Notes: generated by a model not told the origin, from the sequence alone. Positions 1 through 63,980 are shown, counted from the first letter of the whole stretch. The stretch is DNA of 63,980 bases, filler included, from Pelomyxa schiedti (GCA_020536535.1; 10 parts of 10 records of this genome joined end to end with filler, not necessarily neighbours in it), one strand, 5' to 3'. Program-made: numbers and translations.

Positions 1-1485
1 TGATGTTGAACATGCTGACGCAAAGGTTGCTGCTGTTGGTGTGAAATTGTGCTCTGTGACAAGCCACTGAGCGAGTTCTGCATCTCCAGTATTTTTGCAG
101 ACACGGTTGAACTCCTCCTCACTTGGCTGAGATGGAAGCGTGGTTACCAACCACTTGACAACTTCTGGGTTGTGCGCATCTTCCAGGATGTCGGAATAGC
201 CATCTTCACGGATGTCATCTTCCACCCACGGCCGCCATTGGCAATCTTGCACAGTGCTGTGCTTGTTTGAAACAAGGCTCCTCGTCATGTAATTTTCACT
301 TGGGACTGCTGGGAAGTTGTCCAGGCACCACTTCAAATTGGAAGGGGAGTTTCCCCAGGCACACCATTCAAAAAGGTCAAGACACACTGTCTTGTCCCAA
401 TAACTCCGAAACCCAAACCTCCCACACAGCCACTTGACAACTTCCATTTTCCCATCAGAAACACAGCTCTGCATCGATTCATACATCAACCACTGTGCCT
501 CTTTTCCCTCAATACCAAGCACATCCACCAGCCACCTTACGCCGTCAGCACGCCCAGCGTGACACACCCCGCGAACTAACTGCAAATTCCCGCACTCTGC
601 TCTCGCATATTCAATCACCTTTTCCCTCAGCCCAGCCACCCCCCCTCTCCTCAGGTTATCACTTCTCCCCTTGCCTCCCCGCCTGCCTCTGCCTGCCCCC
701 CTGCCTATTCCCTTGCCTCGTCCCCCCATTTTCCGCCGGCGATCGGGGTCATTCACGTTCGTGTGGCAGGCCATTTCCCACGAGACGACGCGGCGGCCGT
801 CCCACAATCGCGGCAGCGTGCAACTGGTGGTGTTGCATGTGGTGGCGGTGGCGGTGGCGGCCGTGGTGCTGCCGCGGCTCTTTCTGGGCTCGGAATGACC
901 AACACCACCGCCAAACAGGGCGGCGGCCAGTCCCACGTGGCCGCCCATCAGCAACCCCGCCAGGGTCGCGCTCACTTCCTTCACAACAACGCCAACCTCG
1001 ACGCCACCGCCGCAGCCACAACCCCTCTCATCTCCCTGCGGCCGTGCTCTCCCGAGAGGAGGAGAACCCGGCTTCGCAACAACAACAAACACCGGATCCC
1101 TGATGTCGTTGTCGACCCTCCCGCGGACGTGCCTGTTGTTGAGGATCCACGCCACGCACGACGGCGCCGGCACGCTCGCCGCGGTGGCGATGGCGAAGTA
1201 GCTCCCGATGTATGCACCGAAACGAGGGTCGTACGCGAGGACCCTGCGGCACACGAGACCCACGATGGGGAACATCGCCTCGGCTGCCCGGAACAAGTCC
1301 CACTGCCGGAGCCCGTCGGGTCCGCACTTGATGTTTCCCAGCGAGTCCCTGGGCCCGTCGAGCCACCCGCGCGACACAACGTGATCCCAAACGAGCCGTG
1401 ACACAGCGAGAACCCCGTCGATGTTGGTGTTGTTGGTATCATCGTCGCTTCGTTGTTGTGATGGGGGCGTGTGGTTGTTGGACAT
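1..1485 (-). CDS. Degenerate ankyrin-like repeat protein, lineage-specific family; 3' end runs off the window
   Basis: Not in the ORF track because it has no stop in the window. Manual translation from ATG 1485 is open to position 1 (MSNNHT...VSRLVWDHVV...LAGLLMGGHVGLA...GKMEVVKWLCGRFGF...HNPEVVKWLVTTLP...FTPTAATFASAC). It aligns with ORF 13420-14943 (GLCVGGHLEEA; RPDVLKWMLSEF; ATPSLFLAAC). Confidence 0.75.
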   Translation of the reverse strand, partial: MSNNHTPPSQQRSDDDTNNTNIDGVLAVSRLVWDHVVSRGWLDGPRDSLGNIKCGPDGLRQWDLFRAAEAMFPIVGLVCRRVLAYDPRFGAYIGSYFAIATAASVPAPSCVAWILNNRHVRGRVDNDIRDPVFVVVAKPGSPPLGRARPQGDERGCGCGGGVEVGVVVKEVSATLAGLLMGGHVGLAAALFGGGVGHSEPRKSRGSTTAATATATTCNTTSCTLPRLWDGRRVVSWEMACHTNVNDPDRRRKMGGRGKGIGRGAGRGRRGGKGRSDNLRRGGVAGLREKVIEYARAECGNLQLVRGVCHAGRADGVRWLVDVLGIEGKEAQWLMYESMQSCVSDGKMEVVKWLCGRFGFRSYWDKTVCLDLFEWCAWGNSPSNLKWCLDNFPAVPSENYMTRSLVSNKHSTVQDCQWRPWVEDDIREDGYSDILEDAHNPEVVKWLVTTLPSQPSEEEFNRVCKNTGDAELAQWLVTEHNFTPTAATFASACSTS

Positions 1486-1654
1486 GATGTTGGTGCTTAG
1501 TTCTAATTGTTTCAAAATTCCACTAACGAACTTCACGGCATCATCACCGAATCTTTCAATGATTCCCTGCTTGACTGTCACACTCATTGAGTCGCTTTCT
1601 CGGTAATCTGGCACTAACTAGCAAGCTCCTTTTGGTACAATTGTAGTGTTTGGT

Positions 1655-2252
1655 TCAAGTTGCTTGCAGGATGTCATTCAGCAAGGATGAGACGTTTCCA
1701 GAGAATCTTACATTGAGGGAGTGGTGAGTGTGATGTGCCAGTGCACTTGTGGTTGGTGGTGTTGTTGTGGGGTAGTCATCGATGCAGTTGCGATACAGCT
1801 TGTGGCATTGCAGACACCTGTTCTTGGATACCCAGAAGAAACAAATGTGCTTCCACTGTGTGGTATGTTTACAGTAAACATGGGTTACAGTGAGTTTTGT
1901 CGTTGGGAAGGGGGCAGTACCTTTGTTGTGGCCTCTGGAAGTGATTCAAGGCATTTGTCCACTTTGTGCCTCACTCTCTGGCTCCATTCTCGGCTCGAAT
2001 TGAAAAGTGCTCTCTTTAATTGTGAGTAATCCCAAAAGAAAATCTAATCACAAACCCTCCAAAGGTCGTTTGTTCTTCCGCACTGATACCTGCAAAACAA
2101 AGAGATTAGGATGCGCCGGAAAGATAAAAAGAAAGAAAAAAGAAATAAAAAAGAAAGAAATACCAAAACCGGGAAGTCTGCTGGACACGGCCGAGAGATT
2201 GAATGTCAAGCAGCTCCATCACTCCGGTGATTTCGGTGTTGAATTGAATCAT
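1655..2252 (-). CDS. F-box-like protein, multi-exon
   Basis: Spliced reading MIQFNTEITGVMELLDIQSLGRVQQTSRFW|YQCGRTNDLWR fits the F-box pattern, followed by WKHICFFW...CLQCHKLY. GT..AG introns are visible. Confidence 0.5.
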
Positions 2253-2594
2253 CAATTGCGTCAATGAAATGTCAATTCTGCGTTTTCTGTGAGTTCATGA
2301 TCGGCGAAGTCTATTTATAACTAAGTAATTACAATTAAAGAAATAATGATTAAGTACTAATTATTATTTACTTTGTCATTATAGTATAGTAGTAAGTAAG
2401 TAATTGCAACACTGGATTTGAGCTCCCGGTGTGAATTCAATCTGTAATGGAACAAAAGGCAGCTGTACAGCAGGCATGGAACCCCGAAGTTCAGAACTCA
2501 AATTTGCGGCAGGGAGTGATTTCCGGAAATTATTGTTCATGGAAACATGTTTTTCCCAAGTTCCTTTAAAGTTGTGAGTCTGTTGCATTTGGAA

Positions 2595-3948
2595 TTAAAA
2601 CAAACCGTCAATATAAGACTCGAGAGAGAACGCAGAGTCACCAACCATTTTGCAAAACGCGAGGGGGAGAATGCCACCATGCCTGGCCATCTCTTTCACC
2701 AGTTCCTTTTGTTCCGATGCAATTGCCATCACAATTGGAGTCCGAAGCTCTTCTGGGAAGTCGCACCACTTGGGATTTCTCCTGCACTGAAGGTTTGGAT
2801 CTGCACCAAAGGAGAGAGCTTCCAGTGCGACGTCAGTGTCACCCTTGATTGTGGCCTCGTACAACGCAGTGTCTCCTGTCTTTGGTGAAATCTCGTCGAT
2901 TGACTGCGCGAACATTGGATGACTTGCGATGGTGTGTCTGTATTTGTTTGGTGCACGGAGGTATGCAGCAGCCAAACCACGGCTGAACACCCGGCAGAGG
3001 TGATTGAGAATACTGAAATCGCACACTGCATCCCCCCTACATCCATTTTTGGAAAAATACAAAATGGGCCACCTGGAGTCCATTGCCTGAATCACACTCT
3101 CACCCCATTTAGGGTCTGCCAGAACCTTGATGAGGTCTAGATTGACACGGCTTGACTCATTCATTGCCAGTTCCAGAGGCGTCACGTGGCTGGCCTTCAT
3201 TCCCACGAGTTTCGCCCTCAGTATCTCGTCCACCCCCGACATAATCACCTCGATGCACTCCAGCACCCCATGGTGCACAGCCAAGTGCAAGATATTCCTG
3301 TTCTCGACAATTGGCTTGTAGTACCCAGTCCCCACCGGGCCCACCAAGTTCCTCCCGGCCGCGCCCCAGCGTCCCATAAGCCTCCTCACCACCTCCGCCT
3401 GGCCATTAGCAACCGCCAGCATCATCGGCGTCCGGTCCGCCGGCCCGCACGCGTAGTCCAGGAGCCACCGCGCCGCCGGGACGCCCGCCCGCCGCCCCGC
3501 GGCCGCCGCCACCTCGCCCCAGATGAGGCCCCTGGGCACCCACGCCTCGAGCACCGCGTCCATCTCGTCGGCGTGGCCCAGCACCGCGCACACGTGCAGG
3601 ACCGAGTACCAGCTCAGCTGGTCGTAGATGGTGCACGGGCTCAGGGGGCGCTGGTCGTTCCACCTGACGTGGTTGCACCGGTCGAGCTCGTGGCCGGGCG
3701 CGGCGGCGGCGGCGAGGCGGGCGACCTCGCGGGCGTGGCCCGAGGCGGCGGCCCGGACCAGGGGGCTGTCGCCCCTCTCGGCCCGCACCACGCCCTGCTT
3801 GCACCTGCGCGAGAGGGACTGGAAGTGCTTCTGCAGGGCGAGGTACTTCTCAGCCCGCACCTCCGGGGCGTCCATGTCGTCGGACAGTGTTATTGGCGCA
3901 CCATTGACCCCGGCCAGCAACGATGTGTCTTGCCCCATCACAACGCGA
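2595..3948 (-). CDS. Ankyrin repeat protein; 5' end in a scaffold gap
   Basis: Ankyrin consensus: RTPMMLAVANGQAEVVRRL, NILHLAVHHGVLECIEVI, TPLELAM, GDTALYEATIKGDTDVALEALSFGADPN, RTPIVMAIA. Confidence 0.85.
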
Positions 3949-4048
3949 NNNNNNNNNNNNNNNNNNNNNNNNNNNNNNNNNNNNNNNNNNNNNNNNNNNN
4001 NNNNNNNNNNNNNNNNNNNNNNNNNNNNNNNNNNNNNNNNNNNNNNNN

Positions 4049-6288
4049 GTGAGGATGACGTCAACACAGTTGCAGGGCTGTGCAGGGGAGTGATGTCTCC
4101 CGATTACTCGGAAGCAATGCCTGCACTCTACAGACTGAGAAACCGACTTGCCAATGGTGTGACTGTGTGTCTATTGGGAAAAAACATAACTTGTTCTTTA
4201 GAGGATAATCCACCAATTGACGAGGTGCTGGACACTGCCGGCTGTGTTCCAAGAATCATTCAGTTGCTTTCTGTACATAACCCCTTTCTTTTATGCCAAT
4301 TCACACTTTATCTGTTTCTTTTTTTTTTATCTCCAGAATGACAACACCAAATTGCAGTTTGAGGCCCTTTGGGTCATCACAAATCGTAAGTGCTACACTC
4401 TTCCAGGACCTGTGGGAGGCGTCTCACTAGCACCCTCTGGGTGTTTGGTTTGCTAAAGTTTGCAGTGGAACTGATGCCAGACAAACACAGAAGGTTGTTG
4501 AGTTTGGTGCACTGCCTCCACTCATTGCCCTTCTTGCTTCTCCAAGATCCAATACTTGTGAGCAGGTTCTCCTTTTTTCCTTTTTTTAATATTCCTCATT
4601 GTAAAAAATCCTGCTGATGAATTGTGCATAGGCAATATGGGCACTTGGGAACATCGAAGGAACCAACACAGAAATGCGAAACTTAATTTTGGAACTTGGC
4701 TTTATTCCCGCTGTTGTCAAGGCAATGTACACATTCCGAGACAAGGTCTCGCTTGTGAGACATGCGGTGGGTGAAGTTAATTAATCTCCCATACCTACGA
4801 CTCTCTTATTCATATGTTTAAACCACCAGATTTGGGCATTCTCCAATGGATGCCGAGGGGAACCACCACCCCCCGACAAATACTTCATTCCAAGTGTGGC
4901 AACACAACACTATCTATTTTTCTAACATGCTTATCTCCGTGCAGCTCCAACATTAAATATCTTTCCGACATTGGCGGGTCTTTTGCAATGCTCAGATATG
5001 GAGACTGTCGTTGATACCGCATGGTGCGTTCATTCCTCCCACTTTTTTATTTTTTATTTTTTGATTGGCCAAAAAAAAGGTCTCTCCGTTTTTTAACTGA
5101 CATGAGGGAGCCCACCAAGCACATAATTGCTTCTGGAATATGTTCCAACCTTGCCAGAGTTCTCGACGTTTGTATTCATTCCCATTCTTTTCTCTTTGAA
5201 AACTCAAACAAAGTGCAAACAAGTCGATGTGCAAGTACCGGCACTGCGCGCATTGAGCAACATTTCCGCTGGGAGGTATCAACACAACTTAATGTGACTT
5301 GCACACTCTTTCTCTAATCACAAAGTAACAGCAATACCGACACTCAGGTTTTTGGAAATTAGAATAATGCACTCCCATGTTTTCATCCAACACTTTGATC
5401 CTCCAGGCTGTGATTGATGCTGGAGTCTTGCCAAAATTGCTTCCCTTGTTTGTTTCCTCCACCTGTTCTCCCACCATACCCGTTCTTTTCCCTGATGTTG
5501 GCAACAACAGGATGGACAGCCCGGCAAAAGATGTGAGGAAGGACACATGTTGGCTTGTGTGTTGTTGAAGTTTGCTGCTTTATTGGAAAACTTACTCTTG
5601 TTTCAGCTCTCCAATATCGCTGCCGGAACAAGGTGCGAATATCCCAAGAACAACAACCCTTTGCTGCTTTTTCTCAACACTGTTCCCACTACTAATAACA
5701 GTGAACATATCCGCTGCCTCTCAGTGGAGCGGGGACTCTTTGAGAAGGTTGTTGACCTCATGAGTACAGGTGACATGGACATCAAGAAGGAAGCTGCGTG
5801 GATTGTGTGCAACGTAGTGAGTAGTCGAGTAGACGATGTCACCAAGTATGTATCCCATTTATTTCCTTTGCGGAAAGTAAACTCTCTGCACGGGCCAGAG
5901 TGCTACTTTCAAAGGGTGCTCTGCAGGCACTCATTGTACTAATTAGCACGCTCCCTCCCGATGAGGATGCTAAGTTGCTTTCCAATGCTGTTCAAGTGGG
6001 TACACCTTTCTCCTATTTTCTTTTCAAATTACATAACTGACTCTCCACAAGGCCATTGCAACTGCAAGAGGGCTAGACAGTACAAGGAGCTTCATAGACA
6101 CACTAGATGAACAGAATTTAGTGGCTACATTGAAAAGGATACAGAGGCAAACCGACAACGAAGATTTGGCATCAAGTGCTTCAATGCTGATTTCCGACAT
6201 TGACGACGATTCCGATGACGATGACGATGACAACTGTGACTCACAAAAAAGTAGCCAGCAAAAACAGGATGCAATGGAAATTGAGTGA
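4049..6288 (+). CDS. Importin-alpha-like ARM-repeat protein, multi-exon; 5' end in a gap
   Basis: Exons give NPPIDEVL, LQFEALWVITN, AIWALGNIEG, VPALRALSNISAG, QAVIDAGVLP, LSNIAAGT and DIKKEAAWIVCN, the WxxxN ARM motifs of importin alpha. Confidence 0.85.
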
Positions 6289-6374
6289 TGGAGTTGTTTG
6301 CGTCCCTATTGGGAGAGAGATCAGCCACAACTGATCACGATTCGGTTTTTTTCGTCCCTCGCGTACCCAAACGA

Positions 6375-7346
6375 ATGAGCAGCAGTTGGACGAGTAGTAG
6401 TGGCCAATGCGGGGGTGACCCATCAACGTGCGGGTGCGAGATGCACAAGATGGTGCGGGGGGACCTGTACCGCGCCAGCGACCCGGTGCTCGTGTCGATG
6501 AGGGACATGTGCAAGTACCGCGTGGCATTGTACAACTCCCGCTGCACCTACAGACCCTCCGACCCCCCCCCGTGTCGCCATCACGACATCTACGGCGACG
6601 ACGACAATGATCAGTGGCTCGCTGCTATTGCAAAGTCCAAGACAAGTTTGGTTTTTTGTTTTTTGTTTTTTGTTTTTTGTTTTTTGTTTTTTGTTTTTTG
6701 TTTTTTGTTTTTTGTTTTTTGTTTTTTTTGCTTTTTGTTTTTGTTTTTTTTCTAACATTCGTACCAAACAGATGATCTCAGGAACATGCTTGGGAGTGTT
6801 GGGGATGGTGTGTGCATAGAGGCGCCGTTCCAGTGTGACTATGGAAAGTTCATACACTTGGGTGACAGGGTGTTTATTAACTACCAGTGTGTTATGCTGG
6901 ACACTTGTAAAATCACTCTGGGGAACGATGTACTTGTAGCGCCAGGTAAGACCAAACTTATTAGAATCAAAACGTATAAGAAGATAATAACCTGAATATT
7001 TTAGGAGTTCACTTTTATGCGGCAACACACCCAACAGACCCCCAAATTAGACTCCAGGGTTTGGAGTATGGAAAGCCAATCACAATAGGAAATAATGTGT
7101 GGATCGGAGGTAGCGCAGTAATATGCCCAGGTATACCACACTGCAATAGAAAAATGCGCCTACATTCCACTCACACCAACAAAACAAGGTGTGACAATAG
7201 GTGATAATGTAACAGTTGGAGCAGGAAGCGTGGTTGTTAAAGATGTACCAGGTAAAGACAATGAACAACACTAAAATACTCACAATTTCCTAGCCAATGT
7301 AGTTGTTGCTGGCAACCCCGCCAAGATAATCAAGAAGCTTCCGTAG
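6375..7346 (+). CDS. maa: Maltose/galactoside O-acetyltransferase (hexapeptide-repeat Maa/LacA family), about 5 exons
   Basis: [15 protein letters not shown]; [29 protein letters not shown]; YAATHP; [59 protein letters not shown]. Confidence 0.93.
6648..6752. repeat. (TTTTTTG)n microsatellite inside the first intron of the acetyltransferase gene
   Basis: Tandem T6G units visible directly. Confidence 0.9.
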
Positions 7347-7523
7347 AACAAATTCTGATTCCTAGTGAGTTCCTATCTAGTGAGGGAATTAGGTGTTGAC
7401 TCAAGCACACCTCCCTATCCGGAACTCTGTCAAAACACACTAATTCGTTTGCGTCGAGACTATCAAAAATATTTCGTTCAATAATTCACAGAAACCCTCT
7501 TATTGTTGCCGTTTCGTGGGCGA

Positions 7524-9616
7524 ATGCGTGGCTGTGCACCCATAATTGTGTTTGGTTGGTGTTGCTGGTGTTTGATTTGTGTCGCCTGGAGCAGGAGTAC
7601 GGCCACGACACTTGTGAAGACAACTACGTCGCTGTACAACGTGTACGATCCAAGTGATCCCGCAACGACTGACTGGTGCACAATATTCTTAAATATCGGT
7701 GTTATGTAACCCCTGCGTGGTTGTGAGCTTACAATTATGGGTGACATAATTGTATCGTTTTTTAAAAAAAAAAACAAATGCTGAAATGGGGATTTTTTTT
7801 CCCCCCTATAGGTATATAAATGACCACTGCTTTGCATATGGGCCTGGTGGGGTGTGGCACATGTATGGAATAACTCACACTGAATCAGCTGATCCTGAGA
7901 TGGAGGTAAGTGATTTCTTTTCTGTATATTTATCCTTTTTGTATTGTAGTTCGAAAATAAGCCAGGGTAGGTCAACTTTGCCCACGCTACTTCAAACGAT
8001 CTTACAAGTGGATGGCTAAAACAACCTTTTGCACTAGGCTCTATATTGCCTGAAACTCATGTGAGTTAAAACCACAATTTAAGTCTAAAATAATTCACTG
8101 AACAGCTTTGGGCACCATATGTCCTCTTTGAGAACAACACATACTATATGTACTATTGTGGCGGAGGCTATGACAGGACAAACTATATCATTGGCCTTGC
8201 AACATGTAATTTTTATCCGCATTTGATACTTCGTAATAAACTACAGCTGTCGACGGCTGGAAGTGGGAAAGACAAGGTACTATGTTTACTGGTGGTGTAG
8301 ATGGAAGGGACCCAATGGTATTGAAATTTGTTACGCCCGTGGGAGGGGCTTCCTACATCATCTACTATACCGGTACAAATCCCGATGAGCTCTCTGACAC
8401 AGTGAGCCATGTTACATATTACCGGACAAGCAATGACTTGTACACCTGGTCCGAGCCAGGTCACCTATTATAAAAACAAATGTGTTTACTTGCACTAAGC
8501 TGTAGTAGGTATTGCTTTTGAGGGAGGAGTGGATGGGAGCTGTGCTGGGGGACCCACAGAGTCACCATTTGTTGTTCAGCGCGGCTCAAGTTACTATTTA
8601 TTCAGTGGAGCTTGGAGTGACTACCAAGTATGTTAAGATGGCTTCTCAAATCGTTAAAATGGAAAAAAGGATACTCGAGTTTTCTTCAGCAGTGACCCAA
8701 CTTCATTTGGATCAGTTCCCCTTGGTACTGCTGTTCAAGTGGGGGAAGTAGTTTCCCATGCACCCGAAATTGTTCGCGATACTGAAGGAAACTGGTCCGA
8801 TTTCTTCTACATTTTTTTGGTTTGACGTTTACAAGGTATCTGAGCAGTGGAGGGTGGGGAGCTGGTGGGCTATGGCTCTCAGACTTAGTGTGGCTGGATG
8901 GACTAGATGACGAGCCCACTTCCATTCCAATTCCAACAGCTCCGGCTGCCCTTCCGGACTCATTCTCAACGAACTTTGAAGCTGATTGGGCTTCCTCTAG
9001 TGATGGCGGTGATGCAGAGTGGACTGTGAATCCAAGCGGTTTAGCTGGAGGTTGTGCTTTGGGCGATGCTTTCTACATGTCTGAGACTATTGCTAACAAC
9101 AATACCTTCACTTTGGACGCGGATATCACTCTCATCACCAAAGATGGCAACCCCACCTCTTCAGCAGGTACTCCTAGAAAGCCATTGTTGGTATACTCAC
9201 ACCAAATTAGGAACATGGACTCGAGATGGATCAGCTGCCGCTCTAGTAATTTCCAAATACAAAGATAGTCCGCTCTCTGATTCCTTATGCATCAACATCC
9301 ACACTGACAGTTCCGGTGGCATCAAGGTTCCTTTTCCCAACCACCACTGTGTACTTTCCCACTAAAGTTCAATAAGGTGTTCCGCTTTCCTTATGTGTCA
9401 CTGGCCAACTACGCTGTTACAATTACACAGGACACACTGTACCATCTTCGGGTCAAGATAATTCCGGGCCTTATTTATGTGTACTACTCAACCAATGGTG
9501 GGTCACTTGTACAAGTACTCAAAGTGAGTGACAGTTCTATAACTGGGGATGTGTATCTTGGCCTGAACGTGTGGCAAGGCTCCGCAATGTTCCAAAATGT
9601 GTTTTTTACGTATTAA
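7524..9616 (+). CDS. Secreted five-bladed beta-propeller glycoside hydrolase (GH32/GH43-like) with a C-terminal beta-sandwich domain, multi-exon
   Basis: Hydrophobic N-terminus; [52 protein letters not shown]. The ND/RDP/E catalytic-type motifs are in the expected order. Confidence 0.8.
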
Positions 9617-9682
9617 AAAAAAAAGGTTTGCCTCAAATCAAAAATTATTATTTTACACTTTTTATGAGTTTTATAGGGTTGT

Positions 9683-11486
9683 TCAGTTCTTTGCCCGTTC
9701 TTTGTAGGCCTGTAACAGAGGCTGGAGATAGGAATCATTTATCCACAGTAATACAGCAATAATTATCGAGGCAGTAAGTACAATTGCTGTGCATAGATAG
9801 GCCCACATGTAGCCAGAGTGTTCCCACAGGATGGAAACTACCATAGCAAGGCTGTATCCTTTTTTGAGTTAGTGATACCGGAAAGATAAAAGGAGGGAAT
9901 TACCAAGGAAATAGGAACAGAAAAAGGCACCAAAGGCCTTTCCGTAGCTTTGAGAGGCTTCGGCGGGAGAACAACCTTTTTCTTTCGCGAGTTTTTTGAA
10001 GAGGTTTGCGTACATCCCAAACGGGGATAGCATTGTCACTTGAACGGCAGCCAACTCAATAACAAAGAGAACCGCAAACACTGCGGTGGATTCCAATTGG
10101 GTCATAATGAGGGGCAAAATGGAGCCAACAAGTCCGCCAAAGAATAGAAATAGCGGCTCACTTATCTTCCACGTATCTAGGAATATTCCGGTGACAACAC
10201 TTGCTAGGATTACAGCAACAACAGAACAGGAATAAATTGTGCCAATAAGTCCCGAACTGGCGGAAATTGTAATGAGTAACAAGTAAGGTAGTATCTTGAA
10301 CGAACTTTGCATTGAGTTCCTCGTCCATGTACACTGGCAGGGAAGCATAAATGAACCCAATTTGAAGCATACAAGCTACACTCACAAGTAATATTCCCCA
10401 GGTTAAGGGATTCTAAGTAACGTTAGTGTAACTGAGAAGCGTAAGTCAGGGTCTTTACACTTAGGAGGTCTCGCAGTGTGACTCGTCTTTCCTTGGAATC
10501 TTTGGTCTGTTTCTCATCACTTTTCTCTTGCTCTTTCGTTGGTGATGTCTTTCCATCTTCCTTGGGGTCCTTTTTTGGCATTCCCTCTGTGACTTCAACT
10601 TTTTCGTCTTTATCTGGTGGTTGGGTCATATCCTGCATCTCAATTTCTCCATTAGAGTCAAACAATTGCAGCTCAGCCTCGGAGAATACAGGAAGCGCAA
10701 CGATAGTAAGCAAATCAGCTGCCGCACACACACCAGCCCACACAAGGCACGGGACCATAACTTCATCAGTGGCTTCATAAATCCACCCACACAGAAGCGG
10801 GGATACAATTGAGCCTATGGAACCAGCACTTTGCACAAGGCCAACCAATGTGGCAAAGTTGTTGGCGAAGGGCCTGAGAATGTATGCTACTGCCATCTAG
10901 TCGATATTAGTGTAATAGATACTTCAGAGGAATTTGCCAACCGTCCAGGAAACGCCTGAGGCAAAACCTTGCAAAACTCTGCATGCTACTAGAACTCCAA
11001 AATTCGGCGCAAAAGCAAATCCAATTGATACAAGTACAAGTATTCCAGTTGAGGCACTGATCCAGCTGAATTAGAGTGAGTTAAGAAAATGTGGAGCTTT
11101 GAAGTGAGAAAGTTACATTTTTAAGTGACCAGTAAGATCAGCTAAAGTGCCAGCGATGAAAGTTGCAAACATGGCTGCAACACTGTATATACTGAAGAAT
11201 ATTCCCACTTCTAAGTCTGAGAGACTACGTGCACGAATTTAGTACGGAATGCATCAAATTCATTTCGGTGCATACTCCATCTCATCCTTATAAACAGGCA
11301 CAAGAGGAGAAACCATATCAAAAGTGCCAAGGTCGACAATCAAAATACAAGAGATAACCCATACAACTCTGGGTTTTTTCTCAAATGGAACGAGCAGCAC
11401 TCTGAAATCATTGACATCAATATAACCAGCCAAAATGTGGGGAGAGGAAAAAAACCAATAAAACTGTACCGTTTTACAGACTCCAT
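9683..11486 (-). CDS. MFS transporter (DHA1/vesicular amine transporter-like), multi-exon
   Basis: Multiple TM helices; GTLADLTGH (motif A-like), RVLQGFASGVSW, GSIVSPLLCGWIYE; hydrophilic central loop. Confidence 0.85.
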
Positions 11487-11808
11487 GTCCAAAAGTGATA
11501 ATTGTTCGGGCAGGGGATTGTTGCCAAAGAGGTTTTTTTTTTATTTAGTTACTGCCTCCACCACTGTCCTCGTCAACTAATTAATTTGTTGTGTGTGTTG
11601 CCTGCGGCTTTGTGCTTTAAAAGAGAAAATTGGGGCCACCCCGGTCGTGGTCCGGTTTCCCACGTCATTGACCGACCTTGACCCGTTTTGATGATTTACT
11701 GGCTCCTTGTCAATTTCCTTATCGGAAATCTACCAATTATCGGCAAATCTTCCTAGGAAAGGATCAATTTTTCTTTTTACAATAACGAGGGTATGTTATT
11801 TGTACTCC

Positions 11809-13141
11809 TCAGGATACAAGGGTATTTGAGGCCCAGCCGAGGACACTGAGGTAAGGGTTGGGTTTCAGCAAGTTTGCACCATATGGGTTTTGTCCCCGGC
11901 ACCATACAATCTGTGCATAGGTGGCTTCCATGCATTCTTTAAGTGATGGGCACACATCAATAATGGCAAGGTGCCCTCCTGCAGTTGATGAGTGTTATGC
12001 AATTAAGTGGTTTAAAGCTGTTTGTTTTGTGTTGTTTTTAGCCTTACCTGGGAGGATGAACCCAAAGCATGCCAGGGCCCCAAATTTGAACATTATGTCT
12101 CTATAAATATGAAATATTTTTTCAGGATTGGGGGAACTCAAAAACACAATTCCAACCGTCGGCCCTAGATTTCCTGAGATAAGACTAACATAATCTATGA
12201 CATACTTTTCCTTTCCTGATAGGGATAAGATACAAGCCTGGAAGAAGGTGATACTGACGTTGTCACTGGGGGGAGGCGGGCGTGCTTAGTGTATACTACA
12301 GATTGCTGAACATAGAAATTTGTTTGAAGTGTGAGCTCCGCCATACTGCTTTGGAAGTCCGGCCATGTGTGATTGGTGCTGATTGTTGCAGAAATTGCCT
12401 GCCGGCCTCTTAACCCACGGGAAAAAAGGGAAATGGGATTGGAGAATAGTGGTTTTATCCCTGGTAGTCCTGCTATTACTAGGATAACCTGGGATTTCAA
12501 GTGCACCCTAAAAACTGTAAGTGGCCGTCGTGACAGGGGAAAAAAAAGAAAGAAATCACCGGCTTGAAGAGCACTTCGGTTTTGCAGAAAAAAGAATTAG
12601 ATTGGGATCTTTTGGTAATGTGGCTATATCCATCTCGACAGTAACACCATCCTGTGGGTTGCATTGTCTACATAGCGCCTCCTCTGCGAGTATGTTAAGA
12701 TAAGTACGAGAGTTCATTTTAGCTACAACACAAACCAAGTACTGGGCTAGCTTTGCACCACTTTGAGGCTTTCAGTGCCACCATTGCCAGTGTCATCCTA
12801 GTATCGTTTTAAGAGCAAAACGAGAATGGCAAACATAATGCTTAGGAGAATGAAAGGCACCTGTTCATTCCTGCTGTATCCAGCCACTTTTCATTTACAA
12901 TTACAAGCTTGACCTATTATTCATTTGACAAATTTCAACCAGTGTCCCCAAAAACCCCTCCCAGAGCAGCAAAAAACCAAAAAACAAGGAAATCGAAACC
13001 AACCTGGTGGCATTTGTGCCTAATGAGGACCTTGTCATCAATTTCTAGTCTGAGGACATCATCCCCCGGCGCTGATTTGGCCGTTGATGATGGCGCCCGC
13101 AAGGCCAAAGCCTTGCTTGCACTCCCACAAGTACTCTTGAC
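11809..13141 (-). CDS. Hypothetical multi-exon protein, 5'-truncated at the contig end
   Basis: Open exons joined by GT..AG introns (..YQERK|RNLGPTVGIVFLSS..FGFILP|GGHLAIIDVC..NTLVS*); no family recognised. Confidence 0.4.
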
Positions 13142-13241
13142 NNNNNNNNNNNNNNNNNNNNNNNNNNNNNNNNNNNNNNNNNNNNTTAATTAATTAANNN
13201 NNNNNNNNNNNNNNNNNNNNNNNNNNNNNNNNNNNNNNNNN
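13142..13241. other. Artificial contig spacer N44-TTAATTAATTAA-N44; also at 16166-16265, 19471-19570, 21302-21401, 24868-24967, 26492-26591, 40486-40585, 60895-60994 and 62814-62913
   Basis: The same 12-mer, with stops in all six frames, centred in a 100-nt N block, repeated nine times. Confidence 0.95.
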
Positions 13242-13410
13242 CAAGGAGGTCACAAAGTGCTGGAAATAAGGCAATGCCACCACAAGCAGGCTTTTGCCTG
13301 CTAGTCAGGCTTTTCAAAATGAGGAAGAACAGGGATAAAAACAAAAGAAACCACCATTTTTTTGAAAAGAGACAGTTTTTTCTGAGCAATAAGCCAGCCA
13401 CTTTCAAGAG

Positions 13411-15185
13411 ATTAGGGGGTTGTGTGTGGGAGGACACCTGGAGGAGGCCCAGAGGCTTGTTGGAGGGGGCTGGCCAGGTCTAACGTGGCAGGCAAGCTCC
13501 ACAGATGTTGGTGTTGGTGTTGGTGTTGGTTGTGGGAGTTGGAGTGGGAGGAATTGTATTGGAGGTGAATCGGGAGATCAGGACCTATGTGACAATGTGA
13601 GAGCAACTGCAATTCTGTTGGATGTGTGTGAGAGGGGATGGGTCGACGTGGCCAAGTGGCTGGTCCAGAGGTTTGGGTTCAGACATCCGTGGGAGTTTGT
13701 GGAGCCACTTGGGGGTGCACTGGAAGCTGGCAATCTGGAGTTGGCTCGGTGGATGGTTGACACCTTTGACTTGGTGGAAAGGGTAACAAGGTACAAGAGA
13801 TCCACGAGATCCTTAGGCTTGGATCTTCACTCAAAGGCGTGCAAAAGTGGAAACCTGGATGTTATCAAGTGGTGCTTTGAAAGGTTTCCTCAAGTGGACT
13901 CTTCCTGTTCTCTTATAACCTGCATTTGGGGAAAGTCAAGCAACTCCGTGGAAAACTGCAAGTACGTGAGAAATCACCTTGCAGCTTTTTTCCATCCTGG
14001 GCCATTGGAGTTTCGTTACATCAGAAGGCCTGATGTGTTGAAGTGGATGCTTTCTGAATTTGACACTGTTCCCACTGGTGAAATGGCAGAGAACCTTGCA
14101 AGAAGAGAAGGACTTGAGTTTGTCAAGTTCTTTGTGGAAGGAAACTTGATTGTCGCAACACCATCGCTTTTCCTTGCAGCCTGCAAGGATCACAACGATG
14201 ACACCCAACTGGTAAAGTGGTTGTCATCCAGGCTGGAACTGTCCAAGGCTGACCTTGACAACTCATTTGTCACTGCGTTGGCCCACAGCAACACATCAAT
14301 TGCATCATGGTTGGAAGAGTCACACCACATTTTAGAACAGTATCAGGGCGCCACGGCTGCCAGGCAACTCCTTGTGAGGGTGTGTGAAAGGATGCCCTGG
14401 TACGTAGGAAGGAAGGGAGGTCTGGAGTGGCTGATGCGTCACGTGGATTTCAAATGTATTCATGATAGCGAAACAGAATTTGTTGTGAGCTGTGTTGGAG
14501 ACCTTTTGCACAACCTAAAATCAACCAGGGGAGCCCTCATTCTCCTCCAGAAGTTCCCAATGATCCCTGAACGAGCAAGGTCAGAATTCCTCACACTTGT
14601 CCTCAGGGAAATCATTCAACGTGAATCTCTCCCACAAGTAAAAGGAATTGTATCCCTGATGAGGGAATGCGGCCCTGATGTGTTCACCAAGCACTACGTT
14701 GCTGAGTGCCTTTCAGGTGCAACTAAGGCGGTATCAAGCAAAACAGTGAAGTGGCTGATCACACACTTCCAACTTGAACGGGAACACATCACAGCTGACA
14801 ACAACAACATCCTGTGCAAACTGCTTTCATGGGGAGAAGAGTGCTGCGCAGAGTGGCTCATCAACAAGTTCCACATCACCTTCAATGAGGTAAAAACCAT
14901 TCCAATAACATTCTATTTGCTGATCTGTTTTCTCAGGTGTTGATGTTGTCATCAGAGTTGTACTTTGTTGACTTGGCGACATGGCAGATGCTTGTCCAGG
15001 TGTTCCCAGGCATCACAGCCACCCACATAAAGGAGAAGTTACTGAATCTCGTGAGCTATTCACCTGTCATTGCACAGTTCACACTGAGGCACTTCCCTGA
15101 TGTCATAATGCAGGACATTGTTGTCTTCTGCGATGCTTCTGGAGGACGTTTCTCACGGTGCTGGCTCATTGACAACAACCTCTAA
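13411..15185 (+). CDS. Degenerate ankyrin-like repeat protein (paralog of 1-1485), apparently 5'-truncated; one intron at about 14890-14936
   Basis: 507-aa ORF with repeated ACxxGxLxxxKW motifs. It begins at GLCVGGHL with no ATG-initiated N-terminus, which the paralog has. Confidence 0.7.
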
Positions 15186-15331
15186 CAGTAAACCAAATGA
15201 TACATCCTTAATTAAAGGTAAAGGGATAAAAAGGGAGTGGTGGTAGTCCAATAAAACTTCAAATCAGGAGCAAGTGGGTCCTCAGGTCTGCACAGAACAA
15301 GATTCAAACGGATCATCAAAAAACTCACAAC

Positions 15332-16063
15332 TTCACTGTGATTCCAGAGCCCACCCAGAGTGGGTTCCAAGCTGTTCCCAAAGGGTGGTCTCAAAAAGTG
15401 AAAAAACACTACCCAAGTGGAGAAAGTGGAGGTAAAAAACACAACGGGCTCGATTTGGGAGCTCCCAATGTGGACACACAGTGGTCCCCATGTGGACCCT
15501 GTTCCAGCTCCCTCATCCCCATGTACTTTTTTTTTCTTTTGCCTGAAGTCGAAAACCAACTTCAGGCCAGGCCACATCATGGAGAGGTTGGGAATGTGGA
15601 AGTGTGGACTGTAGGAGCCCAGTGGAGTGGTGGGTGCGTAGGAGTGAGAGAATGAGAGCGAGAGTGAGAGAATGAGAGTGAGAGCGAGAGAATGAGAGCG
15701 AGAGAATGAGAGCGAGAGAATGAGAGCGAGAGAATGAGAGCGAGAGAATGAGAGCGAGAGCGAGAGAATGAGAATGAGAGCGAGAGAATGAGAGCGAGAG
15801 TGAGAGCAAGAGCAAGGGGTGTTAGTGCCGAGGTGAAGTGGGTGGAGGCGGAAGTAAAGCCTGACATTGCACTCTGTTCGGCAGTCATTCTGGCACCCCA
15901 CAGGGTCCTGTTGTTGTTGAGTGGGGTGATAATAAAAAGGGAATGTACCTTGGTAATAGATTGAGTAACTACACCTAAATAATATCTTGAGCCTGGAGAA
16001 AAAGTCAAGGAAAAAAAAAAAAAGAAGAAGAAGAAGCCACCTACCAAGGAGGTCACAAAGTGC
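15332..16063. repeat. About 700-bp dispersed repeat with a (GAGAATGAGAGC)n satellite, a hairpin and an A-tract; second copy at 61929-62626
   Basis: Near-identical sequence from ttcactgtgattccaga to ggtcacaaagtgc on two different contigs. Confidence 0.9.
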
Positions 16064-16317
16064 TGGAAATAAGGCAATGCCACCACAAGCAGGCTTTTGC
16101 CTGCTAGTCAGGCTTTTCAAAATGAGGAAGAACAGGGATAAAAACAAAAGAAACCACCATTTTTTNNNNNNNNNNNNNNNNNNNNNNNNNNNNNNNNNNN
16201 NNNNNNNNNTTAATTAATTAANNNNNNNNNNNNNNNNNNNNNNNNNNNNNNNNNNNNNNNNNNNNCTGTTGCAAATCCCCAAGTCCACTTAATTACTGTT
16301 TACCCCTGTTTTCTTGG

Positions 16318-17446
16318 TTATGCCTGTTGGTACCAACCCCTCATCCCTTGATGGCTGTTTTTGGCTTGTTGGAAAATCAAAATCAGTGGGATAAAGAAAA
16401 AAGAAATAGTGAGGGGGCCCGGAAATTAATCTTCTTCTTCCCCAAACACAAGTAACAACCTGCATTTTATCTCTTGGCAGAGCTCAGCAATGCCATACCC
16501 ATTTTTGGCATCAACAATGCTGTTTGGGGTAGAAAGTGAGGAATAAGACAATGAAGGGGGTACCCACAAGTTCTTCAGGCCTCTTACAGCCATAAGTCTC
16601 TGTCCACTAAGTTACTTATTTTAAGAAAATAGAGGCACCATCTTACATCAATTAGTGCCAGAACAGAATGGTTTTCAACCCCCCAGGTAAAACCATTCTT
16701 AGTGTTTCCAACCAACATAAGTTCACAATGACTTGGACAGAACCTTGTCACTAGTCAACCAGTTTTTTCTTAATGGTTCAAATAACAACCTCAGAACGTC
16801 TGCGATCCACACTATAAGGTATTCAGCTGCTGGTAGAGAATCAGGGTCATACACCAGAAGACACACAGCAGAAGAACGGTAATGAACACCTTCTTTGAAA
16901 TTAATTGATTGGGTAACAAGGAAATTGGATCCACACTGGAAACTTCAGCGCTCTTTTGGTCCTCAGGGAGACCCCACTGAGAGTGTTTGAGCTTGAAGAA
17001 AACAAAAGAGAATCAAACCAGGTCCACAACACAGTTAATGTCATGAAGATATATTCTCCTGTTGAAGCAACCTTCTTGTTCACATCCTGCAAGTCTGCTG
17101 AACAGTCTTTCATTCCCAGACCCTGGATCTGAATCTGGTCATTTGAAATTCAATCATGCAAACACATACCTCCAACAATGGACACTTTTGCACAAAACGG
17201 CTCCTCTGGACGTTGTGCTCTAAGCTGTGTCCAGTTAAACACTGGATGTGCCAAGCACACAGTTTGCACATCAGAGTCCAACAGACACACATTGTCTTCC
17301 AACCCTTCCACAGTAGAAATACGAAAAGGTCTCACACTTTGCTCTGGGCACCTTGGGCTTGGGCACCTTGGGCTTGGGCACCCACACCTTGGGCTTGGGC
17401 ACCTTGGGCTCGGGCACCCACACCCACTTACTTGTGACTGCCCCAT
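16318..17446 (-). CDS. Highly divergent Rab/Ras-like small GTPase (probable pseudo-GTPase), multi-exon; 3' end uncertain
   Basis: Motifs in order: KVSIVGDSDPGSG (G1-like), VVDLWGLPEDQ (G3-like), HYRSSAVCLLVYD, LMLVGNTKN (G4-like), DAKNGYGIAELC (G5-like). N-terminal CPSPR repeats. Confidence 0.6.
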
Positions 17447-17770
17447 TTTTTTTGTTTTCGTTTATTTAACTCATCGATGATGTGATGAGTGATTCAGGGA
17501 ATCTAACGCAACACTAGTGCAGACCGGATCATCTCTTTCCACAATCCGTTTCATTGAATGCCGCCGTTGGAGCCACTAAGATTGTGAAGAACAAAGAAAG
17601 AGATAAGGATAAATAATCGTGGGGTCTGTTGATTTGGTGCCATGCAGTGTAGTTCGAAAGGAATAGATCCTCTCGAGGAAGGATTCTGCACTAGTCAGCC
17701 CACAACTTCCTCTCCCAGACCACCACTCTTACAATGATGTCTGTTTTGCCAAAAGCAAGTCAAAGGAGTC

Positions 17771-19470
17771 ATGATGGACTGTTGTCTGTGCAACTCTACA
17801 GCCAGCAGTGCGTTGCGTCACGTACATCCCAGCAACAGCTGCGGCAGCATCGTGTTCGCGTCGGCGTGGTCCCGCTGCCCCGCGTCGCCGCCCCCAATGT
17901 GCGACTCCGCCGACGGGTTAGGTTGCAACAACGGGACGGGAACAGCGGCGGGGGTTGTACTGGTGTGCGGGGGTGGCGGCGGCTTCATCAAGGCCTGGGC
18001 GTGGCCGGGGCGGGCCCGCTGCGGTGGCGGGCTCCAAGCAACGGTTACGGCGTCGCCCCTAAGCGCCAGGGATGTGGATGCACCCTTGGTCGTCGAGGAG
18101 GCAGACGGTGGCGGGAGGGAAATTGTGGGATGGCGGGGGCATGTGGGGAACGTGTACGCTCTCGATTTTGTGGAGGACAGGTTCCTCGTGAGGTTGCGAT
18201 GATATTCCTATTCTATTTCTTTAGAATGTGAATGAATTCTCTTGTAAGAGTAGTCTTATACCTAATATAGTGCAGCTGATGATGGTGTTAAGCTCTGGGA
18301 CTGGTCAAAATTCTTGGGAAGTCTAGGTAACTGGATTGAAGATATATGTATTATCAGCCTAATACTAACTGACTCAAGAAGATGGCTGCAGTACAAGTAT
18401 TAGCCCTCCTCCCTGCCTGGCTACTTTAATTGGGAGCTCTGGTATCACAAGCAGTCCCCCACGCAATTTGCACCCTGAAGTGAATGCTTTGGCGGTCGAT
18501 ATAAACGTACTTTATCCTATCCATCTTTGAAAATGGCTCAGTCACAATTAATTCTCAGCGGAGAAGACTCTTTGCTGGATGTGGTGATGGCAGAGTGTGT
18601 GTCTTCGACACTGACACGTTGGAACTCATCAATACGTTGAATCAGTTTCCTCTACCTTCATTGGATTCTTCTTCACCACACGCATCGACATCTACAACGT
18701 CACCTAATCCCGTTTATTGTATCTGCCTCTGTAATTCCACGGGACAAATTTTGACTGGCTCAGAGGATGGACTCTTACGAATTTACGGTAAATTCCCGAA
18801 AAATCCCGTTAACTAAAGACACTTTTAAATTAAATTCTTATCATTATTTCACTAGACCCTGATTCATGCCAGCCAATAAGATATCTTTCAATAAGTAGCA
18901 GTGTATTGTCGCCCACTCAATGTTGGATTGGTTGCATAGCCGTGGATCCTTCCGAAACCTGGATGGTCAGTCCTTATTATCACTATCAGGATGCTGGTTA
19001 CTTCCTGTAACTTCTAAAAAATTAGGCATGTGGAAGTGATAAGACAATACAACTGTGGCACTTACCTTCCCTTTCACAAGTTACGACTACTCGCATAAGT
19101 GCCACGCCGCAAACATTTTGTTGGTTGAAAGACCCGCTCCTGGTACATCAGCCCAACTCTCCTTGCTCACAACACATTATAACAACCAAACTTCTTTTGG
19201 TGCAGCTCCTGTGCGGATGCAATCAATCCCAAATTATCCACATCAAAATGAACGGAACTATTTCTCAAAATGTAGCCACAAGTTCCCCCTCGATATGGAG
19301 TATAACCAATCATCCCAATGAGGCAAGCCCTTTTTAAACTTTCACTAGCTACCAAGCACTTACCAACCAAAAGGGATTTGTTGTCACCGGTAGCAGTTCC
19401 TCTATTGACATATTCCAGGAGAGGGCCTATAAGCTCTATTCCCTCAACTTCTGAACACAAAGCAAAAAAG
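17771..19470 (+). CDS. THOC6: WD40 protein, THO complex subunit 6-like, multi-exon; runs to the contig end
   Basis: GHVGNVYALDF; PEVNALAVD..LFAGCGDG; ILTGSEDGLLRIYD; WIGCIAVDPSETWMACG..IQLWHL. These match characteristic THOC6 segments (PEINAL, WIGCLA..WMVCG). Confidence 0.75.
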
Positions 19471-19570
19471 NNNNNNNNNNNNNNNNNNNNNNNNNNNNNN
19501 NNNNNNNNNNNNNNTTAATTAATTAANNNNNNNNNNNNNNNNNNNNNNNNNNNNNNNNNNNNNNNNNNNN

Positions 19571-20693
19571 GGTCCCACTCGGACCAGCCACAGCCACAGA
19601 CGCCACCAGCAACAGAGAAGAATGGTCCCCCTGGGTGGTCGACTTCCTCATCTTCGTCCAGAATGGAGCGGTTTGTTTGAAGGCGGCAGGTTTTGCCGCT
19701 TCCTTCCTCAACTTCAACAAGCAAGTGCTTTCCATGGCCAAAGGAAACCATCACATCCACATAGAGAAGAAAGGAACGTGGGCCACTCGGCTTGTTCTTC
19801 CTGAGAATGAGCCCAGAGTCAATACGAGGTAGGCCAGAGGGGCCTGACGAAAGTGATGCGGTCGTCGTGCTTATTTGTGTGAACTTTCTTGTGGCCCAGG
19901 AAGCTGCAACGTCAAACACCGTAAGTTCTGCTTTCCAAACACCGTTGATGCGGTCAAGATTTATGCTGTAACACAATGCCTCATCGGGAGCTTCGTCATT
20001 GAACGAGAATGCACCACCTGTTCCAGAAGACAGAGGTATGCTGCGCGTGATGTCATCGCCTTGCTGAACAGGAAACAGAGGGGTTATGAGCAGGGAGTTC
20101 TTCTCGCCAAGTACGAGGAACCATCTGCCGTTACAGGAGCTGTAAGCCGGGAATTCCGGCGACAACTTAGCACTGGGTACCTTGAAAGATGCCAGAACCT
20201 CCGAAGTTGTGACGCATGTGATGCTGAACTTGTCAAAGAAGAAGCCGTAATCCTCAATGGTCATTTCCTTCGACAACACACAGAACGGGTTGGCGCAAAC
20301 GACGCATACTTTCGGGGGCAGCTGCAAGAACCGCACGTCGCTCGTTACGGCGCCCATGAGTGGCGACACTCCGAACGCAATGCCGCGGTTGTACGCAGAA
20401 GACATGAGGAAGAACCACCTCGTCGGGGCCGAACGGGAGATCCAGTCCCACAGCACCCTGATGGCACCCAATGAATCACATTGTGACACCCTCTGAATTG
20501 CTTCTTCGCCCGACGTATCAGACGACAGGTCTTGTGCGCGGTGCATGCCGCAGCAGCGGGGATGTGCGCACATCAAAATGGCCGCGAATTGATCCTTGAC
20601 CTTGACATATGAGCACGATGAGCCCTCTGGTGTCGTCGTGTCGCTCGCCGTTGCGTCCATCGTGTCGGCGTTGCTTAGTGTACGACAAATCAT
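19571..20693 (-). CDS. Lineage-specific family protein (N-terminal DQF..HPRC motif, beta-rich C-terminus), 3'-truncated
   Basis: ORF with KVKDQFAAILMCAHPRCCG..IRVLWDWI..FGVSPLMG, shared with 21818-23113 and 23202-24494. Confidence 0.75.
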
Positions 20694-20835
20694 TTTCGTA
20701 ATTCGCTCAGAACCGGGGTGAGACTTGCCTCAATGAGACAGTTTCTTTTTATGAGGGGAGGCAGAAGTGTCATTTGATGGCATCGTCGTTCTACAACAAC
20801 ACCAACAGCTACAACTGAAATTTTTGTTTTCAATT

Positions 20836-21301
20836 TCACAACCAAAACATCAATGGATACAGGTTTATCCAGGCAAAACAAAACTTGGATACAGTGATGC
20901 GGAGGAAGGGGCGGCCAGTTCTAAGGCACTGTACTGTCACAGTCCCATGATCAAGAGCAAACACCAAGCCCCCTCGTGTGGTGATACGAAGAGCCTTGTA
21001 TTCAGGGTCCCACTCAGACCAGCCACAGCCACAGCCGCCAGAAACAGAGAAGAATGGTCCCCCTGGGTTGTCCACGTCTTCGTCGTCGTCCATAAGGGAG
21101 CGGTTTGTTCGAAGGCGGCAGGTGTTGCCGCTTCCTTCCTCAATTTCAACAAGCAAGTGCGTGGGGGGGCCGGAGCTAGTCTCCACGTCCACATAGAGAA
21201 GAAAGGAACGTGGGCCACTGTTCTTGTTCTTCCTGAGAATGAGCCCAGAGTCAATACGAGGTTCTCCAGATGCACCTGATGAAAGCGACGCAGTCGTCGT
21301 G
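20836..21301 (-). CDS. C-terminal fragment of a tandem paralog of 19571-20693, 5'-truncated
   Basis: DNA 21007-21301 closely matches 19571-19870 (HLLVEIEEGSG..GGPFFSV.GG..CGWSEWD). Confidence 0.75.
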
Positions 21302-21817
21302 NNNNNNNNNNNNNNNNNNNNNNNNNNNNNNNNNNNNNNNNNNNNTTAATTAATTAANNNNNNNNNNNNNNNNNNNNNNNNNNNNNNNNNNNNNNNNNNN
21401 NAAGGTGGGTTACATACCTCTATTGCACAACCAGTGTGGTTGTGGGTGTATGCACCATACTTCCAGCTGCCTTGACGTCTTCCTGCGCTGGTAAAGAACC
21501 TTCCTGACGGAAGGAATTAATATTTGTTCCTCCCTCCCCCAAGGGGAATGTGTGTTTTGAAGTAAAACACACATTTGTAGGTTTTTTTTTTTTTTAAAAC
21601 ATACTGCATAGAGTGAAATAGGGGCTTAGTCAAATTGTTTGTTCATTAGCTTAATCCTTTGTTTTTTTTCATCCCACAATGTGGCTATGTTGCGAGTGAC
21701 GGGAGACACTCTTTGTGCGACGCAGTTGCAGATGCACATTCGTCCCGCGTTTCCCATCACCAACAGAGAAGCTAAACCTCCAGGAGTTCACCTTCGCTGA
21801 AAACGAAACGCCGATCA

Positions 21818-23113
21818 ATGCTTGCCAACGACAACACGACTGAGGGCGCAACGGTGCGTTCTGACGTAGGTTTTTGTGCTGAGGGACTGAGGGCCCGCGA
21901 TCAATTCTTGCCGTTGGTTTTGGCAACACAATCGGCGAGGTGCGGGCGCAATTCGCCGGTGCGGGTGCTGGGTGCGCACTCTGTGAGGCAATTATGGGAC
22001 GACTGGGTCGTGGGTTGCCGGAGGATGATGGTTCTGGCCACGATCGTGACGAAGAAACTGGGACCCAATGACCCTGTGGGCCCAGAGGAGTCTTTCGATT
22101 TCAGGGTGGGGGTGTCACCCCTACTTATGGGAATCACCAGTGAGCCGGTGGTCGTGAAGTCCGAGCCGCAGTTGGGAGCGACTGACATCTGGTGGATTGA
22201 CGAAAACAGGTGCGCCGCGTTGGTGACTGTCCACCACTCCACACACAATTATGGGGTCGAGATCAGGAGGGGGAGTGCTGCCGGGAAAATGGAGAAGACT
22301 TTCGGGAGCTTTGATGGTGAACAATGTTTTCGGTTTGCTTCGAATCGGCAGTGGTGGGTGCAGATTGAAAGATATGGCAGGGACATTTATGTCTGGAATC
22401 TGTTGAAACAGGAGAAGCCTCCTGTTGTCATTGAGATTGCAGATACGACCTGTTCTTTGAGGGCCTTCAGATTCTGCAAAGTAAATTCGTCAGTGGCGGT
22501 GATAGTTGTATCCCACAATGACGGCACGGCAAAGAAGTACCTCATGGTCTGTGACATTTCCCAGACCTATCTGACCAACTCCCTTCACGTTCTCCTCCAC
22601 ACAACAGTCCCATTGGACTTTTCTGATGAGTGGTCTGCAACAGGAACCATTCTGGTTATGATGAACCAACCTTCTGGTCAGTACATGTTCATTGTGGATG
22701 TTGAGGACAACGGCGGGCTCTCTTTTCTGTACTGTGTTCAATCAAATGGGGTGACTCACAGGCTCTACCCCGAAAGGTTTGAGTGTGCGCTGTCAGAAGT
22801 GAGTGGCTCTCTGTTCTCGGTTTTCCACAAAGGAACAAAGACTCTGGACATCTGGAACTGTCATAACAGTAGCAACGGAAACAACAACTCAATGGATGCA
22901 AATCCAGTTGCTCTGGTGAAGTCTATCCCACAAGCATGTTATTTTAATGACAGTGGGCTGCAAACAGGTGGTGGTTTCATTGTGTTCATCCCGGATGATG
23001 ATGATACACGTCTGAAAGTCGTTGAGGGATCATCAGGCCACCTGGTTGTGTCGTTTAATTTTCTTCAGGGATGGATGATTGAAGAAATTAGCTCAACATC
23101 ATTCCTCTGGTGA
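21818..23113 (+). CDS. Lineage-specific family protein (LRARDQF..RCGRNSP motif plus putative beta-propeller)
   Basis: Intronless 431-aa ORF; LRARDQFLPLVLATQSARCGRNSPVRVL..RQLWDDWVV..VGVSPLL; WD-like blades (SNRQWWV..IYVWNL, TLDIWNC). Confidence 0.8.
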   Translation: MLANDNTTEGATVRSDVGFCAEGLRARDQFLPLVLATQSARCGRNSPVRVLGAHSVRQLWDDWVVGCRRMMVLATIVTKKLGPNDPVGPEESFDFRVGVSPLLMGITSEPVVVKSEPQLGATDIWWIDENRCAALVTVHHSTHNYGVEIRRGSAAGKMEKTFGSFDGEQCFRFASNRQWWVQIERYGRDIYVWNLLKQEKPPVVIEIADTTCSLRAFRFCKVNSSVAVIVVSHNDGTAKKYLMVCDISQTYLTNSLHVLLHTTVPLDFSDEWSATGTILVMMNQPSGQYMFIVDVEDNGGLSFLYCVQSNGVTHRLYPERFECALSEVSGSLFSVFHKGTKTLDIWNCHNSSNGNNNSMDANPVALVKSIPQACYFNDSGLQTGGGFIVFIPDDDDTRLKVVEGSSGHLVVSFNFLQGWMIEEISSTSFLW

Positions 23114-23201
23114 GGAGAGGAAAATTACAGTACACTTTCACACAGCTTGTTTTAATTCGAATTACGGGAACCAAATCAGATTGATCAGCGAGTAAAGAAC
23201 G

Positions 23202-24494
23202 ATGCTGAACAAGTTGAGTGCTCGGAACCAATTTATTGCCATTGCAGTTGGTGTATGGGGACACAACAACAGCAATAACAACAATCATGATCAACAATTG
23301 GCAGCCAATGCACGGTTGACGTTGATTTTTGTTTCGTTTGGTTTTTTTCCTTTTTGGTTTTCTTGTTTTTTCTACCACTTTCTTAACACGTTCAAAAACA
23401 GGCTCACACACAACGACAACAACGCAAGTCCGCCAGTGGCACTGTTGAGTGGGGTGTTGATGAGCCAGATTGGACGTGACTGGATTGTAGGAACTGCAAA
23501 GAGGTTCGTTGTGAGGCTGTCATACTGTGGCGGCAAAAACGAGCACTCAGAGTACTTCCTAGTGGGTGTTTCCCACACTTTGGGTGTGACTGACGGCCCA
23601 AGGGAGGTGTTTTACGAAATGGGTGAGAAAGACCCACTCGTGTTCCTGTCTGACAAGGTGGTGATGAAGAGAGTGGGATTCGGCAGAATGCAGGCCAACA
23701 GGCTGGAGGAATGCCGGGAGATGGTAGAGAAGAAGCCGATACAATCTAAGCATGCATGGATGAATTGTTCACATAGGTCTGTCAGAAGTAATTGCAAGTG
23801 GGCAGTGGGAGTCGACTACTCTGGGACCATGACTATTTGGAAGCTGCAGCAGGACCACTTTCCCTCTGACTCACTGAAGGTGTATCTTCCAAGACCACCC
23901 AGGGGGATTTGGCACGGCCTAACGGAAATAACTTGGTCAAAGAGGTCAATGATTTCCCAGGGCGATGAGCTGTGCATTGTGACACCAAGTACTGCTGTGA
24001 AGTCAAATTGGGAAGTCAGAATCGTTGACCTGAAAAGGACGCTTGACACTGGGGGACTATCTGTTGTTGAGCTCCACACCATTGTGAGAGATGAGAACGT
24101 TGTGAGTGAACCTGTGGCTGTGATGAGCAGTTTCTATGATGGCAGCCTGTTTTTGCCATTCAGGTGTGTTCACAGGATTGAGTTGGTGAATGTTATCACC
24201 AGTTCCATAGTCATTATACCCAACACAGAAAAGATCCACATTGTTGACAGCTCTCACTTTGCTGTGGGACACCAGATTTTTGAAGTGTCCAACACTCAAT
24301 CCCCTGTGAGGATAGATGCAACCATCCCTGTAATTCCCTGCTCTGACATGTTCCATCAGGGCCTCATTTGCACCCACACTTGCAGTGAGACCATCTCTTT
24401 CCAGGATGCTCTCTGTGGTCAGTTCCTTTTTTCCATTCCAGATGACTCCCCAGTGGCCACAGTGCAAGTTCAAACTCTCAATGGTTCCAACTAG
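23202..24494 (+). CDS. Lineage-specific family protein, tandem copy; probable in-frame intron at about 23315-23401
   Basis: LSARNQFIAIAVG..SPPVALL..QIGRDWIVG..VGVSHTLGV..SNCKWAV..MTIWKL. Confidence 0.75.
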   Translation: MLNKLSARNQFIAIAVGVWGHNNSNNNNHDQQLAANARLTLIFVSFGFFPFWFSCFFYHFLNTFKNRLTHNDNNASPPVALLSGVLMSQIGRDWIVGTAKRFVVRLSYCGGKNEHSEYFLVGVSHTLGVTDGPREVFYEMGEKDPLVFLSDKVVMKRVGFGRMQANRLEECREMVEKKPIQSKHAWMNCSHRSVRSNCKWAVGVDYSGTMTIWKLQQDHFPSDSLKVYLPRPPRGIWHGLTEITWSKRSMISQGDELCIVTPSTAVKSNWEVRIVDLKRTLDTGGLSVVELHTIVRDENVVSEPVAVMSSFYDGSLFLPFRCVHRIELVNVITSSIVIIPNTEKIHIVDSSHFAVGHQIFEVSNTQSPVRIDATIPVIPCSDMFHQGLICTHTCSETISFQDALCGQFLFSIPDDSPVATVQVQTLNGSN

Positions 24495-24760
24495 ATAACC
24501 GACTAGTTGGTGTTCTGTAAAACACAAAAATACCGATGCCTCTCATTCATTTTTTGAGAAAGCTGCTGAACGACAGAGTTCTTGGGTCTCAATCACTCAA
24601 TCCCATGATTGTGATGGGCACTAACTCATCCCCCCTTGATCTGCGCTTCAACAACAGTCCTCGCCCAAATGTGGTTGCCCGTCTTATTGTGCTAAATGAA
24701 ATGGCGAACGCCATCTCAACCAACGCTGATCTATTATCAGAAATCAAATAAACTACAGAA

Positions 24761-24867
24761 ATGAGCATCGAAGTTCTTTGTGCTGGACTGAGGGCGCGTG
24801 ACCAATTCCTACCGTTGGTTTTCTCGACGCACTTCGTGAAGGCTGCTGACCGCTCGGTCGTGAGCAT
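24761..24867 (+). CDS. 5' start of another tandem family copy, truncated by the contig end
   Basis: MSIEVLCAGLRARDQFLPLVFST; DNA is near-identical to about 21873-21921. Confidence 0.7.
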
Positions 24868-24967
24868 NNNNNNNNNNNNNNNNNNNNNNNNNNNNNNNNN
24901 NNNNNNNNNNNTTAATTAATTAANNNNNNNNNNNNNNNNNNNNNNNNNNNNNNNNNNNNNNNNNNNN

Positions 24968-26491
24968 GCTCTGGGGATTTCTGGGTTTTCTCAACCATTT
25001 CACCAAAAACAGATCAAATCAACACTGTGTGAGCTGCAGTATTGTTGTGAGGAACCTACAAACACGCCATCTCCAGCCACGTGCAAGTGCTCCTCATGCC
25101 ATGGAATGCTCTTTTGTGGTCCTTGTTTCAGGCAGCATCACCAAAGGGGTATCCGAGGTCACCAGGTGGGCTTTTTCCCTCATTTCTTAAGTTAATTATA
25201 TTGTTCACAATGATACCAGGCAACAGCAATTCCAACGCAAGGGAGGGACTCCCCTCCTACAACAACTGCAACTAAAATGTGCCCTCATCATGCAAATAAG
25301 GAACGAGACTTGATGTGCTCATGTGGTGTCCCAATATGTTATTTGTGTGAGAAAACCAAAAAGCACTCTGGTCACACAAGCATCCCACTAGTTGACAGCA
25401 TTGCCCAGAAGGTCTTGGAACTGAAAGGTGTGTGCCTCTCTTTGCCTTTCACTCATCTAATTCATTGGATTTAAAAGGCAAACGCAGTCCTCTTGTTTTC
25501 CTGGTTACCAACTAAACAACATAAAAAATAGGACTCACAAAGGAATTGAATGACGTTTCGGAAAAGGAAGCTGAGGCCATTTCAAAAATCAGTTCAGAGC
25601 AACTGTCAGTGCCAAAGGTGAATTGCACAGCACCTTCCATGTCTGTAAACAAAACGCAGGTAATAACTGACGGTTGCATGTCAATTCTGGCTGATTTGCA
25701 GTTGGTTCAGAGTGCAGTTGAGACTAGGTGCAAGGAGATCAACGAAATGTCACAGTCACTCTCTGATGCAATGAGTGATGCTTTTCCCTCCCCAACAACA
25801 CGAAAACTAATCATGCAACCAACCTTTTAACTTAACATGGATCCTAACAGCACACAACCTGGGAATTCAGTGCAACTCCTTGGAGGCTGTGGTGAAGAAC
25901 CACCGAGCTCTGATTTCAAAGGCAAACCAAGTTGCCCAACAACAGCCTCCTGCTGACCAACAGCAGCATCTGGAAGTGCTGCAAGCACACTCAATCCTCT
26001 CTTCCTTCCTGTTGGACAAGACATTGCTCCTGGTATGATTCATTCATCCCAATTCACATGAGTTCACGTTTTTTGTTTTCTCCCCTTTCACACAGGATAC
26101 ACACAGACTTGAACCATGTGAGCAAGCAAAGGCAGTCACATGCAGGAGCGGCCCACGTGATGAGGTGATTGGGATGATCAGGGTGTTTGGAACAGTGAGC
26201 AAAGGGAGGGTGCCAAACACACCCAGTGGTGGCAGGGCACCAATGTGTACAAGGTCATCAGACACTGCAATAGTAGTCCAGTGGGACCAGCCTTCTCCCC
26301 TTGTCGATCAGACTCCGCTCGAACAAGTCGTGGGTTACAACGTGATTGTCTCCCCCTCAAATTCAGCTTCTGCTTCTTCATCACCACCAGCAACAGAAAC
26401 AGAAGGAAGAGTGGGCGCGACGAGAAGGCCATTGGAGGCCATGGTGTCCTTGTTTGAGGTGAAGGGGAGGGAGACAACCAAGTGTGATGTG
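24968..26491 (+). CDS. TRIM-like protein fragment: two B-box zinc fingers, coiled coil, FN3 domain
   Basis: ATCKCSSCHGMLFCGPCFRQHH..GH; MCPHHANKERDLMCSCGVPICYLCEKTKKHSGH; helical region; PMCTRSSDTAIVVQWDQP..VVGYNV. Both ends truncated. Confidence 0.8.
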
Positions 26492-26593
26492 NNNNNNNNN
26501 NNNNNNNNNNNNNNNNNNNNNNNNNNNNNNNNNNNTTAATTAATTAANNNNNNNNNNNNNNNNNNNNNNNNNNNNNNNNNNNNNNNNNNNNAT

Positions 26594-29500
26594 GGAATTG
26601 TTTACAGGACAGGTGACCTTGGGAGGCTCCTCCCGAGTGGTGATGTTGAATTTCACGGGAGAGTTGACTTCCAGGTGAAGCTTCACGGTCTGAGGATTGA
26701 ATTGGGTGAGATCGAGAAAGTGATTCACAGTCATGGAATGGTGGAAGCTTGTACCGTAGTTCTCAGAGAGGACCAACCTGGTGTGAAGTTCCTTGCAGCT
26801 TATCTCGTTCCGAAGGACAAATCTCTTGCTTCAAGCAACAGTTCTTCTTCCCTTATTTCTGAAGTGAGAAACTTCCTGGAGTCAAAGTTTCCGTTGTACA
26901 TGGTCCCGAGCACCTACACTGTGATGGAACAGCTCCCACTCACTTCGACAGGCAAACTCAACATAAAGTCGTTGCCGATTCCAAGTGCTGTAGAAGCCAA
27001 TCCCTCAACATCTAGATCCCCGTTTAACGAAAGCACCATTGGCGAAGAGGAAAGGGTTCTGTTGAACTGTTGGAAGGAAACTCTTCCAAGTGGATCATCA
27101 GCACTGACTCTGGACACGGACTTCTTCCAAGCAGGTGGAGACTCCATCATGGCTCTCCAGGCGGCATCAAAGGCACGAATGAGAGGTTTGAATGTTACAC
27201 TGAGGGATTTCTTTGAACTCAGAACTATTGGGAGGATTATTGCTGCTAAAGTGACTGTAAACCTTGTTTCATCAGATCACCACCTTCCGGACCCAAAAAT
27301 GATGATTTGTCTTCCAGCCGATGCCATTCCTGAACGTTTCCTCAGTTTATTGAAAGAGAAAGGAATCGCCGAGGACCAAGTTGAGTCTGTGTTCCCGGCA
27401 ACACCAAACCAAGTCGGGATCTTGCTTCAGTGCTTCGCTGGTGGAGATAAGGACTCCCAGCAATATGAAGAACGGGGAGGAGGACTATACAATACACAGC
27501 TACGTATTGACTATCAGGGCGATCTCGATGTTGGGTTGTTCAAGAGGGCCTGGGAAGCTGTCGTTGATGACCACCCTGCTCTCCGCTCTTCAATTCTTTT
27601 CCACGCCCCAACCACAACCGACTGTTCTGACCAAAATCCGTTTGTGCAAGTTGTTTTCAAACACGTCGACCTAGACTGGGACCAACCCGATCTGACAGGT
27701 ATTGAATCAGCAAGCAGTGGAACGCCCGATGAACGGTTGATTCAATTTACAGCCAAGATGAAGGTTGCACCTTTCGACTTTGAGAAGCCAAGCTTGCTCC
27801 GGTGTCATGTTGTCAGCCACATAGGTACAACCACTCTCGCGCCGCCATTTCGCCATACGTTCATCTGCGAAGTGCACCACGTAATCACTGACGGGTGGAG
27901 CACAGCAAACATCATCCACCAGGTCCACGAGACATACTCCTCTATGTCGTCGTCTTCTTCAAATGGGTCGCCTCCAAGACAATTGAGAGGACGCATTGTG
28001 GTTCACAACTTCATGAAGTGGCTCTCTGTAAGGGATAACAAAAAAGGAGTGCAGTACTGGGAGAAGTACTTTGATGGGTTTTCCGAACCCACTCCTCTTC
28101 CGTTTTACAGCTTGACTACCGCAATATCACCAACCAACATCAAGAACAGTGAAAAGAACATCAGCATCAAGTGCGCAAATGAATCAGCGCAGGAGGACAC
28201 ACACCAGTCGTTCCGTTTTGAGATTGGTACCACACTCACAAGGAAGGTTCACGAGTTTGCCAAGTCACACAACACAACAGTGAACGTTGTGCTGCAGCTG
28301 ACGTGGGGGCTCGTCCTGCACACACTGGCAGGGTGGTTGCACTCTGACACGTCTGACGATGCCACATTCGGCACAGTATTGTCAGGGAGGCCCGATGAAG
28401 TGGACAACATTGGTGAAGGTGTTGGCCTGTTTGTCTGCACCATACCGGTTCGTTTGAGGGTGCAAGCCAACACTTCTACAGTTGGCAGCCTCCTTGAGGA
28501 ACTCCACAGGCACATCCTTCTTGATATGACAGAACACGCCTCGTCTGTTCACCTTGGGGAAATCACACAGATTGTACGAAGGAGGCACCCAGAGGTGCAG
28601 ACTTTGTTTGAAACCCTTTTTGTATTCCAGAACTTCCCGATCCCGAGCTTCGAACAATACAGCTTGAAGGGGTTGAGTGTGACAGGTTATTCAGGGAGTG
28701 AGCAGTCACACTACCCTCTGGTTCTGACTGCTTCCCTGTCATCGCTGTCTGCAGCAAAGTGTGCCTCACTCTCACCCTCTTCCCAACACCACAAAGTCGA
28801 AGTCATCAAGTTGTGCTTTGACTACAACACGGTGATACATTCACAAGGAGACCTTTCTCGGGTGAGAGATTGCTTTGAGCATCTCCTTGGAAGCGTTGTG
28901 TCTGACCCGGTCAATGAAAGAAAGATTTCTGACCTTGACAAAGTATCACCTTCTGACAAGCAATTCCTCACAGAAATCAACACCACAAACAAAGAGTTCC
29001 CAGGAAAGGAAAAAACTGAACTTGCAGTACAGAAGGCAGTTCACTTCATGTTCGAGGAGTCTGTCTTAAAGCATGGGAGTTTGCCGGCACTGAAGTTCAA
29101 TACCAAAACAGTCACTTACGAGGAACTTAACAACAGGACCAACCAACTTGCACACTTCCTCAAATCGACACACCCCGAGGCTGTTGGGCCAGGCAAGTTC
29201 ATCCCAATCATCGCAGAGAGGTCAATCGAGCAATTCGTTGCACTTTACGGTGTTCTCAAGGCGGGAGCAGCATATGTTCCCATCGACCCGGAATCACCCC
29301 CCGACAGAATCTCCGCGATCCTCGAAGACATCTCACCTGTTTCCGTTGTCATCCTGTCACACAAGTCACTCAGATCACAGCTCCCACCTGAACAGCCGTT
29401 CCAAGTGATCTCGATTTTGGAGGATGGTGACTTGTGGAAATCGTTCCCAACAACGAATCCACCACACAACATCGAGACAGGATCAGAAGAAGTTTACGCG

Positions 29501-32500
29501 ATCTTCACGTCTGGATCGACAGGGAAACCAAAGGCAGCAGTGAATCACCACCTCGGTGTGGCAAACTTTGTGATGTGGCTCAGGGACGAATACAAACTCA
29601 CAACCGAAGACAGGATCCTCCACAAGACACCGGTCTTCTTCGACGGATGTGCCCTCGAGGTGTTTGCATCCCTCGTTTCCGGTTCATGCGTCGTGATTGC
29701 TCCTCCTGGTGCTCACCAAGATCCGGAGCAGCTCCTACAGTTGGTGAGGGACAACAGAGTCACTGTCTTGCTTCTGGTTCCAACGATGCTTCGTGAGTTC
29801 ATTTCAACCGTGGCTCTGGCAGGAAAGTGCAGATTCTCCCTGAGAGCTGTAATATCCGCAGGCGAGTCACTCCACTGGGAACTGGTCCACAGGGTGTTTG
29901 ATTGCCTTGGAAAAGACATCACGTTCCACAATCATTACGGCCCATCAGAGGCATCGTGTTGCACAACGTTCCTCGACTGCTCGGAATCGCTCAAGAATCA
30001 CCCCGAGATGGAAACCAACAACGCAGTGGTTCCACTCGGGAAGCCAATCCCGAACGTGAGGGTGGTGATCGTTGACAGGAACCTGCAACCAGTTCCGATT
30101 GGGGTTGTTGGTGAGATTTGTGTTGGGGGAGTGTCTGTTGGGAAGGGATACCTCAGCAGGCCCGAACTCACTTCTTCGAAGTTCGTGAGTGCGCCAGCGA
30201 GTGATGGAATTGTTTACAGGACAGGTGACCTTGGGAGGCTCCTCCCGAGTGGTGATGTTGAATTTCACGGGAGAGTTGACTTCCAGGTGAAGCTTCACGG
30301 TCTGAGGATTGAATTGGGTGAGATTGAAAGTACAATTCTGAAGAACGTCTCCGTTGAATCGTGTGCTGTGATCGTCAGGGAGGACACACCTGGTGTGAAG
30401 TTCCTTGCAGCTTATCTCGTTCCGAAGGACAAGTCCTCCCTCCCTTCTGCCTCCACGTCAACTTCAAGGGCAACTGTAAAAGCGGAGATCACAGCACTCC
30501 TGCAGTCGCTGCTTCCACCCTACATGGTCCCGAGCACGTTCACACTGCTTCCTCAACTTCCGCTCACACCAACTGGAAAACTGGACAGGAAAGCTCTCCC
30601 AGTTCCTGGTGCGGAACAACCATCGCCAGCTCCGAGTTTTGATGCTCTTTTACCCACTGAGGAACTTCTTGTCCAGTGCCTCAGAGATGCCCTACCGTCC
30701 GCTTTTGTGTCGGTACTAAAGTCAAATTCGGACTTCTTCAGTTCGGGTGGAACCTCACTCTACGTCATCAGAGCGGCGGAAGCAGCACGGAAGCGAGGAA
30801 TCAAACTCACCCTGAGAGACTTCTTTGAAGGGAGAACAATAAAGGGAATTGCCGCAAGAATAGGAAATTTAACACCTATGGCAGTGGTGGACAAGCAAGA
30901 ACGGCCACAAGAGATACCGTTGTCCTTCGCACAACAGAGGCTTTTCTTCCTCGACAAAATGTTTCCTGGATCAACGCAATACAACATGTGTGGGGGTGTG
31001 GAATTGGAAGGAGTCCTGGATGGCATTCTCCTCCATCAAGCACTGCGTTCTGTTGTTCTTCGCCACGAATCCCTTCGAACCCGCTTTGCGGGAGACATTA
31101 CAGCCCACCAAATCATAATTTCTGAGGAGGATGTGGATAGCTCTTTCGAAATGCAAACGGCAGTGTTTAGTACTAATGGAATCCCAAAAGAAAAGTGGCT
31201 GGAATCAATCCTTGCTCGGGAGTCGCAAAAAGTATATAACTTGCAGACAGGCCCACTCCTGAGGATGACCTTCTGCAAGGTCGATGAAGAAAAGTGTGGT
31301 CTGATTGTTTGCATGCACCACATCATCTCGGACGGTTGGTCGATGGGTGTATTCCTCAAGGACTTGACAGAAGCTTACAACAACGGTGTTGGGAGGAAAA
31401 CAACTGCATCTACCTCAAGTGCTGTTCCCCTCATTCCAAAACTCGCAGTCCAATACGTCGACTTCGCACTCTGGCAAAAGAAATTCTTGGATAGTGACAA
31501 CTTTGGGAAACAGCTTGAATACTGGCAGAAAGACCTCGAAGGTGTCACGGAGGTTGCGGCACTTCCATTGGACAGGCCAAGGACAAACAAGAGAAATTAC
31601 GAAGCCGGCACAGTCATCTACCAAGTCCCGATTGCACTTTGGCAAGAACTCGTACAGCTTGGCCAATCACACAGAACAACGCCTTTCAGCACACTCCTCG
31701 CGGTGTTCCAGGCACTCCTGCACAGATACAGCAGGATGGAAAGTGAGGGAGACATAGTAGTTGGGATTCCGACAGCCAACAGGCATTACCCTGGCGTGGA
31801 ATCGATGATTGGGTTCTTTGTCAACACACTTGTTATCAGGGTGTCTGTGGATAACAACGAGGGATTTGCATCACTCCTTGACAAAGTGAGCAGGAAGGTG
31901 ATGGCTTCACAGGGAGCGCAGGATGTCCCGTTTGACAAGGTGGTGGAAGTTGTTGGTGTGGAGAGGAGGCTGAGCGTGCAACCTCTTATTCAAGTGATGT
32001 TCACGATGGACGAGTGGAACTTGCTGGACAAGTCCACGTTCTCGATGGCAGGGGTGAAAGGAGTCAGGGAAATCCCGATGACTAAGGAAGGACTCACCAA
32101 GTTCGACCTCACACTCTCGGCCACCCAGCGGGAATCATCACTGGAACTGAACTTCGAGTTCGCCAGAGATATTCTTGACACCGAAACAGTTGAATCTATG
32201 GCGGTGTTCATGGAGATACTGATCCGGCGCGCTGTCTCTGTGCCCTCTGATCCGATCTGGAAAATTGTTTCACTTGCACCAGCAGAGGAAAGGAGAATCG
32301 AGGAGTGGAACTCCACAGCCCCTGTGGAACCGTTCAAACCACTGATGACACTTTTCGAGGAGCAAGTTGAGAAACACCCCACAGGCGTAGCACTCAAGAT
32401 GGGGAGCAAAACACTGACGTTCCACATGCTGAACTGTCAAGTCAACCAGCTCGCCAACTTCCTCATCGATAAGTACAGTATTCAACCCAACGATTTTATT

Positions 32501-34231
32501 GCAATCCTGTCGGACATATCCTTTGAGTTATTCGTGGCAATTTACGTAGTTCTCAAGTCCGGAGGAGCTTACCTTCCAATCGACTTAGACTCTCCCTCAG
32601 ACAGAATTCTATCCTTGTTAAACGATGCCAAACCCAAAGTCATCCTGATCTCCAAAAGTTCATTCCTAGACCTGATTCCTTCAAGCTGCGGAGACGAATT
32701 TCCAGTCATCAGTCTTGATGGTACTGAATACGTACACTCACCAGTCACGAATCCTCCATGCCCAATCAAGACAGGAGAGGAGAGCATTTATGTCATCCCG
32801 ACGTCTGGTTCCACTGGAATTCCGAAACTTGCAGTAACCAACCACCTCGGGGCCACCAACTATGTGCGGTGGTTTCACACAACAGACCTGCAAGGGACCG
32901 CCAGCGACCGTTGCCTCCACAAGACCCCATATTACTTCGACGCTTCCATCGGGGAGATATTCTCACTATGTGTGAGTGGGTGCACAGTCGTGCTCCCAGA
33001 GCGACCTGAACACATCAAAGATCCGGAGGAGATCCTCAAGCTGATCGTTTCAGAGAAGATCACCTTGGTGGACACGGTCCCCACTATGCTCAACGAGATA
33101 ATTTCCCTTGCTGAATCCCTGCACCTGGAACCAGATTCCATTGCTCTTAGGCACGCGATCACGGGAGGGGAGGCACTGCACTGGGAACTCGTGAGGAACT
33201 TTATGAAGGTTTTCCCGAGGACAGTCCTTGATAATCATTACGGGCCCTCCGAAACCTCATGCAGTACAACGTTCTGGACAACAGAGGAGTTCGATCCAAA
33301 GGCACCGATTCATTGGCCAACACCTCTTGGAAAACCTGTGCCGGGTGCGAAGGTGTTCCTCTTGGACAATAACCTCCACCCAGTGCCGTTTGGAAGCGTT
33401 GGCGAGATTTGCATTGGGGGGATTGCAGTTGGAAAGGGATATATCAATAGGGAACAGTTGACAGCAGAAAAGTTTGTCAATGTTCCGTTCTGTGCGGGGA
33501 AGATTTACCGGACAGGTGATTTGGGCAGAATCCTACACCGCAACGGGGAGCTCCAGTTTGTTGGAAGGATTGATTTCCAGGTAAAACTGAACGGGCTGAG
33601 GATCGAACTTGGCGGGCTTGAAAGCACACTTCACACGCACACTTGCGTGAAAGATGCAGCTGTTGTCATGAAGACCAACAGCAGAAATGGCTCAAAATAC
33701 CTTGCTGGTTACGTTGTCCCGTCACAGGACGTACTCGATGAGAAGGGAGTTGATCTCGAAGGGACACCGGCATTCACCAAAGTGGTTGTTCCAGGCCTGG
33801 AATCGGAACTCCTGGACTTCATGGCCACCAAAGTTCCGCAATATATGATCCCCAGCACCATGACATTCCTGAGCTCAATGCCCGTGAGCAGGTCCGGCAA
33901 AACAGACAGGAAGGCACTAGAGGCAATGGTCGAGGAAGAAGAAGAGCAAGAAGAAGGGGAGCAACCACCAATAACAGAGAATGAGAAGCTGGTCTGTGAT
34001 ATTTGGCAGGAGGCATTTGGATTCTCAGGTGGAATCAGGACCAACTTCTTCCATGCCGGCGGGAACTCCATTATCCTAACCAGGGTTTCCAAGATGATGC
34101 TTTCACATGGAATCCTCATCACAATGGAGCAGTTCTTCCAAGAACCAACGATCTTCGGCCTCGCCAGAATCGCCGATGAACAGCAGCAGAAACAAAAGAA
34201 TCTCCATTCACATTCTAATTCTAATACATAA
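26594..34231 (+). CDS. Multimodular non-ribosomal peptide synthetase, 5'-truncated: [A]-T-C-A-T-C-A-T
   Basis: >2500-aa open frame. T motifs FFQAGGDSI (~27130), FFSSGGTSL (~30745) and FFHAGGNSI (~34058). C motifs HHVITDG (~27875) and HHIISDG (~31316). A motifs TSGSTGKPK and TSGSTGIPK, NHYGPSE, GEIC.GG..VGKGY, YRTGD, QVKL.GLRIELG and A10 lysines. Confidence 0.97.
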   Translation, partial: GIVYRTGDLGRLLPSGDVEFHGRVDFQVKLHGLRIELGEIEKVIHSHGMVEACTVVLREDQPGVKFLAAYLVPKDKSLASSNSSSSLISEVRNFLESKFPLYMVPSTYTVMEQLPLTSTGKLNIKSLPIPSAVEANPSTSRSPFNESTIGEEERVLLNCWKETLPSGSSALTLDTDFFQAGGDSIMALQAASKARMRGLNVTLRDFFELRTIGRIIAAKVTVNLVSSDHHLPDPKMMICLPADAIPERFLSLLKEKGIAEDQVESVFPATPNQVGILLQCFAGGDKDSQQYEERGGGLYNTQLRIDYQGDLDVGLFKRAWEAVVDDHPALRSSILFHAPTTTDCSDQNPFVQVVFKHVDLDWDQPDLTGIESASSGTPDERLIQFTAKMKVAPFDFEKPSLLRCHVVSHIGTTTLAPPFRHTFICEVHHVITDGWSTANIIHQVHETYSSMSSSSSNGSPPRQLRGRIVVHNFMKWLSVRDNKKGVQYWEKYFDGFSEPTPLPFYSLTTAISPTNIKNSEKNISIKCANESAQEDTHQSFRFEIGTTLTRKVHEFAKSHNTTVNVVLQLTWGLVLHTLAGWLHSDTSDDATFGTVLSGRPDEVDNIGEGVGLFVCTIPVRLRVQANTSTVGSLLEELHRHILLDMTEHASSVHLGEITQIVRRRHPEVQTLFETLFVFQNFPIPSFEQYSLKGLSVTGYSGSEQSHYPLVLTASLSSLSAAKCASLSPSSQHHKVEVIKLCFDYNTVIHSQGDLSRVRDCFEHLLGSVVSDPVNERKISDLDKVSPSDKQFLTEINTTNKEFPGKEKTELAVQKAVHFMFEESVLKHGSLPALKFNTKTVTYEELNNRTNQLAHFLKSTHPEAVGPGKFIPIIAERSIEQFVALYGVLKAGAAYVPIDPESPPDRISAILEDISPVSVVILSHKSLRSQLPPEQPFQVISILEDGDLWKSFPTTNPPHNIETGSEEVYAIFTSGSTGKPKAAVNHHLGVANFVMWLRDEYKLTTEDRILHKTPVFFDGCALEVFASLVSGSCVVIAPPGAHQDPEQLLQLVRDNRVTVLLLVPTMLREFISTVALAGKCRFSLRAVISAGESLHWELVHRVFDCLGKDITFHNHYGPSEASCCTTFLDCSESLKNHPEMETNNAVVPLGKPIPNVRVVIVDRNLQPVPIGVVGEICVGGVSVGKGYLSRPELTSSKFVSAPASDGIVYRTGDLGRLLPSGDVEFHGRVDFQVKLHGLRIELGEIESTILKNVSVESCAVIVREDTPGVKFLAAYLVPKDKSSLPSASTSTSRATVKAEITALLQSLLPPYMVPSTFTLLPQLPLTPTGKLDRKALPVPGAEQPSPAPSFDALLPTEELLVQCLRDALPSAFVSVLKSNSDFFSSGGTSLYVIRAAEAARKRGIKLTLRDFFEGRTIKGIAARIGNLTPMAVVDKQERPQEIPLSFAQQRLFFLDKMFPGSTQYNMCGGVELEGVLDGILLHQALRSVVLRHESLRTRFAGDITAHQIIISEEDVDSSFEMQTAVFSTNGIPKEKWLESILARESQKVYNLQTGPLLRMTFCKVDEEKCGLIVCMHHIISDGWSMGVFLKDLTEAYNNGVGRKTTASTSSAVPLIPKLAVQYVDFALWQKKFLDSDNFGKQLEYWQKDLEGVTEVAALPLDRPRTNKRNYEAGTVIYQVPIALWQELVQLGQSHRTTPFSTLLAVFQALLHRYSRMESEGDIVVGIPTANRHYPGVESMIGFFVNTLVIRVSVDNNEGFASLLDKVSRKVMASQGAQDVPFDKVVEVVGVERRLSVQPLIQVMFTMDEWNLLDKSTFSMAGVKGVREIPMTKEGLTKFDLTLSATQRESSLELNFEFARDILDTETVESMAVFMEILIRRAVSVPSDPIWKIVSLAPAEERRIEEWNSTAPVEPFKPLMTLFEEQVEKHPTGVALKMGSKTLTFHMLNCQVNQLANFLIDKYSIQPNDFIAILSDISFELFVAIYVVLKSGGAYLPIDLDSPSDRILSLLNDAKPKVILISKSSFLDLIPSSCGDEFPVISLDGTEYVHSPVTNPPCPIKTGEESIYVIPTSGSTGIPKLAVTNHLGATNYVRWFHTTDLQGTASDRCLHKTPYYFDASIGEIFSLCVSGCTVVLPERPEHIKDPEEILKLIVSEKITLVDTVPTMLNEIISLAESLHLEPDSIALRHAITGGEALHWELVRNFMKVFPRTVLDNHYGPSETSCSTTFWTTEEFDPKAPIHWPTPLGKPVPGAKVFLLDNNLHPVPFGSVGEICIGGIAVGKGYINREQLTAEKFVNVPFCAGKIYRTGDLGRILHRNGELQFVGRIDFQVKLNGLRIELGGLESTLHTHTCVKDAAVVMKTNSRNGSKYLAGYVVPSQDVLDEKGVDLEGTPAFTKVVVPGLESELLDFMATKVPQYMIPSTMTFLSSMPVSRSGKTDRKALEAMVEEEEEQEEGEQPPITENEKLVCDIWQEAFGFSGGIRTNFFHAGGNSIILTRVSKMMLSHGILITMEQFFQEPTIFGLARIADEQQQKQKNLHSHSNSNT

Positions 34232-34656
34232 GCCTCCTTCTCTTCCACAGACTCAGCACACACCACGGCAATGTACCTAAGGCACCATGTGAGACATGCA
34301 TTTGTTTGTTTTTTTTTTTTTGTGAGTTTTTTCAATATAAGTTACGTTTGGGATTCTGAGAGATTTTTGAGCACTTCCTAAAGCGTTGCAAAAAAACAAG
34401 CCCCTCACCGGATATTCTCTTTTTTGTCACCCTAACTGTTAGGGGCAGAAATTCACTGAAGCCTCATCACCTCTTGAGTTTCCGGACTTCCAAAGCTTGA
34501 CCAACGCAACAGGAAAATCCAGAGACAGACGCTGGCTCTGGTTGTCTTAGCGTTCGAACAACTTCGGTGATCGTTTTTTATGCCATGATCACAGGCCAGA
34601 ACTCGGTTGAATGGCAGATTGAATTAATTTTACCGTCGCAATAATTGGCCCTGGTA

Positions 34657-37600
34657 ATGGACGATACGTTGGCGTACCCCCCGTCGCCAGCGCCCACTAT
34701 AGAATCTCCTGACTACCAAGTACCAACCCCACCACAGCAACACGAGTGCGACACCCCAAACCACCAACTGGCGCATCCCATAATGCCGTCGCCGGGTAGT
34801 GGTGCCCAATACAGCAACCATCGCAGGCACCTTCGTTCCCGCGAGCCGACCGGCGCCAACTACGCGCCACGTTCGTCCCACAATCACTTGACCAGTCACC
34901 GCCACGACGTAAACAAAAACTGTACAGCAACAACACCAGCGAAGGCAGCAGCAACAACAGCAACGCCGTCATCAGCAACACCGACCCCACGAGAACACGC
35001 TAGGCATCACGGTCACAGCCAGAGCCCCCATTCCCATAATAATCGCCACCACCGCAGCAGTGCCGCGATGTCGCGTCCGTCGAAGGGACACGCCGGGCTG
35101 CAGGTCCAGGATCAGCAGCACGAGAATGAAAGGACTCCTCCTGATAGCATTTCGTCCGACCGTTGTGTGGCTGTTATCGATGTCGACTCTGGCGACGGCG
35201 ACGCCGAGGTGGTGGGAGTACCTCCTCCCAGGAGCGCCGATCTACATGTGGTTGCTCCCCCATTTCGTCATTATGGGGCAGCCGATTTCGGTGCTCACGC
35301 CGCTTCGGCTGCGCGGACTCACGTTGCTGCGGTCAGAAGCACAGAGAGGAAGAGATGTCACAGGGACAGCGCGAGTGCGCTACAGAGGCTGCTGCTAAAT
35401 AACTTGGTGCATGAGCACACAGGTACCGCGAGCTGCGTGCGCTCGCTGTCTGCCGCGCGGTATGAAAACTGCGTCGTGTGGTGCCAGCAGGCCGCTCAGT
35501 ATCTGCAAGGGACTTTGGAGGAATCACCAGCGTCGGTCCTGTCGCCGTTCAGGCGCACCAGCCCTACACCATCACCGCCCTTGACACCCAAGCAGAGCCC
35601 CACGGACAGCACTGGGCGAGACAGCGAGAATGCCCCCATCAACACGTCTCCGCCAGCAAACCTATTTAACATCTCTGAGGACGATGATGACTCAATACTG
35701 AACTTTGATGTGATGGTTGACGTGATCAAAAATAGCACACCCATGCCAAAAAATCCTACAGAAGTGGGCGTTGCACCCACTGCGATTTCTTCAGGTGAAG
35801 CAGTTGGGCCAGGCCAGTGCACAGGGTTTCAAGTTGAAACTGTTCCCAATAGCACTCCATCTGTGGAGCATTCCTTCCCCAAAGACACTTCACCTAGCGC
35901 ACCTGAAGTAACGAGACCTGAAGGAAACCCAAGCAAGGAGGCTTGTTTCTCTGAACATCCCACCGTTCCACCTGTTACACTGCACGCTAATTGTGGCCCA
36001 CAATTCACTGAGATTCCACATACATCAATTACACCCCTCAGAAGCGCACACAAGACTGTGTCATCCCCACTGAAAGGAACTGCTCCTATTTCCTATGTGG
36101 AGAGAGCAACCCCAACTGTCAATGCTCAACCTGACAACGGACACTTCACACGTCAATTTCATGACTTAGACATTACAGGAAATCTTGCATTTGGTCGTCC
36201 CAAGAAATTGTCTTTTGACTTGACCGAACCTTCAAAGTCTGACTTGCACAACACGCGGATTTCAAACCCCACTAGGCACGTAATCGGCGGCCAGTTGAGT
36301 GTTCAAACAACTTCCATTAGCACGGGATCCAAGCATGGAATCTCCTGTCGAAAACGCGGTCAACTTGACAGGCTTTCCAATCCCTTGAGTCCTAACTCAC
36401 ACCCCGCATTGTCACCCGCGTATGCGGGATCAGAACTTCACGCGCCACACTCAAAGAGGATTAGACATTCACCAGTCTCGCCGCCACTTTCCCTGCACCC
36501 AACGTCGATTCTTTCAGAAACCAAGAAATGTGCGCTATCCAGTACAAAAGGCCAGTCGAACACTACTAAAACGGAAATATGGTTTACCAAGTATTCCCCT
36601 GTGACAGAGGTACATTCATTCACCCGAGTCTTCGACTTATCTGCACAGGAAGAATTAGTGGTCAATCCAAAGAAGGTTGCTGATGTCAAGGCATGGCTAG
36701 TAAACAGTTTTAAGAACATTGGCACTAGTTCGGTACACTCCCACTGAAGTTTTTTCCCCTCATCACTCATCCTAGGGAAAACGCATGTTGTGTCTCACTG
36801 GCCCATCTGGCTCTGGTAAAACTGCTATGGTACACATACTATCAAAGTCCGTAAAAGCGGTACCATGTGAGTGGGTGCTTCCTTCATATGACACGACATT
36901 GAATTCGGATTGTATAACCGAGGATTACACTCCAGTCATCGAGCGGTTTATGGGGTGGCTGAGAAACACTTCCCGGTAGGTGTGGCTCTCTAACTATGTT
37001 AAATGTTTGAGGTTAATTTAAAAGTAATTTTTCTTCCTCCATAAATAGAACGCGTGATCTTTTGTCTGGGGCAGGGCGTAAAATTCTGGTAGTGGAAGAT
37101 TTCCCTCACATTGCAGGGCTACCACAGGCCAATAAACTGAGAGAAGCACTACGCTGGTAAAAATATTTTTCGTGGTTCCTTCAATTTTACAGCACACAGG
37201 TTTCTGCAATTCGGAAGAATGCCTCTGGTCTTCATCATGAATGATGTTTACAGTTCAATTGAATCGTCATCTTTACTGTACGAAGTCGTCTCTCGTGAGT
37301 TCTTTTCAAATCCTGGAGTCAGTGTAATAAGGTCGCCTGTCAAACCACCTTGACGCTTGTTAAGCTTTACTCCAGTGTCAATCCAGTGACAGCAACAATG
37401 ATGGAGAAAATACTTAGGCGGGTGGCACTCATGGAAGGGTTTCCCCAGATCTCCAATACGGTTCTTTCGATGCTAGCAGAAAACAGGTCTAGCTTTTGCA
37501 AGATACAACCCCTGTAACAAAACTGCAGTGGTGGTGATATCAGAACAGCTATTAATGCATTACAGTTCTACTGTTGTTGCAGTCAAGAATACCTCTCCCC

Positions 37601-38547
37601 CCATCCTGTAAATAAGTCCTCAATTGGGAATCGGGACCAATCTCTTAACCTCCTTCACGCAGTTGGGAAGATTATCTATTGCAAACGTATAGCACTTCTC
37701 CATGCCTACGCTTCTTATTTGTTGCAGGGATTCCGCAGTCCCAGTTACCTTCCAAACGAAAGCCTATGCACGCAAACTTCAGGCTCCCATTGAAGAACAG
37801 TGCTTCTGCTGTATTAGAGCGAGTAACATTAAAACCCAGAAAACAATCCCAACCAACAAAACAACCAGGTCTGTGCTCCATCAGATATCTTCACCGCGTT
37901 TGTCCACGAGAATTACTTGGGAACTTTTTCTGATATAGATGACATCGCCAGCTCACTCGAATTTTTGTCTTTCTCGGACACATTGGAGAAGAGATCTTTT
38001 GTAAATGCTGTTTATAGTCCTCTTCCTCATTTACCTTTGTGCAGGATATGCCTGTTTTGACAACTTACTCCGCGCAAGTTGCTTCACAGGGGTTTTTATT
38101 TTTCAATAACCACCACATTAATAAGGTTCGTAGGGAAATTTTGGCTGTTTGTAACCTCTTTTAGTCTTACAAACAAATGGAAAAGCCACAACAATTTACT
38201 GCCTTGAAGAATGCGGCAGCGAATTCAATGTCCTTGAAGCAACTTTGTTATTCTGTGTGCACGCAGCAAATACAAACTGGAGCAAGGGGCGCCGATGACT
38301 ACCGGTTAGAATGCTTAATATCCTTCAATTTTTCTTACACCTAACCAGGTATCCCGATTGGTTGACAAGCGGCGCATCACATTCCATGGAAGTACTTCCA
38401 TGGGTCCGTGCTATGTCACTCCTTCAGATGAAAAACAACCAAGTAAAGGCTCAACAACCAACGAAGAGCTATGAGGAAATTCTATTTGGAACAAATCACA
38501 CTTTCCTTGGAGGACTGTGTGACTACTTTAGAACCAAGAAACTATGA
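34657..38547 (+). CDS. RAD17: Checkpoint clamp loader RAD17/Rad24 with a long low-complexity N-terminal extension, multi-exon; 3' end approximate
   Basis: WFTKYSP..EELVVNPKKVADVKAWL; LTGPSGSGKT; ILVVEDFP; GGDIRTAINALQF; RDQSLNLLHAVGKIIYCKR; HENYLE. Confidence 0.9.
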
Positions 38548-38781
38548 GAGAACAAAAATATGTTGAATACAAGAAGAGTGTACAGTAAAAAAAAACTCGT
38601 CCCACTCTATTTCTGTCTCCAAACTGTCATTTTTATCGATCTCCAGTTGGATGACAGAGGTGAGACTGTGGGCACGTCCCGCGAGGGATCCGACGGCGCG
38701 TGTCATCAGCGAGGAAATAGGCATGAGGTGGGTGACGTGGGTGGAGAGGACACTTTCTATCGGATAGTGGATTTCCTGCTT

Positions 38782-39117
38782 CAACCCAAACAAAAAAAAA
38801 GGGGGTAATTTTCAATGGAACACCACCACGAAGTCATAACCTTACCCAGGACCAATGTTGCCACTACAAGTCACACTCCTTCCCCGTGGTGGATGCAAAG
38901 TTTCATGCCCGAGCATCTTGTTAAGAAACCAGTTTTTTCTCGGTGTGCTGAATTGTGGGAGGCCTGCTTCTTGTATCCCACAATCCGGCGCACCGGGAAA
39001 AAACTGGTTTTTTAAGAAGAGGCTCGGAATGTCTTTTTCGGAGCCATCACGGGGAAGGAGTGTGACTGCGTGGTGGTTTTCCATTGAAAATTACCCCCTT
39101 TTTTTTTGTTTGGGTTG
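38782..39117. mobile_element. Foldback/MITE-like element made of two long imperfect inverted arms
   Basis: Left caacccaaac-A9-gggggtaattttcaatggaa..aattgtggga is mirrored by tcccacaat..ttccattgaaaattaccccc-T9-gtttgggttg. No target-site duplication seen. Confidence 0.75.
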
Positions 39118-39980
39118 GGGTGGAGTAGAGGAACTTGTTGGCTCTGGTGTCCACGCCACCAGGAGGGCTGTAGTGCAGAGTGGAGGTTAAAGAAAGTAAT
39201 TTTACCGTTATCAAAGACTGAAAAATACAAATTTCCTTTTCGAGATCTCTCTGGCAGTGGCTTTTTGTTGGGGCACTCCAACAACAAGGTTGTTGTAGCA
39301 AAAAATTGGGGGTCAAACCAACTCTACCCAAAAAACACACAAGAAAATTCTGGATCTGGTCCAGATGGTGTCAAAATCATGTCAAACCAGAGGGAGAAGG
39401 TAATACAGAGCTGTGAGCAGTGTTTCCCTTGGTTCCCAGTGAAAAAGGAGGCACTGGGACTGAGGAAACCCAAAAAGTGGTGGTAACTGGATGGGTGCCG
39501 GAAAAAAAAAGTACAATTTTCCAGCACCTGGACCAGATCATTCTCCTAAATTGATTACAAAAAACCTGTTTGATTGTGGGCAAACTGTTGGGGTATGTGG
39601 TAGTGCATAAGAAGTTGTGGCATGATAGTTTCATGGTCTACCACACATCCACAGTCCCATTGTCCCAAAATATAACAGCTCCACATTTCAACACCTTTGA
39701 CACCCCAAATCCTCTTCCACCAAAGCTTTCTTCTGAAAATTGGAATTCCACAAGGGGTAATCTCTTCTCTGGTGAAGCAAGACCATACATTTTATGTAAC
39801 AACTCAGAAAGAGAAGATTGAAGACAAATTGTGCACAATTTGAAATTGAAATTGACTGAAGGTGTGCTCAGGGCAACTGCTCATTGGTCATATGACCAGC
39901 TGAAAGCAGCTGAAAAAAAACTGTTGTTTCATTCTTGTGTCACTGAAGAGCAGAGTTTATTTTCTGAGTTGTTGCGACAT

Positions 39981-40154
39981 CCCAAAAAAAAAAGGGGGTA
40001 ATTTTCAATGGAACACCACCACGAAGTCAGAACCTGACCCAGGACCAATGTTGCCACTACAAGTCACACTCCTTCCCTGTGGTGGATCCAAATCTTTCAC
40101 AAAGTGCCTCTTGTTAAGAAACCGGTTTTTTCTCGGTGTGCCGAATTGTGGGAT
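39981..40154. mobile_element. Third copy of the same arm (putative TIR) followed by different internal sequence
   Basis: Direct repeat of about 38790-38960 with substitutions. Confidence 0.7.
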
Positions 40155-40585
40155 TTCAGAACAGAAAATTCTTTGCCCCAAGTCACGTCGAGTACCGGTC
40201 CTGAGTGGGCGCCAGTCGACTGCGGAGTGCGAAACAAAGTCATGTGTTTTTTTCTTTCCTTCTTCGACCGGGTGTTTGCCGGTTGTTCTTGGCAAAGAGT
40301 GCTCGGGGGACAAAAACCAACAACAGACCCGAAGAAGTAGCACGCAGGAAAGAGGCATTCCGCCACACTGTTGTTGGACTTGGTGCGCTATGGCAAGTGT
40401 TCTACCCTTATTACGTTTCAGGAGGTGCAACTCTGGCCGCATCACCAGCGCCGGTATTGTGCTGTTGCAAAAGGAAAAGAAATTCNNNNNNNNNNNNNNN
40501 NNNNNNNNNNNNNNNNNNNNNNNNNNNNNTTAATTAATTAANNNNNNNNNNNNNNNNNNNNNNNNNNNNNNNNNNNNNNNNNNNN

Positions 40586-41442
40586 AACAACAACAACAAG
40601 CAGTTGCATTTTTAGCAGGGTGGCACTCGAGGACGGGGGCACACAGCGTCATGATGACGTCATCGTCGCCCTTGTGTGTGGCAAGAATCATCCTGGAATT
40701 CCTGCTGGGTGTGTTGCTGGTTTTTTTTATTCTTCATGAACACCCACACACTGAACAAATAGTTCATAGGGGACATTTGTGTGTATCACAGAGGAACGTG
40801 GAAGACAATTGGGGGGGGAATCGCAGTGATCGAGGACACTCCACAGTGGATCCCTGCTGGTACCTGTGGAAGCTCAGTGGGAGGGAGAATAGCATGGCTG
40901 GAACCTTCACTGCAGGAACTCTCAGGTTCAAGTGACAGGGTTTACTGGGCTTTTGATGTTGTAAAGTACACACATGGTTCATGCCAGGTTCGATATTAAT
41001 AATTTCTCCTGTTGGGACTGATAGTCCCACACAGGAAGGAGTTGGAGCCAGCACCACACTCATGGGAATGGTTCTCGATTCAGCATCAAGCGGAGGTGGA
41101 GACTACTACCCAATCACATTCCCATCACTCGGCAAGCGTGGTGTCAACTCATTTGGCCTGAAATTCGGTACTGGTGTGTACCCTGTGGTGCAAGGCAACA
41201 TAGTACCACTGCGTGTAATGGTGTCAGGTCCGCCGACCACAACAGACCAGTTCTCGTTCCTGTTGACATTTGAGACAGCTGACAAGAAGCAAGGGCATGT
41301 TGATGTGTTCAGGAACATGAAACCACTTGTGAGCTATGACAACGTGGACACATCACTTCCGTTGTATCCAACTGTGAACCTGTGCTGCCGTGATTGTGCC
41401 TACAGGTTCGTCATGTACCCCACTCTCCCTCAGGGATTATGA
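40586..41442 (+). CDS. Protein with an N-terminal HxRxG motif and a SPRY-like C-terminal domain, 5'-truncated, about 3 exons
   Basis: QAVAFLAGWHSRTGAHSV..VARIILEF; VYWAFDV; FSFLLTFE..VDVFRN..LPLYPTVNL resembles a SPRY C-terminus. Confidence 0.55.
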
Positions 41443-41476
41443 CCATGTTTGTTGATAGAGGCCAAAGAAACGAAAT

Positions 41477-43415
41477 TTAATTTTTTTCGTTTTTTCTTAC
41501 ATTACACGAGTGTATGTTCCTAGGAATGGCGGCGATGATGTATGTGGTGGTACCGAACACGCCTAGTGCAAATGACATTCCAATGTAACAGTAGAACCAC
41601 ACCCGAATGTAGGCATTGGTGGCATCAACCTATTCTGACGTTGGAAGTGGAAACAGACAAGGGAAGAGGATACCGTGGCCATGAAGGTGTCTTGAATCAA
41701 CAATGAGATGCAGTAATTCACTGCAAACATCAGGGCATAGCTTGCAAACCTGTCGGCCTTCGCTGGGCTACCAAGTAGTGCTGCTTGCTCCTGCAGGACT
41801 TTTTGGTCATCCTCGTTCTTGTCCTTATCTGCGGAACAGTTGAGAATGAACGCTTAAAAAGGGGGCATGGTGTTACCGTTGAGTTCTTTGTCTCGGGTGT
41901 CCATTGAATGAGCAATCATGGAAGAAGCGATCATGAGAACATATTCGGCTAGTGCATTGTACACCAGATACACCGAAGCCACGCTCTTGACTCTTTGTCC
42001 AAATCCCATCAAGCAGAATAAAATGGAGCAGGCAATAGGGGATCCGCATAAAACGAGAATTGATTCCAGCCATGATTTGTGTGCCTGCGAATAGTATGTT
42101 ACCTTGCACGGCTCTTATCTTTTTGTGTTTTACCTCTTTGCCAATGAACACCGAAATCAGAAGCACTATCATGGCTACAAGGTATGCTGTACCAGAGATG
42201 GCACCGAAATTTGGTGTTGGGCCATCACCAGCAAGGTCTGTCAGTAGAGACTTCCAAGAACTATTAACCAGTGTGTGGACGCCAAGAGTTGCTGCCATGA
42301 AAACTGACCATGTAACCACTGTCAAGCTTGAGTAATGGGTATGGAACGAATGCACGAGGTACTTTGCCCACGCCCTCAGTTTAACTCCTGTCGGGGGCTT
42401 ATGTGGTTAATCAAATAAATTGGAAACACTTAAGTACCTTCTTCAGTGAACCAAGCAAGACTCCGAAAAGGAGACATAGGAAGCAACATATTGCAGAGCC
42501 CAGAGAAAAATACAAGAGATCACTGTAATTTGGCAAGAAGCGAACAAGACACTGCGAAGTGTATGACGATAATACATTCCCCGCCATCATTGTAATACTG
42601 TTTACACTGTAGTGTATAAGTTAGTTCCCACTACAAATTGGATATTTACCTGCAAGCCAATTGGTAGAAAGCATCAGACACACACACGAACATAGCACAG
42701 TTAACCAAGAATCCAGCAGAAAAGTTGAAGCCAAAGAATACTTCGCTAGCTTTGAGCATCGGGACCGCATAACCGCCCTGTGCAAGAATAGTCAGAGTCA
42801 GACCGCACACAAGCATTAGTGATTCCACCAGCAGTGCGATTCGATATCCCGCAAGCTCAAACAAAAGTCCCATCACAATCTATTTATTGATCATGTAAAC
42901 AAACCCAAAGCTAAATAGCTTATAAACAATGAATAAATATTATTATTAATACTATAATAGGAAGGAACCTCCACCCCAAACCTCTAACAGTACACACATT
43001 TCACAACTAAATTCTCATTCGCAGACTACGGAAGAGGGAATAATTATTAATAATACAATGATATATATAAAATAACAACCGTTGCTGGAAGTTTCGCGTA
43101 AGTTGCCACCGGCGTGATGTCATCGTAATAGACCTGGTTCGTGACATTCTTCTCAGCCACAATCTGCACCATGTACGAGTCGCTTGGCTTGAACGAGTGC
43201 ATCAGCTGGTACACGCACAGCGTCCCCAACGTGAATACGACTTGCCTTGTCAGTCCCCTCCACTGTCCCATGAACTTGCTGCAGACCCCACTGGCGCGCC
43301 GCCCCTTGCCCTCCTCGCATGCCTGCGGTTCTGTATTATGGGCTGCGGTTTCTCCCTGGGCCTCGGCGTCTGCGTTGATGTTGAGGCTGCTGTTTGTCGT
43401 CGCGGTAGTGTCCAT
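41477..43415 (-). CDS. SLC19-family (reduced folate/thiamine) carrier, multi-exon
   Basis: LCVYQLMHSFKPSDSYM..KNVTNQVYYDDITPVATY; LFELAGYRIALL; SEVFFG..MFVCVSDAFYQ; PNFGAI. These parallel SLC19 TM1-4 and TM8. Confidence 0.8.
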
Positions 43416-43889
43416 CGCCTCTTGCGCTTTTATTTGTTATTACGTAACAAGCAAATGTGCATTGTTGCGCATCTTCGCCACTTTTGCTGATAACACCGTT
43501 TTTTTGTATTTGAGTGATATCATCGTCTCCGACCCGCTGAAACAAAACATAGGGGCTTCGAAGTCCACATTTGGTGTGATGGTATTATTGAAGGAGTGAA
43601 TGAGTCTCAGACTGAAGCAATGTCAATACAACGCGGAGGTGGTTGGCACCACCAACGATTTGATAATGAAAAATAAAAGATCAAGGGTCGCAAACGGGCA
43701 GAAAGGTTCTTTTTTCTGCCATTCGTAGAAATCAATGATTCTTTTGTTTTCGTCGGCCCAACAACGAACAACATTGCGTGATGGCGAGGCACGAAAGTTG
43801 TCGGTTGCTGTTGTGCTGTCAAGATCCCCAAGTTCTGTTGTCAATTTGCAGGTTTGTTCCGAAGTTGGGAAAGAAAAAAAAAAGGGAGT

Positions 43890-46013
43890 ATGAATGTCTG
43901 TTTGTACCACAACTGGGACTGTGTATGTTGTGATACAGTGATGCTCGACTGTTCAATATTGACATTGCAATTGAGGAATCTGAGCGGCAAGGAACTTCAA
44001 CGGCTGGCACTCACGTGTAGCACACTGTACAATTGTATTTGTATGAAGCCATGCGACTCTCTTTGGGCCCACCTTTGCTTGTTGGATTTCGGCATCATTC
44101 CACCATCACAACTTCCATTATCACCGATAGCATCAGTATCGGAATCAGCTGCACTGGGTGAGAGTTCTGCTCCTTGTTCCACAAATAAGGGTCTGATTGC
44201 ATTCAACACCACTCCAAGGGTGGCATGCACTCCTTTTTACAGATTGTCGTGAGCACCCCCAACCCATACTCCACTACAACCTCTCTCCATTCACCCATTT
44301 TGTCCTATAGATTCACATCGCACCCTCCTGATTTGTATTATAACTTAGACACATTCAGGCCAGTCGCTGAGGGCTTTCGAGTCAGGATGGTGCGTATTGT
44401 TGCATTGCCGAAAGGCCAGGCTTCTTGGAGAGATGTCCCTGGTTTGTAGCGACTTCCTTTTTTTCAGAGGTTTCATTATCTCAGATTTCACACAGATTCC
44501 ACGACGGCTAAAATTATTGTCCAAACCCTCATTGAAAAGTGGTATGCTGCAGCAGAGATCAATGTGAACAAGGTGTTGTGTTGGTATTACAACCCGACTT
44601 GGTCAGCACTTCTATTATTCGAGGTTAGCCTCCCTTTCAAAAGTCTAATTTCAATTCACCCAACCACAACAGATGGAAAATGAAGAATACACTGATGCAT
44701 TTCATCAGTGGATTGGTGAAAATCTTGGCTTGTTGGAACCATTTTCCAGTGATCTGTGGTCCTTGGTGTTGTGCGAAAAACGGTGGGGTTACGCCTTCAA
44801 GTCTTGACATTCAACCATTTCCAGGCATGAGTACCTCCAAATGCATGGCATGTTGCGACAGGCTGTTGACCAAAACCGATATCCAATATATTGCAGTGGT
44901 CATTCTTCCTCCCTTTTTTTTTTTTCTTGGTGGCTGTTATTTCTCACCTTTCTTTTCCACAGAAACTGTTCTGTCACGGTCTCCATTGAAATGGAACCGG
45001 GTTTACACCAACCTGTCCATAATTTCATCCACGAGTCCTGGTACTCTCTCTTTCTTTTTAAGTGGAGCATTAATTAATACACAGGCCGTGAGTTGTTCGC
45101 GAAGTGCGAAAAAAAGAACCCGAAAAAACCAAGCCGGAAACCAACGAAACTTGGGCAGCGGCGTCAGCCTGGCCCTTGGGCTTCATTTCTCGCTGTCATC
45201 GGCATTGCTGGTTCCGGAAAGAGAACTCTCGTTGGGAAATTGTGTCAAATGTTTCCGTGTGTGCCAGCACTTCAATTTAACACTGTTCTGTGTCCAACAA
45301 CTCTTTCACCACCCCGTTCAAATTTCCCAAAAAAGATACAATTCGTACACATGCCATTATTACATGGAATATAAGGAAGATCAAAACTTGTCTGTATTTT
45401 ACATGCCGGAGTCTGATCACGCCTTCTTCACTGGGATATATGACCTCAATGGAACCCCCTCTCCTGGGGACCTTAACAACTTCCTTCCGCATGTCAACGC
45501 AGTTCTGTTTGTTGTTGACTGCCTCACACCCGTAACTCCCATCCCTCTCCTTATTACTGCTGGCCTAACATGTGATGTGTATCGATAAATCACCAACCAC
45601 CACACAGGAATCCAGCATCCCTCTTTTGACCGAGACTCTCAAAACACTGTCATCACACCGTGACATTCCCCTCGTTGTGGCCAACCACAGGTAACAAACA
45701 AACCTCTCTTCACTCTTTTTTCCCCCTCCAATCACCAACCACATCTCCAATCCTCAATCACCTGACTGTCACTTCCCACAGATATGACCTTGCTCCCAAC
45801 CACGACGGCATCACACACATCGCTGAGCTGATGGCATCCACAGCACACAGCAGTGACACCAGCACGGCATTCAAACCACCACACAACTGGGCTGCTTGTT
45901 GCACATCGGTGTTCGCCCCTCAGTCCCTCACCAACCTCGTTGACTGGCTTTCAGTCAGGTCCCCCAAGTTCGACTACTCACATATCTCGAAGATCGTGTG
46001 CTCAATGTTATGA
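43890..46013 (+). CDS. F-box-like protein with a C-terminal degenerate Arf-like GTPase domain, multi-exon
   Basis: LRNLSGKELQRLALTCSTLY..DSLWAHLCLLDF; LAVIGIAGSGKRTLV; AVLFVVDC; IPLVVANHRYD; WAACCTS..LTNLVDWL. Confidence 0.6.
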
Positions 46014-46121
46014 GCACTGCACTCATGCACGCCACAATCAATCAGTAAAAACTGCCTCGTTTCGCGTAAATCATCTTTGTTTGGCCTTGGGCGAGGGCGT
46101 TGGTTGGGACAACAACAACGA

Positions 46122-47128
46122 ATGGGGGTGTCACACAGCCGAGGACACGCGCGACACTCAGAATCACAACCACCACCACCACTTCCGCGAACGACCTCGG
46201 CATCCACGCCGGCAGCCGAAACAGCGGCAACCTCGGCGACAGTGGATTATGGGAATGGGACAGGGGTCGCGGGGGGGTGGGCGCAACTCGACGACTTCCT
46301 GCTGGGGATGATACTCTACAGGCTACCCCATGTACCACTGTATATCTTATGTATTTTATTGTGTAATGTTGTGCCTCAGGTGGGAGTTTTTTTTCTTTTT
46401 CCCTCCACTGATAAAAAGATAGGTTACGTGCGGGACTTGTGTGCCGGAAATGGCATTGTGTTGTTGACCGGCTTGTTACGGATTTAAACTACTGGAAGAT
46501 GTTGTGTGAACTGCGATGTGACTCACCGCTTGGGGCTTATGACTTCCTGTTCCCTGACAAACGACACCACAGAAAGACTGAGCTGACTTGCAAGGACTAC
46601 AGAAGACTATATGCAGTTGGGGTTTTGTTCTTTATTTTTAATCTAATAACATTTTTCGTAGACTTATTTAAGGCCTGTTCCGCCAGGTGCGTTCTATGCA
46701 GTACTCCATACCATTTCCTGAATAAACAAGCAACCCAGGAGTAAAATTACTGATGGACCCGTACCGGAAACCACCATTCAACACTCCAGGTTTTGCCTGT
46801 TCCATTTGTAGCTCGAATTACTTGGGTTCCCTTTGGTGTTTCCACTGCGACATGTACGACCCGAAGTAACTTATTGTCTCTCACTATATCTAGATGTCAG
46901 ATTTATGACCTTTGCTTGAAGTGCTTCGAACGGGGCAAGTCACCAAAGCATGACTGCATTGAACAGTCAAAATGGTGGATGTCCCACTATCACCTATATT
47001 GCTCTGTGACCCCAGAGCTTCTTGTTCCTGACAGAGTCACTGAACTTAAATCCGGGGCCACTTCTGGCATCAACAGAAGTATGTGCACTTTTTCCTCTCT
47101 GGAACTAAACAGCCCCAGAACTATATGA
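46122..47128 (+). CDS. F-box protein with a ZZ-type zinc finger, multi-exon; 3' end approximate
   Basis: WAQLDDFLLGMILYRLP..AGLVCRKWH..YWKMLC; FACSIC..FHCD.CQIYDLCLKCF..H. Confidence 0.75.
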
Positions 47129-47327
47129 GGTTATAGACCTTAACTTTTCCTGACACTTTTCATTCAAATTGGACTTCCCTGGAATGCCAAATCAAATATT
47201 GTTTCATTTTAAGCTGTATGGTACAATAGAGATTCAAATTTTTCATTTCTCAAAAAAAGATGTGCTTGCAGTGGCAGGTTGTTTCTGTGTGATGGCAAGA
47301 CATCTGGTAGTGGCCCGAGGACGATGA

Positions 47328-49256
47328 TTAATGATGATGATGGTTGGGGCGACCAGGAGACATCCCCTCAGAATCATGGCCAGCAGCATGGCAGCCATAG
47401 TAGTACCAGTTAACTTGCTCACCGCCGGGCTTGACGAAGCAGTCGTCGCAGTGGAAGTCAGTGCAAATGTGTGGCACGTGGACGCCCTCTGGTGACCACT
47501 CTGTGTACCCCCACAGGTTGTTGTCGATCAGTATGCAGTTAGAGTTGGTCCAGTAGTAGATCGATCCTGGTAGGCCACCACAGAATGTGTTGGGGTATGA
47601 AGCATCCCACGCCGGCCTGCGCATGTGGTTAAAATAAATGAATAAATTAGTTAATACTAAACGACACCCACGGCAAAACAGCACAGTCAAAAATGAGAGA
47701 GACACACAGAGAGAAACAAACATACTCTTCCTTGAACCAGTCGTTTATGAGGGCGTCAAATTCATCCACAGTGGCACACCCTTCGAGGAGGTTACCAGCT
47801 TCAGGGTCGCATTTCGGTTCCGAAGGGCAGTCACAGGCCCAATCGTTCTCGTTTGTGCAGTACTGAGCAAAGGCCTCGAGGGCCTCCCCAGTGCATGTGT
47901 TGTCAGTAAACTCCGCGGTGTAGTACACGAGGGAAAAAGCGTCGCAGTCGCCGCCGTCATATCCACAGTCCTCGTTGTTGCACGCACCGTCGCAGTGATT
48001 ATTGCCAATCATATCTCCGGAACACCACCATGCATCGCGATCAGTGTAACCATCCATCTCGCCGCAATAGCCATCTGTTGTGTGTTAGCCTCGTAAACTT
48101 GATCACCGGTAACATAGAATCACACACAGTCAAGAGGGGGAGAGAGATAGATATAATAAGGGAGAGGGGGACAAACAAGCGTCGCAGTCGCCGCCGTCCC
48201 GATCACAGAAATCGTTGTAGCACTCTTTGTCACAATGCCCATCACCAACCTTGCTCCTTTCGCACTGGGGGTAGTCGCAGTAGTCCTTCATGATTTCGTC
48301 ACAGTCACCGCCGTCCCAGTTGCAGTCCTCGTTGTAGCAATCCATGTCACATTGACCGTTGCCCGCGTCGGTAAGAATGTTGCACCCAGGACCGCACACG
48401 CCTTCACATTCAAATCCGTCCCAGAAGCATTCCTCGGTCCAGCAATCTATGTCGCATTGGCCGTTGCCAATCAGCCAGGGCCAGCAGTTAGGAGCGCAGT
48501 CGATGGGCACTGCACATTAGAGAAGGTAGAATATTAAAAACTTGCAAAACTTGCAAAAAAAAAAAAAAAAAAAGAAGAAGCTTCTACACACAGCAGTCTC
48601 CGCCGTCCCAGGCACAGTCGGCGTTGGCGCACTCCCAATTGCACATGCCATCGCCCCAGTCTGCAGACTCGCAGTTCCAGTCGCCGCAGACTCCTCCGTC
48701 GCCGCAGTCTCCGCCGTCGTAGTTGCATTCCTCTGTCATGCACCACGGGTCGCATTTGCCGTTCCCGATGGAACTGTTCAAGCATCCAGGGTTGCAGAGG
48801 CCTAGTTTTGTTGTTACTAGGGAGATAAAAAAAAAATGGGCAATAAAAACACGGGGAGATGGAGCGGGGGTAAGGGTGTACCTCTGCAGTCGCCCTTGTC
48901 GAAGGAGTTTTCCCTGCTGAAGCACTCGATGTTGCATTTGCCATTACCGACCAACCGGTCAATACAACTGTCTCCCCAGCCTTTGGAAGCAAAGGCGACT
49001 GTGGACAGGGCAAGCAATGCAATGNNNNNNNNNNNNNNNNNNNNNNNNNNNNNNNNNNNNNNNNNNNNNNNNNNNNNNNNNNNNNNNNNNNNNNNNNNNN
49101 NNNNNNNNNNNNNNNNNNNNNNNNGGAGTTTTCCCTGCTGAAGCACTCGATGTTGCATTTGCCATTACCGACCAACCGGTCAATACAACTGTCTCCCCAG
49201 CCTTTGGAAGCAAAGGCGACTGTGGACAGGGCAAGCAATGCAATGGCGCACCTCAT
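47328..49256 (-). CDS. Secreted cysteine-rich protein with about 7 LNR (Notch/Lin-12) repeats
   Basis: Signal peptide MRCAIALLALSTVAFA; repeated GNG/GDGxCDxxCxxxxCxxDGGDC units. Confidence 0.85.
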
Positions 49257-49979
49257 TTGTGTGGAATGGTTTTTGTTTTTGGTGTCTAAGTAGTGCTTGT
49301 TGCCTTGGTTGTTTGTTTATTTGTTGTTTTTATGTTGACGGAAGAGCCAAGCGGTTGTGCTTAAAAAGCCAGCAAGGCATCCACCGCTGCGGCACGCATC
49401 ATGTTGTTCATTGCCCAATTTGATGGCCGACTTCCCGAAGAGGGAAAAATCACAACACGAGTTTGTCAGTCGCCAGTGATGGTTGAACTCTTGGGACTTT
49501 CATCACACCTTCCGCGATCGCGCTGTTCGCATCCAGTGATGAGAACGCTTCGTACAGTGTACTTGGAGGAAAGGCGGATTTGGGCTCATCATCAATGTCT
49601 GGGGCTCTTTTGTTCTTGCTGAGACACCGTACCTCCCATACAACGCGGAAGCAACGGTGTTGCTGGCATTATCTGTCCCTTTCTCATGGACGACCAGATC
49701 CCAGTGGAGAGCAGGCGGGCTTGTGGCAGTGTTACGTAACTGGCTATGGAAGCAACGGCAACTGCAACAGAGCAGCCACTACCAACAGGAAAATAGTATG
49801 ACCGTGACCCGATGCCCAGAATATTTGTTGGAACCCTCACCACTCCGGAGTATATATATATTGTGTCGTTGTTGGAACGTAAAAAACCTCCAACAACACA
49901 AACTCCTGAGATAGAAGTTAGTTTAGCTTTACCAGTAGCACAGAAACAAAACCAGAGGAAAGTGTGGGGTCATACATTA

Positions 49980-51371
49980 TTACGTTGCGTTTCGTTTTTT
50001 GTGGGTTCCTTGGGTGTTCGTTTCTTTTTCCAAATCAATTGCACCCAGTGCAATAAGAACACATGGCTCAAAGCACATTGCAAGAAGCACACCTAGTAGT
50101 TGTACAACAATACAAGCAACTGCCATCTGCCACAACATTATGTCGCAATCTGCTGCGGCATTCACAAGCCTGTGATTATTATAAGAAAAAAAACCAGTAT
50201 TTTTAATTAAAGGGAAACCTTGCACCCCAGGCAGTGACACAAAACTCACCTGTAAGTAACTAGTGTAAGCAAATATCAAACAATACAGTAAAAATACCCA
50301 ATGACAAGAGTGATTGGAAGACCTTGAGTGGTGATTTCGAAAGTCTGTCAAATCCTTGCTTTATTGTTACCTTAAAACGCACTTTAGATGCAACTACAGG
50401 TTTTTTGTGAATGAGGGGTAAACATTTCTCAAGTAGTACCAGTACATAGAACTATTTAGGCCCAGTAGAGCTCCGGATAGTACAATTTCCAGGAGTAAAT
50501 ACAGGCGTATCTTATTGCTCCATGAGATCGGTTTTACACATGGGGGTGCACCTACATTTTTGTCACATTGCCTTGGTTGAGCGAGGGCCAGAGAAGCCAG
50601 CAAAAGCGGGGACCCGTGAAGTATCGCAGTGTACAGGCTGGTTCCAATGGCAACACCAAACCTATTCTTCTTTCCACCGTCTGTGCTAGTTGTTGTCATA
50701 GCAACATGTTCTGGCTTTGGTTTTGTTTCCCCAACGCCGCCGCCAGCGCCATGTTCCCCAGTAAGTTCACTGGCGCCGGTCATTCTGTTGGGTGTGGCTG
50801 TGTTTGTTGTTGTTGTTGCTGTGACATTATCACAGCCACCCGCAGAATCAGTAACTTCCAGCGGCGTAGTAGTTCCTGTTGCAGCTGCTGTGGGAGTGAC
50901 AGTGGTAGTGGCAGTGCTGCTCACAGCTGCTTCTGATGTAGTTGTTGTTGTTGCCGGTGGTGGTGGTTGCATTGCAATGACACCTGCCCCTGCGCGGTCT
51001 GCTACCAGAGACTCTTGTTCTGGCGGGGGGGTGGGGGCGGCATAATGTGCCTGCTGGTGATCTTCACCATCACCACCACCCCCATCACTACCCAGACACT
51101 GAGACTGAGACATGGGGGGGATACGGCCACCACCAGCCACGTTCACCTCGCTGTAGGTGTCGCTGTCGCTGCCCGCGCCACTATGGTTCGTGGTCGTCGT
51201 TGTTGTTGTGTTGTTGTCATTTGCCCCCCCCACCCCACGTCGTCGTGGCGACCCACACGGCGATGAAGAGGAAGACGATGACGACGATGACAAGGATGAT
51301 GAGTCCTCCGATGAGGCCAGAGAGCGGGGGGACGATGCCATTGGCGGTGGCGATGATGAGGCGGCCATCAC
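49980..51371 (-). CDS. Multi-pass membrane protein with an S/T-rich N-terminus, multi-exon
   Basis: Low-complexity N-terminus followed by hydrophobic segments (LLLASLALA, IRLYLLLEIVLSGALLGL, CDIMLWQMAVACIVVQLLGVLLAMCF). Confidence 0.55.
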
Positions 51372-51545
51372 GGTGCCGTTCTGTTCGTTGTGAAACGCCT
51401 TTCAGACGACTTCACGGAAATGGGAAGGAATGGTGAGGCAAAGCGGGCAAAAGGAGGATGGAAGCATGTATGGATAGAGGGAGTAGTTTTACGTTATTAG
51501 TGGTGGGTGTATAGAATAGGGAACGCGAGTATGGGGTGCCGGGTA

Positions 51546-54500
51546 TTAAAACAGCTTGAGGATCTTCTTTGGTTGCCTCCATACACACATAACGTTGTCG
51601 GTGTTGCCGGCCCAGAACGCGGGTATGTCATTCCACGAGAAGGCAAGCAGAGTCTTCACCCCCGATGCTGATGTGAGTGTGTTGCCCGAATGCGTTCCTG
51701 TGGTGTGCCAATCGGTAAGATATTTTTCAAGGAGGAATTCTGTATTTAGTATAACTTTGTTTATTTTATTATTATTATAAAAAAAGTCACATACTTCCAA
51801 GGACAGACAATGCGAAACTGGCGGCTGCAAGGGCCGTGGAGCCGGTACGGGGAGATGAAGGGGGTGCCGATTCGGGAAACCGGAATTCATGTATCTTGCT
51901 GAAGTTGTTGGCCGGATCCCAGCAGGCAATATTTCCACCAAAATCGCTGGACAAGACCAGGTTCTGGAACAAGCATAGGCGAGTCACTTCATGTTGATGC
52001 GCGAGTTTGAATATTTCCTGTATTTGATGTTACTTGTTGTTATACATGGAAAGGAAAAGTAATATCACCTTGCCATCAGAATTCATCACAAATACTGTCA
52101 TTCCGGAAGCAACTAGCATGTAGTCACCCACGGGGAGCATGCTGGTGACGCGCCAGTTGGTTGAGAGATGTACTTCCGCTACTGCCACTCGCAAGTCATG
52201 CGAGGAATTACTGGGAGGTGAGTTCTTTGATGGAGAAGCAAAATCCGGTGGCAATGGAGCACTTGCAGCCACAATTCGCACAAGATCATAGCACCCCAGC
52301 CACACATTGGAACCAAGTATCGAGATGCTATTTATAACCTGGCGAACTGAAAATCTTCCTTTGACTTTCCCGTTCTTGGGCAAACGTTAGATTACAATAC
52401 GGAATGGAATAGGAAAACCTCAGAAATGATAGAAACTTGTGTGGTGGTATTAGATGGGGCACAACTCCAAATTGTCTTTTTCCCCCTCTTAACGGTATCG
52501 TTCACTGCTAGACAGCGAACCATGTTGTGTTCTGCATCGTGCACAACAACTTTTTTCCGTTTGAGAGACTGTGGTTTGTGAGTGGAAATTTAGTGAAAAA
52601 AGCAATGCACCTTGGAATTTACAATCCAAACAGCTGATTCTTCACTACTTACAAATACTTTGTCTTTGACTGCGAGCATGGCATATATTCTCGTTTTATG
52701 AATTCGGATATCACTCACATTTTCAAAGGTTTGTGAATTCCAAAGGGATATTACGCCTCCATTTCCACCAATCTGCATATTTAAAACTGACTTAGATCTA
52801 AATAAGTATTCAAAGCAAACCCAAATGATGCCATCTACAACAGCAAGGCACCAAACTCTACCCACGGGCACAGGTGGCAGGCATGTTGGTTCCAGAGTGT
52901 ATACAAGATGTGGCTATTATTGGTGAAGAGTAAAGGACTGAAAATGGCAACTCACCTTGATTGAAACAAAAGACATCCTAAGCAATCTGTCTGGTTCCAT
53001 CCTCATTTGATCCAATCTTGCTCGAAGAATGCTCATTTCATTGGCGTGATTGATAGTTTGTCCGGTCTGCGTTTCATTGGTTGATTGAGTAAAATTATTG
53101 GGTAGCAGGTTTCAAAACCTCCGGTAGTACAATTTCAGATGTTGTGTACTTTTCTTCCTCATTAGCGAGTGCGGATTCCATCGTAACAAGGGATGTGAGA
53201 GTGGCAACGCTACTTGCATTTTCAGATTTTAAGGATTGGGAGGCAGGGGACTCAGTTGTGTTCAAATGTGTATCAGATTCGGGGGTTGCTTTGATACCCT
53301 GTGTCATGTGGGTGTTAATCCTCCCTGAAATTTTAAGTCTCCTGGGCATTGTAGGTGAAGCGGGAACACACCAACAAGGCCATCTGACTTGGCAGCGGAA
53401 AAAATTTCGTCTGCTCCAACAACATCAGGTTGATTACGTGGAGACTGTGATTCCTGTGCAATTGGGGGAGTTCTCGAGTGCGACCTGGGTGTTGTTTCCT
53501 TGTGTGTTTCGTGGTGTGATGATTTGTGATGGGAATGGCTATGCTGTGGCGTGGAGTGCTCTTCATGGCTGTGAGTTGTTGGCTCTCGCGGGCTCAAACT
53601 GACATTAGAGCTGGACCTGTGTTGCCGAGTGTGGTGCTCATTTCCGCGGGGTGACTCTGAACTATGGTATGCGTGTCGATCGGACGAGCGGGGTGATTGT
53701 GATCCGTGCTGCTCGGAATGAGAATGTCGGTGATCACTATGCACGTGGGAGGCGGTAGGAACCTCAGAAGAGGGGGCTCGAGGGTGGGTCATGGAGAGAA
53801 GTGCGGTTGATGCAGCACTGCCCATTCCACGCATAACCTCGGCAATATCCGTGGGCTCCTTAGTCTTTGTACTGGAATCTCCAGTAGACGCCTTGGAGCT
53901 TTTATGCCTTCTCCTAGGCCTACTACAATCGAATAAGGTCAATGATATTGTGAAGTAAGGATACATTGTAGGATTCACTAAACGTGCAAGAATCTCAGCT
54001 GCTTCTGGATCAATTTCTATTGGTGCAGAAGGTATTGCCATTGGGGAGGTATGCCCTTCTGTTAAGCGTTTTTGCTCCTCAGCAACACATGGTAGAGCTG
54101 GGGGTTTTTGAACTTCGGGTGGTGTTGCTATTTGATTTGATATTACGTCTCCTTTTGTGAGCCAACTGTGAGCAAGAAGAGCAGAAGCACACGGTCGGTC
54201 CGCTGGGTCTTTTTGAAGACACTTGGAGAGAAAGTCTTGTAGTTCCTTCATATTAATTAAATAAGTGGACAGGCAGAAAAAAGTGTTACCCCGGAGGCAG
54301 AAGAGGGTACAGGTATGTCACTCTGAATAATTTTAAACAAAGCTTGCATGTTGTTGTATCTAAATTACAGCTGTTAAAGGCCTAATTTACAAAAGAAAGG
54401 CAGACTCGTGAAACGGAGGGACTCCTTCGAGAAGTTCAATTGTCGTGATGCCTAAACTCCTTTTCCCGTTAGGTGGACAAAAGGGAAAGTGGGACAACCA

Positions 54501-56110
54501 TATATCAGAAGCAGCAGTGGAAGACCCTTGGATTACTTCAGGTGCCACTGGAAGCATGATTAGAATATAGAAAGGATAAGGCTATAAAAGTACTCCAATA
54601 TGGTGACCCTGCTGCAGCAAGGTTATCTTTTTGATCTTGCAGGGCTCTGGATATGCCGAAATCAGCTACTTTTACAGTGCCGTGCTAAAAGAAGAAATTA
54701 GAATTGCTTGGCACCTCTCGGGCGCCACAGACCTGGACAAGGCAGTTTGAAGCTTTTATATCTCTATGCACAACTCCCATCTCGTGAAGATATTTCAATG
54801 CGAGAACAACCTGGCTTAGGTTAATAACCTTTCAAGTATTGCGTGGTGTAAACCTGCTTAATGAAGATGGCAGCAATATTCTCGGGAAGTTTTCTGAATT
54901 CCTCAACAAAGTTGAGTAGTGTGCCATTTTCGGCATACCTGTGGGTAAACTTACTGGCTGTTTTTAAAATAACGCCATTATGTACTCTAGAAACAGGTAG
55001 ACGTGTCTATCCAGCTGACACATTCCTATGACGTGAATGATGTTGGGATGATCTAAGGTCTTCATCAAGTCCACTTCATGCTGTCAAAATTACCAAAGGG
55101 CATACAAAAGGCAAACAAACTTGAATGTCAGCCTGATTGGACTCCACATAAAGCTTCTTGAATTTTTTGACTGCCACAACCTGCCCACGTGTATCTATTG
55201 CCCGGAACACAGTGGCACTGGCTCCGCGTCCCAAGGGTTTCCCCATTACCTAGTCTCTGCATTAATTTTTACTATCAAAAAGCAGCTAATTGAGAGTCTA
55301 TTTGGCACACACATAGTTCCCAAAGTCAGTGCGCAATGGAAGGCCTTGCGACTTGGAGTTCTTTCTTTGAGGAGCCTCCGTGACTGCGATTCCACTGCAG
55401 GCAGGTTCCACTTCACCGTCGCCACCCATAATCACAGTTCCGCCGCCGCTCCCCCCGCCACTCATGTCCCCGAGTGACCGGAGAGTAAGCACCCTCGCGC
55501 ACGACGCCGAGTCCGGCGGCGCCATCCCCCCTCCCCCGCCCCCGCCACCCGCGCCGCTCCCGCTCGTCCGCAGGCGCGGCGGTGTCCCACTCCCGCTCAC
55601 GGTGGTGCACCCACTCACGGCCCCCAGCATCCCGGACGAGTTCAGCAGGCTGCACCGTGCCCGTGGCGACGGCGGGGCTGCGGCCGTGGCACCAATCCCC
55701 GGCACTGATGTTGATGCTGATGCTGATGCCGCTGCTGTGGTTGTTGTGGTGGGCGGGTGTGTGGTGATGGTTGTGGTGGTGGCGGCGGTAGTAGTTCTAC
55801 CCAGGGAAGCTGTGTCGACTACGCCGAAGTGGTAGACGTCACTGTCGTCGTCATCTTCATCTTCATCGTCGTCGTCCGAGTCGTCGCTGTCGTCGTCGTC
55901 TGTGTCGTCGTTCCTGTGCTTCCTTGTAGCGGGGGGCCGGGCGTCGTCGTCGTCGCTGGAGGCGGCGCCGCCGTCCGAGGAAGAGTCGTCGGCGTCGAGG
56001 AGGCTGTAGAGATCCGTCTTCACCAACGTGATGTTCTCGTACGACGAGCGACGGTTGCTGCCCACGGGTACCTCCCCGGGTGGGAGCGTTTCGTCAACGG
56101 ACAACGACAT
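51546..56110 (-). CDS. Ser/Thr protein kinase (STE group, Cdc15/SepA-like) with a C-terminal WD40-like propeller, multi-exon
   Basis: LGRGASATVF, VAVKK, LDHPNII, EYAENGTL, HRDIKASN, VKVADFG, GSPYWMAPEVI, ASDIWSLGIT.IELL.G.PP, KCLQKDPADRP. C-terminal GVISLWN, GNIACWD and VMCVWR. Confidence 0.9.
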
Positions 56111-56278
56111 CGATGAGTTTGTTGAATGCACTTTTCTCACACTGAAAAAACCAAGCAGTTCTCGGCAGTGCTCCAGGAGCCTGAAGGAACTGAGCCAATG
56201 CTTTTATTGTCCACTGGTAAGATTGTGTTGCTCTCAATTTGTTGTACATTCAGGCACGTCGCTTCGCTGCTTTGATGA

Positions 56279-56730
56279 GATGATGGACAACAACAGTTCA
56301 TCAGGGGATGGTGATGGGGTTGCGGTTGCGGGGCGATGGGGAGCGACGGAGGCCAGTGCGATGGACGCGGCAGCAGTAGCGTACGACGAGTGCCTGTGGT
56401 TGCGAGCTGACGGCCGATACACGTGGACGTGCGACGGCGACGGCGAGGCGCTGATGAGGAACTACGGCACGTGGTCCTATGACCGCCACTCGTCTGCTTT
56501 GGTGCTGGTCGAGGACGGTATATATGTCGCTCCCGCTGCGTTTGTTGTGGGGCTGTTGGGGGCAGTGGGGTTGTGAACTGGTACCCTCCTTAGTGGGGGA
56601 TTTTTACACCGTGCACATTTAAGTACCAACCAATACCGAAGATACCATGAGAACGGAGAGGTTACCTGTTGTTGTTGAGAGTGGCCAAGTCACCTCTGTG
56701 ATATCTGGTGACAGGGCACTGCGGAGTAGA
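56279..56730 (+). CDS. Small hypothetical protein, possibly a lipocalin-like beta-barrel; 3' end uncertain
   Basis: VAGRW..LWLRADGRYTW..GTWSYD..LVLV pattern followed by a GT donor. Confidence 0.35.
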
Positions 56731-56900
56731 GGCTACTAGAACACACCTTGATTATACCTCATACCTTCCTGTGATTTTCGACTCATGAAGAAAACCTCTG
56801 AGCTGCATGAAGATGCACTTACATTTTAAGAAAAACGAAACAACAAACCAACGTAATCGACGTTTTCGTCGGTTACGGTAAAAAGACCACAAACAAAAAA

Positions 56901-59802
56901 ATGCAAGATCGCGCCAACCAAGCAACCGAGGCACACATAACCCTCACCACTGCTGACGACCCCGTCCTTAGATCCCCTCCACCCCCTGACTCCATCAAAA
57001 GATCACTGTCCGCAAACACATCCTCCTCAGAAAGTTATTCCGAAACCAGTGCCGATGGACACCGAAACGGCGCGTCCGGGGTTAAGTGCACGCGCCGCCT
57101 CTCCGTCGCTTGCTGCCATAATCACGGCAACAGACGCCCCATAATACTGCAGGTGCTCCTGTCGATCTCGTTCATCGCACTGATGATCGCCGTGCTCGCC
57201 GCGCTGGTCCCATCATTCACTCTGTGGGCCACCTCTCTGCGCGGTCTCGACAAGCTGCAGACCGAGTCCCTGCACGACGCGATGACGATGAGGTGCACCA
57301 ACATCAGGACGACGGTGGAGGCCAACATCAACAACTGCGAGAGGGAGCTGAGGAGCGTGGCCGGCTGGGCCGGCAGCCGCGTCGATTATGGGATGGAGCG
57401 GCTTGGGTTCGGCGTGAACAACAGGAGAAGCCCACCCCTTGATATGGTAATCAACGAGACCATGTTTGGGTCTCTGAGCCTGAGGATATACGGTCAGTGG
57501 GGGACGGTTTTTGCCGTGTTTGTAGATGAGGGAATGTATCTAATAATTGGGGAGAGCCAATTTGGCCCCGCGTTGCTGGTTCAAAGGGGGTGAGTATAGT
57601 GTGGAATAATAATAATATTATTATTATTATAAGAAAGTTGCGTGATTTAATTATTTGTTGGTTTTTTTTATAAATAGCCCTTTGGGATTGATCCATTTTT
57701 TAGATACGGTGCTAATTACTCCTCTGTTGCGTATTTATATTTTCCTGGTCAGTATACTCCCAACTGGGCTTTCAAGATAGTTACTCCAATCGAACCTTTT
57801 CGCCGGCACGCCAATCTCACCAATGAAACCCTCCAGTCCCTCCAGAAGTCGTCGTTGTACTGGGGCCCTCTGGAAATTCCACAAAATACCAAACTCGTCA
57901 CTACGCAAATATTTGCTGGTCTGGTTCTACCTAGCACAGGGGAACTTGTTGGCGTTATCATCTCTGGGATCATGCCCGATGCCTTCCTCAATTTGTTCAA
58001 TGACAGCATCACAGAGGGAATGCTGTGCGCGTTCATCCAGGACCATGATGGATGCTTGGTGAGCAGTTCATGCGAATCTTCATCCACGGAAGTGGGTTCC
58101 AATGTTGAGAGAGTTTGCACAGTCAACTCAACGTCTTGGGAGATCAGGGACTCCTCTTCAATGCTCTCAGAAATACAATTGGAACAATCACACGTGCTCA
58201 TTTTTCATAGGTCCAATTACACAGTGGCGTTCCTTCAAATTCAGTCAAATGAAGGATTCAAGGCTGTCGCAACTGTTATAGCAGGTCAGTAACTTTTGTT
58301 AGCCTCTCTTTGTCCAACGTTCTCTCAGACACAGAGTTCTTTCAACGGACCTATAATTCGGTGAAAGCAGATTCACAAATGTATATCATCATCAGCCTTG
58401 CCATTGCAGTGGTCCTCGCCGGTGCTCTCTCCATCTTCACCCTCGGAGGTCAGCTCCAAGTCATCAATAGAATCAAGCAAATCAGCAGCGTCAGCACAGG
58501 AGAATCCAACCGACCACAGGCACACACATCCAAAGTTTCGCCGTGTGATGAAGAGGCCGAACAACCCGTGATCTCCAAATCGAAACCGGCCAAGATGACA
58601 TCGTGCATGAACCGGCTGAACGGATTCACATCATTGTCAGAGATTCAAGTGATCCTGGACAAACTCGAGTGGCTGGAAGGGAAAGTGCAAATCGTTGTTG
58701 CATTTGTTCCAGTCATCTCCAAGCTCGTGTGCAGGCAGAACATGTCCGACTCAGCGATCCTTGAGTCATCACTCTCACGGAGATTGGGATGTTACCTTTT
58801 CTGTGACATCGAAAGTATGTTCACTATTCCTTCATTCAACCCAACTTCACACTTACACAAACGCAGACTTCACACCACTCTGTGAGTCAGTGTCACCAGA
58901 CACAGCAGCGAAACTGTTGGAGTTGTTTTACAGCACAATCGAGAGAGACGCGGAGGCAACGAAACACAATTTGCTCGTGAAAAGATTGGGTGATGGAATC
59001 TTCATTGCTTGGGGATTCCAACTCGAGGTTTGATATACCACGTTGCGATGTTCCCCTGAAACCGTTACAGGTTGAGAAGACGAAATCTAGTGCCACACCA
59101 CTTCCGGCACTTGCATATGCAGCAGCACTCAGGATCGCGGAATCTGTGGAGGAACTCTCCGAGCACGCGAGGCTCCTCGTCGGGTCACAGGCACCGGATT
59201 GGCAGTTCACACTCCGGATCGGGATCACAACTGGACCGGCACTCCACGGACTTCTCAAGACAAGCACCCTCATCAACCCCGATGTGGTTGGTGCTGCCGT
59301 ATGTTCTCCCTCTTCTGCCCTCATGATGCAATATAAATTGTACAAATTAAATATCACATTAATTTCATGTGACTCATGAAACGGTTTTCCTAATCTCTTT
59401 TGTTCACAGGTGAACCTGGCAGCGAGATGCCAAAGTGCGGGCAAACTCCCGATGATCAAATCGCTCTCGAAGCAAGAGCTGTCGCCCGACGGCGGGGCGG
59501 ACCGCGTGCTGTGCACCATCGCCAGCGACCTCGTCACATTCCAGGCCAACTCGCACCTCGCCGAACTCCACAAGAACAACAACAACAACCCGTCGTCGTC
59601 ATCAGCGGCATTGTCCCTGAGCCTCGTTGCGGCTGCTCAGACGGCGGCGCACAGTCTGGGGCTTTACAAGCGGCACCTCGTGGAGGACGTGCCTCTGCAG
59701 GGAATCGGCAACACCACCCTCGGTGTCACTTTTGTGACTCTCCAACAGGCTCACGCCCACAAACAACCCTCCACTGCAATTCCTCACCATTCTACCAGCT
59801 GA
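56901..59802 (+). CDS. Receptor-type class III adenylate cyclase (TM - extracellular domain - TM - linker - cyclase), multi-exon
   Basis: Two TM helices; YLFCDIE.FTPLCE, VKRLGDG, LRIGITTG, PDVVGAAVNLAAR. Both metal-binding Asp residues, the K/D ATP-specifying pair and the N/R pair are present. Confidence 0.9.
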
Positions 59803-60161
59803 CCAGTTCGTATCACAATGGTACAAACAACACCCTGTAAGAACAACCCCCCACACACTGTACACATAATACGGAACTCAACAATACTTGCTTGTACAAC
59901 CCTCCACCAAAAGGAAGACAACGCGTCAAAATTTCTACGACGTTGCTTCACTGAATCACATGATTCGCGAAGATCTATATCCAGGGAGCCCAACCCAGGT
60001 GCATCTTTACTGAGCTTCGTGAACCAAACATCGAAATCATCACATCAGCCATACGATCTCTNNNNNNNNNNNNNNNNNNNNNNNNNNNNNNNNNNNNNNN
60101 NNNNNNNNNNNNNNNNNNNNNNNNNNNNNNNNNNNNNNNNNNNNNNNNNNNNNNNNNNNNN

Positions 60162-60894
60162 TGTTGTTGTTGTTGTTGCTGGTGGTGGTGGTTGCATTGC
60201 AATGACACCTGCCCCTGCGCGGTCTGATACCAGAGACTCTTGTTCTGGCGGGGGGGTGGGGGCGGCATGATGTGCCTGCTGGTGATCTTCACCATCACCA
60301 CCACCCCCATCACTACCCAGACACTGAGACTGAGACATGGGGGGGATACGGCCACCACCACCAGCCACGTTCACCTCGCTGTAGGTGTCGCTGTCGCTGC
60401 CCATGCCACTATGGTTCGTGGTCGTTGTTGTCGTTGTTGCTGTGTTGTTGTCATTTGCCCCCCCCACCCCACCACGTCGTGGTGACCCACACGGCGAAGA
60501 AGAGGAAGACGATGACGACGATGACAAGGATGATGAGTCCTCTGATGAGGCCAAAGAGCGGGGGGACGATGCCATTGGCGGTGGCGATGATGAGGCGGCC
60601 ATCACGGTGCCGTTCTGTTCGAAACGCCTTCAGACGACTTCACGGAAATGGGAACGGAATGTCCCATTAACATTGAGGCAAAAGGAGGATGGAAGCATGT
60701 ATGGATAGAGGGAGTAGTTTTACGTTATTAATGGTGGGTGTATAGAATAGGGAACGCGAGTATGGGGTGCAGAGTATTAAAACAGCTTGAGGATCTTCTT
60801 TGGTTGCCTCCATACACACATAACGTTGTCGGTGTTGCCGGCCCAGAACGCGGGTATGTCATTCCACGAGAAGGCAAGCAGAGTCTTCACCCCC
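60162..60894. repeat. Diverged duplicate of 50941-51663 (probable allelic haplotig)
   Basis: Same sequence with scattered SNPs and indels, bounded by gaps. Confidence 0.85.
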
Positions 60895-61242
60895 NNNNNN
60901 NNNNNNNNNNNNNNNNNNNNNNNNNNNNNNNNNNNNNNTTAATTAATTAANNNNNNNNNNNNNNNNNNNNNNNNNNNNNNNNNNNNNNNNNNNNCACACA
61001 ATTTGTCAGCCTCCACCTGAGATGTCGGCTCCCATGCCAAGTGCTGGCTGTCAAACGATTTGCTGGCTGCCACACAACCTGCTGGCTGCCACCCCTTGTG
61101 TCAGCCCCCACGCCGTGTGCTGGCTGTCAAACGATTTGTTGGCTGGAAGACAACACCCCAGTTGGCTGAAGACTGTTTTAGGGGAAGTCTAATGGAACAG
61201 GCACAGGCCACACACACAGTTCACCACTTGAGCAGCACCTGG

Positions 61243-61579
61243 GTCGCCTGTGTGCCGAAGCAGCAACTTGGTTGGGCATTGCCAAGTCCTGCCGGTGCCC
61301 AGGCTTTTCCGATTGAGAACCCTTGCGTCACCAAGCCACTTTGGAAGCACGCGCCGGGTGGCTGGTCGCTCCGGCGCCAATCCCCACAAATCAGTGTCGC
61401 CATTAGCAGGAAGCCCTTTCTCCTGACGACAGTCGCCTGTTGTGTCGGACGACAGTCGCCTGTGTGCCGAAGCAGCAACTTGGTTGGGCATTGCCAAGTC
61501 CTGCCGGTGCCCAGGCTTTTCCGATTGAGAACCCTTGCATCACCAAGCCACTTTGGAAGCACGTGCCGGGTGGCTGGTC
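61243..61579. repeat. About 125-bp direct repeat (61243-61367 and 61455-61579)
   Basis: gtcgcctgtgtgccgaag...gggtggctggtc occurs twice with about 2 mismatches. Confidence 0.9.
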
Positions 61580-61928
61580 AATGCACAGTCTGGACACCGC
61601 CAGTGCTCCCAATTCAACAAACACACCACACTGCCACAACCACCACTCCACAGGCCAAATCCTGGTTTTACCACTTCACACTGACTTGCTCACTAAAAAG
61701 CACCCCAGTGTACAAAAACATTGTACTCCTTTTTTTTCACTTTTTATGCCAATAAAGGCTAAGAGTCATTGAGACACTGATTGAATGCCAAAGATGTGGT
61801 CTTACATCGCGTCAATGCAATGTTCGTTGCAACCTTTATTGGGGGAGATCCCAGATTCTGTGAGGGCTTTCTCCCAGAAAACTACCTGTTTTTATGTGTA
61901 GAAGGACTTATGGGACGGGTTGCCCTCT

Positions 61929-62626
61929 TTCACTGTGATTCCAGATCCCACCCAGAGTGGGTTCCAAGCTGTTCCCAAAGGGTGGTCTCAAAATGTGAAA
62001 AAACACTACCCAAGTGGAGAAAGTGGAGGTAAAAACACAACGGGCTCGATTTGGGAGCTCCCAATGTGGACACACAGTGGTCCCCTGGTGGACCCTGTTC
62101 CAGCTCCCTCATCCCCATGTACTTTCAGAAAGAAACTTTTTTTTCTTTTGCCTGAAGTCGAAAACCAACTTCAGGCCAGGCCAGGCCACATCATGGAGAG
62201 GTGTAGGTTGGGAATGTGGAAGTGTGGACTGTAGGAGCCCAGTGGAGTGGTGGGTGCGTAGGAGCGAGAGAATGAGAGCGAGAGAATGAGAGCGAGAGAA
62301 TGAGAATGAGAGCGAGAGAATGAGAGCGAGAGTGAGAGAGAATGAGAGTGAGAGCAAGAGCAAGGGGTGTTAGTGCCGAGGTGAAGTGGGTAGAGGCGGA
62401 AGTAAAGCCTGACATTGCACTCTGTTCGGCAGTCCTTCTGGCATCCCACAGGGTCCTGTTGTTGTTGAGTGGGGTGATAATAAAAAGGGAATGTACCTTG
62501 GTAATAGATGGAGTAGGCAGGTCGGCCTACACCTAAATAATATCTTGAGCCTGGAGAAAAAGTCAAAAAAAAAAAAAAAAAAAAAAAAAGAAGAAGAAGC
62601 CACCTACCAAGGAGGTCACAAAGTGC
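61929..62626. repeat. Second copy of the 15332-16063 dispersed repeat
   Basis: Colinear match including the hairpin, the satellite (fewer units) and the A-tract. Confidence 0.9.
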
Positions 62627-63980
62627 GGGAAATGCAGAAAAGGGCAGAGACAGTCGACACATTTACCTGTCATGGTTTAATGTGGTGATCATACAAAGAG
62701 AGAGGGGGATTTACCTTGGTGATGACAGGCTTTCATCAGCAGCTGGCAAGTTGCTACACCTGGTCTCAAGTGTGAGAAATCGAAAAAGAAAAACAGAGAA
62801 GTACCTGGTTCAANNNNNNNNNNNNNNNNNNNNNNNNNNNNNNNNNNNNNNNNNNNNTTAATTAATTAANNNNNNNNNNNNNNNNNNNNNNNNNNNNNNN
62901 NNNNNNNNNNNNNGGTGTCAATCTTAGCTTTGGTGAATCTCTTGCCGTTCTATTTATTCGATCTCCGTTTCAAAATTGAATGACGTATTGTTGGTATTGT
63001 TGTGTTTGAGTTATTTGGTCTTGTGAAGGAAAAGCTAAGTCCCTATCACGAGCGTCGTGTAGCGTACACCACAGGTGTCAAGCTTAGCTTTGGTCAATTT
63101 GAAATACTATCCCACTAGCTACCGAGAACAGGATAGAGCCCTTACTGTGCCAAACAAGAAAAACACTCAACTTGTAAAAATTTTATTGAACAAATGGGTG
63201 TTATTTAACTAGGGGCTGTCAGTACCTACAACAGGAGGGGAAAATTGTGATGGCAGTGGTGGTGACTGGGAAATAGGAGTGTTGTTGTGAACAAAGTAGT
63301 GGAGGGGCTTGTTCTCCCAGTCAAGTAGATTTGGAATATTCTCCCCAGGAGAGTACAATTGAAGTGATGGCTCTGTGTCATGTGTGATTCTGCGAACACA
63401 CAGGCAAACTGTGCGCAAGGCACACTCGCGAGACTCGAGACTGGACACTCAGAGGCTGAGTCATCACTTACCAAGTTCGGAAATCAAGTTCACAGAAAGA
63501 TCATCAAGATACCCAAGACCTTTCCCTTGACTTTGGAATCCTTTATAAACGCACACACCGAGTCACCTCATTTCTATACAAAATATACAAAAAAACCTCA
63601 ACACAAACACACCCAAATGTATCCATCCATTCCAAGATGAATAAAATACTTTGTGCCTCTTTGTTCTCTTTTGGTGCAGTTTCCCACTGAAGGAAACATA
63701 TGGTGGAGGATGCGTGTTTTGACCCTCACAAGCACTTCAACATCTTGGAATTCCAATCATCAAGATCGACATCAATCACAGTTACACGGCACATGGCTCA
63801 CGCTGTTGACATGTTCTACATCATCTTGACACTGTTTCTCTTCATTCATCGACGAATCGACATCATCGGCGATTATCTTCGCATCGGCACATTGCTATCG
63901 CACAACGTTGCTTCTCTTGGCATGCTACGTTCGAGTACTTCAACATCCATGCGGTGACATCGCATTCTGTTGCTTCGTTG

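Follow-up and report, generated by a model that had tools for sequence, protein, structure and literature searches.

Lipopeptide non-ribosomal peptide synthetases (NRPSs) with a T0-C start are found in fungi and include emericellamide EasA, echinocandin EcdA, verlamelin VlmS and the synthetase of BII-rafflesfungin (PMC6518819). In these enzymes, a first carrier (T) without an adenylation (A) domain takes an acyl group, which the next condensation (C) domain joins to the first amino acid. The acyl group reaches T0 through a stand-alone AMP-ligase (EcdI, VlmC). In the emericellamide system, EasC is the separate acyltransferase that loads T0. An NRPS gene of the anaerobic amoeba Pelomyxa schiedti is predicted to start in the same manner, but with an acyltransferase fused before T0, with C domains of the bacterial LCL and DCL types, and with no terminal CT domain. 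Given the fused loader, the bacterial C types and the missing CT, it would work like the fungal T0 family without being a member of it.

The putative fused acyltransferase resembles the SAT domain of fungal non-reducing polyketide synthases (PKSs) (PF16073; PMC10401856) in its N-terminal position, a Pfam score above the cut-off, a GxSxG/GxCxG motif and a presumed role in starter loading. Sequence similarity to fungal SAT is, however, remote (E 1e-7 to 1e-10), and whereas the fungal enzymes are arranged as SAT-KS-AT-PT-ACP, in Pelomyxa SAT is followed by T-C-A and the protein lacks a ketosynthase. Bacterial lipopeptide NRPSs (surfactin, tyrocidine and microcystin type) share with the Pelomyxa protein the C-A-T order, LCL and DCL domains, a GGDS carrier before DCL and 33–43% identity, and the closest solved structures are LgrA, McyB and TycB. 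In these bacterial systems, synthesis begins at a starter C domain or a fatty acyl-AMP ligase and finishes at a TE or R domain. The Pelomyxa gene has neither such a start nor such an end; it also lacks an epimerase (E) before DCL and has introns in its 5′ part.

Bacterial-type modules in eukaryotic nuclear genomes are likewise seen among the horizontally acquired NRPS/PKS genes of bdelloid rotifers (PMC11258130) and springtails (PMC10531068), and among algal and protist candidates (PMC10794256). Low identity to bacteria, lineage-specific expansion and the frequent absence of a TE are common to these cases and Pelomyxa, which differs in its lineage, the anaerobic Archamoebae with endosymbionts. 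A further difference is the expression evidence for defense that exists for the rotifer genes (PMC11258130). Pelomyxa is not mentioned in PMC10531068 or PMC10794256, nor is a SAT-started NRPS in the latter. The main texts of both Pelomyxa genome papers (one being PMC8887013) do not mention NRPSs, and our literature searches found no description of Pelomyxa NRPSs. Mastigamoeba was rejected as a published precedent, as PMC8136499 contains no NRPS or PKS term. Microbial eukaryotes and small animals are already known to have bacterial-type NRPSs; what is new is the lineage and the SAT-T0 starter architecture.

Open reading frame and domain content

The window (the whole stretch of P. schiedti DNA that was analyzed, 63,980 nt) includes a 13.9-kb contig at 26592–40485, at the left edge of which an NRPS frame is already open. 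The frame runs from 26594 to a TAA at 34229–34231 (7638 nt, 2545 amino acids, a single stop) and corresponds to KAH3732419.1, automatically labeled "non-ribosomal peptide synthetase [Pelomyxa schiedti]" (contig JAHLWZ010001181.1, assembly GCA_020536535.1). Since the frame is cut at the 5′ contig edge, the NRPS stretch here is a gene fragment. Its features and those downstream are as follows:

26592..26712, + strand: 121 nt identical to 30204-30324; equals the largest assembly k-mer and marks a repeat-caused break
26594..34231, + strand: NRPS open reading frame, [A C-terminal part]-T1-C(DCL)-A2-T2-C(LCL)-A3-T3-stop (GenBank KAH3732419.1)
26597..26974, + strand: C-terminal part of A1, motifs A7-A10, catalytic Lys present
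27050..27244, + strand: carrier T1, GGDS type
27371..28828, + strand: condensation domain, DCL clade, HHVITDG at 27875; no epimerase in front, no second His motif of the dual-E/C kind
29102..30598, + strand: adenylation domain A2, pocket code DGLLIAHCCK, the same as for A1 in KAH3766394.1
29893..30324, + strand: putative 432-nt perfect repeat common to A1 and A2
30659..30856, + strand: carrier T2 (GGTS)
30902..32230, + strand: condensation domain, LCL clade, HHIISDG at 31316
32405..33919, + strand: adenylation domain A3, pocket code DAGDIGHCSK, acidic pocket floor
33983..34162, + strand: terminal carrier T3 (GGNS), followed by a tail of only 22 residues
34232..34349, + strand: probable 3′ UTR, with the ends of RNA contigs at 34283 and 34349
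34657..38547, + strand: RAD17, a spliced host housekeeping gene outside the pathway, which anchors the NRPS to the nuclear genome

Pfam identified two AMP-binding, three AMP-binding_C, two Condensation and three PP-binding domains in the KAH3732419.1 frame; with NCBIfam, this amounts to two full C-A-T modules and the end of a third in one polypeptide. Both C domains carry the HHxxxDG motif (27875 and 31316), the carrier serines lie in GGDS, GGTS and GGNS, and motifs A3, A4, A5, A7, A8 and A10 are found in both complete A domains. An earlier reading of the locus from sequence alone (the sequence-only reading) had described more than 7.6 kb of uninterrupted frame with intact A, T and C motifs, which agrees with the single stop and intact core motifs found here. 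The best reference-pool matches to the pocket codes agree at 4–5 of 9 positions, none of them close. The A3 code presumably specifies a basic substrate, such as Orn or Lys, although this is a guess. TE, R and CT release domains, which many but not all NRPSs have, were not detected in the frame using Pfam. The sequence-only reading had not mentioned this absence, nor the DCL-type C domain lacking an epimerase, nor the predicted SAT-T0 start.

Two features stressed in the sequence-only reading need qualification. The gene was called intronless, in a genome with 7.4 introns per gene (PMC8887013); this holds for the visible NRPS body but not for the gene, as introns interrupt the SAT region of the probable 5′ part and of both paralogues. 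S/T-rich linkers were taken as a sign of domestication, but S and T are enriched (33–56% S+T) in short low-complexity insertions within the A-subdomain and C loops, and the inter-domain linkers are mostly not S/T-rich (4–26%, compared with 15% for the whole protein). The introns of the 5′ part are a better sign. The GenBank start and a 62-nt intron modeled at the contig edge were rejected, since both cut through the in-frame motifs A7-A8.

The probable 5′ part and a SAT-started gene family

The 5′ end of the piece is an assembly break, as its first 121 nt are identical to 30204-30324, and 121 is the largest k used by the assembler (k-mers up to 121; PMC8887013). A matching break is present in KAH3766394.1 (P0272, JAHLWZ010000150.1, locus L003), which encodes SAT-T-C-A and stops at a 100-N gap. 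At the DNA level its A domain matches A2 at 93% identity, and the final 121 nt of KAH3766394.1 exactly reproduce 29893-30013. Hence, KAH3766394.1 stops after the first 121 nt of the 432-nt repeat, and the window contig starts with the last 121 nt. These exact overlaps on both sides indicate that the two free ends flank one 432-nt repeat (29893-30324) common to A1 and A2. Joining KAH3766394.1 to the window piece yields a whole gene predicted to read SAT-T0-C(LCL)-A1-T1-C(DCL)-A2-T2-C(LCL)-A3-T3, a reconstruction we consider quite likely based on these ends, and one that mends two GenBank models splitting one probable gene.

In a contig from DNA run X2, the left side carries KAH3766394-type letters and the right side those of the contig start. 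This contig is a mosaic of both repeat copies and hence no independent proof of the join, and no read or contig phased the 432-nt repeat. Contigs at 90–95% likeness on this stretch (63 and 54 in the two DNA runs) gathered at conserved motifs and point to further unassembled modules; other unassembled paralogues could share the repeat. The genes at loci L001 and L004 were rejected as 5′ partners, as their ends lack the overlap (9 and 22 nt only).

Several other observations concern the assembly around these genes. Past the 100-N gap, L003 (14487-15203) contains 617 nt that are unrelated to NRPSs and do not match the window piece; the 13.9-kb contig may belong in this gap, or the scaffold join may be wrong. 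One contig in run X1 links 33609 to a stretch like 30349 via 33 other letters, and is probably the end of a further paralogous A domain rather than a rearrangement. L001 contains exact 121-nt direct repeats in two pairs (7083-7424 and 7812-8153), with a spacing of 221 nt; these are a scaffold-gap signature at k = 121, and such repeats are artefacts in this assembly. The A1 and A2 DNA (29123-30324 versus L003 13581-14486) is nearly identical except for a patch at 29809-29851, whereas the C and T domains on either side are only distant relatives, a pattern that points to recent gene conversion between modules.

A search with the SAT region, limited to proteins 0.55–1.75 times the query length, retrieved exactly three proteins, all from P. 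schiedti and 43–46% identical: P0272, P0391 and P0015 (KAH3764772.1). P0015 has the order SAT-T-C-A-T-C and P0391 SAT-T-C, both being cut by contig ends. The SAT part of each gene contains five or six GT-AG introns (five in KAH3766394.1) and the NRPS body is largely uninterrupted; introns modeled near contig ends look like prediction artefacts. The SAT paralogues sit among eukaryotic genes. Pfam PF16073 scored 32 and 41 bits against a cut-off of 22.8, with only a weak precomputed match for P0391. The canonical SAT motif is GxSxG/GxCxG (PMC10401856), and the three proteins retain GYSAG, GYSAG and GYCGG, together with a downstream His. Atlas neighbors of the SAT region comprise fungal SAT and bacterial AT proteins; the top cluster is from Ascomycota, and actinobacterial SAT/AT clusters score nearly as high. 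An AlphaFold model built on a three-sequence alignment reached a pLDDT of 37 and did not confirm the SAT fold; matches of the SAT region to AT proteins were only weak. Short exact SAT-T patterns, a weak test, found nothing in JGI metagenomes or GTDB genomes, and our limited searches found no SAT-T-C genes outside P. schiedti.

The sequence-only reading had proposed looking for paralogous NRPSs and a phosphopantetheinyl transferase (PPTase); the genome has three SAT-T-C genes, including KAH3766394.1, and a candidate PPTase in KAH3761155.1, which is annotated as a 4′-phosphopantetheinyl transferase (LYS5 label; PMC10579272 supplement). At L001 (1-8788), KAH3764772.1 adjoins an MFS transporter gene and lies near a class III aminotransferase gene, which is the only hint of a biosynthetic cluster seen. 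A further protein labeled as an NRPS, Pelo_9594 (PMC8887013 supplementary file 1), has ketosynthase motifs at its start and the PTS1 signal SKL at its end; these features suggest a peroxisomal PKS-NRPS hybrid, and a possible acyl donor or partner.

Nuclear location, transcription and origin of the modules

RAD17 starts at 34657, 425 nt past the NRPS stop, with no gap between the genes. Searched exon by exon, its pieces match Pfam Rad17 (E 2.5e-6 for 36776-36976) and RAD24_helical, short GT-AG introns are visible, and the NCBI model is a 1114-residue Rad17 over 3891 nt. The sequence-only reading had placed the NRPS about 430 bp upstream of an intron-containing RAD17 on a gap-free contig, had called for reads across the junction, and had argued against a bacterial contaminant. 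The first point agrees with the 425-nt spacer and the introns. For the second, one 6554-nt unitig from 31780 spans the stop and the spacer and reaches into RAD17 with 0 differences in both single-cell DNA runs (X1 and X2), which probably come from the sample that gave the assembly, so that the unitig tests the assembly and not the strain. The third is upheld by this unitig, by intron-bearing paralogues among eukaryotic genes, and by the lack of any prokaryotic match above ~43% identity.

Prokaryotic best identities were 36–37% over a module, up to 43% per A domain, and 42% in metagenomes. Pattern scans with the A domains yielded only relatives at 23–42%, none of 80 with a SAT-like stretch, and the ten best loci checked contained long open frames. 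Among 50%-identity representatives, only very long NRPSs at 29–35% identity were recovered, with no close relative, and no peptide synthetase appears in the accessible part of the endosymbiont annotation tables. GC content is 0.50 for the NRPS and 0.54 for RAD17 exon 1. Most telling are the close relatives with introns, located among eukaryotic genes in the same assembly. Contamination is rejected. The NRPS is a real nuclear gene of an intron-rich protist, and it is transcribed. As previously noted for this locus, no tailoring gene was found downstream of it, nor a transporter gene.

RAD17 begins with one long first exon (34657-36540) encoding an N-terminal extension of ~630 residues, rich in Pro, Ser, Thr and His and without a Pfam match. 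Beyond the gene lies a 336-nt foldback element (38782-39117) that looks like a non-autonomous DNA transposon; its terminal inverted repeats are 66 nt long and 89% complementary, and a 52-nt inverted pair lies further in. A partial second copy, 91% identical, follows 1193 nt on (39985-40153).

RNA contigs cover 32632-34283 and 32582-34349 almost free of differences, with shorter ones over upstream parts, answering an earlier call for expression evidence in respect of the 3′ part of the NRPS; these contigs derive from one study and denote presence in RNA libraries only, not level, strand or a full-length transcript. No RNA contigs were found over 34473-35050, from the spacer into RAD17. One RNA contig has KAH3766394.1 letters and another continues into the end of the L004 gene; hence, three gene pieces are represented in RNA. 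Native tailing cannot be read from these contigs, since a 2023 protocol of the same group adds poly(A) tails in vitro.

Using subtype profiles built from bacterial C domains sorted by position, the first C domain (27371-28828) scored 254 bits for DCL, 144 for LCL and 58 for E, and its closest solved structure is McyB. It is separated from T1 by ~40 residues, with no E domain between them. In bacteria, carriers of the GGDS type precede epimerase domains (D in 84 of the 92 pre-E carriers of the reference pool). The E-less DCL arrangement is not unique to the window, as 43 bacterial C domains in the pool share it. A dual E/C identity was rejected for this domain, which has no second HH-x-GD motif and did not group with Dual (one Dual reference). 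The second C domain (30902-32230) begins with IPLSFAQQRLFFL, as expected from the earlier call of an LCL-type start, scores 420 bits for LCL and falls inside the LCL clade (support 99). LCL domains, and a GGDS carrier before DCL, follow the bacterial pattern, whereas fungal C domains are mostly of other subtypes and fungal DCL follows a GGHS carrier (PMC10212144).

In a quick C-domain tree (SH-aLRT only; 104 sampled prokaryotic references, without starter-C or eukaryotic rows), four amoeba LCL domains, those behind T0 among them, group as a single clade within bacterial LCL (support 100), and two amoeba DCL domains form one clade inside DCL (support 100). Likewise, four amoeba A domains form one clade on a long stem (support 100) in a FastTree analysis with prokaryotic references. 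Protein searches named no eukaryotes other than Pelomyxa among the top matches. A horizontal origin of the NRPS modules, as claimed earlier, is likely: the C domains are of bacterial subtypes and sit inside the LCL and DCL clades of these prokaryote-only trees, which resolve no donor. The data would fit a scenario in which a bacterial NRPS was acquired once, long ago, bringing one or more LCL modules and one (E)-DCL module, after which E was lost, SAT was fused on and duplication took place within the lineage.

Competing explanations and a proposed assembly line

We regard the window piece as the 3′ two-thirds of a functional nuclear NRPS gene with KAH3766394.1 as its 5′ part, probably encoding an acyl-primed line of bacterial-origin modules, and put the probability of this reading at roughly 0.6. 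It is also conceivable, if unlikely, that the NRPS is genuine and nuclear but continues into a different unassembled paralogue at its 5′ end, or has more than three tandem modules, in which case a longer product, or one with another start, would be expected. Against this, each free end overlaps the same repeat by exactly k = 121 nt, the ends of the other two SAT genes fail to match it (9 and 22 nt), and only two letter sets were seen to the right of 30324. Nonetheless, the repeat is unphased, there are many paralogous fragments at 90–95%, two further SAT-started genes break inside their bodies, and the graph permits more than one repeat of the T1-C-A2 unit. Far less probable, to the point of being negligible, is a chimera or contaminant, in which amplification or assembly joined the NRPS of an endosymbiont or co-cultured prokaryote to RAD17. 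Although chimeras arise in single-cell amplified DNA, the NRPS body has no introns and one study is behind all runs, the junction unitig is identical in two DNA runs, relatives with 71–93% DNA identity have spliceosomal introns, the endosymbiont tables contain no peptide synthetase in their accessible part, and 36–43% is the best prokaryotic identity.

Other explanations accept the gene but question the source of its modules or its activity. Old eukaryotic inheritance, or a fungal source, would be in keeping with a SAT family best known from fungal polyketide synthases, a top Atlas cluster from Ascomycota and T0-C starts typical of fungal lipopeptide NRPSs (PMC6518819), and the long stems in the trees could hide a donor. 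We consider it improbable, as the C domains sit within the LCL and DCL clades of bacteria, other subtypes predominate among fungal C domains, in which DCL follows GGHS (PMC10212144), only Pelomyxa was named among eukaryotes in the top protein-search matches, and actinobacterial SAT/AT clusters are almost equal in score. Slightly less probable again is a transcribed but incomplete or decaying line, having lost its E and release domains, that makes no product or is a mere acyl or aminoacyl donor. A reading frame of 7.6 kb without a stop or frameshift, with every catalytic motif kept, speaks against decay. TE, R and CT are all absent, but NRPS candidates of algae and protists commonly lack a TE (PMC10794256), and the E-type carrier and DCL domain without an E domain, which might also suggest loss, recur in a paralogue at 43–47% identity and in the 43 bacterial pool domains. 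The lack of cluster genes alongside remains in favor of decay.

If the window piece and KAH3766394.1 form one functional gene, as we prefer, the host PPTase, which is annotated, would prime four carriers. SAT, judging from its family and intact motif, would take up an acyl group on its GxSxG serine, with acyl-CoA or a polyketide synthase carrier as the source, and pass it to T0, from which the first C domain of the line would join it to amino acid 1. As their pocket codes are identical, A1 and A2 probably add the same residue twice, and A3 would probably add a basic residue. The DCL-clade domain, its epimerase lost, would most simply act as an ordinary condensation domain on an L-donor. Because no release domain is encoded, release of the acyl-tripeptide from T3 would occur in trans, with a separate thioesterase, a partner synthetase or a free-standing C domain as the possible agent. 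The modules would be an ancient acquisition from bacteria that later multiplied within the amoeba lineage, A1 and A2 having been homogenized recently. The likely product, as predicted from domain content, is an N-acyl tripeptide, and by analogy with the rotifer NRPS/PKS genes (PMC11258130) its most likely use would be as a membrane- or surface-active, antibacterial or signaling lipopeptide against prey bacteria, competitors or endosymbionts. Symbiont control, defense and metal chelation had been put forward in the sequence-only reading as possible roles.

Multimodular NRPSs are hardly known from amoebozoans, and we found no paper on one in an anaerobic amoeba. More tentatively, it is possible that Pelomyxa evolved a lipopeptide line of its own by fusing SAT to bacterial NRPS modules, as a family with A domains shuffled by gene conversion, whose products may manage intracellular bacteria, the methanogen or prey. 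A SAT-T0-C start would add to starter-C domains and acyl-AMP ligases another way for a single protein to begin a lipopeptide, and would be of interest for NRPS enzymology and engineering. As a host-encoded, expressed family in a host of three intracellular prokaryotes, these genes are candidates for chemical control of symbiosis or prey.
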